A DNA stretch of 64,000 nucleotides from Roseibacillus sp. GTDB lineage: Bacteria > Verrucomicrobiota > Verrucomicrobiia > Verrucomicrobiales > Akkermansiaceae. The stretch lies in NCBI GenBank assembly GCA_965242925.1, contig CBDEUM010000030.1, positions 96,001-160,000 on the forward strand, read 5' to 3'. This document shows, piece after piece, positions 1-64,000 of the stretch (its first letter is position 1; the number at the start of each line of letters is the position of its first letter). Position numbers and translations under genes: made by a program. The notes beneath the pieces are model-generated. The model was given only the letters and a program-made list of their open reading frames with translations, was not told the DNA's origin and did no database searches.

Positions 1-3000
1 GCCGCCTCCAGGACTGCGAATCCCCCGCCCCCAATGAAACTCAGGGCAGGCAGGATAGCTGACCGGGTAAAGTTGAGCGGATCATCCGTGATCAATGTCC
101 CTCCGATTGAGATGGGCAACGGTTCAGGATTGTAGAGTTCCAGAAAATCCTGGGTGTATACAACCTCTGGCTTACTCAACCACTCATTGAGACGCAATCC
201 CGCTGGATTGCCCAGGGAGAGGGGTTGGTTGAGCCCGCCAGGTGTAGGCAGGGTCAAACCCCAGTCAATCTCTCCCGGTCCGATCCGACCGATGGACAAG
301 TTCTCCACCTGAGGACCGAAAACCACCGAATCCACAAGGGTTCCGGCGGGGTTGAAGAGCAAGACGTTTTCCCCGGCACCATTGAGAGAGAAGCCAAGAC
401 GGATTCCCTGTCCCGTGCCCGAATCCGCATAAAGCATGAGGCGCTGGCCACTGGCGATCGATGTTCCAACCGGAAAAACGAACTTCAGGGGGTCCGAGGG
501 ATCGTCCGTGATCGAATAGCCGCTGAGGGAGCGGGTCAACCCCGTGTTCCCCAGCTCTATATAGTCGGGAAATTTCCCATCCACTTCATGGGCCGATTCG
601 TTCACGGCTAGCACCTCGCTGAGGAACAGCGTCCCATGAGGCGAGCTCTCTGAACTCAGGGTAGTGGGAGCCAGGAGTGGAGGAGCAGGACCAAGTTCCT
701 CGTCCACAATCCCCCGAACATGAGTCCGCCGGTCGTCCATGAAGTCGATGAGATCATCCATCACGTTCTGCGGAACCCAGCCCGAAAGATGGTTCGACAA
801 GAGAGCATCAAAACGCGTTTTCGAAAAACTGGTCTGGATCAGGTCCCGCAGGGCCTGGAAATAACGGATTCGGATGGCGGGTTCCTCAAAAAGCGGAACG
901 AGCGGACCGAGGGTCTGTCCTGACCTCACCATGTCGAAGAGAGTGTGCTCCGGGTCGGTGATACGCGATCCGTCTCCCCGGCCCAGAATGGTGTCCAGAT
1001 CGTGTGGGATAAACTGAAACCTCGGATCGATCACTCCACGATACATGCTGTAGTCGTCATCGGTTCCGTTACTGGCGTTCGTCTCCCCGTTCGCTATGAG
1101 AGTTTCTGCTGCAAACCAACGCATCCACTGGTCAAGGTTGGCCACGACCTCGACCTGATCGATGTAATCCGGATCGTTATCCGCCTGGTTCATGACGCGG
1201 AGAAACTCATCGAGATCAGTCCAGTCATTCTCCGAGCCATTGGTCTGCTTTCCCCATCCATCCCGGGCATATCGGTCCAGGTCCCCACCGCGGTAGGCCC
1301 AGTTCACATCGGGGCGCACCTTCTTGTAGAGATTGCCCTGTGGATCCTGGGTCATTTTCTCATCGACAAATTCGAAGTTGAGCGGCTGGAGGTGCACGAA
1401 ACTTCCGTAATCTTCCTGCCTGTCTCTGGCCGGATCGTTGCCATTCCGCCGAAAGGCGATGCGCTTGCTGTCGGGAGCCGGGAGATCACTTGCCTGGAAA
1501 AGCTTCATTCCGATGAACTGAAGCCACGTATACTGGGTATTCAGGTTCATCTGACTCGATCCGTTCCAAGGCCTGTCGCGGGGAAGATTGACCCGCATTG
1601 GTGGCGGATTATCCCCGCGACTACTTGCTCCCCGCACCCGCACACCGCACTGGTAGCGCACAACAGGACCACTGCAATCGTCAGCAATGAGAGTGCAGTG
1701 GTGCTGCGCGTTGGAGTCACGATCAACGCCGGAGAAGGCCTGGTTTTCGGCCCTGGTCATGATCAACCGGTAGATCCCCTCGCCCTCCGGATTGGGCTCA
1801 TCATCGACCTGGTAGTGCAGATTGGCCACCTGTCCGATACTGGTAGGCGCCGGCCAGGTCCGGATGTTGCTTCCATCGGTGGCCGAGAGATAAAACTCGA
1901 TGATCGTTTCATCCTCCATGGCGGGCAGGGTTGCTCCGAACACCCCGTCATTGGCATCCCCGTCATTGTGCAATCCGTCATCCACCATCGAGGTGCTTGA
2001 GAACTCGGGGGCATCCAGAACCGAAACACGGTAAAAAAGAGTAGCCGTCAGCGCGCGCATGGAAGTGTCACGCAATTTCGCCCGGATCGTAACGATATCC
2101 GTGGAGCGCGGAATGGGCGGACTGTGCATGACGTCCTGGATCAAGGGTGCCACCGATCCTTCCTCCAAGGCCGCGGAATTGACACCCCCGGGAGTAGCAC
2201 CTCCTTCGCTCGCCCGCCAATTCTGACCTGATTTGTTGGTCAGTCCCGTCTGAATCAGCTCAAGGGACTCCCCGGTTCCGTCATGAGCAGCCTCCCAGGT
2301 CCAACCGGGCTCCCCGGCGTCCGTCACTCGCGTCCGGGTGGCCCACTCTCCCTGGTCATGATAACTCACCTCATCGACCTGCTCCTCCTTCTCATCGATC
2401 AGTCGGATAGTTTCTCCACGATTGCTCAGAGATCCGGTCCACCCGCCCGCAAGCTGATCAACTGCTCCATAAATAGCCGTGAATTCAGCCGGATCGGCAG
2501 CCACCACCAAAAACCCCCCGGCCGGGATGGTGAGATCCGGAAAGGTGAAATTAATCCCATTGGTGAAACTCCAGTCCTCCACCTTCACGGGACCGTCACC
2601 GATATTCGTCAGTTCAAGAAATTCGTGGGCAACATTTCCACTTTCCGGGTGGTACATGATCTCATTGATCACGATCGCGGCGGAAGCTCCCCCAATCTGG
2701 ATGGTCACCTTGCCGGGACCAGAGCCCAGAGAGCCATCGCGCACCCGATAAGTGAAACTGTCCGTCCCCGTGAATCCAGGAGGGTGGGTGTAGACGAATG
2801 ATCCGTCCCCGTTCAGGATGACCTCTCCGTGGGCGGGCGGATTCACCAGCGACGCGACCAGGGCGGCGCTGTCGATGTCGAAGTCGTTCACCAGCACACC
2901 CGCCGCTGCCCTGATGGACAACTCCTGGTTCAGAATGGCCAGGTAGGAGTCATCCACGGTCACGGGAGGATCGTTTATCCCTGAAACAGTGAGATTCACC

Positions 3001-6000
3001 GCCACGGGATCGGAGGTGCGCACCCCATCCATCGCAGTGTAAGTGAAGGCATCTGTCCCCTCGAAATCCGGCTCCGGAGTATACGAGAACGATCCGTCCT
3101 GGCCCAGGACAAGTAGCCCGTGCGCGGGCGGAGAAAGGAGAATTGCGACAAGGGGATCGTTCTCGGCGTCGCTGTCATTGCTCAACACCCCCTCGGCCGA
3201 AGCAACGGTCCTGGAAGCATCCTCCTGCACACCGTAAGTGTCGGCGACCCCGTTGGGAGCACGATCCAGATGAATAGTGACCGTGGTCTCCGGCGAAGCG
3301 AGAACCCCATCGTTCGCACGATAGGTGAAGGTCACTGCTCCGGGGCTCCCGTCCGCTGCACGATAAAAAAACGATCCTTCCGGACTCAGGATCAAGTCAC
3401 CGCTCGTCGCAGGGTCGACCAATTCCGCCACCAGTGTCGTTCCATCGGGATCAAAATCATTGGCAAGAACTCCATCCTGCTCATCGATTATGATCCAGCC
3501 GCCCGGATCGATGGCATACACATCGGAAATGGTTTCCGGGATGTCTTCCACGTTGATCACATTCAGGGTAACGCTTTCCACCGGTGAAACCGACTTGCCG
3601 TCCGAGGCCGTATAGGTGAAGGAGTCGGGGCCGAAATAGTTGCGGGCCGGCAGATAGCTGAATGATCCGTCTCCATTGAAGGTGAGCACCCCGTGCGAGG
3701 TAGAACTCACCAGGGTAGCGGTCAGGACTTCCTCGTCGGGATCCACATCATTGGCCAGAACTCCCTGGCTGGCGCTGCGGATATACTCCGTGTCTTCCCC
3801 GGGCGAGTAGACATCAGGTTGCGTCTCGGGGATATCATTGAGCCCCGGGAGGACGTTAATTGTCACCATCCCCAGCGAACTGGCGGCCCCGTTACTGGCG
3901 CGGTAGACAAAGCTGTCCTCTCCCTCGAAATTCAACCCCGGCGTGTAGAGAAACGTTCCATCCGCATTGAGGGTCACCGCGCCATGAGCCGGACCGCTTT
4001 CCAAGGCGCAGGTCAGACCCACCCCGTCGAGATCCGTGTCATTGTCCAGCAAGCCGCTCCTGGTGCCATTCACAACCTCCATTTCCATGTTAAAACTAAG
4101 ATCGGAGCTCTGCGGGTCGCTCTGGTGGATCTCCACCGCAAGGACGTTGTCTCCCTCCACAAAAAGGGCAGGCGGGACGGGAGGCAGTTCAATCTCAAGA
4201 TTGCCGTCGTCCACCGCGCTCTGGGCAAAGTCGTTATAGGATGGGTTGGCATCAATATTGTCGATACCGATCCGTGTCCCATTGAGAAAGACCACGACCC
4301 CGTCATCGCGGAAAACCCGACAGGCGGCGCTCACAATCTCATCCACGTCCTCAACCGTGAAGGTGCGGCGAAAGTAGGCGGTGGGATGCTTGTTCCGGGC
4401 ATCGCCACCGAAACCAATCTCGCTTTCCTCGTCACCGTCTCCATATCCCAGTTCAGCCGGACCACTATTCCATTGCGAATCGTTGTAACCGGGATCCCGC
4501 CACTCACTGCCAAGATCCGTACCGGTGTCGTCGAACCTCCATTCAGATCCATAGGGCACCACCGTTTCCGCACCCCCCGCTGCCCCGCTCACGTCAAGAG
4601 CTCCGTTCTCCTGAACCACATAACTGTCATCTCCGGTGACCGGCGCATCCGGCCGGGGATCCACTGTCAGGGTTACCACCGTCAAGCCGGACTGCAGCGA
4701 TCCATCGCTGGCACGATAACTGAATCTGTCTGTCCCGAAAAAGTCGTCATCGGGCGTATAAATGAATGTTCCATCCGGATTCAGGGTGAGTGATCCGTGC
4801 TCCACATCCTCTCCCTCAACCGCGCTCAGATCCCCACTTTCCGGATCACTATCGTTGGCAAGCACTCCCACCCCCGGAAGGCCCATCGCGAGCGATGAGT
4901 CTTCGGCAACGACATAAGTCTCCGGAACCCCAACCGGCGGATCATTAACGGCCTGCACCTCTATGATCACAGTAGCCGGTTCCGAGGTGCCGCTGGCGTC
5001 CGTGACTTCATATGTAAAACTGTCCGTTCCGAAGAAATTGACCACGGGGGTGTAGATGAACACGCCATCGGGAGCCATACTCACCACCCCATACTCCGGC
5101 GGGAGCACCACCGCTGCGGAGGCGTTCTCTCCCACCGCGTCATTCTCCAGGACCCCTCCTCCACTGCCAGCCCCCTGCGTCACGGAGATGTCGTCGAAAT
5201 AGGCGCGGATCTCCTCGTTGCCCCGGGTCGTCCCATCGGTGTAGGCACCCAAGGCAAAAGTATGATTGCCTGCCTGTAGCGGCAGGCTGAAGTCCGCGGA
5301 TACCCAACCGGAATTTCCCCCGTTGTTGATGTGCACCAGAGAGTTGTTCGCGTCATCCCCGTATCGCACTCCATCGATCTCGAAAACTGCTTCTCCAAAT
5401 TCGCTTGCCTCAAGCGGATCGGTATTAACAAGACGATAGCGGAAACTGATTTCCAGCGTAGCAGCCGCCGCCAGGGTAAAGCTCTGCATGAAGGCCCCCG
5501 AGGTTGCATGAGGCCCCGGCACATCCCGATTATCGAGTCCGCCGATCACCACCTGCATTCCAGCCCCCGAAAATCCACCCGACGGATCGATAACCCCTGC
5601 CGCATATGCGGGTTGGCTTGTTCCGAAGGCATCGGCCACGAAGACAAACCCTCCCCTCCCGCCCTGCAGACTGATATCAATGCCGATGTCAGAACTCCCG
5701 AGACTTCCCTGATGCACCTCGATCGCAATGGTATTTGCCCCTGCCACCAGCACCCCGGCCACGTCCAACTCCACGTCGCTATATGTCAACTCGTTGCCGT
5801 CCTGAGCGAAGGTGTTGGAATCGATCGCGGCATTCGGCATGAAGACCGATCCCACCTCCACGCCGTTAATATAAATGACACAGCCATCGTCCACTGCCAG
5901 ATTGGCAACCCAGTCACCCTCCGCAGCCTCCTCTGCGGTAAGGTTGAAGGTATTCCGGAACAGGTAAGTGGTGATCATGTTCTGACCGTTGGGCCCATCG

Positions 6001-6428
6001 CCAATCCCAAGGAGAAGATCGGGAGTGTCCGGAGGAAAGGCCTCTACAATGCCACCCTGTAACGGGAGCGATCCGGTCAACCAGGACCCGATACTCGATG
6101 ACTCGACCTCGAAGTCTATACTGTTCCAGTCCCTCCCGGCACCATCCAAGGGATAGTTGTGATCCGCGCCCACCTGATTCTCCAACTTATCGAGGTAATC
6201 CCAGGCCCCATCAAAACCCGGAATGAATCCTCCCGGATTCGTGTCGAAGTCCACGGAAATAATCGGACCCGACCTCGTGTTGAGAACGAGGTCCTCGGTA
6301 GCATCGTAGCGGTCGTCCACAGCCACCGGGGCCGCAAACCCTGCCGCCGCAAACAGGAGTCCCGGGAAAGCCAAAACCCACCTGGCAGGAATGCCTGAAG
6401 GGGAGGAAGAGGGTTTAGAATTCTCCAT
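1..6428 (-). CDS. Giant secreted multidomain protein, 3' end outside the window (>2140 aa): Ig-like/cadherin-like tandem-95-type repeats, lamin-tail domains and a CotH kinase-like domain
   Basis: Not in the ORF track, consistent with no in-frame stop inside the window. Manual translation from ATG 6428 gives MENSKPSSSPSGIPARWVLAFPGLLFAAAGFAAPVAVDDRYDATED (signal-peptide-like). The same frame was checked at about 4600, 2800, 1100 and 1-60. It contains repeated GVLxND...P.HG.V.LN.DGSF.Y.P...F.G.DSFTY units, VINEIMYHP and LRLNEWL...DFLELYNP lamin-tail motifs, and a CotH-like segment (WFAAETLIANGET...FIPHDLDTILG). Confidence 0.9.
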   Translation of the reverse strand, partial: MENSKPSSSPSGIPARWVLAFPGLLFAAAGFAAPVAVDDRYDATEDLVLNTRSGPIISVDFDTNPGGFIPGFDGAWDYLDKLENQVGADHNYPLDGAGRDWNSIDFEVESSSIGSWLTGSLPLQGGIVEAFPPDTPDLLLGIGDGPNGQNMITTYLFRNTFNLTAEEAAEGDWVANLAVDDGCVIYINGVEVGSVFMPNAAIDSNTFAQDGNELTYSDVELDVAGVLVAGANTIAIEVHQGSLGSSDIGIDISLQGGRGGFVFVADAFGTSQPAYAAGVIDPSGGFSGAGMQVVIGGLDNRDVPGPHATSGAFMQSFTLAAAATLEISFRYRLVNTDPLEASEFGEAVFEIDGVRYGDDANNSLVHINNGGNSGWVSADFSLPLQAGNHTFALGAYTDGTTRGNEEIRAYFDDISVTQGAGSGGGVLENDAVGENASAAVVLPPEYGVVSMAPDGVFIYTPVVNFFGTDSFTYEVTDASGTSEPATVIIEVQAVNDPPVGVPETYVVAEDSSLAMGLPGVGVLANDSDPESGDLSAVEGEDVEHGSLTLNPDGTFIYTPDDDFFGTDRFSYRASDGSLQSGLTVVTLTVDPRPDAPVTGDDSYVVQENGALDVSGAAGGAETVVPYGSEWRFDDTGTDLGSEWRDPGYNDSQWNSGPAELGYGDGDEESEIGFGGDARNKHPTAYFRRTFTVEDVDEIVSAACRVFRDDGVVVFLNGTRIGIDNIDANPSYNDFAQSAVDDGNLEIELPPVPPALFVEGDNVLAVEIHQSDPQSSDLSFNMEMEVVNGTRSGLLDNDTDLDGVGLTCALESGPAHGAVTLNADGTFLYTPGLNFEGEDSFVYRASNGAASSLGMVTINVLPGLNDIPETQPDVYSPGEDTEYIRSASQGVLANDVDPDEEVLTATLVSSTSHGVLTFNGDGSFSYLPARNYFGPDSFTYTASDGKSVSPVESVTLNVINVEDIPETISDVYAIDPGGWIIIDEQDGVLANDFDPDGTTLVAELVDPATSGDLILSPEGSFFYRAADGSPGAVTFTYRANDGVLASPETTVTIHLDRAPNGVADTYGVQEDASRTVASAEGVLSNDSDAENDPLVAILLSPPAHGLLVLGQDGSFSYTPEPDFEGTDAFTYTAMDGVRTSDPVAVNLTVSGINDPPVTVDDSYLAILNQELSIRAAAGVLVNDFDIDSAALVASLVNPPAHGEVILNGDGSFVYTHPPGFTGTDSFTYRVRDGSLGSGPGKVTIQIGGASAAIVINEIMYHPESGNVAHEFLELTNIGDGPVKVEDWSFTNGINFTFPDLTIPAGGFLVVAADPAEFTAIYGAVDQLAGGWTGSLSNRGETIRLIDEKEEQVDEVSYHDQGEWATRTRVTDAGEPGWTWEAAHDGTGESLELIQTGLTNKSGQNWRASEGGATPGGVNSAALEEGSVAPLIQDVMHSPPIPRSTDIVTIRAKLRDTSMRALTATLFYRVSVLDAPEFSSTSMVDDGLHNDGDANDGVFGATLPAMEDETIIEFYLSATDGSNIRTWPAPTSIGQVANLHYQVDDEPNPEGEGIYRLIMTRAENQAFSGVDRDSNAQHHCTLIADDCSGPVVRYQCGVRVRGASSRGDNPPPMRVNLPRDRPWNGSSQMNLNTQYTWLQFIGMKLFQASDLPAPDSKRIAFRRNGNDPARDRQEDYGSFVHLQPLNFEFVDEKMTQDPQGNLYKKVRPDVNWAYRGGDLDRYARDGWGKQTNGSENDWTDLDEFLRVMNQADNDPDYIDQVEVVANLDQWMRWFAAETLIANGETNASNGTDDDYSMYRGVIDPRFQFIPHDLDTILGRGDGSRITDPEHTLFDMVRSGQTLGPLVPLFEEPAIRIRYFQALRDLIQTSFSKTRFDALLSNHLSGWVPQNVMDDLIDFMDDRRTHVRGIVDEELGPAPPLLAPTTLSSESSPHGTLFLSEVLAVNESAHEVDGKFPDYIELGNTGLTRSLSGYSITDDPSDPLKFVFPVGTSIASGQRLMLYADSGTGQGIRLGFSLNGAGENVLLFNPAGTLVDSVVFGPQVENLSIGRIGPGEIDWGLTLPTPGGLNQPLSLGNPAGLRLNEWLSKPEVVYTQDFLELYNPEPLPISIGGTLITDDPLNFTRSAILPALSFIGGGGFAVLEA

Positions 6429-6480
6429 CGGGAGCACAATTGAGGGAGGAAGTGGAACGATCCGGTAGATTGTGACTTGC

Positions 6481-6510
6481 ACAGTAACCCTGCCGGCACG
6501 CTCTGGTCAA
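6481..6510 (-). promoter_or_regulatory. Possible sigma70-type promoter for the giant CotH gene
   Basis: The minus strand reads TTGACC-18 nt-TACTGT, about 50 nt upstream of ATG 6428. Confidence 0.3.
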
Positions 6511-6928
6511 TGCACGGGACCGCTTAAGTCCCCGGGCACAAGGACCCCATCTCCGGAAAATTTCCTCTCTGCTCCCCCTCCCGGGTTACCACTTCGAGGC
6601 CTTTCGACCTCTCCTCTTTCCTTCTCCTATCCGGGCGGGAAGAAAGACACCTTCAGGATTCCGGTTCTGCTGCGACCCCATGTGACATCGCACCACGTTC
6701 CAGCCCCCCTCCTCCACCGCGCTGACCAGCGCGATCTGCAACGATGGTGACATCTCCCTCCGCATCCGGAAACACTTCAAACTCTCCCGGGATCTGATAT
6801 TGCGCAACGACCTCACCGGGACGGCCCTTCACGAGGTGACAATGACCCGTCTTTCCCTACCCCGATTTTTCTCTGTTCTTCCAGGGACAGCTTACCGAAG
6901 GTAACTCCCGAGAGAAGCCCTCGCCCTC

Positions 6929-8209
6929 ATGTCCCCCGAGTTCAACACCCTCGCCATTGTTCTCCTAATCGCCCTCCTTCTTCTCTGGAAGCTCGATCTT
7001 GTGGCCACCCTGCTCAACCTGGGCGCCCTCAGACCGGAACTGCCCGGGGAATTCACTGATGTCTACGACGCGGAGAAGTATGCCAAATCCCAGGAATACA
7101 CCCAGGCCCATTCCCGATTCGGCATCATCTCTTCCATCACCTCCCTGACCATCCTGCTGGTCTTCTGGTTCTTAGGTGGATTCAGCTGGCTTGATACCTG
7201 GACGCGCTCCCTGGAACTAGGCGACGTCACTACCGGCATGGCCTACGTCTTTGCCCTCCTCCTCGGCAACTACCTCCTCACTCTCCCCTTCACCATCTAT
7301 GACACCTTCGTCCTGGAGGAGCGCTTCGGGTTCAACAAGACCACTCGCCGGACATTCCTCGTCGACCAGAGCAAGTCGATCGTCCTCATGACCCTTATCG
7401 GCGCGCCTCTCCTCGCCGGCATCCTCCTCATCTTTCATCATGTTCCCCAAGCATGGTTCTGGGCCTGGGTCGCCTTCAGCATCTTTGTCCTGGCCATAAC
7501 CTATCTCGCCCCTTCCCTCATCATGCCGCTCTTCAACAAGTTCGAACCGATGGAGGACGGTGAACTCAGGGATGCCATCTACAGGATGGCGGAAGAATGC
7601 GATTTCCCCCTGACCGAAATCACAGTCATGGACGGTTCGCGACGTTCCGCCAAGTCCAACGCCTTCTTCATGGGATTTGGCAAGAGCAAGAAAATCGCCC
7701 TTTACGACACCCTGGTTGAAAACCACTCCACCGAGGAACTGGTCGCCGTGCTGGCTCACGAAATCGGACACTTCAAGCGCAGGCACATCATCCAGCGCCT
7801 GGTCCTTTCCATCCTTCAGTTCGGCCTCCTCTTCTACCTTCTCGGGCACCTCATCAACCCCGAAAGCAGCTTCGCGCAGCAACTTTTCGCCGCCTTCGGC
7901 ATTCCCGCCGACCACATTTCTCCGCATGCCGGACTCATCTTCTTCGGCATCCTCTTCAGTCCGGTCAGTCGCTTCCTGGGAATTCTCCTCAACGCCTGGT
8001 CACGCAAACACGAGTTTGAGGCGGATGCCTACGCCGCCCAGGTGCAGAAAACCCCTGATCACCTGATCGCCGCCCTGAAGAAACTCTCCGCCGATAATCT
8101 TTCCAACCTCACCCCGCACCGGTTCCGGGTTATCCTCGACTATTCCCACCCGCCCGCTCTCGTCCGGATCGCCGCCCTCCGAAGCCTTGCGCCGACATCA
8201 ACATCGTGA
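6929..8209 (+). CDS. M48 family zinc metallopeptidase (Ste24/CAAX prenyl protease-like), integral membrane
   Basis: 426 aa with multiple TM segments, a HEIGH zinc motif, DGSRRSAKSNAFF, SRKHEFEADAYA and DYSHPP. Confidence 0.93.
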   Translation: MSPEFNTLAIVLLIALLLLWKLDLVATLLNLGALRPELPGEFTDVYDAEKYAKSQEYTQAHSRFGIISSITSLTILLVFWFLGGFSWLDTWTRSLELGDVTTGMAYVFALLLGNYLLTLPFTIYDTFVLEERFGFNKTTRRTFLVDQSKSIVLMTLIGAPLLAGILLIFHHVPQAWFWAWVAFSIFVLAITYLAPSLIMPLFNKFEPMEDGELRDAIYRMAEECDFPLTEITVMDGSRRSAKSNAFFMGFGKSKKIALYDTLVENHSTEELVAVLAHEIGHFKRRHIIQRLVLSILQFGLLFYLLGHLINPESSFAQQLFAAFGIPADHISPHAGLIFFGILFSPVSRFLGILLNAWSRKHEFEADAYAAQVQKTPDHLIAALKKLSADNLSNLTPHRFRVILDYSHPPALVRIAALRSLAPTSTS

Positions 8210-8221
8210 CGGAGCTTCGCG

Positions 8222-9346
8222 GTGACAAGGCTCCTCCTCACCCATCTCAGCGCGGCCCTCGCCGGAGGACTGATCATCTTTTTGCTCGTTGCCAGGGATA
8301 ACCGACCGGATCCTTCCGGTCACCGGTCTCTCAGGGAAGTCCCTGATCGTCCCGGCAATTCCAGGCTCCCCTCTCGAAAATCATTCCGGGTCCCCGGATC
8401 TTCTGCTTCCGTGGGATCCTCCGGGAAAGAGCAGCGAAACGATTTCCCCGAGGTGGAGGAGGCCGAGGAATTCCTTCGGCAGGCAGGCCTTCACCACCCC
8501 TCCAGGTCCGAGCTGGAGAATTATCTTTCCTCCCGCAATCATTCTGCCGAGGCGTGTCTCGCGGCCGGATTGATCCTTCAGGATACCGAACTCCTGAAGG
8601 AGGCTCTCGAAAGGGAGCCCTCCAATCCACACGCCCTCTTCACCCTCGCTTCCCGCGAGGACTTTCCCTCCTCCCAACGCCTGGCCTGGGCCGCACAGCT
8701 TCACGAGCTGCAACCGGAAAACGCCCTTGCTTCCTATCTCATCGCCAAGCTCAACTGGGAAGCCGGGGAAATCGACTCTGCACTCGAATCGCTTGAACGG
8801 GCACACCAGCAGCCCGGCTTTGAGAGCTTCGCCTCTGAATCCATGATGGCAGTGACGGACGCGCTTCGCGCCACTGGAAGCAGTCCAGGCGGGGCCGCCC
8901 TCTACAGCTCCCTGACAAGCGAAGTGCCCCACCTCTCTGAACTGCTTTCCCTGAGCAGGAATCTGCAGGGGTATTGGCAGGAGGCCCCACCCGGGGAAGC
9001 TGCCATCCTGAGAGAGCAAAACGCTGCCCTGGGGGCGCGTCTGGCCCAGGGCGGGGAATCCGAATTCCTCATTTCGGAACTGGTCGGCCTCGCCATCCAG
9101 AACACCGCCTACGAAGACCTTCCGCAGGACGCTCCCCTGCCTCGCGATGGCATTGATTCACAGCAGCTGGAACAATCCATCGAGCAACGCCGGTCCGAAA
9201 TCCGGGAAATCTCTCAGCCTGGCCCGATTGAACTCCTGCGTGCCTCGCCAGAAATGATCGAAGGCTATGCCATGCGTGTTCATGCCCTCGGCGAACTCAA
9301 AGCCCTGAGCTGGCTGCGCTCACATGCCCAACCGCCCGGGCAATAA
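8222..9346 (+). CDS. Hypothetical membrane-anchored protein with a helical/TPR-like region
   Basis: 374-aa ORF 13 nt after the M48 gene, with an N-terminal hydrophobic anchor and a TPR-like segment (LQPENALASYLIAKLNWEAGEIDSALESLERA). Confidence 0.75.
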   Translation: MTRLLLTHLSAALAGGLIIFLLVARDNRPDPSGHRSLREVPDRPGNSRLPSRKSFRVPGSSASVGSSGKEQRNDFPEVEEAEEFLRQAGLHHPSRSELENYLSSRNHSAEACLAAGLILQDTELLKEALEREPSNPHALFTLASREDFPSSQRLAWAAQLHELQPENALASYLIAKLNWEAGEIDSALESLERAHQQPGFESFASESMMAVTDALRATGSSPGGAALYSSLTSEVPHLSELLSLSRNLQGYWQEAPPGEAAILREQNAALGARLAQGGESEFLISELVGLAIQNTAYEDLPQDAPLPRDGIDSQQLEQSIEQRRSEIREISQPGPIELLRASPEMIEGYAMRVHALGELKALSWLRSHAQPPGQ

Positions 9347-9516
9347 GAAAACATCCCTTCCCCGTCTCCTCACTCCGCACCAACTCCGCGTCGTTCTCGA
9401 TTACTCTGATCCTCCCGTTCTCGTTCGCATCCAGGCCCTCCGCGCCCTTCCCCAAGGGATCTCCTCGTGATACAGGTGGGGGAGTGAAGCCCGTGCTCAA
9501 ACGTCTCTCTGCCCCA

Positions 9517-10371
9517 ATGAAGAATCTCTTCCCTCTCCTCTTCTTTGCGGCGACCTTCCTCACCGCCTCCGCCCACCGCATCCAGGCGAAGGAACCCGGC
9601 CCCTTCAAGATCCTCACCTACAACGTCCTCTACGGCTTCAACTTCCAGAAGTCCACTGACCTCGGAACGCAATGGATCAAGGGCCAGCATGCCGACCTGG
9701 TCGCCCTGCAGGAGATGACCAAGTACACCCAGGTCAAGCTCACTGCCCTGGCGAAGAAATGGGGCCACCAGCACTCCGTCATCCTGAAAGAGAACGGCTT
9801 CCCGGTCTGCCTCACCGCCAACTCTGCCATCGAAGTGATCGAGAAACGTGTCGAGGACATGTGGCACGGATATCTCCACTGCAAAGTGCGTGGAGTGAAC
9901 ATCTTCGTGGTGCATCTCTCGCCTTCCAATCACAATGTTCGTGTCAAGGAAGCGGGCATTCTCTGCGCAAAGGTGAAACTCCTCCTCGCCGCAGACCAAC
10001 GGGTCATCATCATGGGCGATTTCAACTGCAACTCACCCCTCGACCGGGATTGGCTTGAAGCGCAACCGAGCACGCAGGAATGGCGGGAGAAATTGCCCGA
10101 CAATGCCGATCCCGGCTACCTCACCATGAGCCAGTTCCACGCAGCCGGCCTCTATGACCTCGTCCACGAAAAATGCCCCGCCGCCCAGGTCCGACTCGGC
10201 ACCTTCTCGACCCGCATCAAGAAGCAGGACCGCCCCGGCGACCGCTGGCGCATCGACTTCATCCTCACCGACCCCACTCTCGCCCTCCGCTGCATCAACG
10301 CTGATACCTCGCGCGATCCCGTCCTCCACAAGATCTCCGATCACTTCCCGGTCCAGGCCACCTTCCGTTGA
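9517..10371 (+). CDS. Secreted endonuclease/exonuclease/phosphatase (EEP) family protein
   Basis: Signal peptide from ATG 9517; EEP motifs ILTYNV, DLVALQE, MGDFN, RIDFIL and SDHFPV. Confidence 0.9.
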   Translation: MKNLFPLLFFAATFLTASAHRIQAKEPGPFKILTYNVLYGFNFQKSTDLGTQWIKGQHADLVALQEMTKYTQVKLTALAKKWGHQHSVILKENGFPVCLTANSAIEVIEKRVEDMWHGYLHCKVRGVNIFVVHLSPSNHNVRVKEAGILCAKVKLLLAADQRVIIMGDFNCNSPLDRDWLEAQPSTQEWREKLPDNADPGYLTMSQFHAAGLYDLVHEKCPAAQVRLGTFSTRIKKQDRPGDRWRIDFILTDPTLALRCINADTSRDPVLHKISDHFPVQATFR

Positions 10372-10494
10372 TCGCATTCTCCCCTACGATTCCCTCAGTC
10401 TTGAAATCTGGGTCTGAAGTGATTTGGAGCTTGGAGACTTGAGCTTCGGCAACACTCCACCTGCCTCGACCGCCTCATTCCTTGCCCCAAGTGC

Positions 10495-10841
10495 TCAAGC
10501 CTCTCCCTTGATCGGCACTGCAATTGCTTCGCACTCCTTCTCCCAGCCAGGAAAATTCCATACATTGGGAAATCCCCTGCACTGCGCCGGCTTCACCTCG
10601 TGAATGCGGCATTCATCCCCCTCCAGCATGATGCACTCCGAACTCGCGTCCTTGTCCACAAGGGACAGACCGGTCCGGTTCGCCCGGATCCTCGTAAACT
10701 CCTGGACGAATTCGTGTTCCCTCATCCCAAGGAAGACTGCAATTTTCGCAATCTCCTCATCCTCAACTGCCACATCCCCGACCCACCTGCAACACGCTGT
10801 GCAACGCTGGCAGACGTAGTGATGGCGCGGTTTTTAGACAC
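10495..10841 (-). CDS. YkgJ family (CxxCxxCC) cysteine-cluster protein; start separated by an apparent 1-nt deletion
   Basis: The frame upstream of the listed ORF reads KPRHHYVCQRCTACCRWVGD and continues to CIML...CRIHEVKPAQCRGFP. A plausible start GTG TCT AAA AA CCG (10841) is out of frame at a 5-A run. Confidence 0.8.
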
Positions 10842-10951
10842 GTAACAAGCTGGGAGATCTCGGGAGGAAAATTAGATATCCGGAAGCAATCTCATTTCTC
10901 CCGGAGAGGCGCAACAAATCCGGGATTTTTAACCCGGCAGATGCTTTCCCC

Positions 10952-11734
10952 TCACCGACTCGCATAGGCCGGACCCTGGATGGTGATCTGGTCATGATAC
11001 CTCTTCACCTTTGCCTGAAACCCGCGCCACTTCCGGCCGGGCCTTCCGTTATCAAGAAGGAAATGCGGGCAATTCTTGTGCGCCGGGCTCATCCCGTGGC
11101 GTGGCCAGTGATAGTGGGGCACCACCTTCGAGAGCGGGATATCGTATTTGTACATCAGATACGCCGCCAACTTGGCGGTGCGATCAACCGTGCGGGTCCG
11201 GCTGTTACCCCGATGCTCGCACATTTCGATCCCGATCGAATATTTGTTCCCCGGTCCGTTGAGGTCGGCATGCCGCCCCGTGATATTGGTCGGCAAATGC
11301 TGCACTGCCACATTCTCGTCGACCGTGTAATGCCAGGACAGGCTCCCAAGCTTGCTGCCCTTCAGGGCCAGCGAGTGCCGCCATGAATCAGCTCCCCTGC
11401 TCCAGTTCTGCGTACTGTGAATAGTAATATAGCGGGGCCTCATGCTGCTCTGGCCACGTCGCCCACGTGCGCTTCTCGGCAGGTAGTCCTTGTGCACCCG
11501 GACCTCGGCCAGGAGCGAGGTGGGCAACTTGAGCGGAACGAGAGCCCGCGCGGCCACCGACACGTGCTGGTAGGTTCGGTTCGGGGTCACCCTGACCGCC
11601 TGTGAGTCCTGGCCACTCAACTTCCCACTTCCGGTTCCGGAACACCCCGCTACCAGGAGCGAAGCCGCGACAGCCATTCCACTTATTGAATGAATACAGA
11701 TATTCCGTATAGGCATAATATCAGTTATCGACAC
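10952..11734 (-). CDS. N-acetylmuramoyl-L-alanine amidase (Amidase_2 type), probable lipoprotein
   Basis: Motifs ITIHST, WHYTVD, GRHAD, SIGIEMC, VVPHYHW and KNCP; lipobox LLVAGC. The start may be 11716 or later. Confidence 0.88.
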   Translation of the reverse strand: MSITDIMPIRNICIHSISGMAVAASLLVAGCSGTGSGKLSGQDSQAVRVTPNRTYQHVSVAARALVPLKLPTSLLAEVRVHKDYLPRSARGRRGQSSMRPRYITIHSTQNWSRGADSWRHSLALKGSKLGSLSWHYTVDENVAVQHLPTNITGRHADLNGPGNKYSIGIEMCEHRGNSRTRTVDRTAKLAAYLMYKYDIPLSKVVPHYHWPRHGMSPAHKNCPHFLLDNGRPGRKWRGFQAKVKRYHDQITIQGPAYASR

Positions 11735-11865
11735 GTTATGAACAAAATAACGGATTGTTCACATTTGTGAAGATCTAAGTTGCGTCTCCTCCTCCCCCCT
11801 GCCTCTGTCGTGCCAGAATCAGCTTCGATTCCTCAATATCAGCAATTGATTCCCCCGCGGAAGCC

Positions 11866-14800
11866 TTGGCTTTCGCCCGGCACCACTGTGCCTTGGAACA
11901 ACTCGTGACGGATTCCAGGGGTGCCGCTCCCCTCTCTCTGGGCCCGATCGAAACTCCTGCCCACGCCTTCCTGGCAGCCCTTCTTTCCAAGGCTGTCGAA
12001 CCTGGGTCCAGACTCTGGATCCTCGGTGGATCGGCCCGTCACCGCGAACGACTGGCAATGGAACTGCACGGCTGGCAGGTCGATTCGATCACACTGCCCG
12101 ATCCTCCCCTTGAGAATTTCGAGATGCAACTGGCGGACCCCGAACGGGACGCCGAACGCCTGGCTGCCTTTCAACGCCTCCGTGAAGATCCCGGGGACGG
12201 TTCGCCGGTAGTGACTCTCGCCTCGTCCGAGGCCTTCGCCCACTCCGCGCCATCTCCCGACGAATTCCTTGCCTCCATTCTCAGCCTGAAGGTCGGCGGG
12301 CAGCAGGATCCCGACGAATTGAAGGAAACGCTCCTCGCCGCCGGCCTGGAGGAGGTTGCCCAGGTCCATGCCCGCCAGCAATTTTCCAGCCGCGGCGCAA
12401 TCCTCGATATCTTCCCGATACAGGCTCCCGCTCCCCTGCGCTTCGAATTTTTTGACCGTGGGCTCGAATCGCTTCGGGAGTTCGACCTTGATTCACAGAC
12501 TTCGATCCGTCGCCTCGATCATGCCGAACTCGTCCTCACTCCCCCCTCGCTGGAACACCGGGTAGCGGACTGGTTCCGTGACGACGATACGGTTCTCGGC
12601 CTGGACGACGGAGTCGAGGACGCCGATATCATATTCACTGACGACCCCACCAGAAACGAATCGAATCTGGAAGCCTATGGCACTCCCTTTGCTCACTTCG
12701 ATGCCGGCGACTTCATTCTGCACGAAGCACAGCAGAGCACGGTCTTTCATCACATCAACGACTGGCTTGCCGACGGATGGATCGTTTGTATCGCCGCCGC
12801 CACCGAGGGCGAAAGGGAGCGCTTCCACGAACTTGGCGGCACCCATCTTCCAGCAGGAGGATACCACTTTCTCGATCTGGCTCTCCCGGAAGGTTTCGTC
12901 CTGCGTTCAGCCAAGTTGGCAATCCTCTCCCTCGCTGAGCTCCTGGGCCGGTATCAAACCACCGTTCGCCCATCCCGCCTGCAGCACCTTGAGAAAGCAC
13001 GCTCGCACTCCGCCGCCACCGAATTGGACCAACTCAACGAAGACGACCTCGTCGTGCACGCCGACTACGGCATCGGACGCTACCGGGGATTGAGCCGAGA
13101 CGACGAAGGAGAAGAGGAATTATCCATCGAATACCGGGACGGGAGCACCCTGCACGTCCCCATCGACCAATCCCACCTCGTCTCGCGCTACGTCGGGGGT
13201 GGAGGGAAATCTCCTCTTCTGAGCAGACTGGGTGACGGACGCTGGAGCAAGGTCCGCAGGTCCGCGGAGGCCGCGATCATGGACTATGCTGCTCGCCTCC
13301 TGCGCACCCACGCAGAACGCGATTCTCAGAGAGGCCACGCCCATCCCTCTGACACCAAGTGGATGTGGGAATTCGAAAACTCCTTCCCTTTCACCGAGAC
13401 CCCGGATCAGATCCGGGCCATCTCCGAGACCAGGGCCGACATGGAATCAGAGCAACCCATGGATCGCCTGATCTGCGGCGACGTCGGCTTTGGCAAGACC
13501 GAAGTGGCCATTCGCGCAGCCTTCAAGGCGGTAACCGGCGGATCCCAGGTTGCGATCCTGGTCCCCACCACCGTCCTGGCGGAACAGCACTGGCGTACTT
13601 TCCGGGAACGCATGAGCGAGTTCCCCATCCGCATTGAACTTCTCAGTCGTTTCCGTAAACCCGGCGAAATCGCTGAAACCATCGAGGGTATTGCCAATGG
13701 CGGCGTCGACATCGTGATCGGCACCCACCGCCTCCTTTCCGGCGACGTTTCCTTCCAGAACCTCGGTCTGGCAATCGTGGACGAGGAGCAGCGCTTCGGG
13801 GTGAAGCACAAGGAGCAATTCAAGGAACGCTTTCGCCAGATCGACCTCCTTACCCTCTCAGCCACGCCTATTCCCCGCACATTGTATTTCTCGCTTATGG
13901 GCGTACGCGACATGTCAACCATTGACACTCCACCACCCAACCGCATCCCCGTTCACACTTCTGTCTGTGCCTATGACGAACGAATGATACGGGACAGTGT
14001 GCGCCGCGAGCTGGAGCGCGAAGGACAGGTCTTCTTCCTTCACAACCGCGTCCAGAGCATCGAGATGGTCAGGAAACCGCCTGCAGGAGCTGGTTCCTGA
14101 AGCCAGGATCCTCGTGGGTCACGGGCAGATGGGGCGGGCCGATCTGGAAGAGGTCATGCATACCTTCGTCGACGGGAAGGCGGACGTCCTTCTCTCCACC
14201 ACCATTATCGAGAGCGGCATCGATATTCCCAATGCCAATACCATCCTCATTGACCGGGCCGATCGCTTCGGACTGGCTGACCTGTACCAGTTGAGGGGGC
14301 GGGTTGGCCGTGCCACCCGCCGTGCCTATGCCATCCTCATGCTCCCCCGTGACCAGATTTCCACGGGCGATGCAAAAAAACGGGTGAGTGCCATCAAACA
14401 GTATACCGCTCTCGGATCCGGCTTCAGGATCGCCATGCGCGATCTCGAGATCCGTGGGGCCGGCAACCTGCTCGGCACCCGGCAGTCGGGTCATATCGCC
14501 GCGGTGGGCTTTGATCTCTACTGTCAGTTGCTTCGCCAGTCAGTCGAGCAATTGAGCGGCCGAAAAGTGCAGCGGCGGACTGATGTTGTTCTCCGGGCCG
14601 ACTTCCTCGCCTTCTCCGAATCGCGCTACGAGGACTCAGAGAAAGAACAACTTCCCGTCTATATTCCCGCCGGATACATCGCTGATTCAAGGGCCCGGCT
14701 GGCGGCCTACCGGGAATTGGCCAGCCTGGCCGGGCAGGACGAACTTCGCAGCTACGAGGAGCGTCTTCGCGATCGGTTCGGACGGATTCCCCTACCGGCC

Positions 14801-15010
14801 CGCAACCTTATCCAGGTCAGCCAACTCCGGCTGGAAGCGGCCGCGGCCGGTGCCGAAATGGTGGAAATCCGTGGGGATCGCCTCATGGTGCAACGCAACG
14901 GCGGTTATCTTATGCTCGATAACAGCCACTTTCCTCGCTTGAGATCCAGGGATGCCAACAGTATCCTCCGTGAAGCAGTCGAATGGTTAGAATCCCTCAA
15001 TCGGCCATGA
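11866..15010 (+). CDS. mfd: Transcription-repair coupling factor Mfd, split by a 1-nt frameshift near 14075
   Basis: ORF 11866-14100 has the CarD-like VVHADYGIGRY, CGDVGFGKTEVA, DEEQRFGV and SATPIPRTL. ORF 13997-15010 continues RLQELVPEARILVGHGQM...QLRGRVGR...DLEIRGAGNLLG and the TRCF C-terminal domain. There is one extra base in GTC AGG AAA CCG CCT. Confidence 0.95.
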
Positions 15011-15984
15011 AATCACTCCTCTACGCAACCACCCTTCTGGCGACTCCTCTCCTCGCCGCACCGGTTCCCCTCCTCAAGACCGCCGCCACCGTCAACGGCA
15101 AGATGATCACTACGCGGGAGGTTCAGCAGCAACTTGCTCCCACCATCGCGATGCTGATGGCAAAGTATCCACGCCGCGGTGAGCAGTTTCAGAGGGCCCT
15201 CACGGAAGCCCACAAGGAGGTGCTCGACCAGCTCATTGAGCACAAACTGGTGCTCAGCAAGCTCGAGGAGAAACAACTGCAGATTCCGGATCACATCGTC
15301 AAACAGGATATCGAACAGTTTATCCGCATCAACTTCAAGGGGAGTCAGGAGGAATTCCGCAAATACCTGAAGGCCATCAGGATGACCCGCCGGGAATTTC
15401 AGAAATCCCAGCAGGAGAAGATCCTGGTCCAGTCCTTCAAGCGTGAGCAGTTCAAGGATGTGGCACCCGCCACCGACGCTGAAATCAGGAAGCGCTTCAG
15501 CGAACGCTCGGGCGACCTGCGCGACCGCACCAAGGACCGGATCACCTTTCGTAAGATCTACATCCCGGCCATCGACCAGAACAACCCGATCGCCACACAG
15601 AATGACCAGCTCACCCTGGCTGAAAAACTGGCAGTCCAGGTGAAGGGGGAGGCCGACTTCGCCTCCATCGCCCAGGCCCACTCCTCCGGCGCCTTCGCTG
15701 ACAAGGGCGGCCTCTGGGAGAACACCCTTCGCTCCGATCTCGAGGTCGGGTTCGCCGACATCATCTTTGAAGCCTCCGAAGGTGACATCCTGGGTCCGCT
15801 CAAGGACAGAATCGGGTTCACCATTGTGAAGATCGTCAAGATCAACCAGGGGCCCCTGCCTGCCCTCGATCCCAAGATGCGGGAACGCATGCGGACGGAG
15901 GTCGAGATCGAAAAACGCTCCGGCCGCTACGCGGAGTGGATCAAGATGCTCAAGCGCACCGCCATTATCCGGCGCAACGCATAA
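15007..15984 (+). CDS. SurA/PrsA-like parvulin peptidyl-prolyl isomerase chaperone
   Basis: ATGA overlap with the mfd stop; signal peptide; AATVNGKMIT SurA N-domain; FASIAQAHS...KGGLW parvulin motif. Confidence 0.85.
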   Translation: MKSLLYATTLLATPLLAAPVPLLKTAATVNGKMITTREVQQQLAPTIAMLMAKYPRRGEQFQRALTEAHKEVLDQLIEHKLVLSKLEEKQLQIPDHIVKQDIEQFIRINFKGSQEEFRKYLKAIRMTRREFQKSQQEKILVQSFKREQFKDVAPATDAEIRKRFSERSGDLRDRTKDRITFRKIYIPAIDQNNPIATQNDQLTLAEKLAVQVKGEADFASIAQAHSSGAFADKGGLWENTLRSDLEVGFADIIFEASEGDILGPLKDRIGFTIVKIVKINQGPLPALDPKMRERMRTEVEIEKRSGRYAEWIKMLKRTAIIRRNA

Positions 15985-16015
15985 TCACCCTTCCCTGCGA
16001 AGGTCAAAAAGCACC

Positions 16016-16510
16016 ATGCACACCGCTGTCTACGCCGGGAGCTTCGATCCTCCGACCAACGGACACCTCTGGATGATCCAGCGTGGTCTCGAGTTATTCG
16101 ACCGCCTCATTGTCGCGATCGGCACAAACCCCGAGAAACATTACAGTTTCACCCTGGAGGAACGCCTTGAACTCCTGGAGGTGTCGGTGCCCTCCTGTGA
16201 GCGACTCACCTTCTCACACTTCGATAACCGCTACCTTGTCGACTACGCCAAGGAACAGAGTGCGGCCTATATCCTGCGTGGTGTACGCACCGCTGCCGAC
16301 TATGAATACGAACGCGTCATGCGTCACATCAACGCGGACCTGGCCCCGGAAATCACCACCATCTTCCTCATGCCTCCCCGGGACATCGCGGAACTGAGTT
16401 CCAGCATGGTCAAGAGCCTGATCGGTCCCGAGGGGTGGGAGGACACGGTGCGGCGCTACGTCCCGAATCCCGTTTTCGAAGCCCTCTCCTCGGCAAACAG
16501 AGACGTGTAG
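16016..16510 (+). CDS. coaD: Pantetheine-phosphate adenylyltransferase
   Basis: 164 aa; AVYAGSFDPPTNGH, LRGVR..DYEYE and LSSSMVK. Confidence 0.96.
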   Translation: MHTAVYAGSFDPPTNGHLWMIQRGLELFDRLIVAIGTNPEKHYSFTLEERLELLEVSVPSCERLTFSHFDNRYLVDYAKEQSAAYILRGVRTAADYEYERVMRHINADLAPEITTIFLMPPRDIAELSSSMVKSLIGPEGWEDTVRRYVPNPVFEALSSANRDV

Positions 16511-16575
16511 ACAGGATCCGCACGGTTCCCATTCGTCTGTCGACTGTTCCCGGTTCCCTCTTTATTCTTCCCCTC

Positions 16576-18447
16576 ATGCAAACCCTCGCCATCGCGCTTG
16601 GCGCCCTCGTTCTTTACCTGGTGGCCTACCACACCTACGGCAGGTTCCTGGCCCGCAGGATCTTCAAGCTCGATCCCGCGGCCCGGGTCCCCTCCGTCGA
16701 GATGGAGGACGGCACCGACTACGTCCCCACCAGCAGGGGCGTCATTTTTGGGCATCACTTCACCAGCATCGCGGGAACCGGTCCCATTGTCGGGCCCGCC
16801 CTGGCGGTGATCTGGGGGTGGGTGCCCGCCCTGCTCTGGGTTCTTTTCGGATCCATTCTCATCGGTGCGGTCCACGATTTTGGTGCCCTCGTGGTTTCCA
16901 TACGCAACCGGGGCCAGACGGTGGGAGATATCGCAGGACGGGTCCTCAGCAAGCGCACCCGCCTCCTCTTCCTCTCCGTCCTCTTCCTGGCCCTCACCAT
17001 TGTCCTGGCCATCTTCGGACTGGTGATTGCTAGCGTGTGGGATCTGTACCCGCAGTCGATTTTCCCCTGCCTCATCCAGATCCCTCTCGCCGTTTTGATC
17101 GGCGTCTATTTGCACCGGCGGGGCGTCAACATTCTCATCCCCTCCATCATCACGCTGGGCCTGATGTATCTCACGATCTTCTACGGAAACGTGGGCGTTC
17201 TCGGGGCCTTCAACCAGATGCTCGGAGGCGAGCCCGGAGTGATCGGGGACGGAATCCCGACCATTGCGTGGGTAGCAATCCTTCTCATTTACTCCTACAT
17301 TGCATCCGTCCTCCCAGTCTGGACCCTTCTTCAGCCCCGCGACTTCATCAACTCTCTCCAGCTCATCTCCGCTCTCGGTCTCATCGTGATCGGTCTCGTG
17401 GTAGCTGGGTTGATCGGCGGAGCCCCCGCTGCGGGCGGCGAACGGCAGAGTCTCGAAATCGTGGCCCCCGCATTCCGGATGGCCCCCGAGGGCGCTCCCT
17501 GGATCTTTCCCTTCCTCTTCATCACCATCGCCTGCGGGGCCATCTCAGGCTTTCACTGCCTCGTCTCCTCCGGCACCTCCTCCAAGCAGCTGAAGTGCGA
17601 ATCGGACGCCCAGTTCGTGGGCTATGGTTCGATGCTCACCGAGGGGTTCCTCGCCACCCTCGTCATCCTCGCCTGCGTTGCCGGCCTGGGGTTGGGGGTA
17701 AAGGGCGCAGACGGCACCCTCTTCGGGAGTGCGGCCTACGATGCCCGCTATGGATCGTGGGCTGCAGCGGGTGGCCTTGGCGCCAAGGTCGGGGCTTTCG
17801 TCGAAGGGTCCGCGAACTTCCTGACCGCCCTCGGACTTTCGGCCCCCTTCGCCATCGCACTCATGGGTGTCTTCGTGGCCTCCTTTGCGGCCACTACCCT
17901 CGACACCGCCTGCCGCCTGCAACGTTACGTGGTACAGGAACTCGCCTCCACCTTCGTCCCGCGCGAGACGGTCGGCAGCGCACAACTTCGCTTCAACCCC
18001 CTCAAGTGGCTCACCAACAAGCACGGCGCCACCATCTTTGCGATCGTGGTCGCGGGAACTCTCGCCTACATGCCAGGCAAGCCGGACGGTGTTCCCGGCA
18101 CCGGGGGGCTCCTCCTCTGGCCTCTCTTCGGTGCCACCAACCAGCTCCTCGCGGGCCTTGCTTTCCTCGTCATCACCTTCTGGCTCTGGCGTCGCGCACT
18201 CCCGGTCTGGTTCATCGTCATTCCCACCCTATTCATGCTCATCTTGCCGGGCATCGCGATGTCGATGAACGTCGTGACCTTCGTCAAGGACTCCCAGTGG
18301 CTCCTCGCCGCCCTCGGCCTCGCCACCATTGCCCTCCAGCTCTGGATCATTTTTGAGGCGGTGGCGGCCTGGCCCCGGGCCCGGGGCGTGCTGGAAGATC
18401 TTTCGGGTTCCACCGAGTCCCTTCCGGAGGGAGGACGGAGCTGCTAG
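16576..18447 (+). CDS. cstA: Carbon starvation protein A (CstA family transporter)
   Basis: DGTDYVPT, FGHHFTSIAGTGPIVGP, LFITIACGAISGFH and LWPLFGATNQLLA; start taken at ATG 16576. Confidence 0.95.
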   Translation: MQTLAIALGALVLYLVAYHTYGRFLARRIFKLDPAARVPSVEMEDGTDYVPTSRGVIFGHHFTSIAGTGPIVGPALAVIWGWVPALLWVLFGSILIGAVHDFGALVVSIRNRGQTVGDIAGRVLSKRTRLLFLSVLFLALTIVLAIFGLVIASVWDLYPQSIFPCLIQIPLAVLIGVYLHRRGVNILIPSIITLGLMYLTIFYGNVGVLGAFNQMLGGEPGVIGDGIPTIAWVAILLIYSYIASVLPVWTLLQPRDFINSLQLISALGLIVIGLVVAGLIGGAPAAGGERQSLEIVAPAFRMAPEGAPWIFPFLFITIACGAISGFHCLVSSGTSSKQLKCESDAQFVGYGSMLTEGFLATLVILACVAGLGLGVKGADGTLFGSAAYDARYGSWAAAGGLGAKVGAFVEGSANFLTALGLSAPFAIALMGVFVASFAATTLDTACRLQRYVVQELASTFVPRETVGSAQLRFNPLKWLTNKHGATIFAIVVAGTLAYMPGKPDGVPGTGGLLLWPLFGATNQLLAGLAFLVITFWLWRRALPVWFIVIPTLFMLILPGIAMSMNVVTFVKDSQWLLAALGLATIALQLWIIFEAVAAWPRARGVLEDLSGSTESLPEGGRSC

Positions 18448-18475
18448 CCCCGGCGGTAATCTCTGTAGGAGTCGA

Positions 18476-20494
18476 TCACCATTCGCCTGCAACCTGCCAC
18501 TCCTCCAGCAACTCCTGGGGGCAGTCATCGAGGAACCGCGAGGGCCGCTGGATGACATCCCCCGTATAACTCTTGGGGTTGATCTGGGGATAGGTCAGAT
18601 AGAGCTCATCCTTGGCCCTGGTGATGGCCACGTAAAAAAGGCGCCGTTCCTCCTCCAGCATATACTCGTCGTCCGCATCAAGCACCCGTCCGTTGGGAAA
18701 CATGCCGTCGGTCAGGGAAATCACGAAGACCACCTTCCACTCCAGCCCCTTGGCCTGGTGCACGGAAGAAAGAATGACCTGTTCCTTGTCCAGCTCCGCC
18801 TTGCTCCCGCTGGGGTCGCCATCCACTGCCGACATCAGTGAGAGCTGCCCCAGACATTCGAGAATGTCGTCAAAACGGTCCGCATAATTCATGAGCTCCT
18901 CAAGATCCGAACGCCGGTTGTCGTAGTTGTCGAAGGACTCCCGCATGACCTCGTCATAGACACCCTCCAGCACACTGAAAATCATCTCGGACGGGCGAGC
19001 AAAACCCTCCTCGGTCACCAGTTCATCAAGAGTGTGGCCAAGCTGCTCCCAGTGGCTGACCGATTTCCCGGGCACCGGGAGATCGTCGAGAATATCGGAA
19101 AAACAGGCCGGCGGCTCCTCCGATGTCGCGTGGGTGGTCGCGGCCCAGCCCCGCCAGAGCTTGTCGGCATTCTTTCCCCCGATCCCCGGCAGGAGATTCA
19201 CCATCCGCTTGAAGCTGACCTCGTCCCGCCGATTGGTCACGAAGCGCATGAAGGCCGCCACATCCTTGATGTGGGCCTGCTCAAAGAAGCGCAGTCCACT
19301 CGTGATCTGGAACGGGATGCCCCGGTTCCGCAGCTCCATCTGCAGGGTCATGCTCTGGTGGTGCGCCCGGTAGAGCACTGCCATTTCCTCCAGTTCCACT
19401 CCCTCGTCCCGCAATTCCAGGATGCGCTGGGCCACGAACTGGGCCTGGGCATTGGGATCTTCCAGCGGCACCAGGGCCGGCATCATGGCTCCGCCCTCGC
19501 GCGCGGCCTGCAAGTCCTTCTCAAAGCGATGATGATTGGCTTTGATGGCAGCATTGGAAAGTTCCAGGATTTCCGGGACGCTCCGGTAGTTCTTCTCGAT
19601 CCGGTAGACCCGCGCTTCGGGGTAGCGCTCGGGAAAGCTCAGGATGTTTTCCATATCGGCCCCCCGCCACGAGTAGATGGACTGGGCATCATCCCCCACC
19701 ACCATGAGGCTCTGGTGCTCCCCCACCAGGAGGTTCACCAACTCGCTCTGCACCTGGTTGGTGTCCTGGAATTCGTCCACCATCACGTATTGGAAGCGCT
19801 TCTGGTAGAGTCTCCGCAGTTCCTCGTTCTGCTGCAGGAGGCGGAGGGTAAGCACCAGGAGGTCATCAAAATCCATCGAGTTGATCTGGCGCTTCTTCTT
19901 CCGGTAACGCCCCTCCACCCGTGCGATGTCCTCCCTCCACTCTTCAAAGTAGGGATATCGCTCCTCGAGGAGATCCTCCAGGGCGACCCCGGTATTCTCG
20001 ATCAGGCTGAAGATTGAGATCAGGACATCGGGCTTGGGAAAGCGCCGCGTCGAGGTGTCAATCTCACACCCGGAAATGACCGTGTTCATGAGCGATTTCT
20101 GGTCATCCCGGTCCATGATGGAGAAAGACTTGGTGAACCCGATCTCCTCCGCATGCCGACGCAGGATCCGGTTGCCCACCGAGTGAAACGTTCCTCCCCA
20201 CATCTCGCTGACGTCCCGGGGCACCAGGGCCCGCACCCGCTCCAGCATCTCCTTGGCAGCCTTGTTGGTGAAGGTGAGCAGGAGGATGTTGCGCGGCTCG
20301 ATGCCTTTGTCCAGGAGGTAGGCCACCCGGTAGGTCAGGGTCCGGGTCTTGCCCGATCCCGCCCCCGCGATGACGAGGACCGGACCAGGGGGAGACGAGA
20401 CCGCTGCCAGTTGCTGGTCGTTCAGCTCCTCAGCGAAGTTGATCCCGGACGCACCTGTGGTGGTCGGGCGCTGTAGGGTGTACTCGCGCGCCAT
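18476..20494 (-). CDS. UvrD/PcrA/Rep family ATP-dependent DNA helicase
   Basis: AGAGSGKT, VDEFQDTN, VGDDAQSIYSWRGA, NYRS, SVHQAKGLEW and EERRLFYVAITRAK. Confidence 0.95.
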   Translation of the reverse strand: MAREYTLQRPTTTGASGINFAEELNDQQLAAVSSPPGPVLVIAGAGSGKTRTLTYRVAYLLDKGIEPRNILLLTFTNKAAKEMLERVRALVPRDVSEMWGGTFHSVGNRILRRHAEEIGFTKSFSIMDRDDQKSLMNTVISGCEIDTSTRRFPKPDVLISIFSLIENTGVALEDLLEERYPYFEEWREDIARVEGRYRKKKRQINSMDFDDLLVLTLRLLQQNEELRRLYQKRFQYVMVDEFQDTNQVQSELVNLLVGEHQSLMVVGDDAQSIYSWRGADMENILSFPERYPEARVYRIEKNYRSVPEILELSNAAIKANHHRFEKDLQAAREGGAMMPALVPLEDPNAQAQFVAQRILELRDEGVELEEMAVLYRAHHQSMTLQMELRNRGIPFQITSGLRFFEQAHIKDVAAFMRFVTNRRDEVSFKRMVNLLPGIGGKNADKLWRGWAATTHATSEEPPACFSDILDDLPVPGKSVSHWEQLGHTLDELVTEEGFARPSEMIFSVLEGVYDEVMRESFDNYDNRRSDLEELMNYADRFDDILECLGQLSLMSAVDGDPSGSKAELDKEQVILSSVHQAKGLEWKVVFVISLTDGMFPNGRVLDADDEYMLEEERRLFYVAITRAKDELYLTYPQINPKSYTGDVIQRPSRFLDDCPQELLEEWQVAGEW

Positions 20495-20513
20495 GGTTCC
20501 AATTCAGTCCCTT

Positions 20514-22232
20514 TTACTCGTCAGGAAAGGCCTCATCGGCGGAGGCATCGGCCTTCTCCAGCGATAATCCCGCATCCACTTTCTCCGCAAAGTGCTGGAA
20601 CTTGGCGAGCTCCCGCCTGATGAGCGGAATCATGAGATAAACCCCAATCAGGTTCGGAATACTCATCGCGAAAAGCGAAGCATCGGAAAAGTCGACTGCA
20701 TTCCCTACATTCGCAGAGGCACCCGCAATGATGATGAGGCAGAAGAGCGCCTTGTAGGTGAACTCGAGAGCGTAGTGCCTTCCGAAGAGATACTGCCAAG
20801 CCTGCAGCCCATAGTAACTCCAGGTCACTAGGGTGGAGAACGCGAAAAGAAGAACGCAGACGAAGAGGAGATACTTGAATCCCGAGTTCACGGTCTCGAA
20901 AGCCGCTGACGTCAGACCAATACCGAAAGCCGAGTTGTTGTTGGCGTCACGGCCCAGCTCAAAGGCCTGGCCATTGACCGTGAAATTAGCGGTGTCACCA
21001 TCGAATTGCATGGTCGTGACAATGACCAGGGAGGTCATCGTGCACACCACCACCGTATCAACGAACGGTTCAAGAAGAGCCACTACCCCTTCCGAGGCCG
21101 GCTTCCGGGTCCGGGCTGCCGAGTGGGCGATCGGAGCAGACCCTATCCCCGCCTCGTTTGAGAATGTGGCCCGCCGCATCCCCCAGATGAAGGCCGCCAG
21201 AATGCCTCCGGTCACCGCCGCTCGCGGTTGAAAGGCTTCGCTCACAATCATACCGATTGCGCCAGGAATGGCACCAGCGTTGATGATCAGCACGAGCGCT
21301 GCACTGAGGATATAGATCACACACATGGAGGGAACCAGCTTGGAGGTTACCTTCGCAATGGACTTGATCCCCCCGATAATCACGAGAGCCGTGACCACGG
21401 CCATGATCAGGCCGAAGACCCACTGGTTGGAGGCAAAGAAACTGTCCTCTCCGGTGACATTGATGAGCTGGGAAGTGACCTGGTTGATCTGGAAGATGTT
21501 CCCCCCCCCAAAAGATGCGAAAATACAGAATATACAAAAGAAGACTGCCAGGATCGACCCAATCGGACCGAGTCCGCGTTCGGCCATGCCCTGCTTCAGG
21601 TAGTACATCGGACCCCCGTGAACGATACCATTCTCATCTATGTTCCGGTATTTCACTCCCAGCGTACACTCCGCGAACTTGGTTGCCATCCCGAGGAAGC
21701 CGCTCAAGAAGAGCCAGAAGGCGACTCCCGGACCGGCGATGGAGATTCCAATGGCAACCCCGGCGATATTTCCCAATCCCACCGTTCCGGAGACCGCAGT
21801 GGTGAGGGCTTGGAAGTGAGAAATGTTTCCCGGATCATCGGGACCACTGTATTTCCCCCGCACAGTCCGGAGAGCGAGGGGGAAACAGCGCACGTTGATG
21901 CCCTTGAACACCACCGTGAAGATAAGGCCTGCCGCCGCCAGCCAGAGAATCACCCACAACACATCGTAGCCTCTGATCGGGATACTTGAAAAAATCGACT
22001 TAACGAACCATCCGGTGGCTTTTCCAAATCCCTCGTTGATCTTCTCATCGATGCTTTTCTCCTGCTCCTCTTCTCCGCCTGCTTCACTCTCCTCGGCTGG
22101 CGCTTCTGTGGCGGCCGGCTCCACAGACGGGGTGTCCTCCTGAGCGGAGGCCATCGCTCCCGCTGCAAAGAGAAAAATCCCAAGAAGTAACAGCCAGCGA
22201 AAGAAGAAGGAAAAAGACCCGGACCTCATCAT
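20514..22232 (-). CDS. Alanine/glycine:cation symporter (AgcS family)
   Basis: FQALTTAVSGTVGLGNIAGVA, GGPMYY, RATFSNEAGIGSAPIAH and LEPFVDTVVVCTMT. Confidence 0.95.
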   Translation of the reverse strand: MMRSGSFSFFFRWLLLLGIFLFAAGAMASAQEDTPSVEPAATEAPAEESEAGGEEEQEKSIDEKINEGFGKATGWFVKSIFSSIPIRGYDVLWVILWLAAAGLIFTVVFKGINVRCFPLALRTVRGKYSGPDDPGNISHFQALTTAVSGTVGLGNIAGVAIGISIAGPGVAFWLFLSGFLGMATKFAECTLGVKYRNIDENGIVHGGPMYYLKQGMAERGLGPIGSILAVFFCIFCIFASFGGGNIFQINQVTSQLINVTGEDSFFASNQWVFGLIMAVVTALVIIGGIKSIAKVTSKLVPSMCVIYILSAALVLIINAGAIPGAIGMIVSEAFQPRAAVTGGILAAFIWGMRRATFSNEAGIGSAPIAHSAARTRKPASEGVVALLEPFVDTVVVCTMTSLVIVTTMQFDGDTANFTVNGQAFELGRDANNNSAFGIGLTSAAFETVNSGFKYLLFVCVLLFAFSTLVTWSYYGLQAWQYLFGRHYALEFTYKALFCLIIIAGASANVGNAVDFSDASLFAMSIPNLIGVYLMIPLIRRELAKFQHFAEKVDAGLSLEKADASADEAFPDE

Positions 22233-22359
22233 TCAAAACTGCCAACTCCCTCAGTCCGGAACAAGGCCGAAGGAGAGTTTTGAACTCCCTGTGTCACAAT
22301 TCTAAAAAGTTTTCCGCATCGACGCTCCCTTCCTTCACCGCAAGGATGCCCCCCTCTTC

Positions 22360-24687
22360 ATGGATGGTGAGAACACTCCCCAACCCTCACACCGCTCCCC
22401 CTTCACATGGATTCCTGCGGTGGTGGTGGCAGCCCTGCTGGCGGCCACCGGCTTTTTCGTCTCCCTGCGCTATCAACCGCCGCCGGTGATCCCGGCCGAG
22501 GCACCGGGGAGCATCTTCTCCGCGGAACGGGCCTTCGAACGCCTCCAGCCTCTTCTGGCTCACGGGCAACCCCATCCCCTGGGTTCCCCTGCCAACGAGA
22601 GATTCCGCGCTCAACTCCTCCGGGAACTGGAGGACCTCGGTCTCGATCCCGAGGAGAACGACCACTGGGTCTCGGCGGGAAGGGGATCCACCACCACCCT
22701 CGTGCTCGCTCGCAACCTCATGGCGGAGTTGCCCTCTTCCAATCCCGACCTCCCCGCCCTTCTCCTCTCCTGCCACTACGATTCCATCCCTGCCGGTCCC
22801 GGAGCCAGCGATGACGGGGCGGCGGTGGCAACCCTCCTTGAGGTTGCCAGCATCCTGATGAGGGAGGCTCCTCTTCCTCGTCCGGTGATCCTCCTCTTTA
22901 CCGACGGGGAAGAACTGGGACTGGACGGCGCCCTGGGCTTCTCACGCTTCAACGAAGCCGCGGAGCGCATCGGCATGATCATGAATTTCGAGGCTCGGGG
23001 ATCCACCGGAGGTAGCCTTATGTTCGAAACCTCCAACGGAAATTCCTGGATGATCGACCAGATGGCGCACGGTCTACCCCGGCCCATGAGCAGCTCTGCC
23101 TACGTCAGTGTCTACCGCAGGATGCCCAACTCCTCCGACCTCACCGTCTTCATGCGACGGGGTCTGGATGGCCTCAACTTCGCCTTTATTGGACGCCCCG
23201 GGCATTATCATACCCCTCTCGACAACCTTGAGAATCTCGATCAACGAAGCCTGCAGCATCACGGCGACAACGCCCTGGGAATGGCGCGCCAGCTCTTGTC
23301 CTCCGATTGGCAGGACGCCACCTCGGAGGAGGATGCGGTCTACACTGACATCGCCGCTCATTTCATCCTGGCCTGGCCGAGCAGCTGGGGCCTCTGGTTG
23401 GCAGGAGCCGTTCTGCTCGCCCTCCTGCTTCCTTTTCTCCACCTGTGCCGGAGCCGCCGATGGGGCCTGCTGGAACTCTCACGTGGGGTCTCCTGCTGGA
23501 TCCTGTGCATCCTGGTTGGCGTGGTCACGGGCTGGTTTGCGGCCTGGACTCTGCAGCGCGTCGACCCTCCCTCCACTCCCTGGCCTGCTCACATGTATCT
23601 GGACCTGCTCGTGCCTTGTATCTGCACGGCCATGGGTCTCCTCCTGATCGTCCGCTTTGTCCGTCCCCGGCCCACCCTTTTCTTTTTCCTTCACGGCGTG
23701 GCACTTGCACTCGGAGCTCTCCTCCTCAGCCTTGCCGCAGATGGATTCTCCTATCTCCTCCTCATCCCGGCCTTCATGACCGCCCTCGCCTCGCTCCTTC
23801 TTCTCAATGCCCACCGCGGAAACTCCTTCCTTCTCACCACCGCCTGCCTGCTGCCAGGATTGACTACGACCGTGCTGATCGTTCCCTTCCTCAAGTATCT
23901 TCCCGATGCGCTTGGTACCGTGATATCCCCACCAGTCATGTCAGCGCTGGTGGTATTGCTTCTTCTTCCCCTTGTCCCACTCCTGACCCTGCTGTCGCAA
24001 AAGCTCCTGCTCCACTGTGCCCTCCTGCTGGGACTTGGCGCCCTGGGGTCTGGATTCCTTGCCCTCCAGACCCCGGCTTTTACTGCGGATTTACCACAAC
24101 AACTCAACCTCAGCTATTATGAGGAAATGGACCAGGACACTGGGCACATCTCTTTCATGCCCCGGGAAGGCTCCCTGCCTCCGCTCCTGACCAGCGGCCT
24201 GAAGCGTCTTCCTGAACCGGGAAGCCTTTCATATCCCCTGCGAGGCTCGGTTTTCGAGACGAGAAAGGCTGATCTTCCCCTGCCAAAATTCGAATTGCTG
24301 GACTGGAGCAACGAGAGCAACGCTCACAGTGCCAGGATCCGGTTCACCCCAACCCTGCCTTCACAGGAAATCGTGATCGGACTGGACCAGGCCCAGGAAC
24401 TCTCGGCAATCTCCGCGCTCGGAACTGACCTGCCCCTTCCACAGGCGGACCATTCCAATCGACAATGGCTCCGCTTTCGCGGCGTCCCCACCGATGGTCT
24501 CGAAATCGTCCTCACCTGGAAGAGATCATCCACCCTCCGTTTCTCCCTCGCCGGAAGCACGCCGGGACTTCCGCCTCACCTCGCTGAACTCCGAACCATC
24601 CGCGACCAACTGCCAGCCTGCGCCGCTCACTCTGGTGACCGCTCGATTGTCCTCCGGGACGTGCTTCTGGAGTCCCCCGTCTTCTAG
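22360..24687 (+). CDS. Membrane-bound M28 family metallopeptidase
   Basis: CHYDS...GASDDG, FTDGEELGLDGA, NFEARG and YHTPLD, followed by a multi-TM region and a C-terminal soluble domain. Confidence 0.9.
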   Translation: MDGENTPQPSHRSPFTWIPAVVVAALLAATGFFVSLRYQPPPVIPAEAPGSIFSAERAFERLQPLLAHGQPHPLGSPANERFRAQLLRELEDLGLDPEENDHWVSAGRGSTTTLVLARNLMAELPSSNPDLPALLLSCHYDSIPAGPGASDDGAAVATLLEVASILMREAPLPRPVILLFTDGEELGLDGALGFSRFNEAAERIGMIMNFEARGSTGGSLMFETSNGNSWMIDQMAHGLPRPMSSSAYVSVYRRMPNSSDLTVFMRRGLDGLNFAFIGRPGHYHTPLDNLENLDQRSLQHHGDNALGMARQLLSSDWQDATSEEDAVYTDIAAHFILAWPSSWGLWLAGAVLLALLLPFLHLCRSRRWGLLELSRGVSCWILCILVGVVTGWFAAWTLQRVDPPSTPWPAHMYLDLLVPCICTAMGLLLIVRFVRPRPTLFFFLHGVALALGALLLSLAADGFSYLLLIPAFMTALASLLLLNAHRGNSFLLTTACLLPGLTTTVLIVPFLKYLPDALGTVISPPVMSALVVLLLLPLVPLLTLLSQKLLLHCALLLGLGALGSGFLALQTPAFTADLPQQLNLSYYEEMDQDTGHISFMPREGSLPPLLTSGLKRLPEPGSLSYPLRGSVFETRKADLPLPKFELLDWSNESNAHSARIRFTPTLPSQEIVIGLDQAQELSAISALGTDLPLPQADHSNRQWLRFRGVPTDGLEIVLTWKRSSTLRFSLAGSTPGLPPHLAELRTIRDQLPACAAHSGDRSIVLRDVLLESPVF

Positions 24688-24738
24688 GGGGCGCTCCTGA
24701 GCGATTCCCCCGGACACGGGAGAGGACGCAGCGACCCG

Positions 24739-27330
24739 TCAGGCAGCTCTTTCTACCGCCCGACGGTAGACCATCCTCCCGCCCTCCACTTCGGCCTCGA
24801 TCACATCGCCCTCGACAAAGGCACCTTCAAGCACTTCCAGACTAAGAGGATCGAGGAGATGCTTCTGGATGGCCCGCTTGAGAGGTCGCGCTCCGTAGAT
24901 CGGATCGTAGCCCTGGTTGGCCAGGAATTCCGCGGCCCCGGCACTCACTGCCAACCCAAGGCCCTGCCTGGCCAGGCGCTGCCTCACCCGCTCCAGTTGA
25001 AGTCCCACGATGCTCTCAAGTTCCCTGCGATTGAGCTGATCAAAGATGACCGTTTCGTCCACGCGATTGAGAAACTCCGGACGGAAATGCGCTCGCAGGG
25101 CCTCGGTCACCCCGGCTTCGCGCTTTTTCGCGTTCTCTTCCTCGGTAATGAACTGGCTTCCGATGTTTGAAGTCATGATCAGGACCGTGTTCCGGAAGTC
25201 CACAGTCCGACCCTGCCCGTCGGTAACACGCCCGTCGTCGAGGACCTGGAGCAGGAGATTGAAAACATCGGGATGAGCCTTCTCTACCTCGTCAAAAAGC
25301 ACCACCGAGTAGGGCTTGCGCCGCACGTGTTCGCTCAACTGCCCTCCCTCTTCATAACCAACATATCCCGGAGGGGCACCAATCAGGCGGGCCACGCTGT
25401 GCCTCTCCATGTACTCCGACATGTCGATCCGCACCATCGCCTCTTCGTCGTCAAAGAGGAACTCGGCCAGGGCCTTGGAAAGCTCTGTTTTGCCGACCCC
25501 GGTCGGTCCAAGGAAGAGGAAGGAGCCAATAGGCCGGTTTTCATCCTGTAAACCAGCCCGTGCACGCCGCACCGCGTTCGAAACGGCATCGACGGCGGTC
25601 CGCTGTCCGATCACGCGTTCGCCCAGACGCTCTTCCATCTTCACGAGCTTGCAACGCTCGGCTTCCTGGAGTCGATTCACCGGGATCCCCGTCCAGGAGG
25701 CCACCACTCTGGCGATATCCTCCTCCGTGACCTCTTCCTTCAGGAGTTGCCCTCCACCCTGTCGGTCTCCAAGGCGTTTCTGGGCCTCTTGAAGATTCTT
25801 CTCAGCCTCCGGCAAAGCACCGTAGGTCAGTTCGGAGGCTCGGGCCAGATCGCCAATACGCTGGGCCTGCCCAGCCTCCGTCTTCACCTGGTCGATGTGC
25901 TCCTGGAATCTGCGGACTTCGTCGATCATATCCTTCTCATGGCGCCACTGCGCCAGCAAACCCGCCGATTTCTCCTTCAGGTTAGCCATCTCCTCCACCA
26001 CCTTCTTCAGACGCTCCGCACTCCCGCGATCAGACTCCTTTTCCAAGGCCTGACGCTCCATCTCCAGTTGCATGAGCTGCCTCTCAATCTGATCGATCTC
26101 AGTAGGCATGGAATCCAGTTCGATTTTGAGGCGGGAAGCCGCCTCGTCCATCAGATCCACCGCCTTGTCGGGAAGGAAGCGGGCCGAGATGTAGCGATCT
26201 CCCATGGTGGCCGCTGCCACCAGGGCGCTATCCTGGATCCCTACCCCGTGGTGCACTTCATATCGCTCCTTGAGTCCCCGGAGGATCGCGATGGAGTCCT
26301 CCACCGAGGGTTCCTCCACCTTCACCGGCTGAAAGCGGCGCTCAAGCGCAGCATCCTTTTCCACATACTTGCGATATTCATCGAGCGTGGTGGCTCCGAT
26401 GGTGCGCAATTCCCCGCGGGCCAGCTGTGGCTTGAGCAGATTGGAGGCGTCGATCGCACCCTCACTCGCGCCTGCGCCGACGATGGTGTGGAGTTCATCA
26501 ATGAAGAGCACAATCTTTCCCTCCGCCTCGGTAACCTCCCTGAGAAAGGCCTTGAGCCGGTCCTCGAACTCCCCACGGTACTTCGCACCTGCAATCATTC
26601 CTCCCAGATCCATCGCGATGATACGCTTGTCCTTCATGGCTTCCGGCACGTCACCACTTACAATCCGGCGCGCCAACCCCTCCACGATGGCGGTCTTGCC
26701 CGTCCCTGGTTCCCCGATGAGAACAGGGTTGTTCTTGGTGCGTCGCGAGAGAACCTGGAGGATACGCCGGATTTCCTCGTCGCGTCCGATGACCGGATCG
26801 ATCTTGCCGGCCCGGGCGAGCGCACACAGGTCCGTTCCATATTTTTCCAGGGTCTGATATTTCCCTTCCGGCGACTCATCCGTGACCTTCTGGCTCCCAC
26901 GTATTTCCTTAAGAGAGCGATCAAGAGCCCCTCGGGTCACACCTGCATCCTCCAGGACTTTGCCTGCAGTGCTATCGCCTTTCATGGCCCCCAGCAGAAA
27001 GTGCTCCACGCTGAGAAAATCGTCCCCCAACTTCACGCGCGCTTCGTCGGCAGCATCTAAGGTCGACCGCAGGCCGCAACTGATCTGTGGCTGTGCACTC
27101 GCACCCTGCATGCGCGGTTCCTTGTCGAGGGTGGTGATGATGCTGGCCTTGAGGACAGGGAGGTCCACGCCTGCTTTCTCCAGAAGGGGAACCACGATTC
27201 CGCCTTCCTGCTGCAGCAGTTCCAGCAACACATGCGCACTCTTGAGCTCGGGATGAGCTGACTTGAATGCCAATCGCTGAGCTGCCTGGAGCGCTTCCTG
27301 AAGTTTGATGGTCAATTTATCGAGGCCCAT
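24739..27330 (-). CDS. clpB: ATP-dependent chaperone ClpB
   Basis: 863 aa; two AAA+ modules ([16 protein letters not shown]) and a long coiled-coil middle domain. Confidence 0.97.
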
Positions 27331-27341
27331 GCTGGATTCCT

Positions 27342-27357
27342 TGCAATTCGCGGACCA
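27342..27357 (-). promoter_or_regulatory. Candidate sigma54 (-24/-12) promoter for clpB
   Basis: The minus strand reads TGGTCCGCGAATTGCA, fitting the GG-N10-GC spacing of TGGCAC-N5-TTGCW, and ends 11 nt before the clpB ATG. Confidence 0.4.
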
Positions 27358-27497
27358 GCGCCTCAGTCACCTAAATACAGGGAGATTCTCCCCGTGAAGG
27401 GACATCCTGACCCCAGTCCTGCGTCAGCATGGCGTGTCGATTTGTCCCGAATCCCCCGTCTTGCCTCTTCGATCGTTCCCGGAGATGCTCGGCGTCC

Positions 27498-28316
27498 ATG
27501 ACCACCCGAGAGCGCCTCCTCTTCATTGCACCCGGCGTCCTCTTCCTGGTTGCCTTCGGCTCATTTGAACTGGGCCGCCTGGCGAGCCGCAAGGATGCCG
27601 AACGCAAGATGGCGGCCAAACATGGCGGTTCTTCCCCGTTCCTCTCGACCCTGGACGACGACGCCCTGATCAGGAGTCTGCAGGTACAGAATCTGGACGA
27701 ACGCCGGTTTTCATTCGCCCGCGTGATCGAAGGCGCCACCGGCAAGGCGGTGACTCCCTTTGACGCCCTGGAGCCAGCCGCCACAGTCATTCTGGAAGCG
27801 ATTCGGAACGCCGCCGACCATGCCCTGCAAGTCCACAGCGGGGAGAGTTCCCCTCTGCGGAATCTACGCCGCATCAACGAGGGTTCACGCTTCTTCGAGG
27901 ACACCCTGCGGGAACGGATCGATGACCACCCCGCCCTGTTCTGCACCATCCCGCTCACCTCCGAAGGCAGGGAACAGCGTGCGGGCTATCCGGATCTGCG
28001 CATTGAACATGTCGATTCCGGGACCGTGGCTTATCTCGATCCCAAGCTCTACGAGGAGGAGAGCCGCAGATCCACCTTGCGAAGTTTCTACTACAAGCTT
28101 GGGGCAAAACCTTCCAAGGTCACCGAAGACGCCCACCACCTTCTTCTCGGCTTTGCCCACGACGGTGTGGATGGATCCTGGAACTTTACCAGTTGGGAAC
28201 TCCTCGATCTCACCACGCTGAAAATAGAACTGAAAGCGGAATTCCAGGCTTCCAACCGGGATCTCTATGGTGACGAATCCCATTTGGCGTCCTCTCGCCC
28301 GACAACCGGCGAATGA
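27498..28316 (+). CDS. Hypothetical membrane-anchored protein with a PD-(D/E)xK nuclease-like motif
   Basis: N-terminal hydrophobic segment; GYPDLRIEH...AYLDPK; start taken at ATG 27498. Confidence 0.7.
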   Translation: MTTRERLLFIAPGVLFLVAFGSFELGRLASRKDAERKMAAKHGGSSPFLSTLDDDALIRSLQVQNLDERRFSFARVIEGATGKAVTPFDALEPAATVILEAIRNAADHALQVHSGESSPLRNLRRINEGSRFFEDTLRERIDDHPALFCTIPLTSEGREQRAGYPDLRIEHVDSGTVAYLDPKLYEEESRRSTLRSFYYKLGAKPSKVTEDAHHLLLGFAHDGVDGSWNFTSWELLDLTTLKIELKAEFQASNRDLYGDESHLASSRPTTGE

Positions 28317-28340
28317 CCGGCAGAACCATCACCGACCACC

Positions 28341-30590
28341 ATGAAATCCTTTCCTGTCATCATCCTCTCGCTCTTTTCCTCCTCCCTCATTGCCACCGAA
28401 CTCGGTCAAGTCACCGGGGTGGAAGCTCAACCCCTCATCGCGCAGACGAAACGCCTGACTCAAGCCCTCGAATTTGTAGGCGCGCCCCTTACTGCCGCCC
28501 GGCGACAGGCCCTTGAAGAGGCCCTGTCGGGTGAGACTGACGCCGTCGTGGGTGCCGGCATACAGGTCGCTCTGGACCCCCTCTGTCTGGCAGAAGTGAC
28601 CATCAATCCCGAATCGCGTGTGAAAGTCGTTCCCGGTCCCGCCAAGCCTGTTCTGGTGGAAGGTGGCTGGACTGTTTTCCTCATCAAGGTACACAACGAA
28701 GCAGGGGTGACCGCCCCCCTGGGAGTGCAGAGCCCTAACGCGCGAAGCATGCACAACTCGCCCAAGGAGGACCTGCCCGACCGCTGGTTGGATCTCGCCA
28801 CCATGGACAAGCAACCGCTCGCCAGAACACTGGGTGGACTTGAACTGGAGTACCGTATCCTCTCGCTCTACAGTCGGGACCGGGGAAAGAGGGAGGGCAA
28901 GCTCCAGTTCGACGTCGGCCAGGGCACCCAAGACCTGGGCTTCCGTAACGAGAGCGACTTCCTCTTCACCTGCCAGCCCGCTCACGAGATCAAACTCGAA
29001 GTTCTCGACGAAAATGGGGAGCCCACCACGGCCGCCTTTGAAATCCGTGACCAACGGGGCCGCGTTTACCCTTCGCAGTCCAAGCGGGCTGCTCCCGACT
29101 TCGCCTTTCATCCTCAGATCTACCGTGCCCACGGGGAGTCCATCCGCCTCCCCACCGGCACCTACACCATCCGGAACTACCGCGGTCCCGAGTCGCTCCC
29201 GCAGGAGCGTCAAGTGGAAGTCAATCAGAACACAGGGAAACTCTCCTACAAGGTCAGACGCTGGATCGATCCCTCTCTCATGGGCTGGTGGTCGGGCGAT
29301 CATCATATCCACGCCGCAGGTTGCGCCCACTACACCAATCCCACCGAGGGCGTCCATGCGCCTGACATGATGCGGCACTGCCTGGGAGAGGATCTCAAGG
29401 TCGGGTGCAACCTGACCTGGGGACCATGCTTCGACTACCAGAAGCAATTCTTTACGGGCAAGAACGACAAGGTCTCCCGTTATCCCTATCTCCTCCGTTA
29501 CGACATCGAGGTCTCCGGCTTCGGATCACACCAGAGCGGTCACCTCTGCCTTCTCCGCCTGAAGAACCAGATGTACCCGGGGGGAGATTCCAAGCACCAC
29601 TGGCCCAAGCTCTGCCTGAACACCCTGCGATGGGCCAAGAAACAGGGAGCCCTTGTCGGCCCCGCTCACTCCGGCTGGGGCCTGAGCGTTCCCGGCAAGG
29701 AACTCCCAAACTACAATCCCCCCCCTTTCGATGGAATCGGCGCCAACGAATACATCGTCGATGTCACCCATACCGTGGAAGGACCGGATGGCAGGCAGGT
29801 AGCCGCGGTCGATTTTCTCTCCATGGTCGATACTCCCTACGTCTGGGAACTCAACATCTGGTATCACACCCTCAATTGCGGCTTCCGTACCCGGATCAGC
29901 GGGGAAACGGATTTCCCCTGTATCTATGGAGAACGGGTGGGACTGGGCCGCTCCTACGTCAAACTTGAGGGCAAGCTCACCTTCGACCAATGGTGTGAAG
30001 GCATTCGCCAGGGCCGCAACTACGTGGGGGACGGTCGCTCACACCTGATTGGATTCCAGGTCAACGACACTGAAATGGGCGTGGGTGACAGCAGCGTCCG
30101 GTTGGACGAACCGGGCAAGGTGACCGCCCGGGTCAGGGCCGCAGCATTTCTGCCGGAGAAACCATCTCCCGGAATACGGGACCTCCCCTACGACAACAAA
30201 CCCTACTGGCACATAGAACGCTCCCGACTGGGCGACACCCGTGACGTAACCGTTGAAATTCTTGTCAATGGTAAAGCCGCCGCCCAGCGCAGGCTGCATG
30301 CCGACGGCAGCCTGAAGGACCTGGCCTTCGAGGTTCCCATCGAACGCAGTTCGTGGGTGGCCGCCCGCATCCTTCCTTCCTCCCACACCAACCCGGTCTG
30401 GGTTACGGTCGCGGACAGACCCGTACGAGCTTCCCGACGCAGTGCGGAATGGTGCCTGCGTGGAGTAAATGACTGCTGGAGTCAGAAGGAGAGATTCATC
30501 GATAAGGATGAACTGGATGATGCCCGGAAGGCCTATGATCACGCCCGTAACTCCTATAAGCGCATCATCGACGAGTCGGAGATCCCTTGA
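28341..30590 (+). CDS. Secreted CehA/McbA family metallohydrolase (PHP-like domain)
   Basis: Signal peptide; WWSGDHHIHAAGC, GPAHSGWG, WYHTLNCGFRTRISGETDFPC and SHTNPVWV. Confidence 0.85.
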   Translation: MKSFPVIILSLFSSSLIATELGQVTGVEAQPLIAQTKRLTQALEFVGAPLTAARRQALEEALSGETDAVVGAGIQVALDPLCLAEVTINPESRVKVVPGPAKPVLVEGGWTVFLIKVHNEAGVTAPLGVQSPNARSMHNSPKEDLPDRWLDLATMDKQPLARTLGGLELEYRILSLYSRDRGKREGKLQFDVGQGTQDLGFRNESDFLFTCQPAHEIKLEVLDENGEPTTAAFEIRDQRGRVYPSQSKRAAPDFAFHPQIYRAHGESIRLPTGTYTIRNYRGPESLPQERQVEVNQNTGKLSYKVRRWIDPSLMGWWSGDHHIHAAGCAHYTNPTEGVHAPDMMRHCLGEDLKVGCNLTWGPCFDYQKQFFTGKNDKVSRYPYLLRYDIEVSGFGSHQSGHLCLLRLKNQMYPGGDSKHHWPKLCLNTLRWAKKQGALVGPAHSGWGLSVPGKELPNYNPPPFDGIGANEYIVDVTHTVEGPDGRQVAAVDFLSMVDTPYVWELNIWYHTLNCGFRTRISGETDFPCIYGERVGLGRSYVKLEGKLTFDQWCEGIRQGRNYVGDGRSHLIGFQVNDTEMGVGDSSVRLDEPGKVTARVRAAAFLPEKPSPGIRDLPYDNKPYWHIERSRLGDTRDVTVEILVNGKAAAQRRLHADGSLKDLAFEVPIERSSWVAARILPSSHTNPVWVTVADRPVRASRRSAEWCLRGVNDCWSQKERFIDKDELDDARKAYDHARNSYKRIIDESEIP

Positions 30591-30727
30591 GTGGCAACTG
30601 CCGACTCTGATCGTCTGCTTCAATCCGGAGGCGGATAACCAGGCCTCTCCCGGGATCCTGAAGCTCACATCCGCAAGATCCACACGGTTGACAGGAAGCC
30701 ATTTGGGGCATGAATTGCTCTCACAGA

Positions 30728-31264
30728 ATGACCTGGAACGAACAATTCATGAATCTGTTCGACCGCTGCGTCGAACGTTACCGGTCCGGGGACGCGGACT
30801 TCGCCCACTACTACGACGGGGACGATCTCCGTTTTCTGAAGGAGATTGGCTGCAAACCACGCGAACTCTTCGACTTCGTGGAGGATTACGTGGACGAGCA
30901 GGCGCCCGCCCCAAGCACCGCCCTTCTCGTCGCTGGAGTTCGCCGCGATTACCTGAATGTGATCCAGGACGGCATTTCCAGCAAAATTGAAATCACACGC
31001 GACGACCTTCCTACCTTCGGCGACACCCTTGGTAACATCGCCTACCTGCCACGGATCCTGGCCAAGGCCCGGGCCAAACTCCGGGGGGAACTCGATCCCG
31101 ACCTCATGTACTGTTGTGGAGGCGATCGCAAGTTTCTCCGCGAGCACTCCATCCACCCTGCCGATTTCCTCCGCAATGTCTGGGCCGCCGGCGACAATGA
31201 CGACGAGGTCATCAATCTTGTCCGGAACAACGCGAACGGCTCACAGGAAAGCGATTCCGATTAA
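30728..31264 (+). CDS. DUF5069-like domain protein
   Basis: LGNIAYLPRILAKARAKLRGELDPDLMYCCGGDRKFL resembles DUF5069 (recognised from memory of the family, not searched). Confidence 0.7.
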   Translation: MTWNEQFMNLFDRCVERYRSGDADFAHYYDGDDLRFLKEIGCKPRELFDFVEDYVDEQAPAPSTALLVAGVRRDYLNVIQDGISSKIEITRDDLPTFGDTLGNIAYLPRILAKARAKLRGELDPDLMYCCGGDRKFLREHSIHPADFLRNVWAAGDNDDEVINLVRNNANGSQESDSD

Positions 31265-31356
31265 GCCAATGATCCTGTGGCAGTTCTTAACAGCTGTTCC
31301 CACGTGGTCGCCAAATTAACGTTTCAGATCGCAGCCGTTCCGTCCCAGCCTGTGCC

Positions 31357-31971
31357 ATGTCCAAGTATGACGGCGAACAGATCCTGGTCGTCCCACGCAG
31401 CCTGTTCGACGAACTGGGGGACTTTCAGGGCCTCACCACCGAAACGGAGCGCTACATCCCTGCCCTGCTGAAACCCTCCAATAATTTATTCATGGATCGC
31501 GAAACAGCGGAAGAAGATCCGGACCACAAGCAGATCATTCCTTATTCGATCTTTCGCCACCAGGACCGCTACCTCCACTATGTTCGCGGAAAATCGGGGG
31601 GAGAAAGCAGACTCCACGCCCTGGGTTCCCTCGGCATTGGAGGTCACATCAATCCCGTCGACGAACGGGGCGATCCACTTGGCCACGCCACCTACATGGC
31701 CGGGGTGGAGCGTGAAATCGAGGAGGAACTCGTGCTCTCCTCCCGTGTCACGCAACGGATTGTTGCGCTACTCAATGACGACAGCAATGCGGTGGGACAG
31801 GTACATCTCGGAGTCGTTCATCTCTTTGAGTTGTCCAACGACGAGGTGAGCGCCCGCGAGGACGCTCTCTCCGATCTGCAATTTCAGGACGCCGAAACGC
31901 TCAGAGGCCCCCTTTACGACTCACTCGAGTCCTGGTCCCGCTTCTGCGTGGATGCTCTGGACGAGTTCTGA
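31357..31971 (+). CDS. NUDIX-like phosphoesterase (YmaB-like)
   Basis: EEDPDHKQIIPY, GESRLH..GSLGIGGHIN, REIEEEL and VGQVHLGVV. Confidence 0.85.
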   Translation: MSKYDGEQILVVPRSLFDELGDFQGLTTETERYIPALLKPSNNLFMDRETAEEDPDHKQIIPYSIFRHQDRYLHYVRGKSGGESRLHALGSLGIGGHINPVDERGDPLGHATYMAGVEREIEEELVLSSRVTQRIVALLNDDSNAVGQVHLGVVHLFELSNDEVSAREDALSDLQFQDAETLRGPLYDSLESWSRFCVDALDEF

Positions 31972-32065
31972 TCGCTGCGCAATCACCACCGTCCGCCAAG
32001 TCCGGCTGTCAATGATCACAGCACCTGAATGACCGGACCTTCCGGCTCCATCACGGCAGGATTTC

Positions 32066-33463
32066 CTACCCGGAGTAGGAGGATTCCACCCGCTGGGCGA
32101 CGTCCCGGTAACCGTAGTCCACCTCGTAAATCTGCTTGAAGCAGTTGAGAGCCTCGTCCTTGCTCTCCACCTTCTCATGAATGAGACCGAGTTCATAGAG
32201 AACCTCCTTCTTGGTCTTGTCCATCACCGTCAATTCAGCATTGGCATCCGCAAGCTGCTTGATGGCCATGTCACTCATCCCCTTGGCGTCAAAGGTGCGC
32301 CCCAGGAGCAGGAGCACCCTGGTCCGAATATGCGGGTTCCGGGTGGCCTGCTGAAGGTGCGGAATGGCATCGCTGTATTCCCCGGCATGATAGAGCGCCT
32401 GACCGAGGTCGTAGCGAAGCTGGGGATCCGTCGGGTTCTGTTCCACCCGCTTCCGGCGCTCCTTCACCTGAGCGACCGCCCTCGTCTGTTGAAACTCTTC
32501 CAGGGCGGCATGAGCTTCCTCGTCGTCAGGGTTCTCCGACACCCGGGCCTCAAGACTTCTGATCTCCTCATCCCCGGCACGGTCCTTCATGTTGTTGGCC
32601 TTCATCTTGAGGGCCGCATCTCCGGCTGAGAGGGTGTAGGCCCACTCATACATCTGTTGCGCCATCGCCCAGTCTTCCATCTGCTCGTAAATGGCAGACA
32701 ACTCCTTGGCCACATCGAAATCGTTAACATCCTCGTTGTACTTGAGGACGAGCTGGTCCCGTTTCTCCTCAAGTTGATCCTGGGTCATGGCAGACCGGGA
32801 GGCCTTTTCAAGGGCGAGGGTTTCCTCATCATCCTTCTTCACAAGAGCCCCGGAAGAATCCTGACTGCGCGCCATGGAGGCCCTCGCGGTCATGTCCTTC
32901 TCGCCCTTGACCGCATCGGTATCGGTCGGGTCCGCCTTGACGATGTCCTTGTAGACCCCGGCTGCCTCTTCCGGCATGTCACGATTCTCGTAAAACTGAG
33001 CAAGCTTGTGGAGGAGCTTGGTGTTGTCCGGCGTGGCCCTCCGGATGGTCTCCAGCGCGAAGGCTGCGGTATCAAGCATGTTGACGCTGAAGGCCACGTC
33101 GTGAAGCAACTCGTTGAGCGAAGCGTTGTAGGGATCCTTCGCTAGTTCTTTCTCAATCTCATCGATAACCCCCACTGGATCCTTCTTGGCCTTACCCTTC
33201 AATTTCCCGGCACCCCCTCCTCCAAAGAGTCCCTTCTTTTTGGGTGGACCGGCGATCTTCATCTCCGCCGCACGCAGTTTCTTGCGACCCTCGATGAATC
33301 CGGGCTCCGCCTTAAGCACGGAAATCAGCAACTTCACGGCATAGGCCAGGTTGTTCTGTTCAATGGCGGCATCCGCCTTGAGAACAAGATCACTCAGGTT
33401 CTTGGGAAGGCCTTCGACTCCGATTTCGGTGGGCCTTGCTTCTTCAATGGATTCTTCGACCAT
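32066..33463 (-). CDS. Tetratricopeptide repeat protein
   Basis: 465 aa; several TPR units such as LRYDLGQALYHAGEYSDAIPHLQQA; C-terminal YEVDYGYRDV. Confidence 0.88.
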   Translation of the reverse strand: MVEESIEEARPTEIGVEGLPKNLSDLVLKADAAIEQNNLAYAVKLLISVLKAEPGFIEGRKKLRAAEMKIAGPPKKKGLFGGGGAGKLKGKAKKDPVGVIDEIEKELAKDPYNASLNELLHDVAFSVNMLDTAAFALETIRRATPDNTKLLHKLAQFYENRDMPEEAAGVYKDIVKADPTDTDAVKGEKDMTARASMARSQDSSGALVKKDDEETLALEKASRSAMTQDQLEEKRDQLVLKYNEDVNDFDVAKELSAIYEQMEDWAMAQQMYEWAYTLSAGDAALKMKANNMKDRAGDEEIRSLEARVSENPDDEEAHAALEEFQQTRAVAQVKERRKRVEQNPTDPQLRYDLGQALYHAGEYSDAIPHLQQATRNPHIRTRVLLLLGRTFDAKGMSDMAIKQLADANAELTVMDKTKKEVLYELGLIHEKVESKDEALNCFKQIYEVDYGYRDVAQRVESSYSG

Positions 33464-33587
33464 GACGGTGGGATTTTGCGTGCGGCGCTAATGAAGCGGC
33501 TTCCGCCCGACATGGCAAGCGCCCCGTTGGCACAGCGAAAATAGGCCCACTCAGTCGAACGCACCAGTGATTCTGTCCTGTTTCCTG

Positions 33588-36296
33588 CTAGCGGCCCTGC
33601 TTGTTGCGCATGGCGCGGTGGACCGGAGAAGTCATGAGCGAACCACGGGAGGCCTTGGAGGTTTCCTGCACCGGAATCGCCTGACCCGCACCCGCATTCG
33701 GGTTATCCGCCTGGTTGGACTGCAGGGCCCCTCGCGGGGGCAGGACTCCCTGTCCGACCGAGGCCCGGGCCCGGGGAGCAACATCACTTCCTGCATCGTA
33801 ATCCTGTTGGTAACGCTTCAGCTCCGTTTGGCTATTCAGGATGGAGGGATGAATGAGAATGACCAACTCCTCCCGCTGGATGTCCTTGCTGTTGACCCCC
33901 AGGAACTTGCCAAGGAAGGGGATGGAACTCAGGAAGGGCATTCCCGAGCCGGTCCGCGTATCCGACTCGGTGATGAGCCCGCCCAGCACGATGGTCGAAC
34001 GGTTGGGCACGGTCACCCGGGTCGAGATCTCGTCTGTGTCGATGTCGGGCACTTCCCCGAATCCCTGGATGGCACGGTTATCCCCGATATTGTCCCTTAC
34101 CAGGGAAATCTCGAGAGTGACCTCGTCTTCCGAGTTCACCAGCGGTCGCACTTCCAGTTCGAGCACGATATCGCGAAACTCCACGTTGGTGGAAAATCCT
34201 GTCTGCGTCCCCCCCTGAAAGGTGCTGGTGGGCACCGCAATCCGCGATCCGGAACTGATCCGCGCAACCCCGTTGTTGGTGGTGAAGATCGTAGGCCGCG
34301 AAATGGCCGTGAAGTTCCGGTTCGTCTCCAGCGCATTCACGAACACCCCGAAATTGTCTCCGATCACGGCATAGGCCGAAAGGCCGCCCGCGGCAGCACC
34401 TGGCGCTCCCAGCAGTGAATTGAAGTCGAGCAGGGTATTAGGATCGATCACGGAGGGCACGCCATTACGGTTCTGCACGGCCCCTCTGAAGTCAGTGTCA
34501 CCGGTAAGCAACCGGGCCAGGTCCACTCCGAAGCTCCGGTCCTTCCCGAGGTCGTAGCGGGCAAAGACCGCCGTGATGGCCACCTGTTCCGACGGTTGGT
34601 CCAGTTCATCCACGAGAGACTGCACGATCTCGATATGGTGCGGCGGGCCATTCACCACGATGCTGTTGGAAATGTTGTCACCCACCAGCAGGGTCTTGCC
34701 GATAAGGATCGACTCGGGTGCGGTCTGGATGTTCTGCTGGGCAAGCTGCGCGCGCGAACCACCGCCGGTTCCACCCGTTCCACCCGTTCCCAAGCTGGTG
34801 CGACCGGTTGTCCTCGAACCGGTAGTCCTGCCACTGCTCGTGCCGCTTGTCCGTCCGGTCACCCCCGTGGGGCTGCGACGAGCGCTTCCCCCTCCCCCGC
34901 TGGAGGTTTCCAGAGTGCGCTCCAGCGCATCGGCCGCCACCGGGATGAACTCAGTCACCGGCAGGTAGCGCAGCTTCTTACGCAGGAAGTTCCGCTTGGA
35001 ACTGGGCGCATCAAAATCTGCGATGAGGCCTTCCACGAAAATGATATCCACAGGGCGTCCCATCAGGAAGATGCGACTCGTCCGCGGCTGCGCAATAATA
35101 TTGATGGGGGTATCCTCCCCGGATGACGAGCCTCCTCCGGCGGCATTCGCCGCATTCGCCGCATTCGCCGCACCGGGGGTGTTTGGCAGCGGGGGCGCAG
35201 TCGGATTGCCGGTGTTGGCCGGCGTCGTGTTCCGTCGCACCCCGGCCGTGGCATTCGTCTGCCGCTGGTTGTTGAAGATCTCATTGAGACGAGTGGCCAG
35301 ATCCTCCACGTCAGCGAAGGTCACCTCCACGAACTTGGTTCCTACCTGCGCGGAGGGAACGTCGATCCGCTCCTTCAGTTCCACCAGCATGCGCACGAGC
35401 GGCAAATTGCCCGAGATCACCACCGATCCGGCATTTGGAATAGCCGCTACCGTCCCGGCTGAACCAAACTGCTGCACCACCGACTGGAAAGCGCGCAACG
35501 CGTCGTCAGGTTTGAGATACTGCAGGGCCATCACGTAGGTCACGAAGCCATCGGCAGAGACCTGTTTCTCCAGATCGTCAATGTCGTCACCCACCGGAGG
35601 GCCCAGGGGCTTTGGACCGCTGGTCTGGGAGTTGGCGAGAACCAGTTTCACAAAGCTCGGATCGTCATCGTCGGGAATGATCTCAAGGCCTTCCATCACA
35701 AGGCGTTTCTCAATCACCTTGGCGGCTTCGGCATAGGTCATCTGTCCCGGCACAATAAAGGAAACTTCCGCTGCGGAGGCTTCCTGGCTCACCAGAACCT
35801 TTCTGCCCGTGTAGGTATGGTACAGGTCCGCGATATCCTGTCCGTTAAGGTTGGCAGCATTTAACTGGGCTGGCAGATTTGGATCCGGGGCGTTGGGTGC
35901 CGCCACGGGAGCGCGCCCGGGAAGAGGATCCTGCGGTTCAGGGTTAGCAGGATTATCGCCAGGCACCGGGGGAACCAGTCCAGGAGGTGCAGGCACCGGA
36001 GCCGGGGCCGGCGGATCTACAGGGTTGGCAGGATTCTCCACAGGGGCCGCAGGGTTCTCCGCTGGCGCGGCAGGAGCCGGGGGCGCAGCAGGATTCTCCA
36101 CAGGGGCCGCAGGATTCTCCGCGGGCGCCGGAGGGGCCGGGGGCGCAGCAGGATTCTCCGCAGGGGCCGCAGGGTTCTCCGCGGGCGCGGCAGGGGCCGG
36201 GACGGGAGGTTTCCCAGGCGCGGGAGGTTTGTTTTCCTGGGCGGCCAAAGGCAGCGCGAGGGTGAGCAGGAAGCAGAATGCAGTCGTTGGTCTCAT
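33588..36296 (-). CDS. gspD: Type II secretion system secretin with a Pro/Ala-rich N-terminal linker
   Basis: Signal peptide, N-domains, and a secretin domain (ISRPTIFTTNN, LEVRPLVNSEDEVTLEI, IVLGGLI, PFLSSIPFLGKFLG, ELVILIHPSI); last gene of the pseudopilin operon. Confidence 0.9.
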   Translation of the reverse strand: MRPTTAFCFLLTLALPLAAQENKPPAPGKPPVPAPAAPAENPAAPAENPAAPPAPPAPAENPAAPVENPAAPPAPAAPAENPAAPVENPANPVDPPAPAPVPAPPGLVPPVPGDNPANPEPQDPLPGRAPVAAPNAPDPNLPAQLNAANLNGQDIADLYHTYTGRKVLVSQEASAAEVSFIVPGQMTYAEAAKVIEKRLVMEGLEIIPDDDDPSFVKLVLANSQTSGPKPLGPPVGDDIDDLEKQVSADGFVTYVMALQYLKPDDALRAFQSVVQQFGSAGTVAAIPNAGSVVISGNLPLVRMLVELKERIDVPSAQVGTKFVEVTFADVEDLATRLNEIFNNQRQTNATAGVRRNTTPANTGNPTAPPLPNTPGAANAANAANAAGGGSSSGEDTPINIIAQPRTSRIFLMGRPVDIIFVEGLIADFDAPSSKRNFLRKKLRYLPVTEFIPVAADALERTLETSSGGGGSARRSPTGVTGRTSGTSSGRTTGSRTTGRTSLGTGGTGGTGGGSRAQLAQQNIQTAPESILIGKTLLVGDNISNSIVVNGPPHHIEIVQSLVDELDQPSEQVAITAVFARYDLGKDRSFGVDLARLLTGDTDFRGAVQNRNGVPSVIDPNTLLDFNSLLGAPGAAAGGLSAYAVIGDNFGVFVNALETNRNFTAISRPTIFTTNNGVARISSGSRIAVPTSTFQGGTQTGFSTNVEFRDIVLELEVRPLVNSEDEVTLEISLVRDNIGDNRAIQGFGEVPDIDTDEISTRVTVPNRSTIVLGGLITESDTRTGSGMPFLSSIPFLGKFLGVNSKDIQREELVILIHPSILNSQTELKRYQQDYDAGSDVAPRARASVGQGVLPPRGALQSNQADNPNAGAGQAIPVQETSKASRGSLMTSPVHRAMRNKQGR
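36010..36200 (-). repeat. Imperfect tandem coding repeats (PAAPAENP/PAAPVENP) in the secretin N-terminus
   Basis: Repeated gcagg(a/g)ttctcc(a/g)c units on the + strand; the protein reads AENPAAPAENPAAPPAPPAPAENPAAPVENP. Confidence 0.85.
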
Positions 36297-36325
36297 TGAT
36301 CTGAAGTCGTAAGTTGATGGAACCT

Positions 36326-36928
36326 CTAGCGGCTGGGAGGATTTGGAATGCGGCGAACGCTTGGCTTGCGGGCGGAGGACGAAGGTTTCGATGATGGGCG
36401 GGACGGCGGGGTTGGACCGCGACTGCTCGAGGGACGTTGTCCCGGCCTCGTGGTCGGTTTCGTGGTCGGCTTTCTGCCTACGGGAGCCTTCGGAGTGGCC
36501 TTCTTGAGCACGATGAACTTCTTGTCATACTCCACCGTGCCGATCTTGCCGCTGCGATTCTTGATCTCGACCTTCGTATCCATGAACCCCTTGCCCCGAT
36601 CCACATTCACCACCTCGAAACCCTGATCGTTCTCTTCCTCGGGACGCAGGCGGATGCGCTTGTCACGCTCCTTCTTGTTGATCAGGACCACGAACCAGCC
36701 TCCTTTCACCTCGCAGGTTCCGGCCAGGGTGTAGTCATCAAGGGGATTGTCCTCTTCCGCCACCACCTCCGGCGGCGGTGGTGGCACGGTGAAGGCGGAC
36801 TTGGTCCACAGTTCACTGTAGCGGGCCAGCGGCGTCTTGGTGGGAACGTCGGAAAACGCCGGGAGCACTGCAACCGCAAACAGGGCGGCGGCGCAAGGGA
36901 CGGTCAGGATTTGAAGGGATCTCATCAT
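36326..36928 (-). CDS. T2SS-associated exported protein in the GspC position
   Basis: Signal-like N-terminus, Pro/Ser/Arg-rich tail; lies between the GspM-like gene and gspD. Confidence 0.7.
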   Translation of the reverse strand: MMRSLQILTVPCAAALFAVAVLPAFSDVPTKTPLARYSELWTKSAFTVPPPPPEVVAEEDNPLDDYTLAGTCEVKGGWFVVLINKKERDKRIRLRPEEENDQGFEVVNVDRGKGFMDTKVEIKNRSGKIGTVEYDKKFIVLKKATPKAPVGRKPTTKPTTRPGQRPSSSRGPTPPSRPSSKPSSSARKPSVRRIPNPPSR

Positions 36929-36953
36929 GGCTTAAATCTGATTGGAGAGGGCT

Positions 36954-37511
36954 TCAGTTAATATTCACGGTTTCATCTCTTCCCTCGGGAACGAACCACT
37001 GCTCAAGCACCACCGCACAGTCGACCTGGGTATCATCATCCTTTTTAGGATTGATTCGCAGACTGGTGGCGGTCCGCAGGTCCGAGGGAGAATTCAGGCG
37101 GTCGATCCACTGGAAAAGAACCTGCTCCCGTCCGCTCACTTCAATTTCCACCCGGGCACGGGAAAATTCGAGCTTCCCGCCCTCGATCCCGGTCATGGGT
37201 TTGACCCTCTTCACGGTCAGCCCCCGCCGCTTTGCCTCCCGGTTGGCCAACGCCTCCAGGTCTGCAAGGGCCTTCTGCGAGCTCTTGATCTGCTTCTGCT
37301 CATTGCGTTCAAGCCACTCGATCTCGGCCCGCTTGGACTCCTGGGCAATCAGGTCGTCCATGGCCTCGCCTTTCATTCCCTCAAAATCCTTTTTCTGCTT
37401 CACCGCTTCCTCTTTCCTGGGCGCGTACCACACGTTGTAGGCTCCGATGTTCAGAACCACGAACACGAGGATTCCCACGAGGATAATCAGTTTTTTTTCT
37501 CGATCGCTCAT
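36954..37511 (-). CDS. GspM/PilO-like inner-membrane platform protein
   Basis: MSDREKKLIIL N-terminus, one TM, a coiled coil and a ferredoxin-like C-terminal region; operon position. Confidence 0.75.
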   Translation of the reverse strand: MSDREKKLIILVGILVFVVLNIGAYNVWYAPRKEEAVKQKKDFEGMKGEAMDDLIAQESKRAEIEWLERNEQKQIKSSQKALADLEALANREAKRRGLTVKRVKPMTGIEGGKLEFSRARVEIEVSGREQVLFQWIDRLNSPSDLRTATSLRINPKKDDDTQVDCAVVLEQWFVPEGRDETVNIN

Positions 37512-37513
37512 CC

Positions 37514-38824
37514 TTACTGTTCCTCCGGCCCCCTGAGTCTTGCTTCATACTGAAAGGACCACTTGTCTCCCTTGGCCTGGGGCGGCGGCGTGGTCCACTG
37601 GTAGTCGTTCAGTCCCCTCTCCCCCTTGAGGGCCTCGTCAAAGGCCGTGGCCTGCCCCAGTTCATCGGACTTGCCCTGGAGTCGGATGCTCCGAATAAGG
37701 GTCAACTCGCCTTCGGAGTCTACCTGGAGCTGGTTGGTAATATCAGCGCGGTCAAGGCGCACCCCTTCTTCGCCCCCCCGGGCCCTCATGCAATGATAGA
37801 GCAGTTCCACCGTGTTGTGATCCTGTTCCACCACCGGTTGGAGCTCTCTCCACTTCTGCTCATGCCGCTTCCCGTCTTCGTAGATGTCTTCAAACGGGGT
37901 GTATTCCACAAGAGCCTTGTCTGCATTCTTCCTGGCCTTCGCAAGGCTGCTCCACAGGCCTCCTAGCACCCCCAGATAGACGACTACCGCCGCAGCCGAG
38001 GCAATCACGATCTGCTGCTTCTTGCGCCTGGCCACGCGCTCTGCGCGCACATCTGCCGGCAGTAACTGGGTGGACCGGGCCGGAATGACCGGGGCCGGCT
38101 TGGCTGCTACCGTGGCCGGTCCACTGAGGCCGATACCCGCCCCCAGGGCTGCAAGTTCCTCTGCTCCGGGAGGCGCTTCCTCATCGCCGACCCATACGAA
38201 ACAGTGCCGTGGCAGGGAATCGATCAACCCCTGCATTTCCAGCTGCATGAGCGTGAGGCGAATCTCCCGGCCCGCGTCTTCGCCAAGCTGGTTGGATGCA
38301 AGGGCCTCGAACTCCAGCGCCTGGCCTTCTTCGGACAGGGCGAAGACCCATCGGCCAAGCTCCCGCCAGACCACGAGCCCATCAGCAGGCAAGGGCAGGC
38401 ATCGGGCTGATATGTCGAAGTGTTGCGGCGAGCGCCGGGGCAGATGACCCTCCATGGGCGGAGCCAGTACCACCGGCACCACCAGGCTCTCCTCCCCCCG
38501 GGTTCCCACCTTGAACACGTCGCTCAACACCCCGGCGTCGATCCCCGGGCGCATCCCCATCCGCTCCAGGTGCATATCAGCCAGGTCACTGAGCAGGGCA
38601 TCATCCGAGGTGGGTGCTCGAAAGGGCAGGGCCGAAACGTCGCGCACAGGAAACGCCATGGTCAGTTCCCCGGAGGGGATGCCCCCCACGTCCAGGACGC
38701 GCGTGGTCCCCGAACGCAGGGCGAGATCGAGCCCGGCACCGTTCAGGCTCGTCCAAGCCTCCCACCCATCAGCTCCGGGCAGCAGGAGAACCTTCTCACC
38801 TTTCTTTTTTGCCTTTGGAATCAT
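37514..38824 (-). CDS. GspL/PilM-PilN-like inner-membrane platform protein
   Basis: Cytoplasmic domain, a QLLPADVR motif before a single TM, then a periplasmic domain; operon position. Confidence 0.75.
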   Translation of the reverse strand: MIPKAKKKGEKVLLLPGADGWEAWTSLNGAGLDLALRSGTTRVLDVGGIPSGELTMAFPVRDVSALPFRAPTSDDALLSDLADMHLERMGMRPGIDAGVLSDVFKVGTRGEESLVVPVVLAPPMEGHLPRRSPQHFDISARCLPLPADGLVVWRELGRWVFALSEEGQALEFEALASNQLGEDAGREIRLTLMQLEMQGLIDSLPRHCFVWVGDEEAPPGAEELAALGAGIGLSGPATVAAKPAPVIPARSTQLLPADVRAERVARRKKQQIVIASAAAVVVYLGVLGGLWSSLAKARKNADKALVEYTPFEDIYEDGKRHEQKWRELQPVVEQDHNTVELLYHCMRARGGEEGVRLDRADITNQLQVDSEGELTLIRSIRLQGKSDELGQATAFDEALKGERGLNDYQWTTPPPQAKGDKWSFQYEARLRGPEEQ

Positions 38825-39828
38825 GGTACTTGCTCCACTTTACGCTCCAGGATGGACGGACGACCCGTCCGATTCCGTACGATCAGGGTGATCCGACGCT
38901 TGATCTGCGATCCGCCGAGGCCCGACCAGCCGGTTGATTCGATTCGAGTGGTCGGGTCGTTGGCCGTGAGGCGGGGCTCGACGATCATCCGTTGGATGTC
39001 CGGGACTCCTAGCAAATCGAGGACCTCTCCGCTATTATTAAAAGGCTGATCGTCTTCCGTGCCCCGGATCATGTCCGCCCCCAGCACCCGGTCCCGGATG
39101 GCTGAGGCCTCATCGATGGAGACTTCCGCCGCCCGGGCCAGTTTTTCCGGGTCCGCTTCGTTGACATCCAGTCCCCCGCTACTCCAGATCGTGAACCAGT
39201 TACGCCAGTTGGGATAAATTCGTTCCAGGTCCTCCATCCCCCGCACCAGCCTCATCTCATCCAGGGAGTAGAAGGGGCGATTATAAGGCCGGTTCAGAAA
39301 ACCCAGTCCCTCGTAATAGGGGAACTCTGCTCCATTAAGTTCCTCCAGTTCATTCTCGTCCACCCAGTCCACGAGGGCGTCCACCACTTCCTGGGCGAAC
39401 TCCTCCTCGATCCCCCATTCCACGAACATTTCACGCAGCAGGGCCTTGTCGGGATCGGCCCCGTCCCCACGGTTCATGAGCAGAGAGTTGATATTGAAGC
39501 GGGACCCCTCCGATTCGATGCTGGCCGAGAAGCCCACCTCCCCAGGGAAGCGTTGTTCCAGGAGGAGATAATCCGAGCGCTCCACCACCGGGTTGCAGGC
39601 CACCGAGATTCCCATCTCGGCCATCTGGGTCGCCCGGACTCCCTCCACCTGGCCGGAGACCAGGCGGTCCTCGTAATCCAGCAACTGGATCGCAGTGAAG
39701 ATATAGAGGGCCATCACACTGATAAGCCAGAACACTGCCACCATGGTACTGCCCCGCCTTCCCCGCACACGGAAGCGCACGGTCGTCCCGACCGTCATCC
39801 CTCCCTGCACTGGAACGTTTGCTTTCAT
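38821..39828 (-). CDS. gspK: Minor pseudopilin GspK
   Basis: RRGSTMVAVFW prepilin-like N-terminus without E5; ESEGSRFNIN, DALVDWVDEN, PFYSLDEMRLVRGM and LDVNEA. Confidence 0.88.
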   Translation of the reverse strand: MKANVPVQGGMTVGTTVRFRVRGRRGSTMVAVFWLISVMALYIFTAIQLLDYEDRLVSGQVEGVRATQMAEMGISVACNPVVERSDYLLLEQRFPGEVGFSASIESEGSRFNINSLLMNRGDGADPDKALLREMFVEWGIEEEFAQEVVDALVDWVDENELEELNGAEFPYYEGLGFLNRPYNRPFYSLDEMRLVRGMEDLERIYPNWRNWFTIWSSGGLDVNEADPEKLARAAEVSIDEASAIRDRVLGADMIRGTEDDQPFNNSGEVLDLLGVPDIQRMIVEPRLTANDPTTRIESTGWSGLGGSQIKRRITLIVRNRTGRPSILERKVEQVP

Positions 39829-40715
39829 CTTCCTGGGGCTCCCGGCCCTGGTGGGCCAGGGCGGCTACCGCCTCCGGGCGTAGGAGGTGCCGACCTCGTT
39901 CGTGAACTGCCACCACCCCCCCGGCGATCCCCTCCTCCGTCCCGTCCCCGGCCGCTATCGCGCCCGGAAGATCCCCGGCCGCCTGCCGCCTGGCGCTGCT
40001 GCGGGGCCGCCCGCCGCTGGGATCTCATGACCGTTTCCGGGTTCAACTTGGGCGGGAGCCAGAAATGATGAACGATCTCATCGGAGTTTTCATCGAACTT
40101 CACCCGCAATTCCATCTGAATCGGCAGGCGTCCCTGCACGTCCCAAGTCTCGGTATAACCCTGATCTTCGTCATTCACTGCCCGACCGTCCCGCGCCCAC
40201 CATTCGAACCAGAAGACGTCCCGCAGGAGAATGATCTCCGCCACAGGCTCGGCATTCACATTGGCGGTCGAGTCGCTGTCATCGAGGATGGCCTCCTCAT
40301 AATAACGCAGGACCACATCGAGATCTCCGCTACGCGTAGGAACGGTGGAAATCTGGACGGCCTCCGCCGAGAGGGCCTGGCCGGACCATGAAAAGGAAGT
40401 GGGAACGTTCTGAAAGGTGAGATCGCTCAGGAAATGCGAGCCTGCATCATTCCGGAGGAGTTCCATCTCCGCATTCCCCGGCAACTGGCTGAAGTTTCTG
40501 CCCAGGAAGGCAATGAGAGCCTCCTGGGTCATGTGCTGCCGCCCGTCGTCGGCCATCTCGTTTGACATCTCCAGGGCTCCGTCCACGATCCACATGATCG
40601 TAACCAGCAGAATCCCGGCAATGGCCAGGGCAAGGACCGCCTCCAGCAGGAGGATTCCCCGCCGGGAACGCCGGACACGCCGTCTCCCGTGGTTACTGTT
40701 GGTAAAGTCTCGCAT
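39825..40715 (-). CDS. Minor pseudopilin, GspJ-like
   Basis: RRGILLLEAVLALAI type IV prepilin motif; start taken at ATG 40715. Confidence 0.8.
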   Translation of the reverse strand: MRDFTNSNHGRRRVRRSRRGILLLEAVLALAIAGILLVTIMWIVDGALEMSNEMADDGRQHMTQEALIAFLGRNFSQLPGNAEMELLRNDAGSHFLSDLTFQNVPTSFSWSGQALSAEAVQISTVPTRSGDLDVVLRYYEEAILDDSDSTANVNAEPVAEIILLRDVFWFEWWARDGRAVNDEDQGYTETWDVQGRLPIQMELRVKFDENSDEIVHHFWLPPKLNPETVMRSQRRAAPQQRQAAGGRGSSGRDSGRGRDGGGDRRGGGGSSRTRSAPPTPGGGSRPGPPGPGAPGR

Positions 40716-41130
40716 AGCGCCAGGTTTCAGCGATTCGCTCATGCCACATGAGATCCTCATACCAGGTCCCGATGACCTGCACGTGGTACATCTGCTGCAT
40801 GAGCCGTCCCTTTTCCGTCGTCATCCGCTGTTCTTCCACCACGTCCTCCAGCGGACGGATAACGACCTGAATCTCCAACTCGTTTTTCTCCTCGAGGGGA
40901 TACGATTCCTCCAGTTCCTCGATCTCCGGCAAGCTGGCATACTTCATCAGTTCGCTGTGAAGGATACGCCCCATCTTGGCGTCCCTCCGCAACTCGCGCA
41001 GGATCTCCGCGATGTCATTGAGGGCTACCATGTAGGACACTCCCACCATCGAGAAGACCGTGAGGGCAATCATGACCTCCAGCAGGACGAATCCGCCGCG
41101 CCGACGCGCTCTGGTAACACCCTTCTTCAT
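40693..41130 (-). CDS. Minor pseudopilin, GspI-like
   Basis: RRRGGFVLLEVMIALTVF prepilin motif; 145 aa. Confidence 0.82.
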   Translation of the reverse strand: MKKGVTRARRRGGFVLLEVMIALTVFSMVGVSYMVALNDIAEILRELRRDAKMGRILHSELMKYASLPEIEELEESYPLEEKNELEIQVVIRPLEDVVEEQRMTTEKGRLMQQMYHVQVIGTWYEDLMWHERIAETWRYARLYQQ

Positions 41131-41723
41131 TGCATGATCACGGCCTCCTCCTCATCAATCCGTGCCGTCAGCGGGTTCATGTGCATGATGATGTAACTGT
41201 CTTCCCTTTCCACCCGGATCGAAACCGGCTCACACAACCCGGTACTTTGAAACTGCCAGATCACTGACTCTCCCTTCTCGGGCCGGATCCAGGCATCCTC
41301 CTTGGTCCCCCAGCGGCGAATTGTAACCACCGCTTCTCCCGCCTCCAGGGTGTCGTAGATCTCCTCGTTGCTCTCGCTGAATTCCCCGTCCTCCGTCAAT
41401 CCCGGGAGGGCATCCGGATCGACCAGATCCTGGCTTCGCACATCCGCCCCGGCAAGGACCACCTTGTCGTGCTCGATGCGGAGCCAGAACGGCTTCTGGT
41501 GCAGCACCGACATGGCGTGGCCGCGGGAAGACATCGCCTCGATCTTCACGCTGGCCTTGCGGAGCAGTTCCTTGTCCTGGGAGTTAAACTGGTAGGTCAG
41601 GCCAACGCTGATCACAATCAGAATCACGACCATTGCCAGAATGGTCTCCAGCAGAGTCATGCCTCTCCGCCGTCCAGAATGCCAGGCTCTACTATTCCGT
41701 ATCCTGACTGCTGAGGTCGTCAT
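41127..41723 (-). CDS. Minor pseudopilin, GspH-like
   Basis: RRRGMTLLETILAMVVI prepilin motif; directly follows gspG. Confidence 0.82.
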   Translation of the reverse strand: MTTSAVRIRNSRAWHSGRRRGMTLLETILAMVVILIVISVGLTYQFNSQDKELLRKASVKIEAMSSRGHAMSVLHQKPFWLRIEHDKVVLAGADVRSQDLVDPDALPGLTEDGEFSESNEEIYDTLEAGEAVVTIRRWGTKEDAWIRPEKGESVIWQFQSTGLCEPVSIRVEREDSYIIMHMNPLTARIDEEEAVIMQ

Positions 41724-42144
41724 CGCTGCCGAGTTCGCCGTCCTTTCCTTTCGAGATCACTTCCGGATAGCTCCGGTCCTTGGAGCCGGGATACTTGTAG
41801 ACGAACTCCTGATCCCAGCCATCCTTCGGGAGCGTCTTGAAAGTCGGTTCCCAGCTCCGGGGCTCCGGGGCGGTCGTCGGCTTCTCGACGAGAGCCATCA
41901 CGCCCTGTGACTCCGAGGGATAGTTTCCCGCCCGGTGCCGGTACATCGTGAGGGCACTGTTGATCCGCTGCAGTTTGCTCTTGGTCTGGACCTCCCGTCC
42001 AAACCCGGTGAACCCACCACTCAGTCCGATCGCGGCCCCAAGAATCAAGCCAATGATCCCGAGGACGATAACCATCTCAAGGAGGGTGAATCCCTGCGCC
42101 CCCCGGACTTGGGCACTGTCACGACGTTCAAACTTCACTTTCAT
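41692..42144 (-). CDS. gspG: Major pseudopilin GspG
   Basis: QGFTLLEMVIVLGIIGLI; YPSESQG..AL..KP; LPKDGWDQEFVYKYPG; ISKGKDGELGSDDD. Confidence 0.93.
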   Translation of the reverse strand: MKVKFERRDSAQVRGAQGFTLLEMVIVLGIIGLILGAAIGLSGGFTGFGREVQTKSKLQRINSALTMYRHRAGNYPSESQGVMALVEKPTTAPEPRSWEPTFKTLPKDGWDQEFVYKYPGSKDRSYPEVISKGKDGELGSDDDLSSQDTE

Positions 42145-42248
42145 TAAGTAGATACTTGTTTTGCTTGGTAAGTTACAGGGATGGTAGCGCCTTTCGACTG
42201 AAAAATTGTCCGCTGAAAACGGGAAATCACCGGAATTTCAAGCCACGA

Positions 42249-42460
42249 GAACCGCGCCCTCGGTCGTGTATGCGGAAAATGAACGGAATATCCGCAAATT
42301 CGCATGTTTTCTTTCCAGCATACCGCCCCCAACAAACCTCACCGCCATCGGTTATCGGGAACCTGGAAGCTGTCTACCCTCTCGGGTTTGAGACCGCCCT
42401 CACTTCCTTTGACGCAACCAGGCCGGGTGCTCGACCTTCACGGCCTCCCACCGCGGATTC
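42249..42460. ncRNA. Candidate structured RNA between gspG and the divergent EEP gene, family unassigned
   Basis: Nested complementary segments seen by eye (see findings). No known family was recognised. Confidence 0.3.
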
Positions 42461-42667
42461 CCGACCATGCTGCGCCACTCGTGAGGATGAATCATTTAAG
42501 CGTAAAGTTCCTCCGATCCGTCCCAACGCCGCACAAATCACCATCCTCTCCGGGAAAGCTCAGGAGCAGGGCTGGCTCGCGCCACACCGCCGTCGCCGAG
42601 CCAGATCGTGCCCCCCGATTTCAGAGTCGAAGTGAACAATTGGCCCCCATCCGACACTAAGTAGCTG

Positions 42668-43615
42668 ATGTCTCGCGATGCCAAGCACCTCTTCTCCAGC
42701 ACCCTGCTTTGGCTTTCGGTGGTCGCCCTGGCTGGGGCAACCCTCCTCTCCCTTCTCGGCCGCCTTCACTGGTCCTTCGAACTCTTCACTCACTTCCCCC
42801 TCCAGATTGCGAGCGGACTCCTCGTCGTGATTCTCGCCACGCTGCTCTTCCGTCGCTGGATTCCTGCGGCGTTCGGACTCCTCTGCCTCCTCCCGCATCT
42901 CGTCGCCCTTTCGCATTACTATCCATCCCACGAGTTCTCGACGAAGCCTTCAGACTTCCGGGTTCTGTCATTCAATGTCCTCACCTCGAACCAGTCCCAT
43001 GACACGGTTCTTGCCTATCTTTCGGAACGCGACGCGGACGTGATCTTCCTGACGGAGATCAATCCGGACTGGGTCGAGGCGCTCTCTCCTCTTGATTCCG
43101 ATTACCCTTACCGCGTCAAATTTCCCCGCCATGACAACTTCGGAATGGCTCTTTACAGTCGCCACCCCTTCGCCTCGCACGAGATCCGTTTCATCGAGGG
43201 CACCCGAGTCCCCTTGGTCCACGCGGTGATTGATCTCGGCGGCCACGAATTGGAGGTCATCGGCTGCCACCCGGTTCCGCCAATGGGATCCCCCCAGGCC
43301 TCCGCTCGAAACGATTACCTCGCCGGCCTTGCCGAGATTGCCACAATCAACACTCTTCCTGCGGTCATCTTCGGCGACTTCAATGCCACGGTGTGGTCGC
43401 CCCATCTGCGAGATTTCATCAAGACCACATCGTTCAAGGACAGCGGTCGCAAGCGTGGGTTTCAATCGACGTGGAGACGCCTCAATCCCTTTTTCTCCAT
43501 TCCCATCGATCACATCTTTCACAACGCTGCTCTTACATGTACCAGTCGCCAGATTGGACCGGCCCTGGGCTCGGATCACCGACCCGTGATCGCGGAGTTC
43601 GCGCTGACCCCGTAG
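42668..43615 (+). CDS. Membrane-associated EEP family protein (YafD-like)
   Basis: N-terminal TMs; VLSFNV, FLTEI, FGDFNAT, IPIDHIF and GSDHRPV. Confidence 0.9.
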   Translation: MSRDAKHLFSSTLLWLSVVALAGATLLSLLGRLHWSFELFTHFPLQIASGLLVVILATLLFRRWIPAAFGLLCLLPHLVALSHYYPSHEFSTKPSDFRVLSFNVLTSNQSHDTVLAYLSERDADVIFLTEINPDWVEALSPLDSDYPYRVKFPRHDNFGMALYSRHPFASHEIRFIEGTRVPLVHAVIDLGGHELEVIGCHPVPPMGSPQASARNDYLAGLAEIATINTLPAVIFGDFNATVWSPHLRDFIKTTSFKDSGRKRGFQSTWRRLNPFFSIPIDHIFHNAALTCTSRQIGPALGSDHRPVIAEFALTP

Positions 43616-43907
43616 GATTTTCCATGGGGAACAGCAGCAGGAACCGGACGGGAGCGCACCTCTCAGCGCGTGAGGGATCTTCACCGCTTTTTGACCAGGT
43701 CCCGGAACCCAACATTCCAGCTGGCCCGGAAAGGCTGCCCCAATCAGAGCGTTAGTCTGCCTTCTCCCACGATTCTGCGGCGACCTCCCACCTGTCGCGA
43801 TGCGGATTTTCGCGATCGGCAATGAGAGCGTCAGGGTCTTCTGCGTTGCGCCGTGCAAGAGCCGGGAAATCGCGTCGACTCTCGTGGGCCCCGTTAATCA
43901 ATTCAAA

Positions 43908-43936
43908 TTGACAGACGAACGCGCAAAATTTAGGTT
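43908..43936 (+). promoter_or_regulatory. Sigma70-type promoter for the radical SAM gene
   Basis: Perfect TTGACA (43908-43913), 17-nt spacer, TAGGTT (43931-43936). Confidence 0.6.
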
Positions 43937-43942
43937 GTGCTC

Positions 43943-45448
43943 ATGGTAGTGCCGCCATCTGGAACGTCATCCAGTTCCGCTTCGCTGGCTGCCCCTCCGG
44001 CACGCGCCCCAGTGATCAGGAAGGCCCTTTTTATCTACGGCCCGACAGGTTTGTTCATGCGGGATGACCGCTGCCAGGCACCGGTCGAGGGCATGACCGC
44101 TCAGCCCAATCGCGCGCCTTTGGATCTGGCCTACATGGCCGCCATGCTGGAGCGCATGAAGATCAGCTGCAAGATCACCGACTATGCTGCCGAGAAACTG
44201 GAATGGAAGAACTTCGAAGATGACTTGAAGGAGTTCCAGCCGGATCTCCTGGTTCTCAGTGTGACCACGCCGACATTGCTGCGTGATCTGGCTGCTTGTG
44301 AATTGGCGAAAAGGAATTGTCCAGACATCCTCACGGTGGCCAAGGGGGCCCATTTCACGCCCAAGGATGAAGAGGCCATGCTGGCCCATCACGATCTGGA
44401 TCTGGCCATTCGCGGAGAGTCGGAACATGCCGTCGCCGAGATTGCTGAGCGTCGTGACTACAAGGACATTCTTGGCCTCACCTATCGCAAGGATGGAAAG
44501 CTTCATCAGAATCCAACGCGACCTTATATCGAGGTCGATGATCTGGACAGCTTGCCATTTCCGGCGAGGCATCTGATCAACAATGACCTGTATCTCACCC
44601 CGGATACAGGGGAACCCATCACCATGATCAACATGGGGCGGGGCTGCCCGCACAAGTGCATTTATTGTGCCGTCACGGTGGCTTCCGGCTACAAGCTCAA
44701 GGTCCGCTCACCCAGGAGTGTCGTGGACGAAATTGAAGAGTGTTCGACGAATCTGGGGATCAAAAACTTTTTCTTCAGGGCCGACACCTTCACCTGGGAT
44801 GAGAAGTGGACGGTCGAGGTATGCAAGGAGATCCTGGCTCGCAAACTTGAGGTGCGATGGGGATCCAACAGCCGGGTGGATACAATCTCCGAGGAGCGAC
44901 TGAAGTGGATGAAGAAAGCCGGTTGCTGGGTGATTGGCTTTGGGGTGGAGAGCGGCAATCAGGAGAACCTGGATCGCATGAAAAAGCGCGCCACTCTGGA
45001 CCAGGCGCGCAATGCCATCGCCTTGTGCCGGAAGCACAGGATCAAGTCCTACGGGCTATTCCTGATTGGGCTTCCCTGGGAGACCAAGGCCATGGTCGAA
45101 GACACCATGCGCTTCATGAAAGAGATCAACCCGGATTTTGTTGACCTCAATATTGCCTACCCCCTGCCTGGGACGGAGTATCACAGGATCGCTCTCGAAT
45201 CAGGCCTGTTCACCGAAAAGGAGTTACAGGACGGCGATTATTCCAAACCCATCGTTCGGACGGTCGAACTGTCGACGCAGGACTTGATTCGCTCTCGCAG
45301 GAAAGCGCTCCTCTCATTTTATCTAAGGCCGTCCTACATCGCGCGCACCTTGCTGGGAGTGCGTTCCCCCAAGGTCCTGGGCAACTACCTCAAGTCTGGC
45401 CTCCGTTTGCTCAAGACTCACGCCTTTACGTCCTCCGCCGCGGATTAG
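43943..45448 (+). CDS. B12-binding domain radical SAM protein
   Basis: N-terminal cobalamin-binding-like region (PLDLAYMAAML, GAHFT, RGESE); RGCPHKCIYC CxxxCxxC motif; FGVESG; FLIGLPWET. Confidence 0.92.
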   Translation: MVVPPSGTSSSSASLAAPPARAPVIRKALFIYGPTGLFMRDDRCQAPVEGMTAQPNRAPLDLAYMAAMLERMKISCKITDYAAEKLEWKNFEDDLKEFQPDLLVLSVTTPTLLRDLAACELAKRNCPDILTVAKGAHFTPKDEEAMLAHHDLDLAIRGESEHAVAEIAERRDYKDILGLTYRKDGKLHQNPTRPYIEVDDLDSLPFPARHLINNDLYLTPDTGEPITMINMGRGCPHKCIYCAVTVASGYKLKVRSPRSVVDEIEECSTNLGIKNFFFRADTFTWDEKWTVEVCKEILARKLEVRWGSNSRVDTISEERLKWMKKAGCWVIGFGVESGNQENLDRMKKRATLDQARNAIALCRKHRIKSYGLFLIGLPWETKAMVEDTMRFMKEINPDFVDLNIAYPLPGTEYHRIALESGLFTEKELQDGDYSKPIVRTVELSTQDLIRSRRKALLSFYLRPSYIARTLLGVRSPKVLGNYLKSGLRLLKTHAFTSSAAD

Positions 45449-45513
45449 GGGTCCGGTTGAAGCTCTCCGGTGCCTCGCCCCGGGTCACACTCCTGCCGCC
45501 TTGAACCCATCGC

Positions 45514-47274
45514 TCACGGTCGGGACCGGCCCAACTCGTAGACCTCCGCCAACTCATCTTCACAGACCCGCTTGATCCAATATCTGCCGAGAGTCGCATC
45601 TCGTGGAGGAGCGCCCTTTGGATTGTCCGGGCTTCGTTGGACGACGATGAATTTGACATTGCTCTTGTAGAGTTCTCGCAGGATTTCCGGGGTTGGGAAT
45701 CCCGCCAGGATCTTCCCTTGCAAGATTCTGTTCTCCTCCGGAGAGTGAGTGGAGTAGCCATTAACGAGCGGAACACCGTGAAACGATCCCAGATACATCC
45801 ACTCGCAGGTCAACAGATAGTCCTGAATTCGGCCCGTGGACGGGAACGGCAGACAGGCAATCCCATAGCCCGGAGGGGTCTTCTCGCGCACGTATTCCAC
45901 CCAGACCTTGTGCTGGTTGACATCCGTCACGGTGGCATGCTCCCCCCGTTTGGGATACACCTCGAAAAGGGCCGTTAAGGCGAGGAGGACAAACCCCGCC
46001 TGCAAGGCGGCTCGCAAGCGGGAACTCTTCACGCGATCGCGGCAGGTCTGATAAAGCCCGGTCACGCCCAGGGCGGCGAAAATGACGACGGCCATTTGGA
46101 CAAAGAAGGCGAAGCGGAGGACAGATCTGACTTGCTCAAACCCCGGAACGAGTTCGGTGAGGGTCCACCAGGGCTGCCAGGTGCCCAGCCTCAGGTTGGG
46201 GCCAAAGGACAGCAGAAAGGCCAGGAGCGCCATCACCAGAATGAAGGACGCCCACCGCCGGGTGTCGAGACGAGTCAGCCCGTAATAGACGCCGACGAGA
46301 GCCAGCAGGAACTTGATCACGCCCGACGAGAGCATTCTCCAGCTCTCTGTCTCCGGGCTGATATCGATGAGCTGGCCCCCGTAGGCCCGAAGATAGTCGC
46401 CTGGAGTGGCCGAGAGGTAGGTAACCAATTCCCGTTCCAATGCAACCGCGTGCTCCTGCGAGACTTGACGAAGTTCGTAGGCAAAGGGGGCTGCGACAAG
46501 CAGGGCGACGAAGACCGCCAGAAGCCAGTGAGGGAGCTCACGATATTTGATCCATTGCCTCCACAAGGTGGGCGCCGCCCCCACCAGGAGAAGGGCGAAG
46601 AACAGTCCCTGGTGCATGGAGGTGACAAGGCTGATCCCAACGGCCACTCCAAGCTCCAATCCCCTCCAGCGCGTGGGTTGGCGGCAGAGTCGTTCAATGG
46701 CCGACCAGGTCCAGAGAATGCCCCACAGTGGAACCAGGTGACTGATGCCCAGTTGCCAATGCACGATCGGCAGCAGGACCATCGCGGTGCCCACCCAAAG
46801 CCCCGTCCACGGCCCCATTCCATACACTTTAGCGAGTCGCTGCGCGAAAACCCCATTCAAGATCAGGGAGAGCCAGAGGAAAACGTTGTAGGCGAGAATG
46901 CGCGATCCCGTGAGCCAGACAACGGGAGCGACCAGCAGAGTGGTCGGTTGGGGCTCATTCATCGCCAGTGCCCCCGGAGAAGGAAAATAGATAGGGGCGT
47001 TCCAATAGCCCCCAAACCCCGGAATCACTTGATGAGCGTTCCACCACAGGATCCAGACGTTCGACAAGGCAACCGTGGCAATGGGTTCCGAACCGAGTGG
47101 CAACTGAGACAGGGGAGATGAAATGACGGGCCACGTCAGCCCCAGGGCGAGCACGAGGTAGACGAAGACCCCCCCAAGGATCCACCGCTGCTGATAACAT
47201 TGAGCGGATAGCGCCTTTCGCGCGTTCTGGAATTTACTCCCCGAAACGCGGTCTGCACTATCGCCAGAACTCAT
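45514..47274 (-). CDS. Polytopic membrane protein, GT-C/YfhO-like glycosyltransferase candidate
   Basis: Many TMs; WILWWN...YWNAPIYFP...LAMNE, YLSATPGDY, VPGFEQVRSVLRF and HGVPLVNGYS; start taken at ATG 47274. Confidence 0.72.
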   Translation of the reverse strand: MSSGDSADRVSGSKFQNARKALSAQCYQQRWILGGVFVYLVLALGLTWPVISSPLSQLPLGSEPIATVALSNVWILWWNAHQVIPGFGGYWNAPIYFPSPGALAMNEPQPTTLLVAPVVWLTGSRILAYNVFLWLSLILNGVFAQRLAKVYGMGPWTGLWVGTAMVLLPIVHWQLGISHLVPLWGILWTWSAIERLCRQPTRWRGLELGVAVGISLVTSMHQGLFFALLLVGAAPTLWRQWIKYRELPHWLLAVFVALLVAAPFAYELRQVSQEHAVALERELVTYLSATPGDYLRAYGGQLIDISPETESWRMLSSGVIKFLLALVGVYYGLTRLDTRRWASFILVMALLAFLLSFGPNLRLGTWQPWWTLTELVPGFEQVRSVLRFAFFVQMAVVIFAALGVTGLYQTCRDRVKSSRLRAALQAGFVLLALTALFEVYPKRGEHATVTDVNQHKVWVEYVREKTPPGYGIACLPFPSTGRIQDYLLTCEWMYLGSFHGVPLVNGYSTHSPEENRILQGKILAGFPTPEILRELYKSNVKFIVVQRSPDNPKGAPPRDATLGRYWIKRVCEDELAEVYELGRSRP

Positions 47275-47479
47275 CGGCGCGACGGTATGGAGGCCGATCA
47301 GGGGAGGCAAGGAGGAAGACGGTGTCAGGCGGCCTTCCAACAGAGGCACACAGAGACCCGCCGAACACGGACGACGGACCAGAGAGCCTTCACCGAGATT
47401 CTCCAAACGGCTCTCTCAGAAATTTGAGAAACCCAGTGGGAGGGGATCTCCCGGACGTTTTCGAATCGCAACGTTCTGC

Positions 47480-48637
47480 CTACTCAAGCGTCTTTTCCAG
47501 GTCCAGAAAACTCATATAGAAAGAAGTGAAAATGAATTGGATTCCGATCATGACGATGAAAATCGATGCGATCGCAAGCTGGGTGTAGGGGATATTGACG
47601 TAGGACAGATTGTTGGCGAACTTGTAAATCAGGAACAGCGTCGTGATGCCTGCAATTCCGCCGAGAGCCACAAGAATTCCGCCGACCACGAGACCGCGCT
47701 CAAGGGTGAAATGTTTCCTGAAGAAGGAGCTCATCTTGTCGTCTTTGATGAGTCCCTTGGCGCTGTTATATGTGATGCAGTGGATTCCAAACAGGACGAC
47801 TTGAATGCCGATGAAAAACAGAGCCCCGGCAAAGGAAGAAGTTGAAATGCCCGGGGACTGCCCGAAAATTCGAAACCAGTCAAACTGCATCAACCCAAGT
47901 AACACCAGGGCAGCGGCTGAAAGAACAAGGCCAGGGTAAACAAAGAGGAACTTGGGACAAAGTGCCAGCATGACTCGCAGGTGTCGCCAGCCATCCCGGA
48001 GCGGATGAAGGTGAGGGATCCGTCCTTCCGGGTTTGGGTAAAGACTGATCGGGATTTCCTTGATGACCAGTTCTTCAAGGGTTGCCTTGATGAGCATTTC
48101 CGAGGCCAGCTCCATTCCGTTACACCTGAGATTCAAGCGTTGCATGGGGTCGCGTTTGAAGGCCCGCAGGCCACAGTTGATATCGGAGACCTTTGATTTG
48201 AAGAAGATCCGCATCACCAGGGTCAATACGGGTGTTCCGACAAGTCGGTTCAGGAAAGGCATGGCTTTCCTGTGAATCTTTCCACCATAGCGGTTTCCCA
48301 TCACAAGATCAGCACCCGTTCCTTCGCGCAATCGGCGCATGAGGTTTCCGATTTCACCAAAGTCATACGTGTCATCGGCATCCCCCATGATCACAGCATC
48401 CCCATGAGCTGATTCAATCCCGGTGCGGATGGCGCTTCCGTAGCCCTTGACCTCTGCGTGGACAATTCGAGCTCCGGCGGCTTTTGAGATTTCGATGGAG
48501 CGATCCGTGGAACCGTTATCGACAACGACAACCTCTCCCTCAAGACCGCTCTCTTCAAGTGCGCGCAGGGATTTCTCGACACAAATGCCTACCGTGTCTT
48601 CTTCATTGAGACAGGGAATAATAACGCTGACGTCCAT
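47480..48637 (-). CDS. GT2 glycosyltransferase (polyprenol-phosphate sugar synthase-like) with C-terminal TMs
   Basis: VSVIIPCLNEE, VVDNGSTD, GYGSA, MGDADDTY, DINCGLR and RDGWRHL. Confidence 0.93.
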   Translation of the reverse strand: MDVSVIIPCLNEEDTVGICVEKSLRALEESGLEGEVVVVDNGSTDRSIEISKAAGARIVHAEVKGYGSAIRTGIESAHGDAVIMGDADDTYDFGEIGNLMRRLREGTGADLVMGNRYGGKIHRKAMPFLNRLVGTPVLTLVMRIFFKSKVSDINCGLRAFKRDPMQRLNLRCNGMELASEMLIKATLEELVIKEIPISLYPNPEGRIPHLHPLRDGWRHLRVMLALCPKFLFVYPGLVLSAAALVLLGLMQFDWFRIFGQSPGISTSSFAGALFFIGIQVVLFGIHCITYNSAKGLIKDDKMSSFFRKHFTLERGLVVGGILVALGGIAGITTLFLIYKFANNLSYVNIPYTQLAIASIFIVMIGIQFIFTSFYMSFLDLEKTLE

Positions 48638-48651
48638 AACGAGGGCGGTCT

Positions 48652-50130
48652 TCAGCCTCCGGGTGAGGGGTTGGGGCGGGCGGACTGCAGGAACTCCACG
48701 AGGGTGGCCGCAACCACCCGGTGCCCGTCGGGAGACCAGTGCGTGTCATCTGGATAATAGAGCATCCGCCCCGTCTTCGCCGCCTCCCTGAGAGACGGAG
48801 TAAGGTCGAGAACTGCGATGGCCGGAGAGTGCTTCTGAATCGAACTCAGGAGGATTCCGGGCAGGCGGTTCACCTCCCAGGTCTTGACGCAAGATCCCGC
48901 CTCGAAGCGGCAGAGATCCCCATAGACCCGGAATTTCGAGGGAGCGAAGGCCACCACGAGCTGGATATCGTTTTCCCTGCAGAGGTTGCCCGCAATGGAC
49001 AAGGCCTGCAGGGTCACCTCCAGTCCCTCGACCTCCCGCTTCATCTCGGGCGTGAAAGGCCCACTCGCATATCCGAACCAGATCTTCTCCTCGCCGTTTT
49101 CGGTCGGCAGGTAGCCCAACCGGTCCCGGCCGTCTGGAGGAGGCACGCGTTCGAAGCGCTTCGCTAGCCAGACAAATGCGTTACTCGTGAAGGCACGGCA
49201 CGTCCACGACGAGTGATTGCGCTCGATCATTGGCCAGTTTTCTATGAACCCCTGGTAGCGCCAGGTGTCCGAGAGGTCGTTGGCCTCAAAGAAGACCCAC
49301 ACGCAGACACGAGGCTTCAAGGGCAGGCCAAATCTGTCCAGGACGTGCAATTCCTGTTGGGGCCCATAGTAACTCTGGCCGAGATTGACCACGGTCGCTC
49401 CCATCATCTCCGACATCTTCGTGGTAAACATGTCCCCGGCGAGGACCCCGCCGGCCTCCACGAAGGAGTCTCCAATCACGACGTAGTCGGCCTGCTCGTA
49501 GTCCTCCTCATTGCGAAACCCATTGCGGTCATACCTCAGGTCGTAATCGAAGGTCGTCACCGGCGGCGTATTGTACCAGAAGGCCACGTCCCCCCCGATC
49601 ATCTTTCCGCGCTCCTGGTAGTGGGGACGGCGGATGTGGATGAGCTTATCATCCAGAACATTCCGAGTGTCCTGCCAAGCGGGCACCCGTAGCCCGAGGA
49701 CGCGACGGAAGTCCAGCCCGCTGAAAGCCACTACGAGTTCAATCAAGCCGACGGCAAATACGATGGACCCATTGGCAGCAATGAATCGCACCGCCTTCTG
49801 CCGCCAGCTCCGGGAGGAGAACACCCAATACGGCGCCCAGCAGGCCAGGTATGCGATCCCCGTCACATAAACGAGCGGCATTGATGGGAGAGCAGGCCGA
49901 CTTTCTCCCGGGTGTGGCACATCCTCAGCCCTGATTCCATACACCCACAACTGAACCACCACCACGATCCAGCACAGGCCGACGAGCCCCGCCACTGCGA
50001 CCGGTATCAACCTGGCCTCTTTCGGACGGGCAGCCCCTCCCTCCGGGCGTGACGTGGCGGAATCTTGTTCGCTGCTGGATACCATCGGTTTATCAGGGGG
50101 GAAGGAAGGATGGCCGCGGGCAAGTTTCAC
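48652..50130 (-). CDS. SGNH hydrolase-like protein (AlgX/AlgJ-type O-acetyltransferase candidate)
   Basis: N-terminal TMs; IGDSF, NLG...GPQQE, FEANDL and DDTHWSPDGH. The start may be 50085. Confidence 0.85.
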   Translation of the reverse strand: MKLARGHPSFPPDKPMVSSSEQDSATSRPEGGAARPKEARLIPVAVAGLVGLCWIVVVVQLWVYGIRAEDVPHPGESRPALPSMPLVYVTGIAYLACWAPYWVFSSRSWRQKAVRFIAANGSIVFAVGLIELVVAFSGLDFRRVLGLRVPAWQDTRNVLDDKLIHIRRPHYQERGKMIGGDVAFWYNTPPVTTFDYDLRYDRNGFRNEEDYEQADYVVIGDSFVEAGGVLAGDMFTTKMSEMMGATVVNLGQSYYGPQQELHVLDRFGLPLKPRVCVWVFFEANDLSDTWRYQGFIENWPMIERNHSSWTCRAFTSNAFVWLAKRFERVPPPDGRDRLGYLPTENGEEKIWFGYASGPFTPEMKREVEGLEVTLQALSIAGNLCRENDIQLVVAFAPSKFRVYGDLCRFEAGSCVKTWEVNRLPGILLSSIQKHSPAIAVLDLTPSLREAAKTGRMLYYPDDTHWSPDGHRVVAATLVEFLQSARPNPSPGG

Positions 50131-50342
50131 CCATCGCTCGGGATTGTCCGGACAACGCAGGGTTCTTCAAGTCTAATGTAGACATCGGGGCGCAGCGTTC
50201 GTCCAGCCAGGACGCTCCAAAGCCCGCCCCCGTGGACTCAATCGCGACACCACCGTTGACGCCTCCGGGTATTGCGGTGGCTGGGCTGAAGAATCACGGG
50301 GCAGCAGCGGCCACCTCTTCATCCTCAGATGACCTCGATGGC

Positions 50343-50453
50343 TTACTCCGTATGGGTGCCCTTCCTTGCTTCCTTTGTCCGTGCAGGGAGGAGAGCCAGC
50401 AAGAAACAGATGGCGAAAAATCCGAAAGAGAGAGATCGCAAAAAGGAATCCAT
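50343..50453 (-). CDS. Possible 36-aa single-TM small protein
   Basis: MDSFLRSLSFGFFAICFLLALLPARTKEARKGTHTE, preceded by TGAGGAA. Confidence 0.3.
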   Translation of the reverse strand: MDSFLRSLSFGFFAICFLLALLPARTKEARKGTHTE

Positions 50454-50595
50454 TTCCTCAATTTTGCGCTGGTGGTCCCAACCCTCTTTTTGCAATGATT
50501 TCCTGTCATAGGAGCAGGAAGGGAGATTCCGTTCGCCTTCATTTCGATCCCCTTTCGCAACCCAACCATTTTTCGCCCAATCCACAGAAACCAAG

Positions 50596-53500
50596 TTGAT
50601 GATCACGAAGAAGAAAAATCTGGAACTTCTTATCCTGGCCTCGGGAACGCTCGCTCTGGCCACCACCTCAGCGCACTCCGGCACTGTCCCAACCTGGAAC
50701 TTCGGAAATAATGGTGACGGCACGACCCAGGGATGGACGGTGACGAGTGGCCATTTCGCTAATGATGGCAACGGTATTGAGCCCGCTCAGGCCAATGGCA
50801 ACAGGGCTCACGACGCCGCTCACCCGGTTGCGGTCCTGACCTCCCCGACCATCAATTTCGGCAGTGTGCATGCGAGCGACAGTGTGATCGATATTCTTTG
50901 GGAAGGGGGACGGGGAAACCAGCAAGACTCCGCCGACCCTGCGAACCTGGCTGCGGTGATGAACTATAACGGCGGCAACACGAACAACACCGGCCAGAAA
51001 GGGGTTGGCTTTCGCAACCTGACCACCGGGGCCTATGATCTTGTCGATTACGACCCCCAAGACGGTGGCGGTATTCAGACCGGTTCATACACCTTGGCTG
51101 ATCTGACCGCAGCGGGCATCGATGTCGGCGCCAGCTACCAGTTGGATTTCTTCACCACCGACGATGGTGGTTGGGGTTGGACTCGATTGAACGAGGTCAA
51201 CCTCGATGCAAATGCGATCGCTCCCGTGGATCCGCCGTCGACAGACAACGACAACGACACCCTCCGCGACACCTGGGAGCAGGCCCAGACAGGCAACCTG
51301 ACCGACCTGGACGGAACGGCCTGGGACGGCAATGGCGTGACCCCCGGACCCGGCGCGGCAACAGGTGACTTTGATGGAGATGGCAGCAGCGACAGCCAGG
51401 AGCAGGACGAGGGAACCGATCCCGCCAATGCCGATAGCGACGACGACGGCTCCAGTGACGGCGAGGAAGCTGACCTTGGCACCAACCCGCTCAATGCCGA
51501 CAGCGATGGAGATGGCCTGCTCGACGGGGTGGAGACCGGCACCGGCACCTTCGTCAGTGCCAGTGACACCGGCACCGATCCCCTCAATCCCGACACCGAC
51601 GGAGACAATGCCTCCGACGGGACCGAGGTCACCCAGAACACCGATCCCAACGATGCCGCCAGCAGCTCCTGTCCGTCCACGCACTTAACCCTGGCACTGT
51701 GCCAACCTGGAACTTCGGAAATAATGGTGACCGCACGAACCAGGGATGGACGGTGACAGTGGCCATTTCGCTAATGATGGCAACGGCATTGAGGCCGCCC
51801 AGGCAAATGGCAACAGGGCTCACGACGCCGCTCACCCGGTTGCCGTCCTCACCTCCCCGACCGTCAATTTCAGCCTCCTCAATGTGAGCGGGACCGGCAA
51901 TGTGATCGATATTCTCTGGGAAGGGGGACAGGGAAACCAGGACGGCATTTCCCCCGACCCTGCGAACCTGGCGGCGGTGATGAACTATAACGGCGGCAAC
52001 ACAAACAACGCCGGTCAGAAAGGCCTCGGGTTCCGTAACCTGACCACCGGGAACTATGATTTTGTCAGTTACGACTCCGAGAACGGTGGCGGAATTCAGA
52101 CGGATTCATTCACCCAGGCCGATCTGGTCGCCAATGGCATCGATCCCGGCGCCAGCTATGAATTGGATTTCTTCACCACCGACGATGGTGGTTGGGGCTG
52201 GACTCGATTGAACGAGGTCAACGTCCATCCCGGCGCAATCGCTCCCGTGGATCCGCCGTCGACAGACAACGACAACGACACCCTCCGCGACACCTGGGAG
52301 CAGGCCCAGACAGGCAACCTGACCGACCTGGACGGAACGGCCTGGGACGGCAATGGCGTGACCCCCGGACCCGGCGCGGCAACAGGTGACTTTGATGGAG
52401 ATGGCAGCAGCGACAGCCAGGAGCAGGACGAGGGAACCGATCCCAGCAATGCCGACAGTGATGATGACGGCCTCACCGATGGGGAGGAAGCTGACCTTGG
52501 CACCAACCCGCTCAATGCCGACAGCGATGGAGATGGCCTGCTCGACGGGGTGGAGACCGGCACCGGCACCTTCGTCAGTGCCAGTGACACCGGCACCGAC
52601 CCGCTCAATGCTGACACCGACGGAGACAATGCCTCCGACGGGACCGAGGTCGTCAATAACACCGATCCCAACGATCCCGCCAGCAGCCCTGCCCGTCCAC
52701 CACTTACCCCTGGCACCGAGCCAACCTGGAACTTCGGAAATAATGGTGACGGCACGATCCAGGGATGGACGGTGACCAGTGGCCATTTCGCTAATGAGGG
52801 CAACGGCATTGAGGCCGCCCAGGCAAATGGCAACAGGGCTCACGACGCCGCTCACCCGGTTGCCGTCCTCACCTCCCCGACCGTCAATTTCAGCCTCCTC
52901 AATGTGAGCGGGACCGGCAATGTGATCGATATTCTCTGGGAAGGGGGACGGGGAAACCAGCAAGACGCCGCCAACCCTGCGAACCTGGCGGCGGTGGTCG
53001 ACTATAACGGTGGCAACACGAACAACGTCGGCCAGAAAGGCCTCGGGTTCCGTAACCTGACCACCGGGAACTATGATTTTGTCAGCTACGATCCCCAAGA
53101 CGGTGGCGGAATTCAGACGGATTCATTCACCCAGGCTGATCTGGTCGCCAACGGCATCGATCCCGGCGCCACCTATGAATTGGATTTCTTCACCACCGAC
53201 GATGGTGGCTGGGGTTGGACTCGATTGAACGAGGTCAACGTCCATCCCGGCGCAATCGGCCCATCTCTCCCGCCGACAGACGACGACAACGACACCCTCT
53301 TCGATACTTGGGAACAGGCCCAGGCAGGCAACCTGACCGACCTGGACGGAACGGCCTGGGACGGCAATGGCGTGACCCCCGGACCCGGCGCGGCAACAGG
53401 TGACTTTGATGGAGATGGCAGCAGCGACAGCCAGGAGCAGGACGAGGGAACCGATCCCACCAATGCCGATAGTGATGATGACGGCCTCACCGATGGGGAG

Positions 53501-55021
53501 GAAGCTGACCTTGGCACCAACCCGCTCAATGCCGACAGCGATAGAGATGGCCTGCTCGACGGGGTGGAGACCGGCACCGGCACCTTCGTCAGTGCCAGTG
53601 ACACCGGCACCGACCCGCTCAATGCTGACACCGACGGCGACAATGCCAGCGACGGGTTTGAGGTGGGCGAAAACACCGATCCGACCGATGTGTTCAGCAC
53701 TCCGGGCCCCCCCGATTTTCTCGGGGTTTGGAACTTCGGAAATAATGGTGACGGCACGACCCAGGGATGGACGGTGACCAGTGGCCATTTCGCTAACGAT
53801 GGCAACGGCATTGAGGCCGCCCAGGCCAATGGCAACAGGGCTCACGACGCCGCTCACCCGGTTGCGGTCCTCACCTCCCCGACCATCAGTTTCAGGAATT
53901 CAAGCATGGCCTCTCCGGTGATCGAAATTGATTGGGAAGGTGGACGGGGAAACCAGCAAGGCTCCCCCAACCCCACGAACCTGGCGGCGGTGATGAACTA
54001 TAATGGAGGCAACACAAACAACATCGGTCAGAAAGGCCTCGGGTTCCGCAACTTGAACACCGGGAACTATGATTTTGTCAGCTACGATCCCCAAGACGGT
54101 GGCGGCGTTCAGACTGAGTCATTCACCCGCTCTGATCTGGTCGGCGGCGGTATCGACATCAACGCCCCCTATGAATTGGATTTCTTCACCACCGACGATG
54201 GGGGTTGGGGCTGGACCCGATTGAACGAGGTGAGGGTCGATGCCACCCTTAATCCCCGGCCCCTGCTCCGTCCCCAGCTACGCATCACGCAGAGTGGCGC
54301 GAACCTCACCTTCGAGTGGGACAGCGAGGCCGGCATGATCTACAACCTGCGCAGCGACGCCGATCTCCAGCCTGAGCCGGCGCTATGGCCCATTCACGGG
54401 ACGAACGAGAACATCGACGCTACACCCCCCCTGAACACCCTCACCATTCCCCTGCCTGACGCCAATGAGCTATTCTTCGTGATCGAGGGATTCCCCAAAC
54501 CTCCGCTGGTACTTTTCGAAGATAACTTCGAATCAGGTGTGGGTGACTGGGTCACGGTTGTCAATGACCCCAGCCGCAATACCCTCTGGGAACTGGGCAC
54601 GCCTTCCGGCAGCACGGGACCGCTCACGGGCGCCGACGGCTCGGCCAACGCCTGGTCCACCAACCAGGGGGACTACGGACCAGACTCGGATATTTCCCTC
54701 CTCTCTCCGCCCATCGACTTCAGCGGGTTGCCGAGCGCGGAGTTGACCTTCGAGGTCTTCCGGGATGCCGACGGATTCGCAGACACCTCGACTGTCCGCT
54801 TCCGCCGGGTCACTGACGGTGTGCAACTGGGGCCGGACAATGCCTTGGACATGGCTCTCTTCGATATCGACTACGAAACCGAGATTATCCAGGTTCCGAT
54901 CGAGGTCCTTAACGAGACCGAGAATGTTCAAATCGAATTCAACTTCGTGAGCGACAGCAGCCTGGATGGCTACAGCGGCCTCTCCATCGACAACGTGAAA
55001 GTGGAAGGCGTCGATCCCTGA
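50596..55021 (+). CDS. Large secreted repeat protein: four ~175-aa uncharacterised domains separated by three Ca-binding DxDxDG (TSP3-like) linkers, plus C-terminal beta domains; frameshifted at about 51667-51760
   Basis: ORFs 50596-51756 and 51746-55021 join into one. Signal peptide; domain WNFGNNGDGT.QGWTVT...FFTTDDGGWGWTRLNEV four times; linkers such as GTDP.NADSDDDG. Alignment with the next repeat shows +1, +1 and -1 indels. Confidence 0.88.
50695..54240 (+). repeat. Direct tandem repeats with a period of about 1.02 kb (domain + TSP3-like linker)
   Basis: tggaacttcggaaataatggtgac recurs at about 50695, 51708, 52727 and 53729. The linker DNA is nearly identical between copies. Confidence 0.95.
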
Positions 55022-55497
55022 TGGCTCCTCAATTTGAAACCGTTGGGTAACCCTCAAGTTTCCTTCGGAGCTTCCTGTTGATGAACTGTCAATCGGCCGG
55101 ACTTTGTCCAGTCCCTCCTCTTAACGGCGGCCCGAATACAACGACCTCACTCGGTCATCTCTCAACTCGTTCGGGAAGTCCTGGTTGAACCAAGGCGGCA
55201 GTTTCGCTCTCTTCGATCTTACCGTGCTTGGGAGGGTGACACCCGAAGCGGAAACCTGCGGGGCACTTTGCTGGCGGGCGGGGAGATTGCATGGAGAGAT
55301 TTTGCTCCTTCGACAAACAGCTTAGTGGCGATGAACCTTCGACGCCCGGTGTCAAATCACAGTCCAGGGCGTCCCAGGGCGAACTGCGCACTGCCATTGC
55401 CTGCTCTCTGCGTTCACAGCTTGCCCGCCGAGCCCCTGAGACAACGTCAGATAAGAACGCCACCTGGGAAGCGGATCACAGAGCCCCGTCTCCTCTT

Positions 55498-57372
55498 CTA
55501 CTTGGGAGGCGCACCATTTCCTTGGGCGATCATGCCCCGGACGACGGTCAGATTCCGCCGGGCATCTTTGTGGTCGGGTTGAACCTCGAGGGCATACTCA
55601 AGATAAGTAACTGCGCGAGCGAGTTGCCCTTGTTGGGCAAGCGTCATTCCGAGGAGGGCATTGAAATTGGCCGAGTGGGGATTCTCCGCCACCGCCTTTT
55701 CCAAGCAGGCTTGGGCGTCGGCCCATCTCTTCTGTGCGATCAAAAGACCGCTCAATATTTTGTGGTTCTTCTCCTCTCGCGGATTGCTCTTAATGGCCTG
55801 CTCGAGATGGCCCGCAGCCTCGCCAGTCTTTCCCTTCTCGATAAGAAGGGTAGCCAGATTGGTGTGGGATCGGGCGTGATCAGGCTGAACACGCAACGCC
55901 TCACGGAAACTGGCTTCGGCCAGCGCGTGTTTCTTCTGGGAGATATAGGAAATTCCCAGATTGTTATAGGGCCCGGCATTCTCGGGAAACATCTTGATCA
56001 GTTCCTGATTCTCGGCGGCGGCAGATTGAGCGTAACCGCGCTGTTGCAGGTAGGTTGCAAAACGATATCGTGCCTCGAATTGGTTGCGTCGGCGCGCCAC
56101 GGTTGGCACTGGCAGGATGCGTCCAGGGACCGCAGCCGAGCGGGCAAACCGTTCACGCAGGGTGCCTTTCGAATGCTGGGTGTCGGCCGCAAGGTCGTCG
56201 ACATTCAAGCGCCCCTTGTAGATGACGGAGATGCGGCCATTGCCGTCGATCAGGAAACTGACCGGAACCGGCAAGGGCTGCGAGCTGGTGATCAGGTCAT
56301 TGTGGATCTTCTGGAGGTAGGCGATCAGCTTCCTGGGAGCTTGACCGGTGGTGAAGGGCAATTTGAGACGTTTGGCAAGTTTGCGGGCGACCGATGCGTC
56401 CACGGAGTCATCCAGCTGATCAACCGCCAAGGCGAGGACCTCAATGCCTGCGTCACGAAGCTCGTCATTCCGCTCGGACAGTTCCTCCAATTCGCCCACA
56501 CACGGCGTGCACCAACTGGCCCAGAGATTCAGTAAGATCGATTTCCCCTTCCCGGTTGGGAACTTCCGCACCTCACCGGAGAACGTCTGGTAGCTCAAAT
56601 CCGCCATCGGAAGCAAGGTCGCGAGCGGAATGCGGGCCGTGCTGTCCGGGTCAGGCAGGGTGACAGGCACGGGCGAAATTGCGGTCTCACGGCGTTTGGT
56701 GGCTGCTGGCACCGCCACCCCGCTGCCCTGAACCAGCCGATGGCGTCGATCGATTTCCAGACCGGTGAATGTTTCGATCTCGCCGCCCGGCCATCGCACA
56801 CGCACCAATTCGATCTTCTCTGCTCTGCCCAGCCCGAAATGCATCCACTTGGTGGATTGGGAGAGGAAGGAATCGCCGGCTCGCAGCGTCTTGCTCAGCG
56901 CCGGTCGCGTTGAATTACTCGAAGATCCGCCGGCCAGGACGACCTCCACCCGCGCGCCAATCGCGTCCCGGTTTGTGGTTCCGCCAGCTCCCTGCAGGCG
57001 CAGGGCGAGATGGTGGTTCTCCGACGGGACATCGTTGCGGAAAAATCGGAGCCGCGGGGCGTTGCGATTGGAAATCCACACGTCAAGGTCGCCATCGTGA
57101 TCCCAATCGACGGTGATCAGCGCTCGTCCATCATCCGGCAAATCGATTCCCGATGTCGCCGAGATGTTGGCGAATCGAGCGACAGGTGCTGCGCCCGCCA
57201 CAGTCGAAGCCGTGGTCGTGTTCAGGAAGCAGCAATTCCGCTCCCTGCCACTGTAGGAGCGCCCACGGCGAATCATTTCGCCAAATGTGGCGTTGGCCCG
57301 ATCCAATTCACTCGATCGCACTTCGTTGACATCGTTCAGGGAGCGCGACACGACCTGCCGCCAGTAGAAACT
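55498..57372 (-). CDS. C-terminal part of an FG-GAP/ASPIC-UnbV (CRTAC1-like) protein with a TlpA-like thioredoxin domain and TPRs; in frame with the upstream ORF across a UGA
   Basis: SFYWRQVVSRS..., SYSGRERNCCFLN, DWDHDGDLDVW, NRDAIGARVEV...GDSFLSQSTKWMHFGLG...VRWPGG (ASPIC/UnbV), NLWASWCTPC and C-terminal TPRs. Confidence 0.88.
   Translation of the reverse strand, partial: SFYWRQVVSRSLNDVNEVRSSELDRANATFGEMIRRGRSYSGRERNCCFLNTTTASTVAGAAPVARFANISATSGIDLPDDGRALITVDWDHDGDLDVWISNRNAPRLRFFRNDVPSENHHLALRLQGAGGTTNRDAIGARVEVVLAGGSSSNSTRPALSKTLRAGDSFLSQSTKWMHFGLGRAEKIELVRVRWPGGEIETFTGLEIDRRHRLVQGSGVAVPAATKRRETAISPVPVTLPDPDSTARIPLATLLPMADLSYQTFSGEVRKFPTGKGKSILLNLWASWCTPCVGELEELSERNDELRDAGIEVLALAVDQLDDSVDASVARKLAKRLKLPFTTGQAPRKLIAYLQKIHNDLITSSQPLPVPVSFLIDGNGRISVIYKGRLNVDDLAADTQHSKGTLRERFARSAAVPGRILPVPTVARRRNQFEARYRFATYLQQRGYAQSAAAENQELIKMFPENAGPYNNLGISYISQKKHALAEASFREALRVQPDHARSHTNLATLLIEKGKTGEAAGHLEQAIKSNPREEKNHKILSGLLIAQKRWADAQACLEKAVAENPHSANFNALLGMTLAQQGQLARAVTYLEYALEVQPDHKDARRNLTVVRGMIAQGNGAPPK
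57345..57361 (-). promoter_or_regulatory. Candidate bacterial SECIS element
   Basis: UGA (57375-57373), an 11-nt spacer, then GCGGCA-GGUCG-UGUCGC: a 6-bp stem with one G-U pair and a G/U-containing apical loop. Confidence 0.65.
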
Positions 57373-58281
57373 TCACAAGTCATCCGGATCGTCGCCGGTA
57401 ATATTCCCGTTGGCCACTGCCAGGTCCTCCCATCCATTGTTATTGATATCGATAAAGCTGGTCCCCCAGGCCCAGCGGGCCCTGGCCACGCCGGCCTCCT
57501 CGCTCACGTCCTCGAACGGGCCGTTATCGAGATTCTTCAGCAGAGTGCTGCCACGCGCAAAACGTTGAAGCCGCGTCCGGACCTCCGGTGATGCATTCGG
57601 TTTAAACTGCTCCTGAAAGGTGATTCGGTTGCCGGCCGACGAGAACATGTTGCTGATGTAGACGTCCATCCAGCCGTCGCGATTATAGTCACCCCAGGTA
57701 ACCGCCATTCCCGAAGCGCTGTCCTCGACGTCGGCTTCGCCAGCAACGTCTACAAACTTGCCCCCGTTGTTACGGTAGAGGCAATTCCGTCCGAAGTCAT
57801 TGGCGACGTAGAGATCCTGGTCGCCGTCGTTGTCGTAATCTTCCCAGGCCGCGGCCAAACTCCAGCGCCCGTTGTTGCTGTCCAGCCCGACCTCGGCAGT
57901 CACCTCACGGAAGCTCCACTTGCCTTGATCTGTTGTTTCATTGCGGAACAGGCTGTTGTAGCCGCCGACGTTGGAATCGTGATAGACAAACCGTCCTGTA
58001 ACGACGCCTCTCGATTCCGACTCAGGACCCGCCGAGCCATTGCGCCAATAGGTGCAGACGTAAAGATCCAACCGGCCATCCTGGTCGTAGTCCGCTGCAC
58101 TCAGAGACATCAGATCGTGGGCGGTCGGCAACAACGTCCGATAATCAAAACGGCCGTCGCCGCGGTTGGCGGCCAGCACGATGCCCCCCATAATTGCGAC
58201 CGCGAGGTCCTGGTCCCCGTCGTTGTCCAGGTCCACCAGGAGGGCACTGCGCGATCCCTCGAGCCAATTCACGCCCGCCAC
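57373..58281 (-). CDS. Middle part (FG-GAP repeats) of the ASPIC/UnbV protein, ending at an in-frame UGA
   Basis: DLDNDGDQDL, ADYDQDGRLDLY, EDYDNDGDQDLY, GDYNRDGWMDVY and DINNNGWEDL; ends ITGDDPDDL-UGA. Confidence 0.88.
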   Translation of the reverse strand: MAGVNWLEGSRSALLVDLDNDGDQDLAVAIMGGIVLAANRGDGRFDYRTLLPTAHDLMSLSAADYDQDGRLDLYVCTYWRNGSAGPESESRGVVTGRFVYHDSNVGGYNSLFRNETTDQGKWSFREVTAEVGLDSNNGRWSLAAAWEDYDNDGDQDLYVANDFGRNCLYRNNGGKFVDVAGEADVEDSASGMAVTWGDYNRDGWMDVYISNMFSSAGNRITFQEQFKPNASPEVRTRLQRFARGSTLLKNLDNGPFEDVSEEAGVARARWAWGTSFIDINNNGWEDLAVANGNITGDDPDDL

Positions 58282-59288
58282 TTTTCCGATTCGTCGCGCA
58301 GGGTGCCGTCGGCGTTCTGAACATAAAGCCTGTTAGGCAGGCCATCCTCCTGACAGAGATAGAGATCGTCCAATCCATCACCGTTGACATCACCAAGCGC
58401 CACCCCCGGAATGCCGAGCCAGAAAAAATATTGCGTATCCTGAGTGCGGTGCAGCCAGTGACTGAAACCACGGCCAATCTGTTGCTGGTAGGAGGCGTTG
58501 GATCCCAATACCGACTGAGTGCAATCGGAAAACAGGGTTCGCCCGCCGGTGCGGGAAGTCACCTGCTCGACATCGCTCACGTCGAGCTGCAGGAGCAGCG
58601 GCCGCGAGTCGCCGGCACTCATGGCCCAACGCGCACGCCACGTCGCGTGCTGTTCGATGACGCCCATTTCCGTGATCCCGGAAATCGCCACATACTGCTG
58701 GGTGGTAAACGATTCGATCTCCTGCTGGACCCGGAAAACCTTCACCTCGAATCGCAGTTCTGCGGCGCCTTCAAGAAGGGTTCCGATCTCGCCAATTGCG
58801 GCCTCGATCTCTGCGATACCTCGTCGGGGGGCTGCATCCGGTTGGGCCGCCATGCGTTCGACGGTGAGGGTGGAATCCGTATAGACCACCTCAGATCCCT
58901 TCGGTTGCAGCCCATTAAAAGAAAAGCCCTCCGCGACGATTTGTCTCAGAGCCGCATCATCCATTTGCCCGGGATGCAGAATCATCTTACCGAGGCGCTT
59001 GAGTTGCTCCTTGGCATGTTCACTGAGCGCCTCGCTGGGCCATCCGTCGGCGCTGGGATCATCCAAACGTTCCATCGGAACGCTGGGCGGTGAGGGCACC
59101 TGGTACAATTGGCCGGTTGAGGCACCGGATTCCAAGACTTCATCCGAGCGATTGGCCAGAATCATTACTATGATTGCCGCCACCGCCAAAACAGCGATGG
59201 CGACTCCGACGAGCACCCGGCGTCCCTGCTTCGATGAGCGAAGATTGGGTTCGGATTGTTGAGTGATGCGGTTATCCGACGATTTCAT
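58269..59288 (-). CDS. N-terminal part of the same FG-GAP/ASPIC protein, separated by a frameshift near 58278
   Basis: Signal anchor RRVLVGVAIAVLAVAAIIVMILA; first FG-GAP repeat GDVNGDGLDDLYLCQ...PNRLY. ESEKW continues as GVNWLE in another frame. Confidence 0.85.
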   Translation of the reverse strand: MKSSDNRITQQSEPNLRSSKQGRRVLVGVAIAVLAVAAIIVMILANRSDEVLESGASTGQLYQVPSPPSVPMERLDDPSADGWPSEALSEHAKEQLKRLGKMILHPGQMDDAALRQIVAEGFSFNGLQPKGSEVVYTDSTLTVERMAAQPDAAPRRGIAEIEAAIGEIGTLLEGAAELRFEVKVFRVQQEIESFTTQQYVAISGITEMGVIEQHATWRARWAMSAGDSRPLLLQLDVSDVEQVTSRTGGRTLFSDCTQSVLGSNASYQQQIGRGFSHWLHRTQDTQYFFWLGIPGVALGDVNGDGLDDLYLCQEDGLPNRLYVQNADGTLRDESEKWRA

Positions 59289-59528
59289 GGCAGGATCCTC
59301 AGAAGAGAGCCCTGATAGCTCTCGGGACGAAAAATGCGAGGACGTTTCCTTCTTATTACCTGTCGATCACTCTCGTTATCTCATTAACGCTTACGGCACG
59401 GCCCGAGGCACCTGAAAGAGCGATGGGCAGGAGGAACCCAGAGGATGCAGAATAAAGATCTGCCACCCGCCAAGGAAAGTTTCCTTGGCCCCTCCCCCTC
59501 ATTCAGGTTCAGCCCCCCTTTTTGGCAC

Positions 59529-59564
59529 AAAAAAACCGGGGCGGCCTGTGAAAGCCGCCCCGGT
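59529..59564 (-). terminator. Rho-independent terminator after PEP-CTERM gene 1
   Basis: Minus strand ACCGGGGCGGC-TTTCACAG-GCCGCCCCGG followed by T7. Confidence 0.88.
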
Positions 59565-59592
59565 GTAAAATATCGTCAACGCTGTCCGGCCA

Positions 59593-60285
59593 CTAGCGGC
59601 GGCGGCGGAGCAAGGCGAGTCCGCCCAAGGCCAAGAGGGCCATGGCAGATGGCTCGGGAATTGCACCGATCGCATTTGCATCAAGGTTGACCTCGTTCAA
59701 GCGAGTCCAACCCCAACCACCATCGTCGGTGGTGAAGAAATCCAACTGGTAGCTGGCGCCGGCATCGATGCCCGCTGCGGTCAGATCAGCCAAGGTGTAT
59801 GAACCGGTCTGAATACCGCCACCGTCTTGGGGGTCGTAATCGACAAGATCATAGGCCCCGGTGGTCAGGTTGCGAAAGCCAACCCCTTTCTGGCCGGTGT
59901 TGTTCGTGTTGCCACCGTTATAACCGGTCACCGCAGCCAGGTTCGCAGGGTCGGCGGAGTCTTGCTGGTTTCCCCGTCCCCCTTCCCAAAGAATATCGAT
60001 CACACTGTCGCTCGCATGCACACTGCCGAAATTGATGGTCGGGGAGGTCAGGACCGCAACCGGGTGGGCGGCGTCGTGAGCTCTGTTGCCATTGGCCTGA
60101 GCGGGCTCAATGCCGTTGCCATCATTAGCGAAATGACCAGCTGTCACCGTCCATCCTTGGTTGGTGCCATCTCCGTTATTTCCGAAGTTCCAAGTCTGCA
60201 CTGTCGCACCGTTCGCGGATACAGACAGAAGAGCAATGGTTCCCGCCGCGAGGGCGATGCCTTTTGTAAGTGGGTTCTTAATCAT
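59593..60285 (-). CDS. PEP-CTERM sorting domain protein (copy 1)
   Basis: Signal peptide, the ~175-aa shared domain, and C-terminal IPEPSAMALLALGGLALLRRRR. Confidence 0.95.
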   Translation of the reverse strand: MIKNPLTKGIALAAGTIALLSVSANGATVQTWNFGNNGDGTNQGWTVTAGHFANDGNGIEPAQANGNRAHDAAHPVAVLTSPTINFGSVHASDSVIDILWEGGRGNQQDSADPANLAAVTGYNGGNTNNTGQKGVGFRNLTTGAYDLVDYDPQDGGGIQTGSYTLADLTAAGIDAGASYQLDFFTTDDGGWGWTRLNEVNLDANAIGAIPEPSAMALLALGGLALLRRRR

Positions 60286-60567
60286 TTCTTTGGGTAATAA
60301 TGGGTCGGTGCATTCAAGCGGTGACGGCCCTTTTTTAAAGCGGGAGGGGTTCCAGACAAGACTTTTCTTACGAGAATTTCAGTCCACCGCCATGCCTTGG
60401 TATCTAGATGTTCTTTTGAACAGAGTTCTGCCCCCTCATTTTGAATGAATTTGCGGTGCATACCATACACAGAGAGACTGGAAAACGGCTTTCCACTCCT
60501 GATTTATTGGAAGCCCAGGGGCGAGACCAAGCCATCCACCCGAACAAGGGGAAAGGAACCAGTCCTC

Positions 60568-60690
60568 TCATCGCTTTTCCCGGAACTCAGGATTCGGCTT
60601 CATGGCCTCCGCTTCCACCCTTGCAGGACTTCGTTCAACTCGTTCACCAGCTTCGTCTCCTTCGCCGCCAGGTTCCTTTTCTCCCCGATA
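60568..60690 (-). pseudogene. Duplicated 3' fragment of the sulfatase gene
   Basis: Matches 61943-62078 but lacks 13 nt (cgctcccaccctg); it has no start. Confidence 0.85.
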
Positions 60691-60901
60691 GCTCTCGGGA
60701 CGAAAAATGCGAGGACGTTTCCTTCTTATTACCTGTCGATCACTCTCGTTATCTCATTAACGCTTACGGCACGGCCCGAGGCACCTGAAAGAGCGATGGG
60801 CAGGAGGAACCCAGAGGATGCAGAATAAAGATCTGCCACCCACCAAGGAAAGTTTCCTTGGCCCCTCCCCCTCATTCAGGTTCAGCCCCCTTTTTTGGCA
60901 C

Positions 60902-60937
60902 AAAAAAACCGGGGCGGCCTGTGAAAGCCGCCCCGGT
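60902..60937 (-). terminator. Rho-independent terminator after PEP-CTERM gene 2
   Basis: Same hairpin and T7 tract as 59529-59564. Confidence 0.88.
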
Positions 60938-60969
60938 GTAAAATTATCGTCAACGCTGTCCGGCCACTA

Positions 60970-61662
60970 CTAGCGGCGGCGGCGGAGCAAGGCGAGTCCG
61001 CCCAAGGCCAAGAGGGCCATGGCAGATGGCTCGGGAATTGCACCGATCGCCATTTCATCAACGCTGACCTGGTTCAAGCGAGTCCAACCCCAACCACCAT
61101 CGTCGGTGGTGAAGAAATCCAACTGGTAGCTGGCGCCGACATCGATGCCGTTGGCGACCAGAGCAGACAAGGGGTATGAACCGATCTGAAGTCCGCCACC
61201 GTTCTCCCAATCGTAATCGACATGATCATAGGCCCCGGTGGTCAGGTTACGGAACCCGAGGCCTTTCTGGCCGGCGTTGTTCGTGTTGCCGCCGTTATAA
61301 CCGGTCACAGCAGCCAGGTTCGCAGGGTCGGCGGAGCCTTGCTGGTTTCCCTGTCCCCCTTCCCAGCTAATATTGACCACAAAGTCGCTCGCATGCACAC
61401 TGCCGAAATTGATGGTCGGGGAGGTCAGGACCGCAATCGGGTGGCCGGCGTCGTGAGCTCTGTTGCCATTGGCCTGAGCGGGCTCAATGCCGTTGCCCTC
61501 ATTAACGAAATGACCAGCTGTCGTCGTCCATCCTTGGTTGGTGCCATCTCCGTTATTTCCGAAGTTCCAAGTCAGCATTGTCGCACCGTTCGCGGATACA
61601 GACAGAAGAGCAATGGTTCCCGCCGCGAGGGCGATGCCTTTTGTAAGTGGGTTCTTAATCAT
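60970..61662 (-). CDS. PEP-CTERM sorting domain protein (copy 2)
   Basis: Start MIKNPL at 61662 by analogy with copy 1; identical signal peptide and PEP-CTERM tail, diverged core. Confidence 0.95.
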   Translation of the reverse strand: MIKNPLTKGIALAAGTIALLSVSANGATMLTWNFGNNGDGTNQGWTTTAGHFVNEGNGIEPAQANGNRAHDAGHPIAVLTSPTINFGSVHASDFVVNISWEGGQGNQQGSADPANLAAVTGYNGGNTNNAGQKGLGFRNLTTGAYDHVDYDWENGGGLQIGSYPLSALVANGIDVGASYQLDFFTTDDGGWGWTRLNQVSVDEMAIGAIPEPSAMALLALGGLALLRRRR

Positions 61663-61942
61663 TTCTTTTGGTAATGTTGGGTCGGTGCATTCAAGCGGTG
61701 AAGGCCCTTTTTTAAAGCGGGAGGGGTTCCAGACAAGATTTTTCTTACGAGAATTCCAGCCCACCGTCATGCCTTGGATTATGCTGTTCTTTTAAACAGA
61801 GTTCTGCCCCCTCGTTTTGAATGAATTTGCGGTGCATCCCCTACACCGAGAGACTGGAAAACGGCTTCCCACTCCTGATTTATTGGCAGCCGAGGGCGAG
61901 ACCAAGCCATCCACCCGAACAAGGGGAAAGGAACCAGTCCTC

Positions 61943-63352
61943 TCATCGCTTTTCCCGGAACTGAGGATTCGGCTTCATGGCTTCCGCTCCCACCCTGCGC
62001 TTCCACCCTTGCAGGACTTCGTTCAACTCGTTCACCAGCTTCGTCTCCTTCGCCGCCAGGTTCCTTTTCTCCCCGATATCATCTTCCAGGTCATACAACT
62101 CAAATTCTTCGCGTTCAAGGCACTCGATGAGCTTCCACTTTCCTCTCCGCACGATCGACACTGGCGCACTCTGGGGATGCTTGTTGTAGTGCGGGTAGTG
62201 CCAAAACAGCTCCTTGCGCCTGATATTTCCGGAAGCCTTGACAATCGGGGCCAGGCTGACCCCGTCCACGTGCTGGTGCGGGCGGGAGGGCAGTCCCAGC
62301 ATCTCAAGAATGGTCGGATAGAGATCGTTCGTGATCACGGGGGTCTCGCTGACCCTTCCTTCCCCCTTCACCCCTGCGCCCGCCACGATCAAGGGCACCC
62401 TGATCCCTCCCTCGTAGTGTGAACCCTTGTTGGCGCGCAGCGGATCATGCCTCGTGGCACCGGCGAACCCCCCATTGTCGGAGGTGAATATCACGAGGGT
62501 ATTCCCCGCCAGTTTCAGTTCCTCCAACTTCTCCATCACCCGTCCCACGCTCTCATCCACGCTTGCCACCATGGCGGCATAGACCGGACTTCCCTGCCGC
62601 TCATTCTTGGGAACCTTGTTGAAGCGGGAGACCAACTCCTTCCTGGCCTGCAGAGGCGTGTGTACGGCATAGTAGGGAAAGTAGAGAAAGAACGGTCGAT
62701 CCCTGTTCTTCTCGATCAGCGCCAGGGACTCGGTAGTCAGGCGGTCGGTGAGGTATTCCCCCTCCCTGCCATCCGGCAGGGTGATTTTCTGCACCCGTTC
62801 CCCGGTGGTCGGGATCTTCCAGCTCCCCTTGTAGGGATAAAAATAATGCCCGGGCGCCCCGTGTTCACTTCCGCCCACATTCACCTCAAACCCGTGGTGG
62901 GCCGGCAACGAAAAGGGCGGACCTCCCAGATGCCATTTCCCCACATGCAACGTCCGGTAGCCGGCCTCGCGCAGGGCCTCGGCCAGGGTCACCTCCTCCA
63001 GCGGCAGGCTACGCAGGAAACGGCCTTCGCGCATCCGGTGTCCGCTTGCACTCCAACGACCAGCCGGCAGCCACTGGGTCATCAGGTTCCGGGCCGGATA
63101 CTTTCCCGTCATGATGCTGGCCCGCGTGGGCGTACACACCGCGCAGGCCGCGTAGGCGTCGGTGAACCGGATGCCACGGGCCGCGAGTCGGTCGATATTG
63201 GGGGTGCGATAGTAGGTGCTCCCCTGGCATCCCAGGTCCCTCCAGCCGAGATCATCGACCAGAAAGAGGATCACGTTCGCCCTCTCAGCCGCCATTACGG
63301 CCGCTGGCTGCAGAAACAGACAGACGGCAACAAAGAGAACTGCACGCGCCAT
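61943..63352 (-). CDS. Secreted sulfatase (formylglycine-dependent, Cys-type)
   Basis: Signal peptide from ATG 63352; NVILFLVDDLG, CTPTRASIMTG (CxPxR), VGKWHLG, FTSDNGG and YEGGIRVP. Confidence 0.95.
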   Translation of the reverse strand: MARAVLFVAVCLFLQPAAVMAAERANVILFLVDDLGWRDLGCQGSTYYRTPNIDRLAARGIRFTDAYAACAVCTPTRASIMTGKYPARNLMTQWLPAGRWSASGHRMREGRFLRSLPLEEVTLAEALREAGYRTLHVGKWHLGGPPFSLPAHHGFEVNVGGSEHGAPGHYFYPYKGSWKIPTTGERVQKITLPDGREGEYLTDRLTTESLALIEKNRDRPFFLYFPYYAVHTPLQARKELVSRFNKVPKNERQGSPVYAAMVASVDESVGRVMEKLEELKLAGNTLVIFTSDNGGFAGATRHDPLRANKGSHYEGGIRVPLIVAGAGVKGEGRVSETPVITNDLYPTILEMLGLPSRPHQHVDGVSLAPIVKASGNIRRKELFWHYPHYNKHPQSAPVSIVRRGKWKLIECLEREEFELYDLEDDIGEKRNLAAKETKLVNELNEVLQGWKRRVGAEAMKPNPQFREKR

Positions 63353-63411
63353 CACCTCGCAGCCTGCACGGTTCCTGCCCTCTTGCCACTCCAAAGGATC
63401 CAGCTCTCCGC

Positions 63412-64000
63412 CTACCAGTCGCGCAACAGTCTCCAGCAATACCACTGCATCCGGGGGAGGTGAAACGGCCCCTTGAAATGATTGCCTTTGGCCGGGTTGG
63501 AAATCCTTCCGTCGCGGTGCACATAACCGAACCACTCCCCGTGTTCGCGATCGGCAAAGGTCCGGTGAGCATAGTCATGCACCAGACGATGCCACTCAGC
63601 ATAACGATCTTCTCCCGTCATCTGGTAAGCCAGCAGGGTGGCAGTGATGGCCTCGCAGTGCGGCCACCAGAACTTCATGTCGTGCCAGTATTCCTGGACC
63701 GGCTTGCCATGCACATCAACGAAGTAGAACAACCCGCCGTGTTCCTCGTCCCATCCCCGCTTCCACATGTAGTCAAGCATCCGGCACCCGAGCGCTGTGA
63801 GCTCCGCGTCTCCTCCCCGCCGCTTTGCCTCGTGCAGGATGAACCAGGCCGCCTCGATCGCGTGCCCGGGATTGAGGGTCCGCCCGTCCACATGATCGCT
63901 CAATGAACCATCCGGCCCGACCTGCTCGAAAACGCACTCGAGATCATCATTCACGAAGAGACGGATCTCCCCGATGAACTCGTCGATCACTTTCTCGGCC
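63412..64000 (-). CDS. AGE family epimerase (N-acylglucosamine 2-epimerase-like), 5' end outside the window
   Basis: NPGHAIEAAWF, GWDEEHGGLFYF, MKFWWPHCE, GEWFGY and KGPFHLPR. Confidence 0.93.
   Translation of the reverse strand, partial: AEKVIDEFIGEIRLFVNDDLECVFEQVGPDGSLSDHVDGRTLNPGHAIEAAWFILHEAKRRGGDAELTALGCRMLDYMWKRGWDEEHGGLFYFVDVHGKPVQEYWHDMKFWWPHCEAITATLLAYQMTGEDRYAEWHRLVHDYAHRTFADREHGEWFGYVHRDGRISNPAKGNHFKGPFHLPRMQWYCWRLLRDW

Follow-up and report, generated by a model that had tools for sequence, protein, structure and literature searches.

An in-frame UGA followed by an fdhF-like hairpin as a probable selenocysteine codon in a CRTAC1-like protein of Roseibacillus sp.

The recoding of UGA by a hairpin located within the open reading frame is a textbook mechanism. 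In E. coli fdhF, 11 nt separate the UGA from a 17-nt hairpin inside the coding sequence; this 17-mer pairs only with one U bulged, and the bulged U matters for SelB. The fdhF product is a cytoplasmic molybdoenzyme. In the prediction of selenoproteins, the usual criterion is a cysteine aligned to the selenocysteine (Sec) in non-Sec homologues. At the protein level, two other described systems are relevant here: CRTAC1 (cartilage acidic protein 1), in which an FG-GAP propeller is combined with a UnbV_ASPIC domain, and the NCBIfam family NF041054 ("ResA-like WAxxUGC motif-containing protein"), a Sec protein with an extracytoplasmic TlpA/ResA-like domain. In this study, we analysed a window of 64,000 nucleotides from Roseibacillus sp. 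(contig CBDEUM010000030.1, positions 96,001 to 160,000), for which an earlier note had proposed a selenoprotein with an fdhF-type SECIS. All positions below are those of the window.

On the minus strand, a TGA at 57375-57373 was found to link, in frame, an FG-GAP ORF of 302 codons to an ASPIC/thioredoxin/TPR ORF of 617 codons, and the junction read in the earlier note was thereby confirmed on the sequence. The codons around the site are GAT GAC TTG TGA AGT TTC TAC TGG CGG CAG GTC GTG TCG CGC, and translation through the site gives GDDPDDL-U-SFYWRQVVSRS. Between the GTG at 58281 and the TAG at 55500-55498, this TGA is the sole stop, with 302 open codons upstream of it and 624 downstream. The features of the locus are as follows.

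58269..59288, minus strand: ORF1, 339 codons, the N-terminal part with the membrane anchor and the first FG-GAP repeat, ending in TGA (ORF list, profile match)
58273..58285, minus strand: frame-change site between ORF1 and ORF2, where contigs of three other metagenome studies are two bases shorter than the window
57376..58281, minus strand: ORF2, 302 codons, FG-GAP beta-propeller blades, with the end GNITGDDPDDL (FG-GAP_3 111.9 bits, FG-GAP 71.7 bits, AF2 model)
57373..57375, minus strand: in-frame UGA, putatively read as Sec (continuous frame, same-column TGA in relatives)
57345..57372, minus strand: SECIS-like element, 11-nt spacer 57372-57362 and 17-nt hairpin 57361-57345 (sequence, pairing in relatives, fdhF comparison)
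55498..57372, minus strand: part after the putative Sec, 624 codons and TAG (profile matches and translation)
57243-57229, minus strand: ERNCC, in a helical insert (translation)
57111-57082, minus strand: further FG-GAP-like repeat VDWDHDGDLD (translation)
about 56964-56740, minus strand: UnbV_ASPIC domain (61 bits)
about 56592-56227, minus strand: AhpC/TSA-type thioredoxin-like domain (AhpC-TSA 46.2 bits, cut-off 26; Redoxin 35.6 bits)
56514-56500, minus strand: WCTPC motif (CxxC) in the thioredoxin-like domain (translation)
about 55968-55516, minus strand: TPR repeats (TPR family matches)

The spacer and hairpin lie where the earlier note had placed them. The helix consists of 6 bp (GCGGCA/UGUCGC) closed by the loop GGUCG at 57355-57351, and the GTG "start" of the annotated 617-aa ORF (57351-57349) sits at the junction of loop and 3′ arm; the whole element encodes SFYWRQVVS. 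When compared with the real fdhF sequence, the 11-nt spacing, the 17-nt length and the heptamer GCAGGUC were shared, with GGUC at the hairpin top in both. However, the bulged U of fdhF is absent from the perfect 6-bp helix here, and the heptamer with its GGUC lies one base closer to the UGA; the designation as an fdhF-type SECIS thus holds for spacing, length and core, but not for the bulge or the exact register. Moreover, the protein encoded here, a predicted exported propeller, is unrelated to that of fdhF.

When the 76-nt stretch 57310-57385 was folded alone, its stability was unremarkable (z = -0.69; 46 of 200 shuffles were at least as stable), and the minimum-energy fold took another pairing without the hairpin. 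The significance of the hairpin therefore comes only from comparison with relatives. A search of Rfam gave no match at E values up to 10 within 57000-57700. In contrast to slid controls, in which 11-66% of cells were paired, the 6-bp helix was paired in 97.5% of cells across 34 sequences (33 distinct). Changes on both sides occurred at two pairs, namely C-G to A-U once, and A-U, G-U, G-C or U-G at the fourth pair; the covariation score of the 34 sequences was matched by just 1 of 500 shuffles. This covariation is modest, with double changes in only 4 cells, because the element is nearly invariant in sequence. Seven more distant paralogues have a helix of 5-7 bp in a shifted register, with the distance from GGUC to the UGA unchanged. 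Codon usage was also examined in conserved amino-acid columns, and synonymous sites were frozen only within codons +1 to +9. Codon entropy was 0 at +1 (AGT, 33/33) and +9 (TCG, 31/31) and 0.19 bits at +6 (CAG, 33/34) and +7 (GTC, 33/34), compared with 0.68-2.24 bits in the remaining conserved columns listed. The sole third base that varies freely in the stem is that of Arg +5 (CGG 16, CGA 16), which pairs with U either way. The hairpin conservation with covariation anticipated in the earlier note was thus observed, along with the frozen synonymous sites. The invariance of the element partly overlaps the protein motif WRQV, which non-Sec homologues keep too; four such homologues, from the hairpin scan described below, carry the same hairpin bases behind a sense codon.

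Conservation of the UGA itself was examined at three levels. First, in a survey of 101 genomes of the same family, 28 had homologues, and each listed match spanning the site had exactly one TGA (identities 31-100%); of the listed rows, just two had no stop, and both lie downstream of the codon (query residues 133-256 and 136-259). Second, in tblastn searches all 42 spanning matches, comprising 13 loci of this genome and 29 loci of relatives, had the stop at one and the same column within the motif DL-U-S-x-[YFWL]-W-R. Third, a hairpin-pattern scan of one genome per species, in which the TGA was left unspecified, yielded at least 118 loci; among the matches listed, 109 of 113 homologues had TGA directly before the hairpin, 4 had a sense codon, and 5 further matches were unrelated chance hits. 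The TGA homologues among these matches span at least four phyla, including planctomycete loci, and come mostly from marine bacteria. Neither TAA nor TAG was found at this column in the same-family survey, in the 42 tblastn matches or in the homologues listed from the hairpin scan. Homologues thus keep UGA and only UGA, as the proposal of a Sec codon had predicted. In a search of 300 further genomes of the phylum, none matched at E <= 1e-20; this sample was dominated by genera that lacked the gene in the 101-genome survey and therefore says little about breadth.

When a long gene contains a lone in-frame stop, the usual cause is a sequencing error or a recent nonsense mutation that creates a pseudogene. 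At 57373-57375, this explanation is refuted by the presence of the same codon in 42/42 relatives, in at least 109 further loci from at least four phyla, and in contigs from three independent DNA metagenome studies, where the TGA is unaltered; we give it essentially no credence. TGA is an ordinary stop in this genome, since it terminates 9 of the 13 paralogues, which argues against global recoding.

The genome was also searched for the Sec machinery. selB (287.5 bits, above cut-off) and selD (366.6 bits, with an in-frame TGA of its own in SSCAGUASK) were identified, and the contig of the window also carries a tRNA-Sec (anticodon TCA). Of selA, selB, selC and selD, which the earlier note had proposed to look for, selA was not found in the assembly, which is 89.87% complete; selA was present in 5/5 relatives examined, one of them near-identical. 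Among the 28 TGA-bearing genomes sampled, selB was found in 27, and the 28th has selA and tRNA-Sec. The co-occurrence of the UGA allele with signs of Sec machinery therefore extends to all 28.

These combined data, namely homologues with UGA alone, a conserved hairpin, frozen codons and the Sec machinery, support the reading put forward in the earlier note, and the comparative sequence evidence makes it very probable that the TGA at 57375-57373 is a Sec codon, directed by the fdhF-like hairpin, in a non-classical selenoprotein. According to this model, when the ribosome reaches the UGA, the hairpin 11 nt downstream would present its GGUC-bearing loop to SelB with Sec-tRNA(Sec); Sec would be inserted, and translation would run on through SFYWRQVV into the remainder of the protein. 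The product would be one extracytoplasmic, membrane-anchored protein composed of a CRTAC1-like FG-GAP propeller with ASPIC, a TlpA-like WCTPC thioredoxin domain and TPR repeats, its export, like the insertion of Sec and any redox chemistry, being predicted.

Two other readings of the UGA were weighed against this one. If the TGA were a true stop, the locus would yield a propeller fragment and a C-terminal ASPIC/thioredoxin/TPR protein restarting at the GTG 22 nt on (57351), with the hairpin serving coupling or restart. A GTG is indeed present inside the hairpin, and annotation in public databases has just such halves (617/618/616 aa and 637 aa). However, among the matches listed no stop other than TGA occurs (TAA and TAG are absent), and the two halves invariably share one frame; the seven codons from the TGA to the GTG encode SFYWRQV, which is found inside uninterrupted homologues too. 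Moreover, a separate signal peptide is lacking from the C-terminal half even though this half includes a TlpA-type domain, the junction is modelled by AF2 as part of a single domain with pLDDT above 90, and among the genomes sampled the allele is confined to those with Sec machinery. Termination with restart is consequently judged very improbable. A second reading is that the UGA is read through without Sec-tRNA(Sec), for example because the hairpin promotes decoding by a near-cognate tRNA for Trp, Cys or Arg, or through SelB-free local recoding. Cys is not conserved at the position aligned with the UGA, and a need for Sec chemistry is therefore not evident; W in one homologue and R in two occupy the site. 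Against this stand the spacing and GGUC loop that the hairpin shares with the SelB-binding fdhF element, the restriction of the allele to genomes with Sec machinery (101 genomes sampled), and the use of TGA as the normal terminator in 9/13 paralogues. Such readthrough seems very unlikely, if slightly less so than a restart, and insertion of Sec is the reading that we retain. RNA data were also inspected. In RNA run X16, low-depth contigs covered parts of the gene, none of this gene bridged the TGA, and these contigs were not taken as evidence of expression or readthrough. Depth peaks at 57328-57405 and 57796-57834 were rejected as signs of an RNA element, as they came from other paralogues or organisms, and a peak over a protein motif was equally high.

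The protein architecture was next compared with described families. The membrane anchor corresponds to hydrophobic residues 25-45 of ORF1 (59216-59154, minus strand), and the first FG-GAP repeat in ORF1 was detected below cut-off (FG-GAP_3, residues 300-334, 23 bits). FG-GAP repeats and UnbV_ASPIC were both present in all 11 further paralogues, and the paralogues appear to be mostly lipoproteins. The thioredoxin-like domain scored below the equivalog level of TlpA (50.8 bits vs a cut-off of 230) and ResA (50.5 vs 170). NCBIfam had no model for the propeller/Sec part, giving only sub-threshold TPR and TlpA-like matches. The NF041054 model matched the thioredoxin domain weakly (30.9 bits vs a cut-off of 300); in NF041054, Sec lies within the CxxC-type motif, whereas here that motif is all-Cys (WCTPC) and is preceded by the putative Sec, about 290 residues upstream, within the propeller insert. 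The murine CRTAC1 structure 9etn was the only solved relative found by sequence in a PDB search (E = 1.1e-11), and 9etn_A was also the best structural match to the AF2 model (E = 3.9e-24, TM 0.60). Unlike the protein here, CRTAC1 lacks thioredoxin and TPR parts, and nothing in this analysis showed it to be a selenoprotein; query residues 224-367, which include the helical insert with the putative Sec, are left out of the sequence alignment. In the AF2 model (pLDDT 90.9, pTM 0.92), Sec is residue 303, at the start of helix 303-313 following strand 298-301, in a two-helix propeller insert. Since a position first in an alpha-helix directly after a beta-strand suits a reactive selenolate, the most likely function suggested by the model is redox or nucleophilic activity at the cell surface. 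No conserved Cys was found across the paralogues as an obvious partner of Sec, and the CC pair (ERNCC) to which the earlier note had pointed near Sec, as part of a hypothetical intramolecular redox relay, is not conserved among them.

In the window as assembled, ORF1 (59288-58269) and ORF2 (58281-57373) overlap but differ in frame. Relatives have a single 637-aa protein in place of ORF1 and ORF2; one of them, P0046, reads ...ESEKGGVNWLEG... straight through the frame-change site. ORF1 ends in TGA in this assembly because of the frame change. In the contigs of the three other studies, X1 lacks 2 letters at 58282 relative to the window, and X6 and X12 each lack 1 letter at 58277 and 1 at 58280. 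The single frame of about 1260 aa described in the earlier note is therefore interrupted in this assembly by two extra bases near 58280, but is continuous in other samples. The out-of-frame N-terminal third with the anchor reflects either an artefact of the consensus or a lesion specific to this strain, and with the anchor ORF out of frame this copy may not make the full protein. It is possible, though we consider it doubtful, that the two extra bases are real and that this copy is broken in this strain, with the anchor detached and the Sec part not exported or made, in an otherwise functional family. The differing frames and the absence of the two bases from contigs of three other studies are in line with a lesion. 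However, the site is polymorphic, with two different shorter versions, and variants of this kind can be collapsed into an erroneous consensus during assembly; no further lesion was seen elsewhere in the gene, and near-identical halves of 637 aa and 617 aa occur abundantly among other assemblies.

The residue aligned with Sec was determined in 47 uninterrupted homologues, and was S in 14, D in 9, C in 7, A in 5, G in 3, E, Y and R in 2 each, and Q, N and W in 1 each. The replacement of UGA by Cys that the earlier note had proposed to look for was thus found in only 7 of the 47. One possibility, which we offer tentatively, is that Sec was present in the ancestor of this CRTAC1-like subfamily and is central to its function, as the helix N-cap nucleophile of a new class of cell-surface selenoenzyme; in aerobic marine Verrucomicrobiota and Planctomycetota, the family would then have grown to twelve or more copies per genome, and the non-Sec homologues (S, D, C, A, G and others) would be secondary losses. 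The underlying quick tree was midpoint-rooted, with biased sampling of U and non-U rows, so that an ancestral Sec is only a suggestion.

One probable earlier record of the family was found in print. Table S9 of a 2016 PLoS One study (PMC4807772) contains four candidates with the same domain description, each annotated as two adjacent genes split at the UGA; for 3 of them bSECISearch returned a SECIS, and the residue in the closest non-Sec match was G, not Cys. These candidates are given in the supplement without analysis, and the main text, in the parts accessible to us, is silent on them. They probably belong to the family described here, judging by the description and by the planctomycete loci of the hairpin scan. 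A literature search for selenoproteins or selenocysteine together with FG-GAP, ASPIC, UnbV, CRTAC1 or VCBS found nothing relevant; the main text of a 2026 review (PMC13188914) has no ASPIC/UnbV/FG-GAP/CRTAC, VCBS or TPR, and that of the BSepDB paper (PMC13326102) no ASPIC/UnbV/FG-GAP/CRTAC. The family thus appears to be in print only as unexamined supplementary candidates, and otherwise not among the described selenoproteins that we found.

Taken together, the UGA is probably the hallmark of a large selenoprotein family that is frequent among marine bacteria but has scarcely been documented. The family is unusual in that its members are about 1,250 residues long, predicted to be exported, unrelated to the usual small redox folds, and encoded by as many as 13 loci in one genome; the family occurs in at least four phyla. 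Because gene callers split every copy into two "genes", proteome, pangenome and selenoproteome counts would be systematically wrong for these abundant heterotrophs. The putative Sec occupies a mostly non-Cys position, yet is present in every paralogue, which challenges the Cys/Sec-pair criterion for prediction and may explain why the family was missed. The locus would also provide a handle on the function of CRTAC1/ASPIC proteins, since the modelled reactive helix N-cap residue in a propeller insert, often with a TlpA-like fusion, points to surface redox chemistry. Should Sec prove to be ancestral and central, such marine heterotrophs would be unexpectedly selenium-dependent.

The FG-GAP/ASPIC/thioredoxin/TPR gene lies on the minus strand in three parts:

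ORF1: 59288-58269, minus strand, 339 aa, with a hydrophobic anchor at residues 25-45
ORF2: 58281-57373, minus strand, 302 aa, ending GAT GAC TTG TGA
ORF3: 57351-55498, minus strand, 617 aa

Past the TGA (57375-57373), the frame of ORF2 stays open (AGT TTC TAC TGG CGG CAG GTC GTG TCG), and ...DDL-U-SFYWRQVVS... (U, selenocysteine) can therefore be read into ORF3; the in-frame TGA proposed to link the FG-GAP ORF to the 617-aa ORF was thus borne out by reading of the sequence. The gene-caller start of ORF3 was a GTG at the junction of the loop and 3′ arm of a hairpin. Pfam searches detected FG-GAP repeats in ORF2 (111.9 bits), a single weak FG-GAP repeat at the end of ORF1, and UnbV_ASPIC (61 bits), an AhpC/TSA-type thioredoxin-like domain with WCTPC (46.2 bits) and TPR repeats in ORF3. 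The neighbouring genes (window 45514-55021 and 61943-63535) encode two bacterial TSP3-repeat proteins (50596-51756 and 51746-55021), an AlgX-like SGNH protein, a family-2 glycosyltransferase and a sulfatase. The genes adjoining the predicted selenoprotein gene include no redox partner.

Conservation of the TGA was examined by searching 101 genomes from the taxonomic family of this one with a 267-aa query across the codon (residue 109). Matches at E <= 1e-20 were obtained in 28 of the 101 genomes, and each listed match spanning the site contained a single TGA (identities 31-100%); the two stop-free rows were confined to the region past the codon, residues 133-256 and 136-259. When this genome and 29 fetched loci were re-aligned by tblastn, the stop fell in the same column of DL-U-S-x-[YFWL]-W-R in 42/42 spanning matches, 13 of them loci of this genome, and UGA was thus kept at one position among homologues. 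Outside these 42 were one match that failed to cover the site and a distant paralogue gapped there. Neither TAA nor TAG was seen at this column in the 101-genome search or the 42 spanning matches. Moreover, contigs from three DNA studies show the TGA unchanged. Nine of the 13 paralogues of this genome terminate with TGA, which shows that the codon is not reassigned globally.

Downstream of the TGA, an 11-nt spacer leads to a 17-nt stretch (57361-57345, minus strand) that can fold as six pairs, GCGGCA/UGUCGC, with the loop GGUCG. The description of Escherichia coli fdhF in the earlier note proved accurate when checked on the K-12 sequence: there, as in the window, 11 nt and a 17-nt stretch follow the TGA, and GCAGGTC is common to both. 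In fdhF, the shared heptamer sits one base more distant from the TGA, and the 17-nt stretch contains an unpaired U that is missing from the window helix. Pairing was tested in a gap-free alignment of 34 sequences (33 distinct), from which one window-identical copy and seven distant-subfamily sequences were excluded. The six pairs were formed in 97.5% of cells, versus 11-66% when the 3′ partner was slid by 1-3 columns. Two pairs had changes on both sides, one changing once from C-G to A-U and the fourth varying more widely (A-U 16, G-U 14, G-C 2, U-G 1); the observed covariation score was reached by 1 of 500 shuffles. The hairpin was therefore found to be conserved with some covariation. In the distant subfamily, the helix has 5-7 bp in a shifted register, with GGUC at an unchanged distance from the UGA: four of the seven sequences form GGCG-Y-R-C / GGUC / G-Y-G-C-G-C-U (two of them as 6 bp), one has only 5 bp and a larger loop, and one (locus L060) has a different hairpin. 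Folding of the single sequence revealed no unusual stability (z = -0.69) and a minimum-energy fold that differs from the hairpin, and an Rfam search of the element gave no match.

The strongest evidence for selection on the RNA element was codon usage at conserved amino-acid columns of 34 sequences (positions relative to the TGA). Ser +1 was encoded by AGT in 33/33, Gln +6 by CAG in 33/34, Val +7 by GTC in 33/34, and Ser +9 by TCG in 31/31, with codon entropies of 0-0.19 bits; at all other listed conserved columns, including Asp -2 and Leu -1, entropy was 0.68-2.24 bits. The sole freely varying third base in the stem was that of Arg +5 (CGG 16, CGA 16), and both variants pair with U. In seawater metagenomes, summed contig depth rose 10- to 20-fold at window 57328-57405 and 57796-57834; many contigs match only these segments, which presumably reflects paralogues from many organisms with near-identical DNA at the SECIS and one FG-GAP motif. 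As the peak over the protein motif is just as high, these depths do not count in favour of the RNA element.

To relate the hairpin to the TGA, one genome from each of 185,579 species was scanned with the pattern AGT-N6-TGGCG-N-CAGGTC-N-TG-N-CG, leaving the preceding codon unspecified. The scan returned at least 118 loci, a lower bound limited to one sequence variant of the hairpin. Among the 118 matches listed, at least 109 were homologues with TGA directly before the hairpin (by record title, 54 Verrucomicrobiota, 45 Planctomycetota, 7 Acidobacteriota, 2 Myxococcota and 1 unlabelled), 4 were homologues with a sense codon there (AAT twice, TCG twice; all labelled Acidobacteriota or Sulfotelmatobacter), and 5 were unrelated chance matches. 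Loci L138, L147, L186 and L189, from Acidobacteriota records, kept the exact hairpin bases with AAT or TCG replacing TGA. In these loci, either Sec was recently lost, or the protein motif alone is able to specify a SECIS-like hairpin.

The selenocysteine machinery was then considered. This genome (89.87% complete) contains selB above the cut-off (287.5 bits), selD (366.6 bits; L009, contig C14:573853-574776) and a tRNA-Sec with anticodon TCA (L011, C30:304340-304429), which lies on the window's contig ~144 kb beyond the window end; selA was not found in this incomplete assembly. It was present in 5/5 relatives checked, one of which has a 100%-identical copy of the gene region. The selD gene contains one in-frame TGA (...SSCAGUASK...), and thus apparently encodes a Sec-containing selenophosphate synthetase. 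Across the family, selB was detected in 49 of 101 genomes and in 27 of the 28 carrying the TGA allele; the remaining one (93% complete, 440 contigs) has selA and tRNA-Sec, and was the only one of the 52 selB-less genomes with a homologue at E <= 1e-20. The TGA allele and the machinery thus co-occur.

ORF1 and ORF2 share 13 nt but are read in different frames. In close relatives, the two form a single 637-aa protein reading ...ESEKGGVNWLEG... across the frame-change site. Two surplus bases at window 58273-58285 (minus strand) shift the 339-aa anchor ORF into a frame other than that of the remaining gene. Contigs from three DNA metagenome studies are all two bases shorter at 58277-58283, with two distinct short versions among them, and the full frame of ~1,258 residues therefore exists in those samples and not in this assembly. 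The single ~1260-aa frame implied by the earlier note thus stands for the other contigs and is broken in this assembly. Either the consensus is an artefact where the site is polymorphic, or the extra bases are a true lesion of this strain.

Twelve further loci of this genome carry the same in-frame TGA within the same motif:

Further TGA loci (contig:coordinates)
C30:359103-363137
C28:2600-6448
C12:87972-92066
C12:49681-52245
C29:916-4473
C20:14671-18162
C22:98098-101673
C13:130509-134273
C13:146032-148479
C17:48941-50971, N-terminally short in appearance
C34:104392-107031
C37:735-2789, resembling the C28 copy, with extra stops past the Sec codon

Eleven further paralogues, of 677-1,365 aa if read through, all contained FG-GAP and UnbV_ASPIC domains. 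AhpC-TSA was detected at E <= 1e-5 in 4/11, and a CxxC-like motif was judged by eye to be present in others; two retain Sec although they stop at the end of the ASPIC domain. An N-terminal hydrophobic stretch ending in Cys, resembling lipoprotein signal peptides, was seen by eye in 9/11. More distant FG-GAP/ASPIC paralogues (25-27% identity; among others C38:237568-238257, C30:368521-369201, C30:355796-356521 and C13:143163-143723) lack the entire DL-U-SFYWRQVV motif, so that a single subfamily is marked out by the helical insert containing Sec.

AlphaFold2 was used to model 525 residues (window 58281-56707) from a 52-row alignment, with Cys in place of Sec; the mean pLDDT was 90.9 and the pTM 0.92. 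In this model, Sec is residue 303 and opens helix 303-313 immediately past strand 298-301. The insert then closes with a second helix (324-338) ahead of the next blade. The top structural match was murine CRTAC1 (9etn_A, E = 3.9e-24, TM 0.60), followed by fungal FG-GAP lectins and integrin alpha propellers. CRTAC1 was also the only solved relative by sequence (E = 1.1e-11), in an alignment that skips query residues 224-367, where the Sec insert sits.

In 47 uninterrupted homologues from the protein search (two second-site motif matches were excluded), DL and SFFWRQV on either side of the Sec position are conserved. Cys replaced Sec in only 7; the other residues were S 14, D 9, A 5, G 3, E 2, Y 2, R 2, Q 1, N 1 and W 1. 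The CC pair of ERNCC, which the earlier note had named as part of a possible redox relay with Sec, was not conserved (Cys after ERN/ERH in 6/12), and no Cys was conserved across paralogues or nearly invariant in the protein alignment. In a quick midpoint-rooted tree of 87 rows, with U rows from one family only, U forms occupied the deepest branches, some non-U forms fell within these, and U required at least 4 changes, at least 2 of them forced by well-supported branches. This tree suggests that Sec may be old and repeatedly replaced.

Taken together, the conserved TGA, the frozen codons, the paired hairpin and the Sec machinery strongly support the reading of UGA as selenocysteine, and TGA 57375-57373 is very probably decoded in this way. 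When a ribosome arrives at the UGA, SelB with Sec-tRNA(Sec) would bind the hairpin, and Sec would be inserted to give one long exported protein. Given that Sec caps the N-terminus of a helix following a strand, and that its protein often includes a TlpA-like domain, we infer that a reactive selenolate may act in redox or nucleophilic chemistry at the cell surface. Four candidates with a matching domain description, each annotated as two neighbouring genes divided at a UGA, are listed in Table S9 of Kim et al. 2016 (PMC4807772); G is given there as the residue aligned with Sec, and 3/4 were bSECISearch positive; the portion of the main text available carries no discussion of them. ASPIC, UnbV, FG-GAP and CRTAC are likewise absent from the available main text of a 2026 prokaryotic selenoproteome review (PMC13188914) and of the BSepDB paper (PMC13326102), and NCBIfam has no model for the family. 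This is a scarcely documented, large and expanded family of predicted exported selenoproteins, and this one FG-GAP/ASPIC family may account for most of the selenoprotein genes of the organism.
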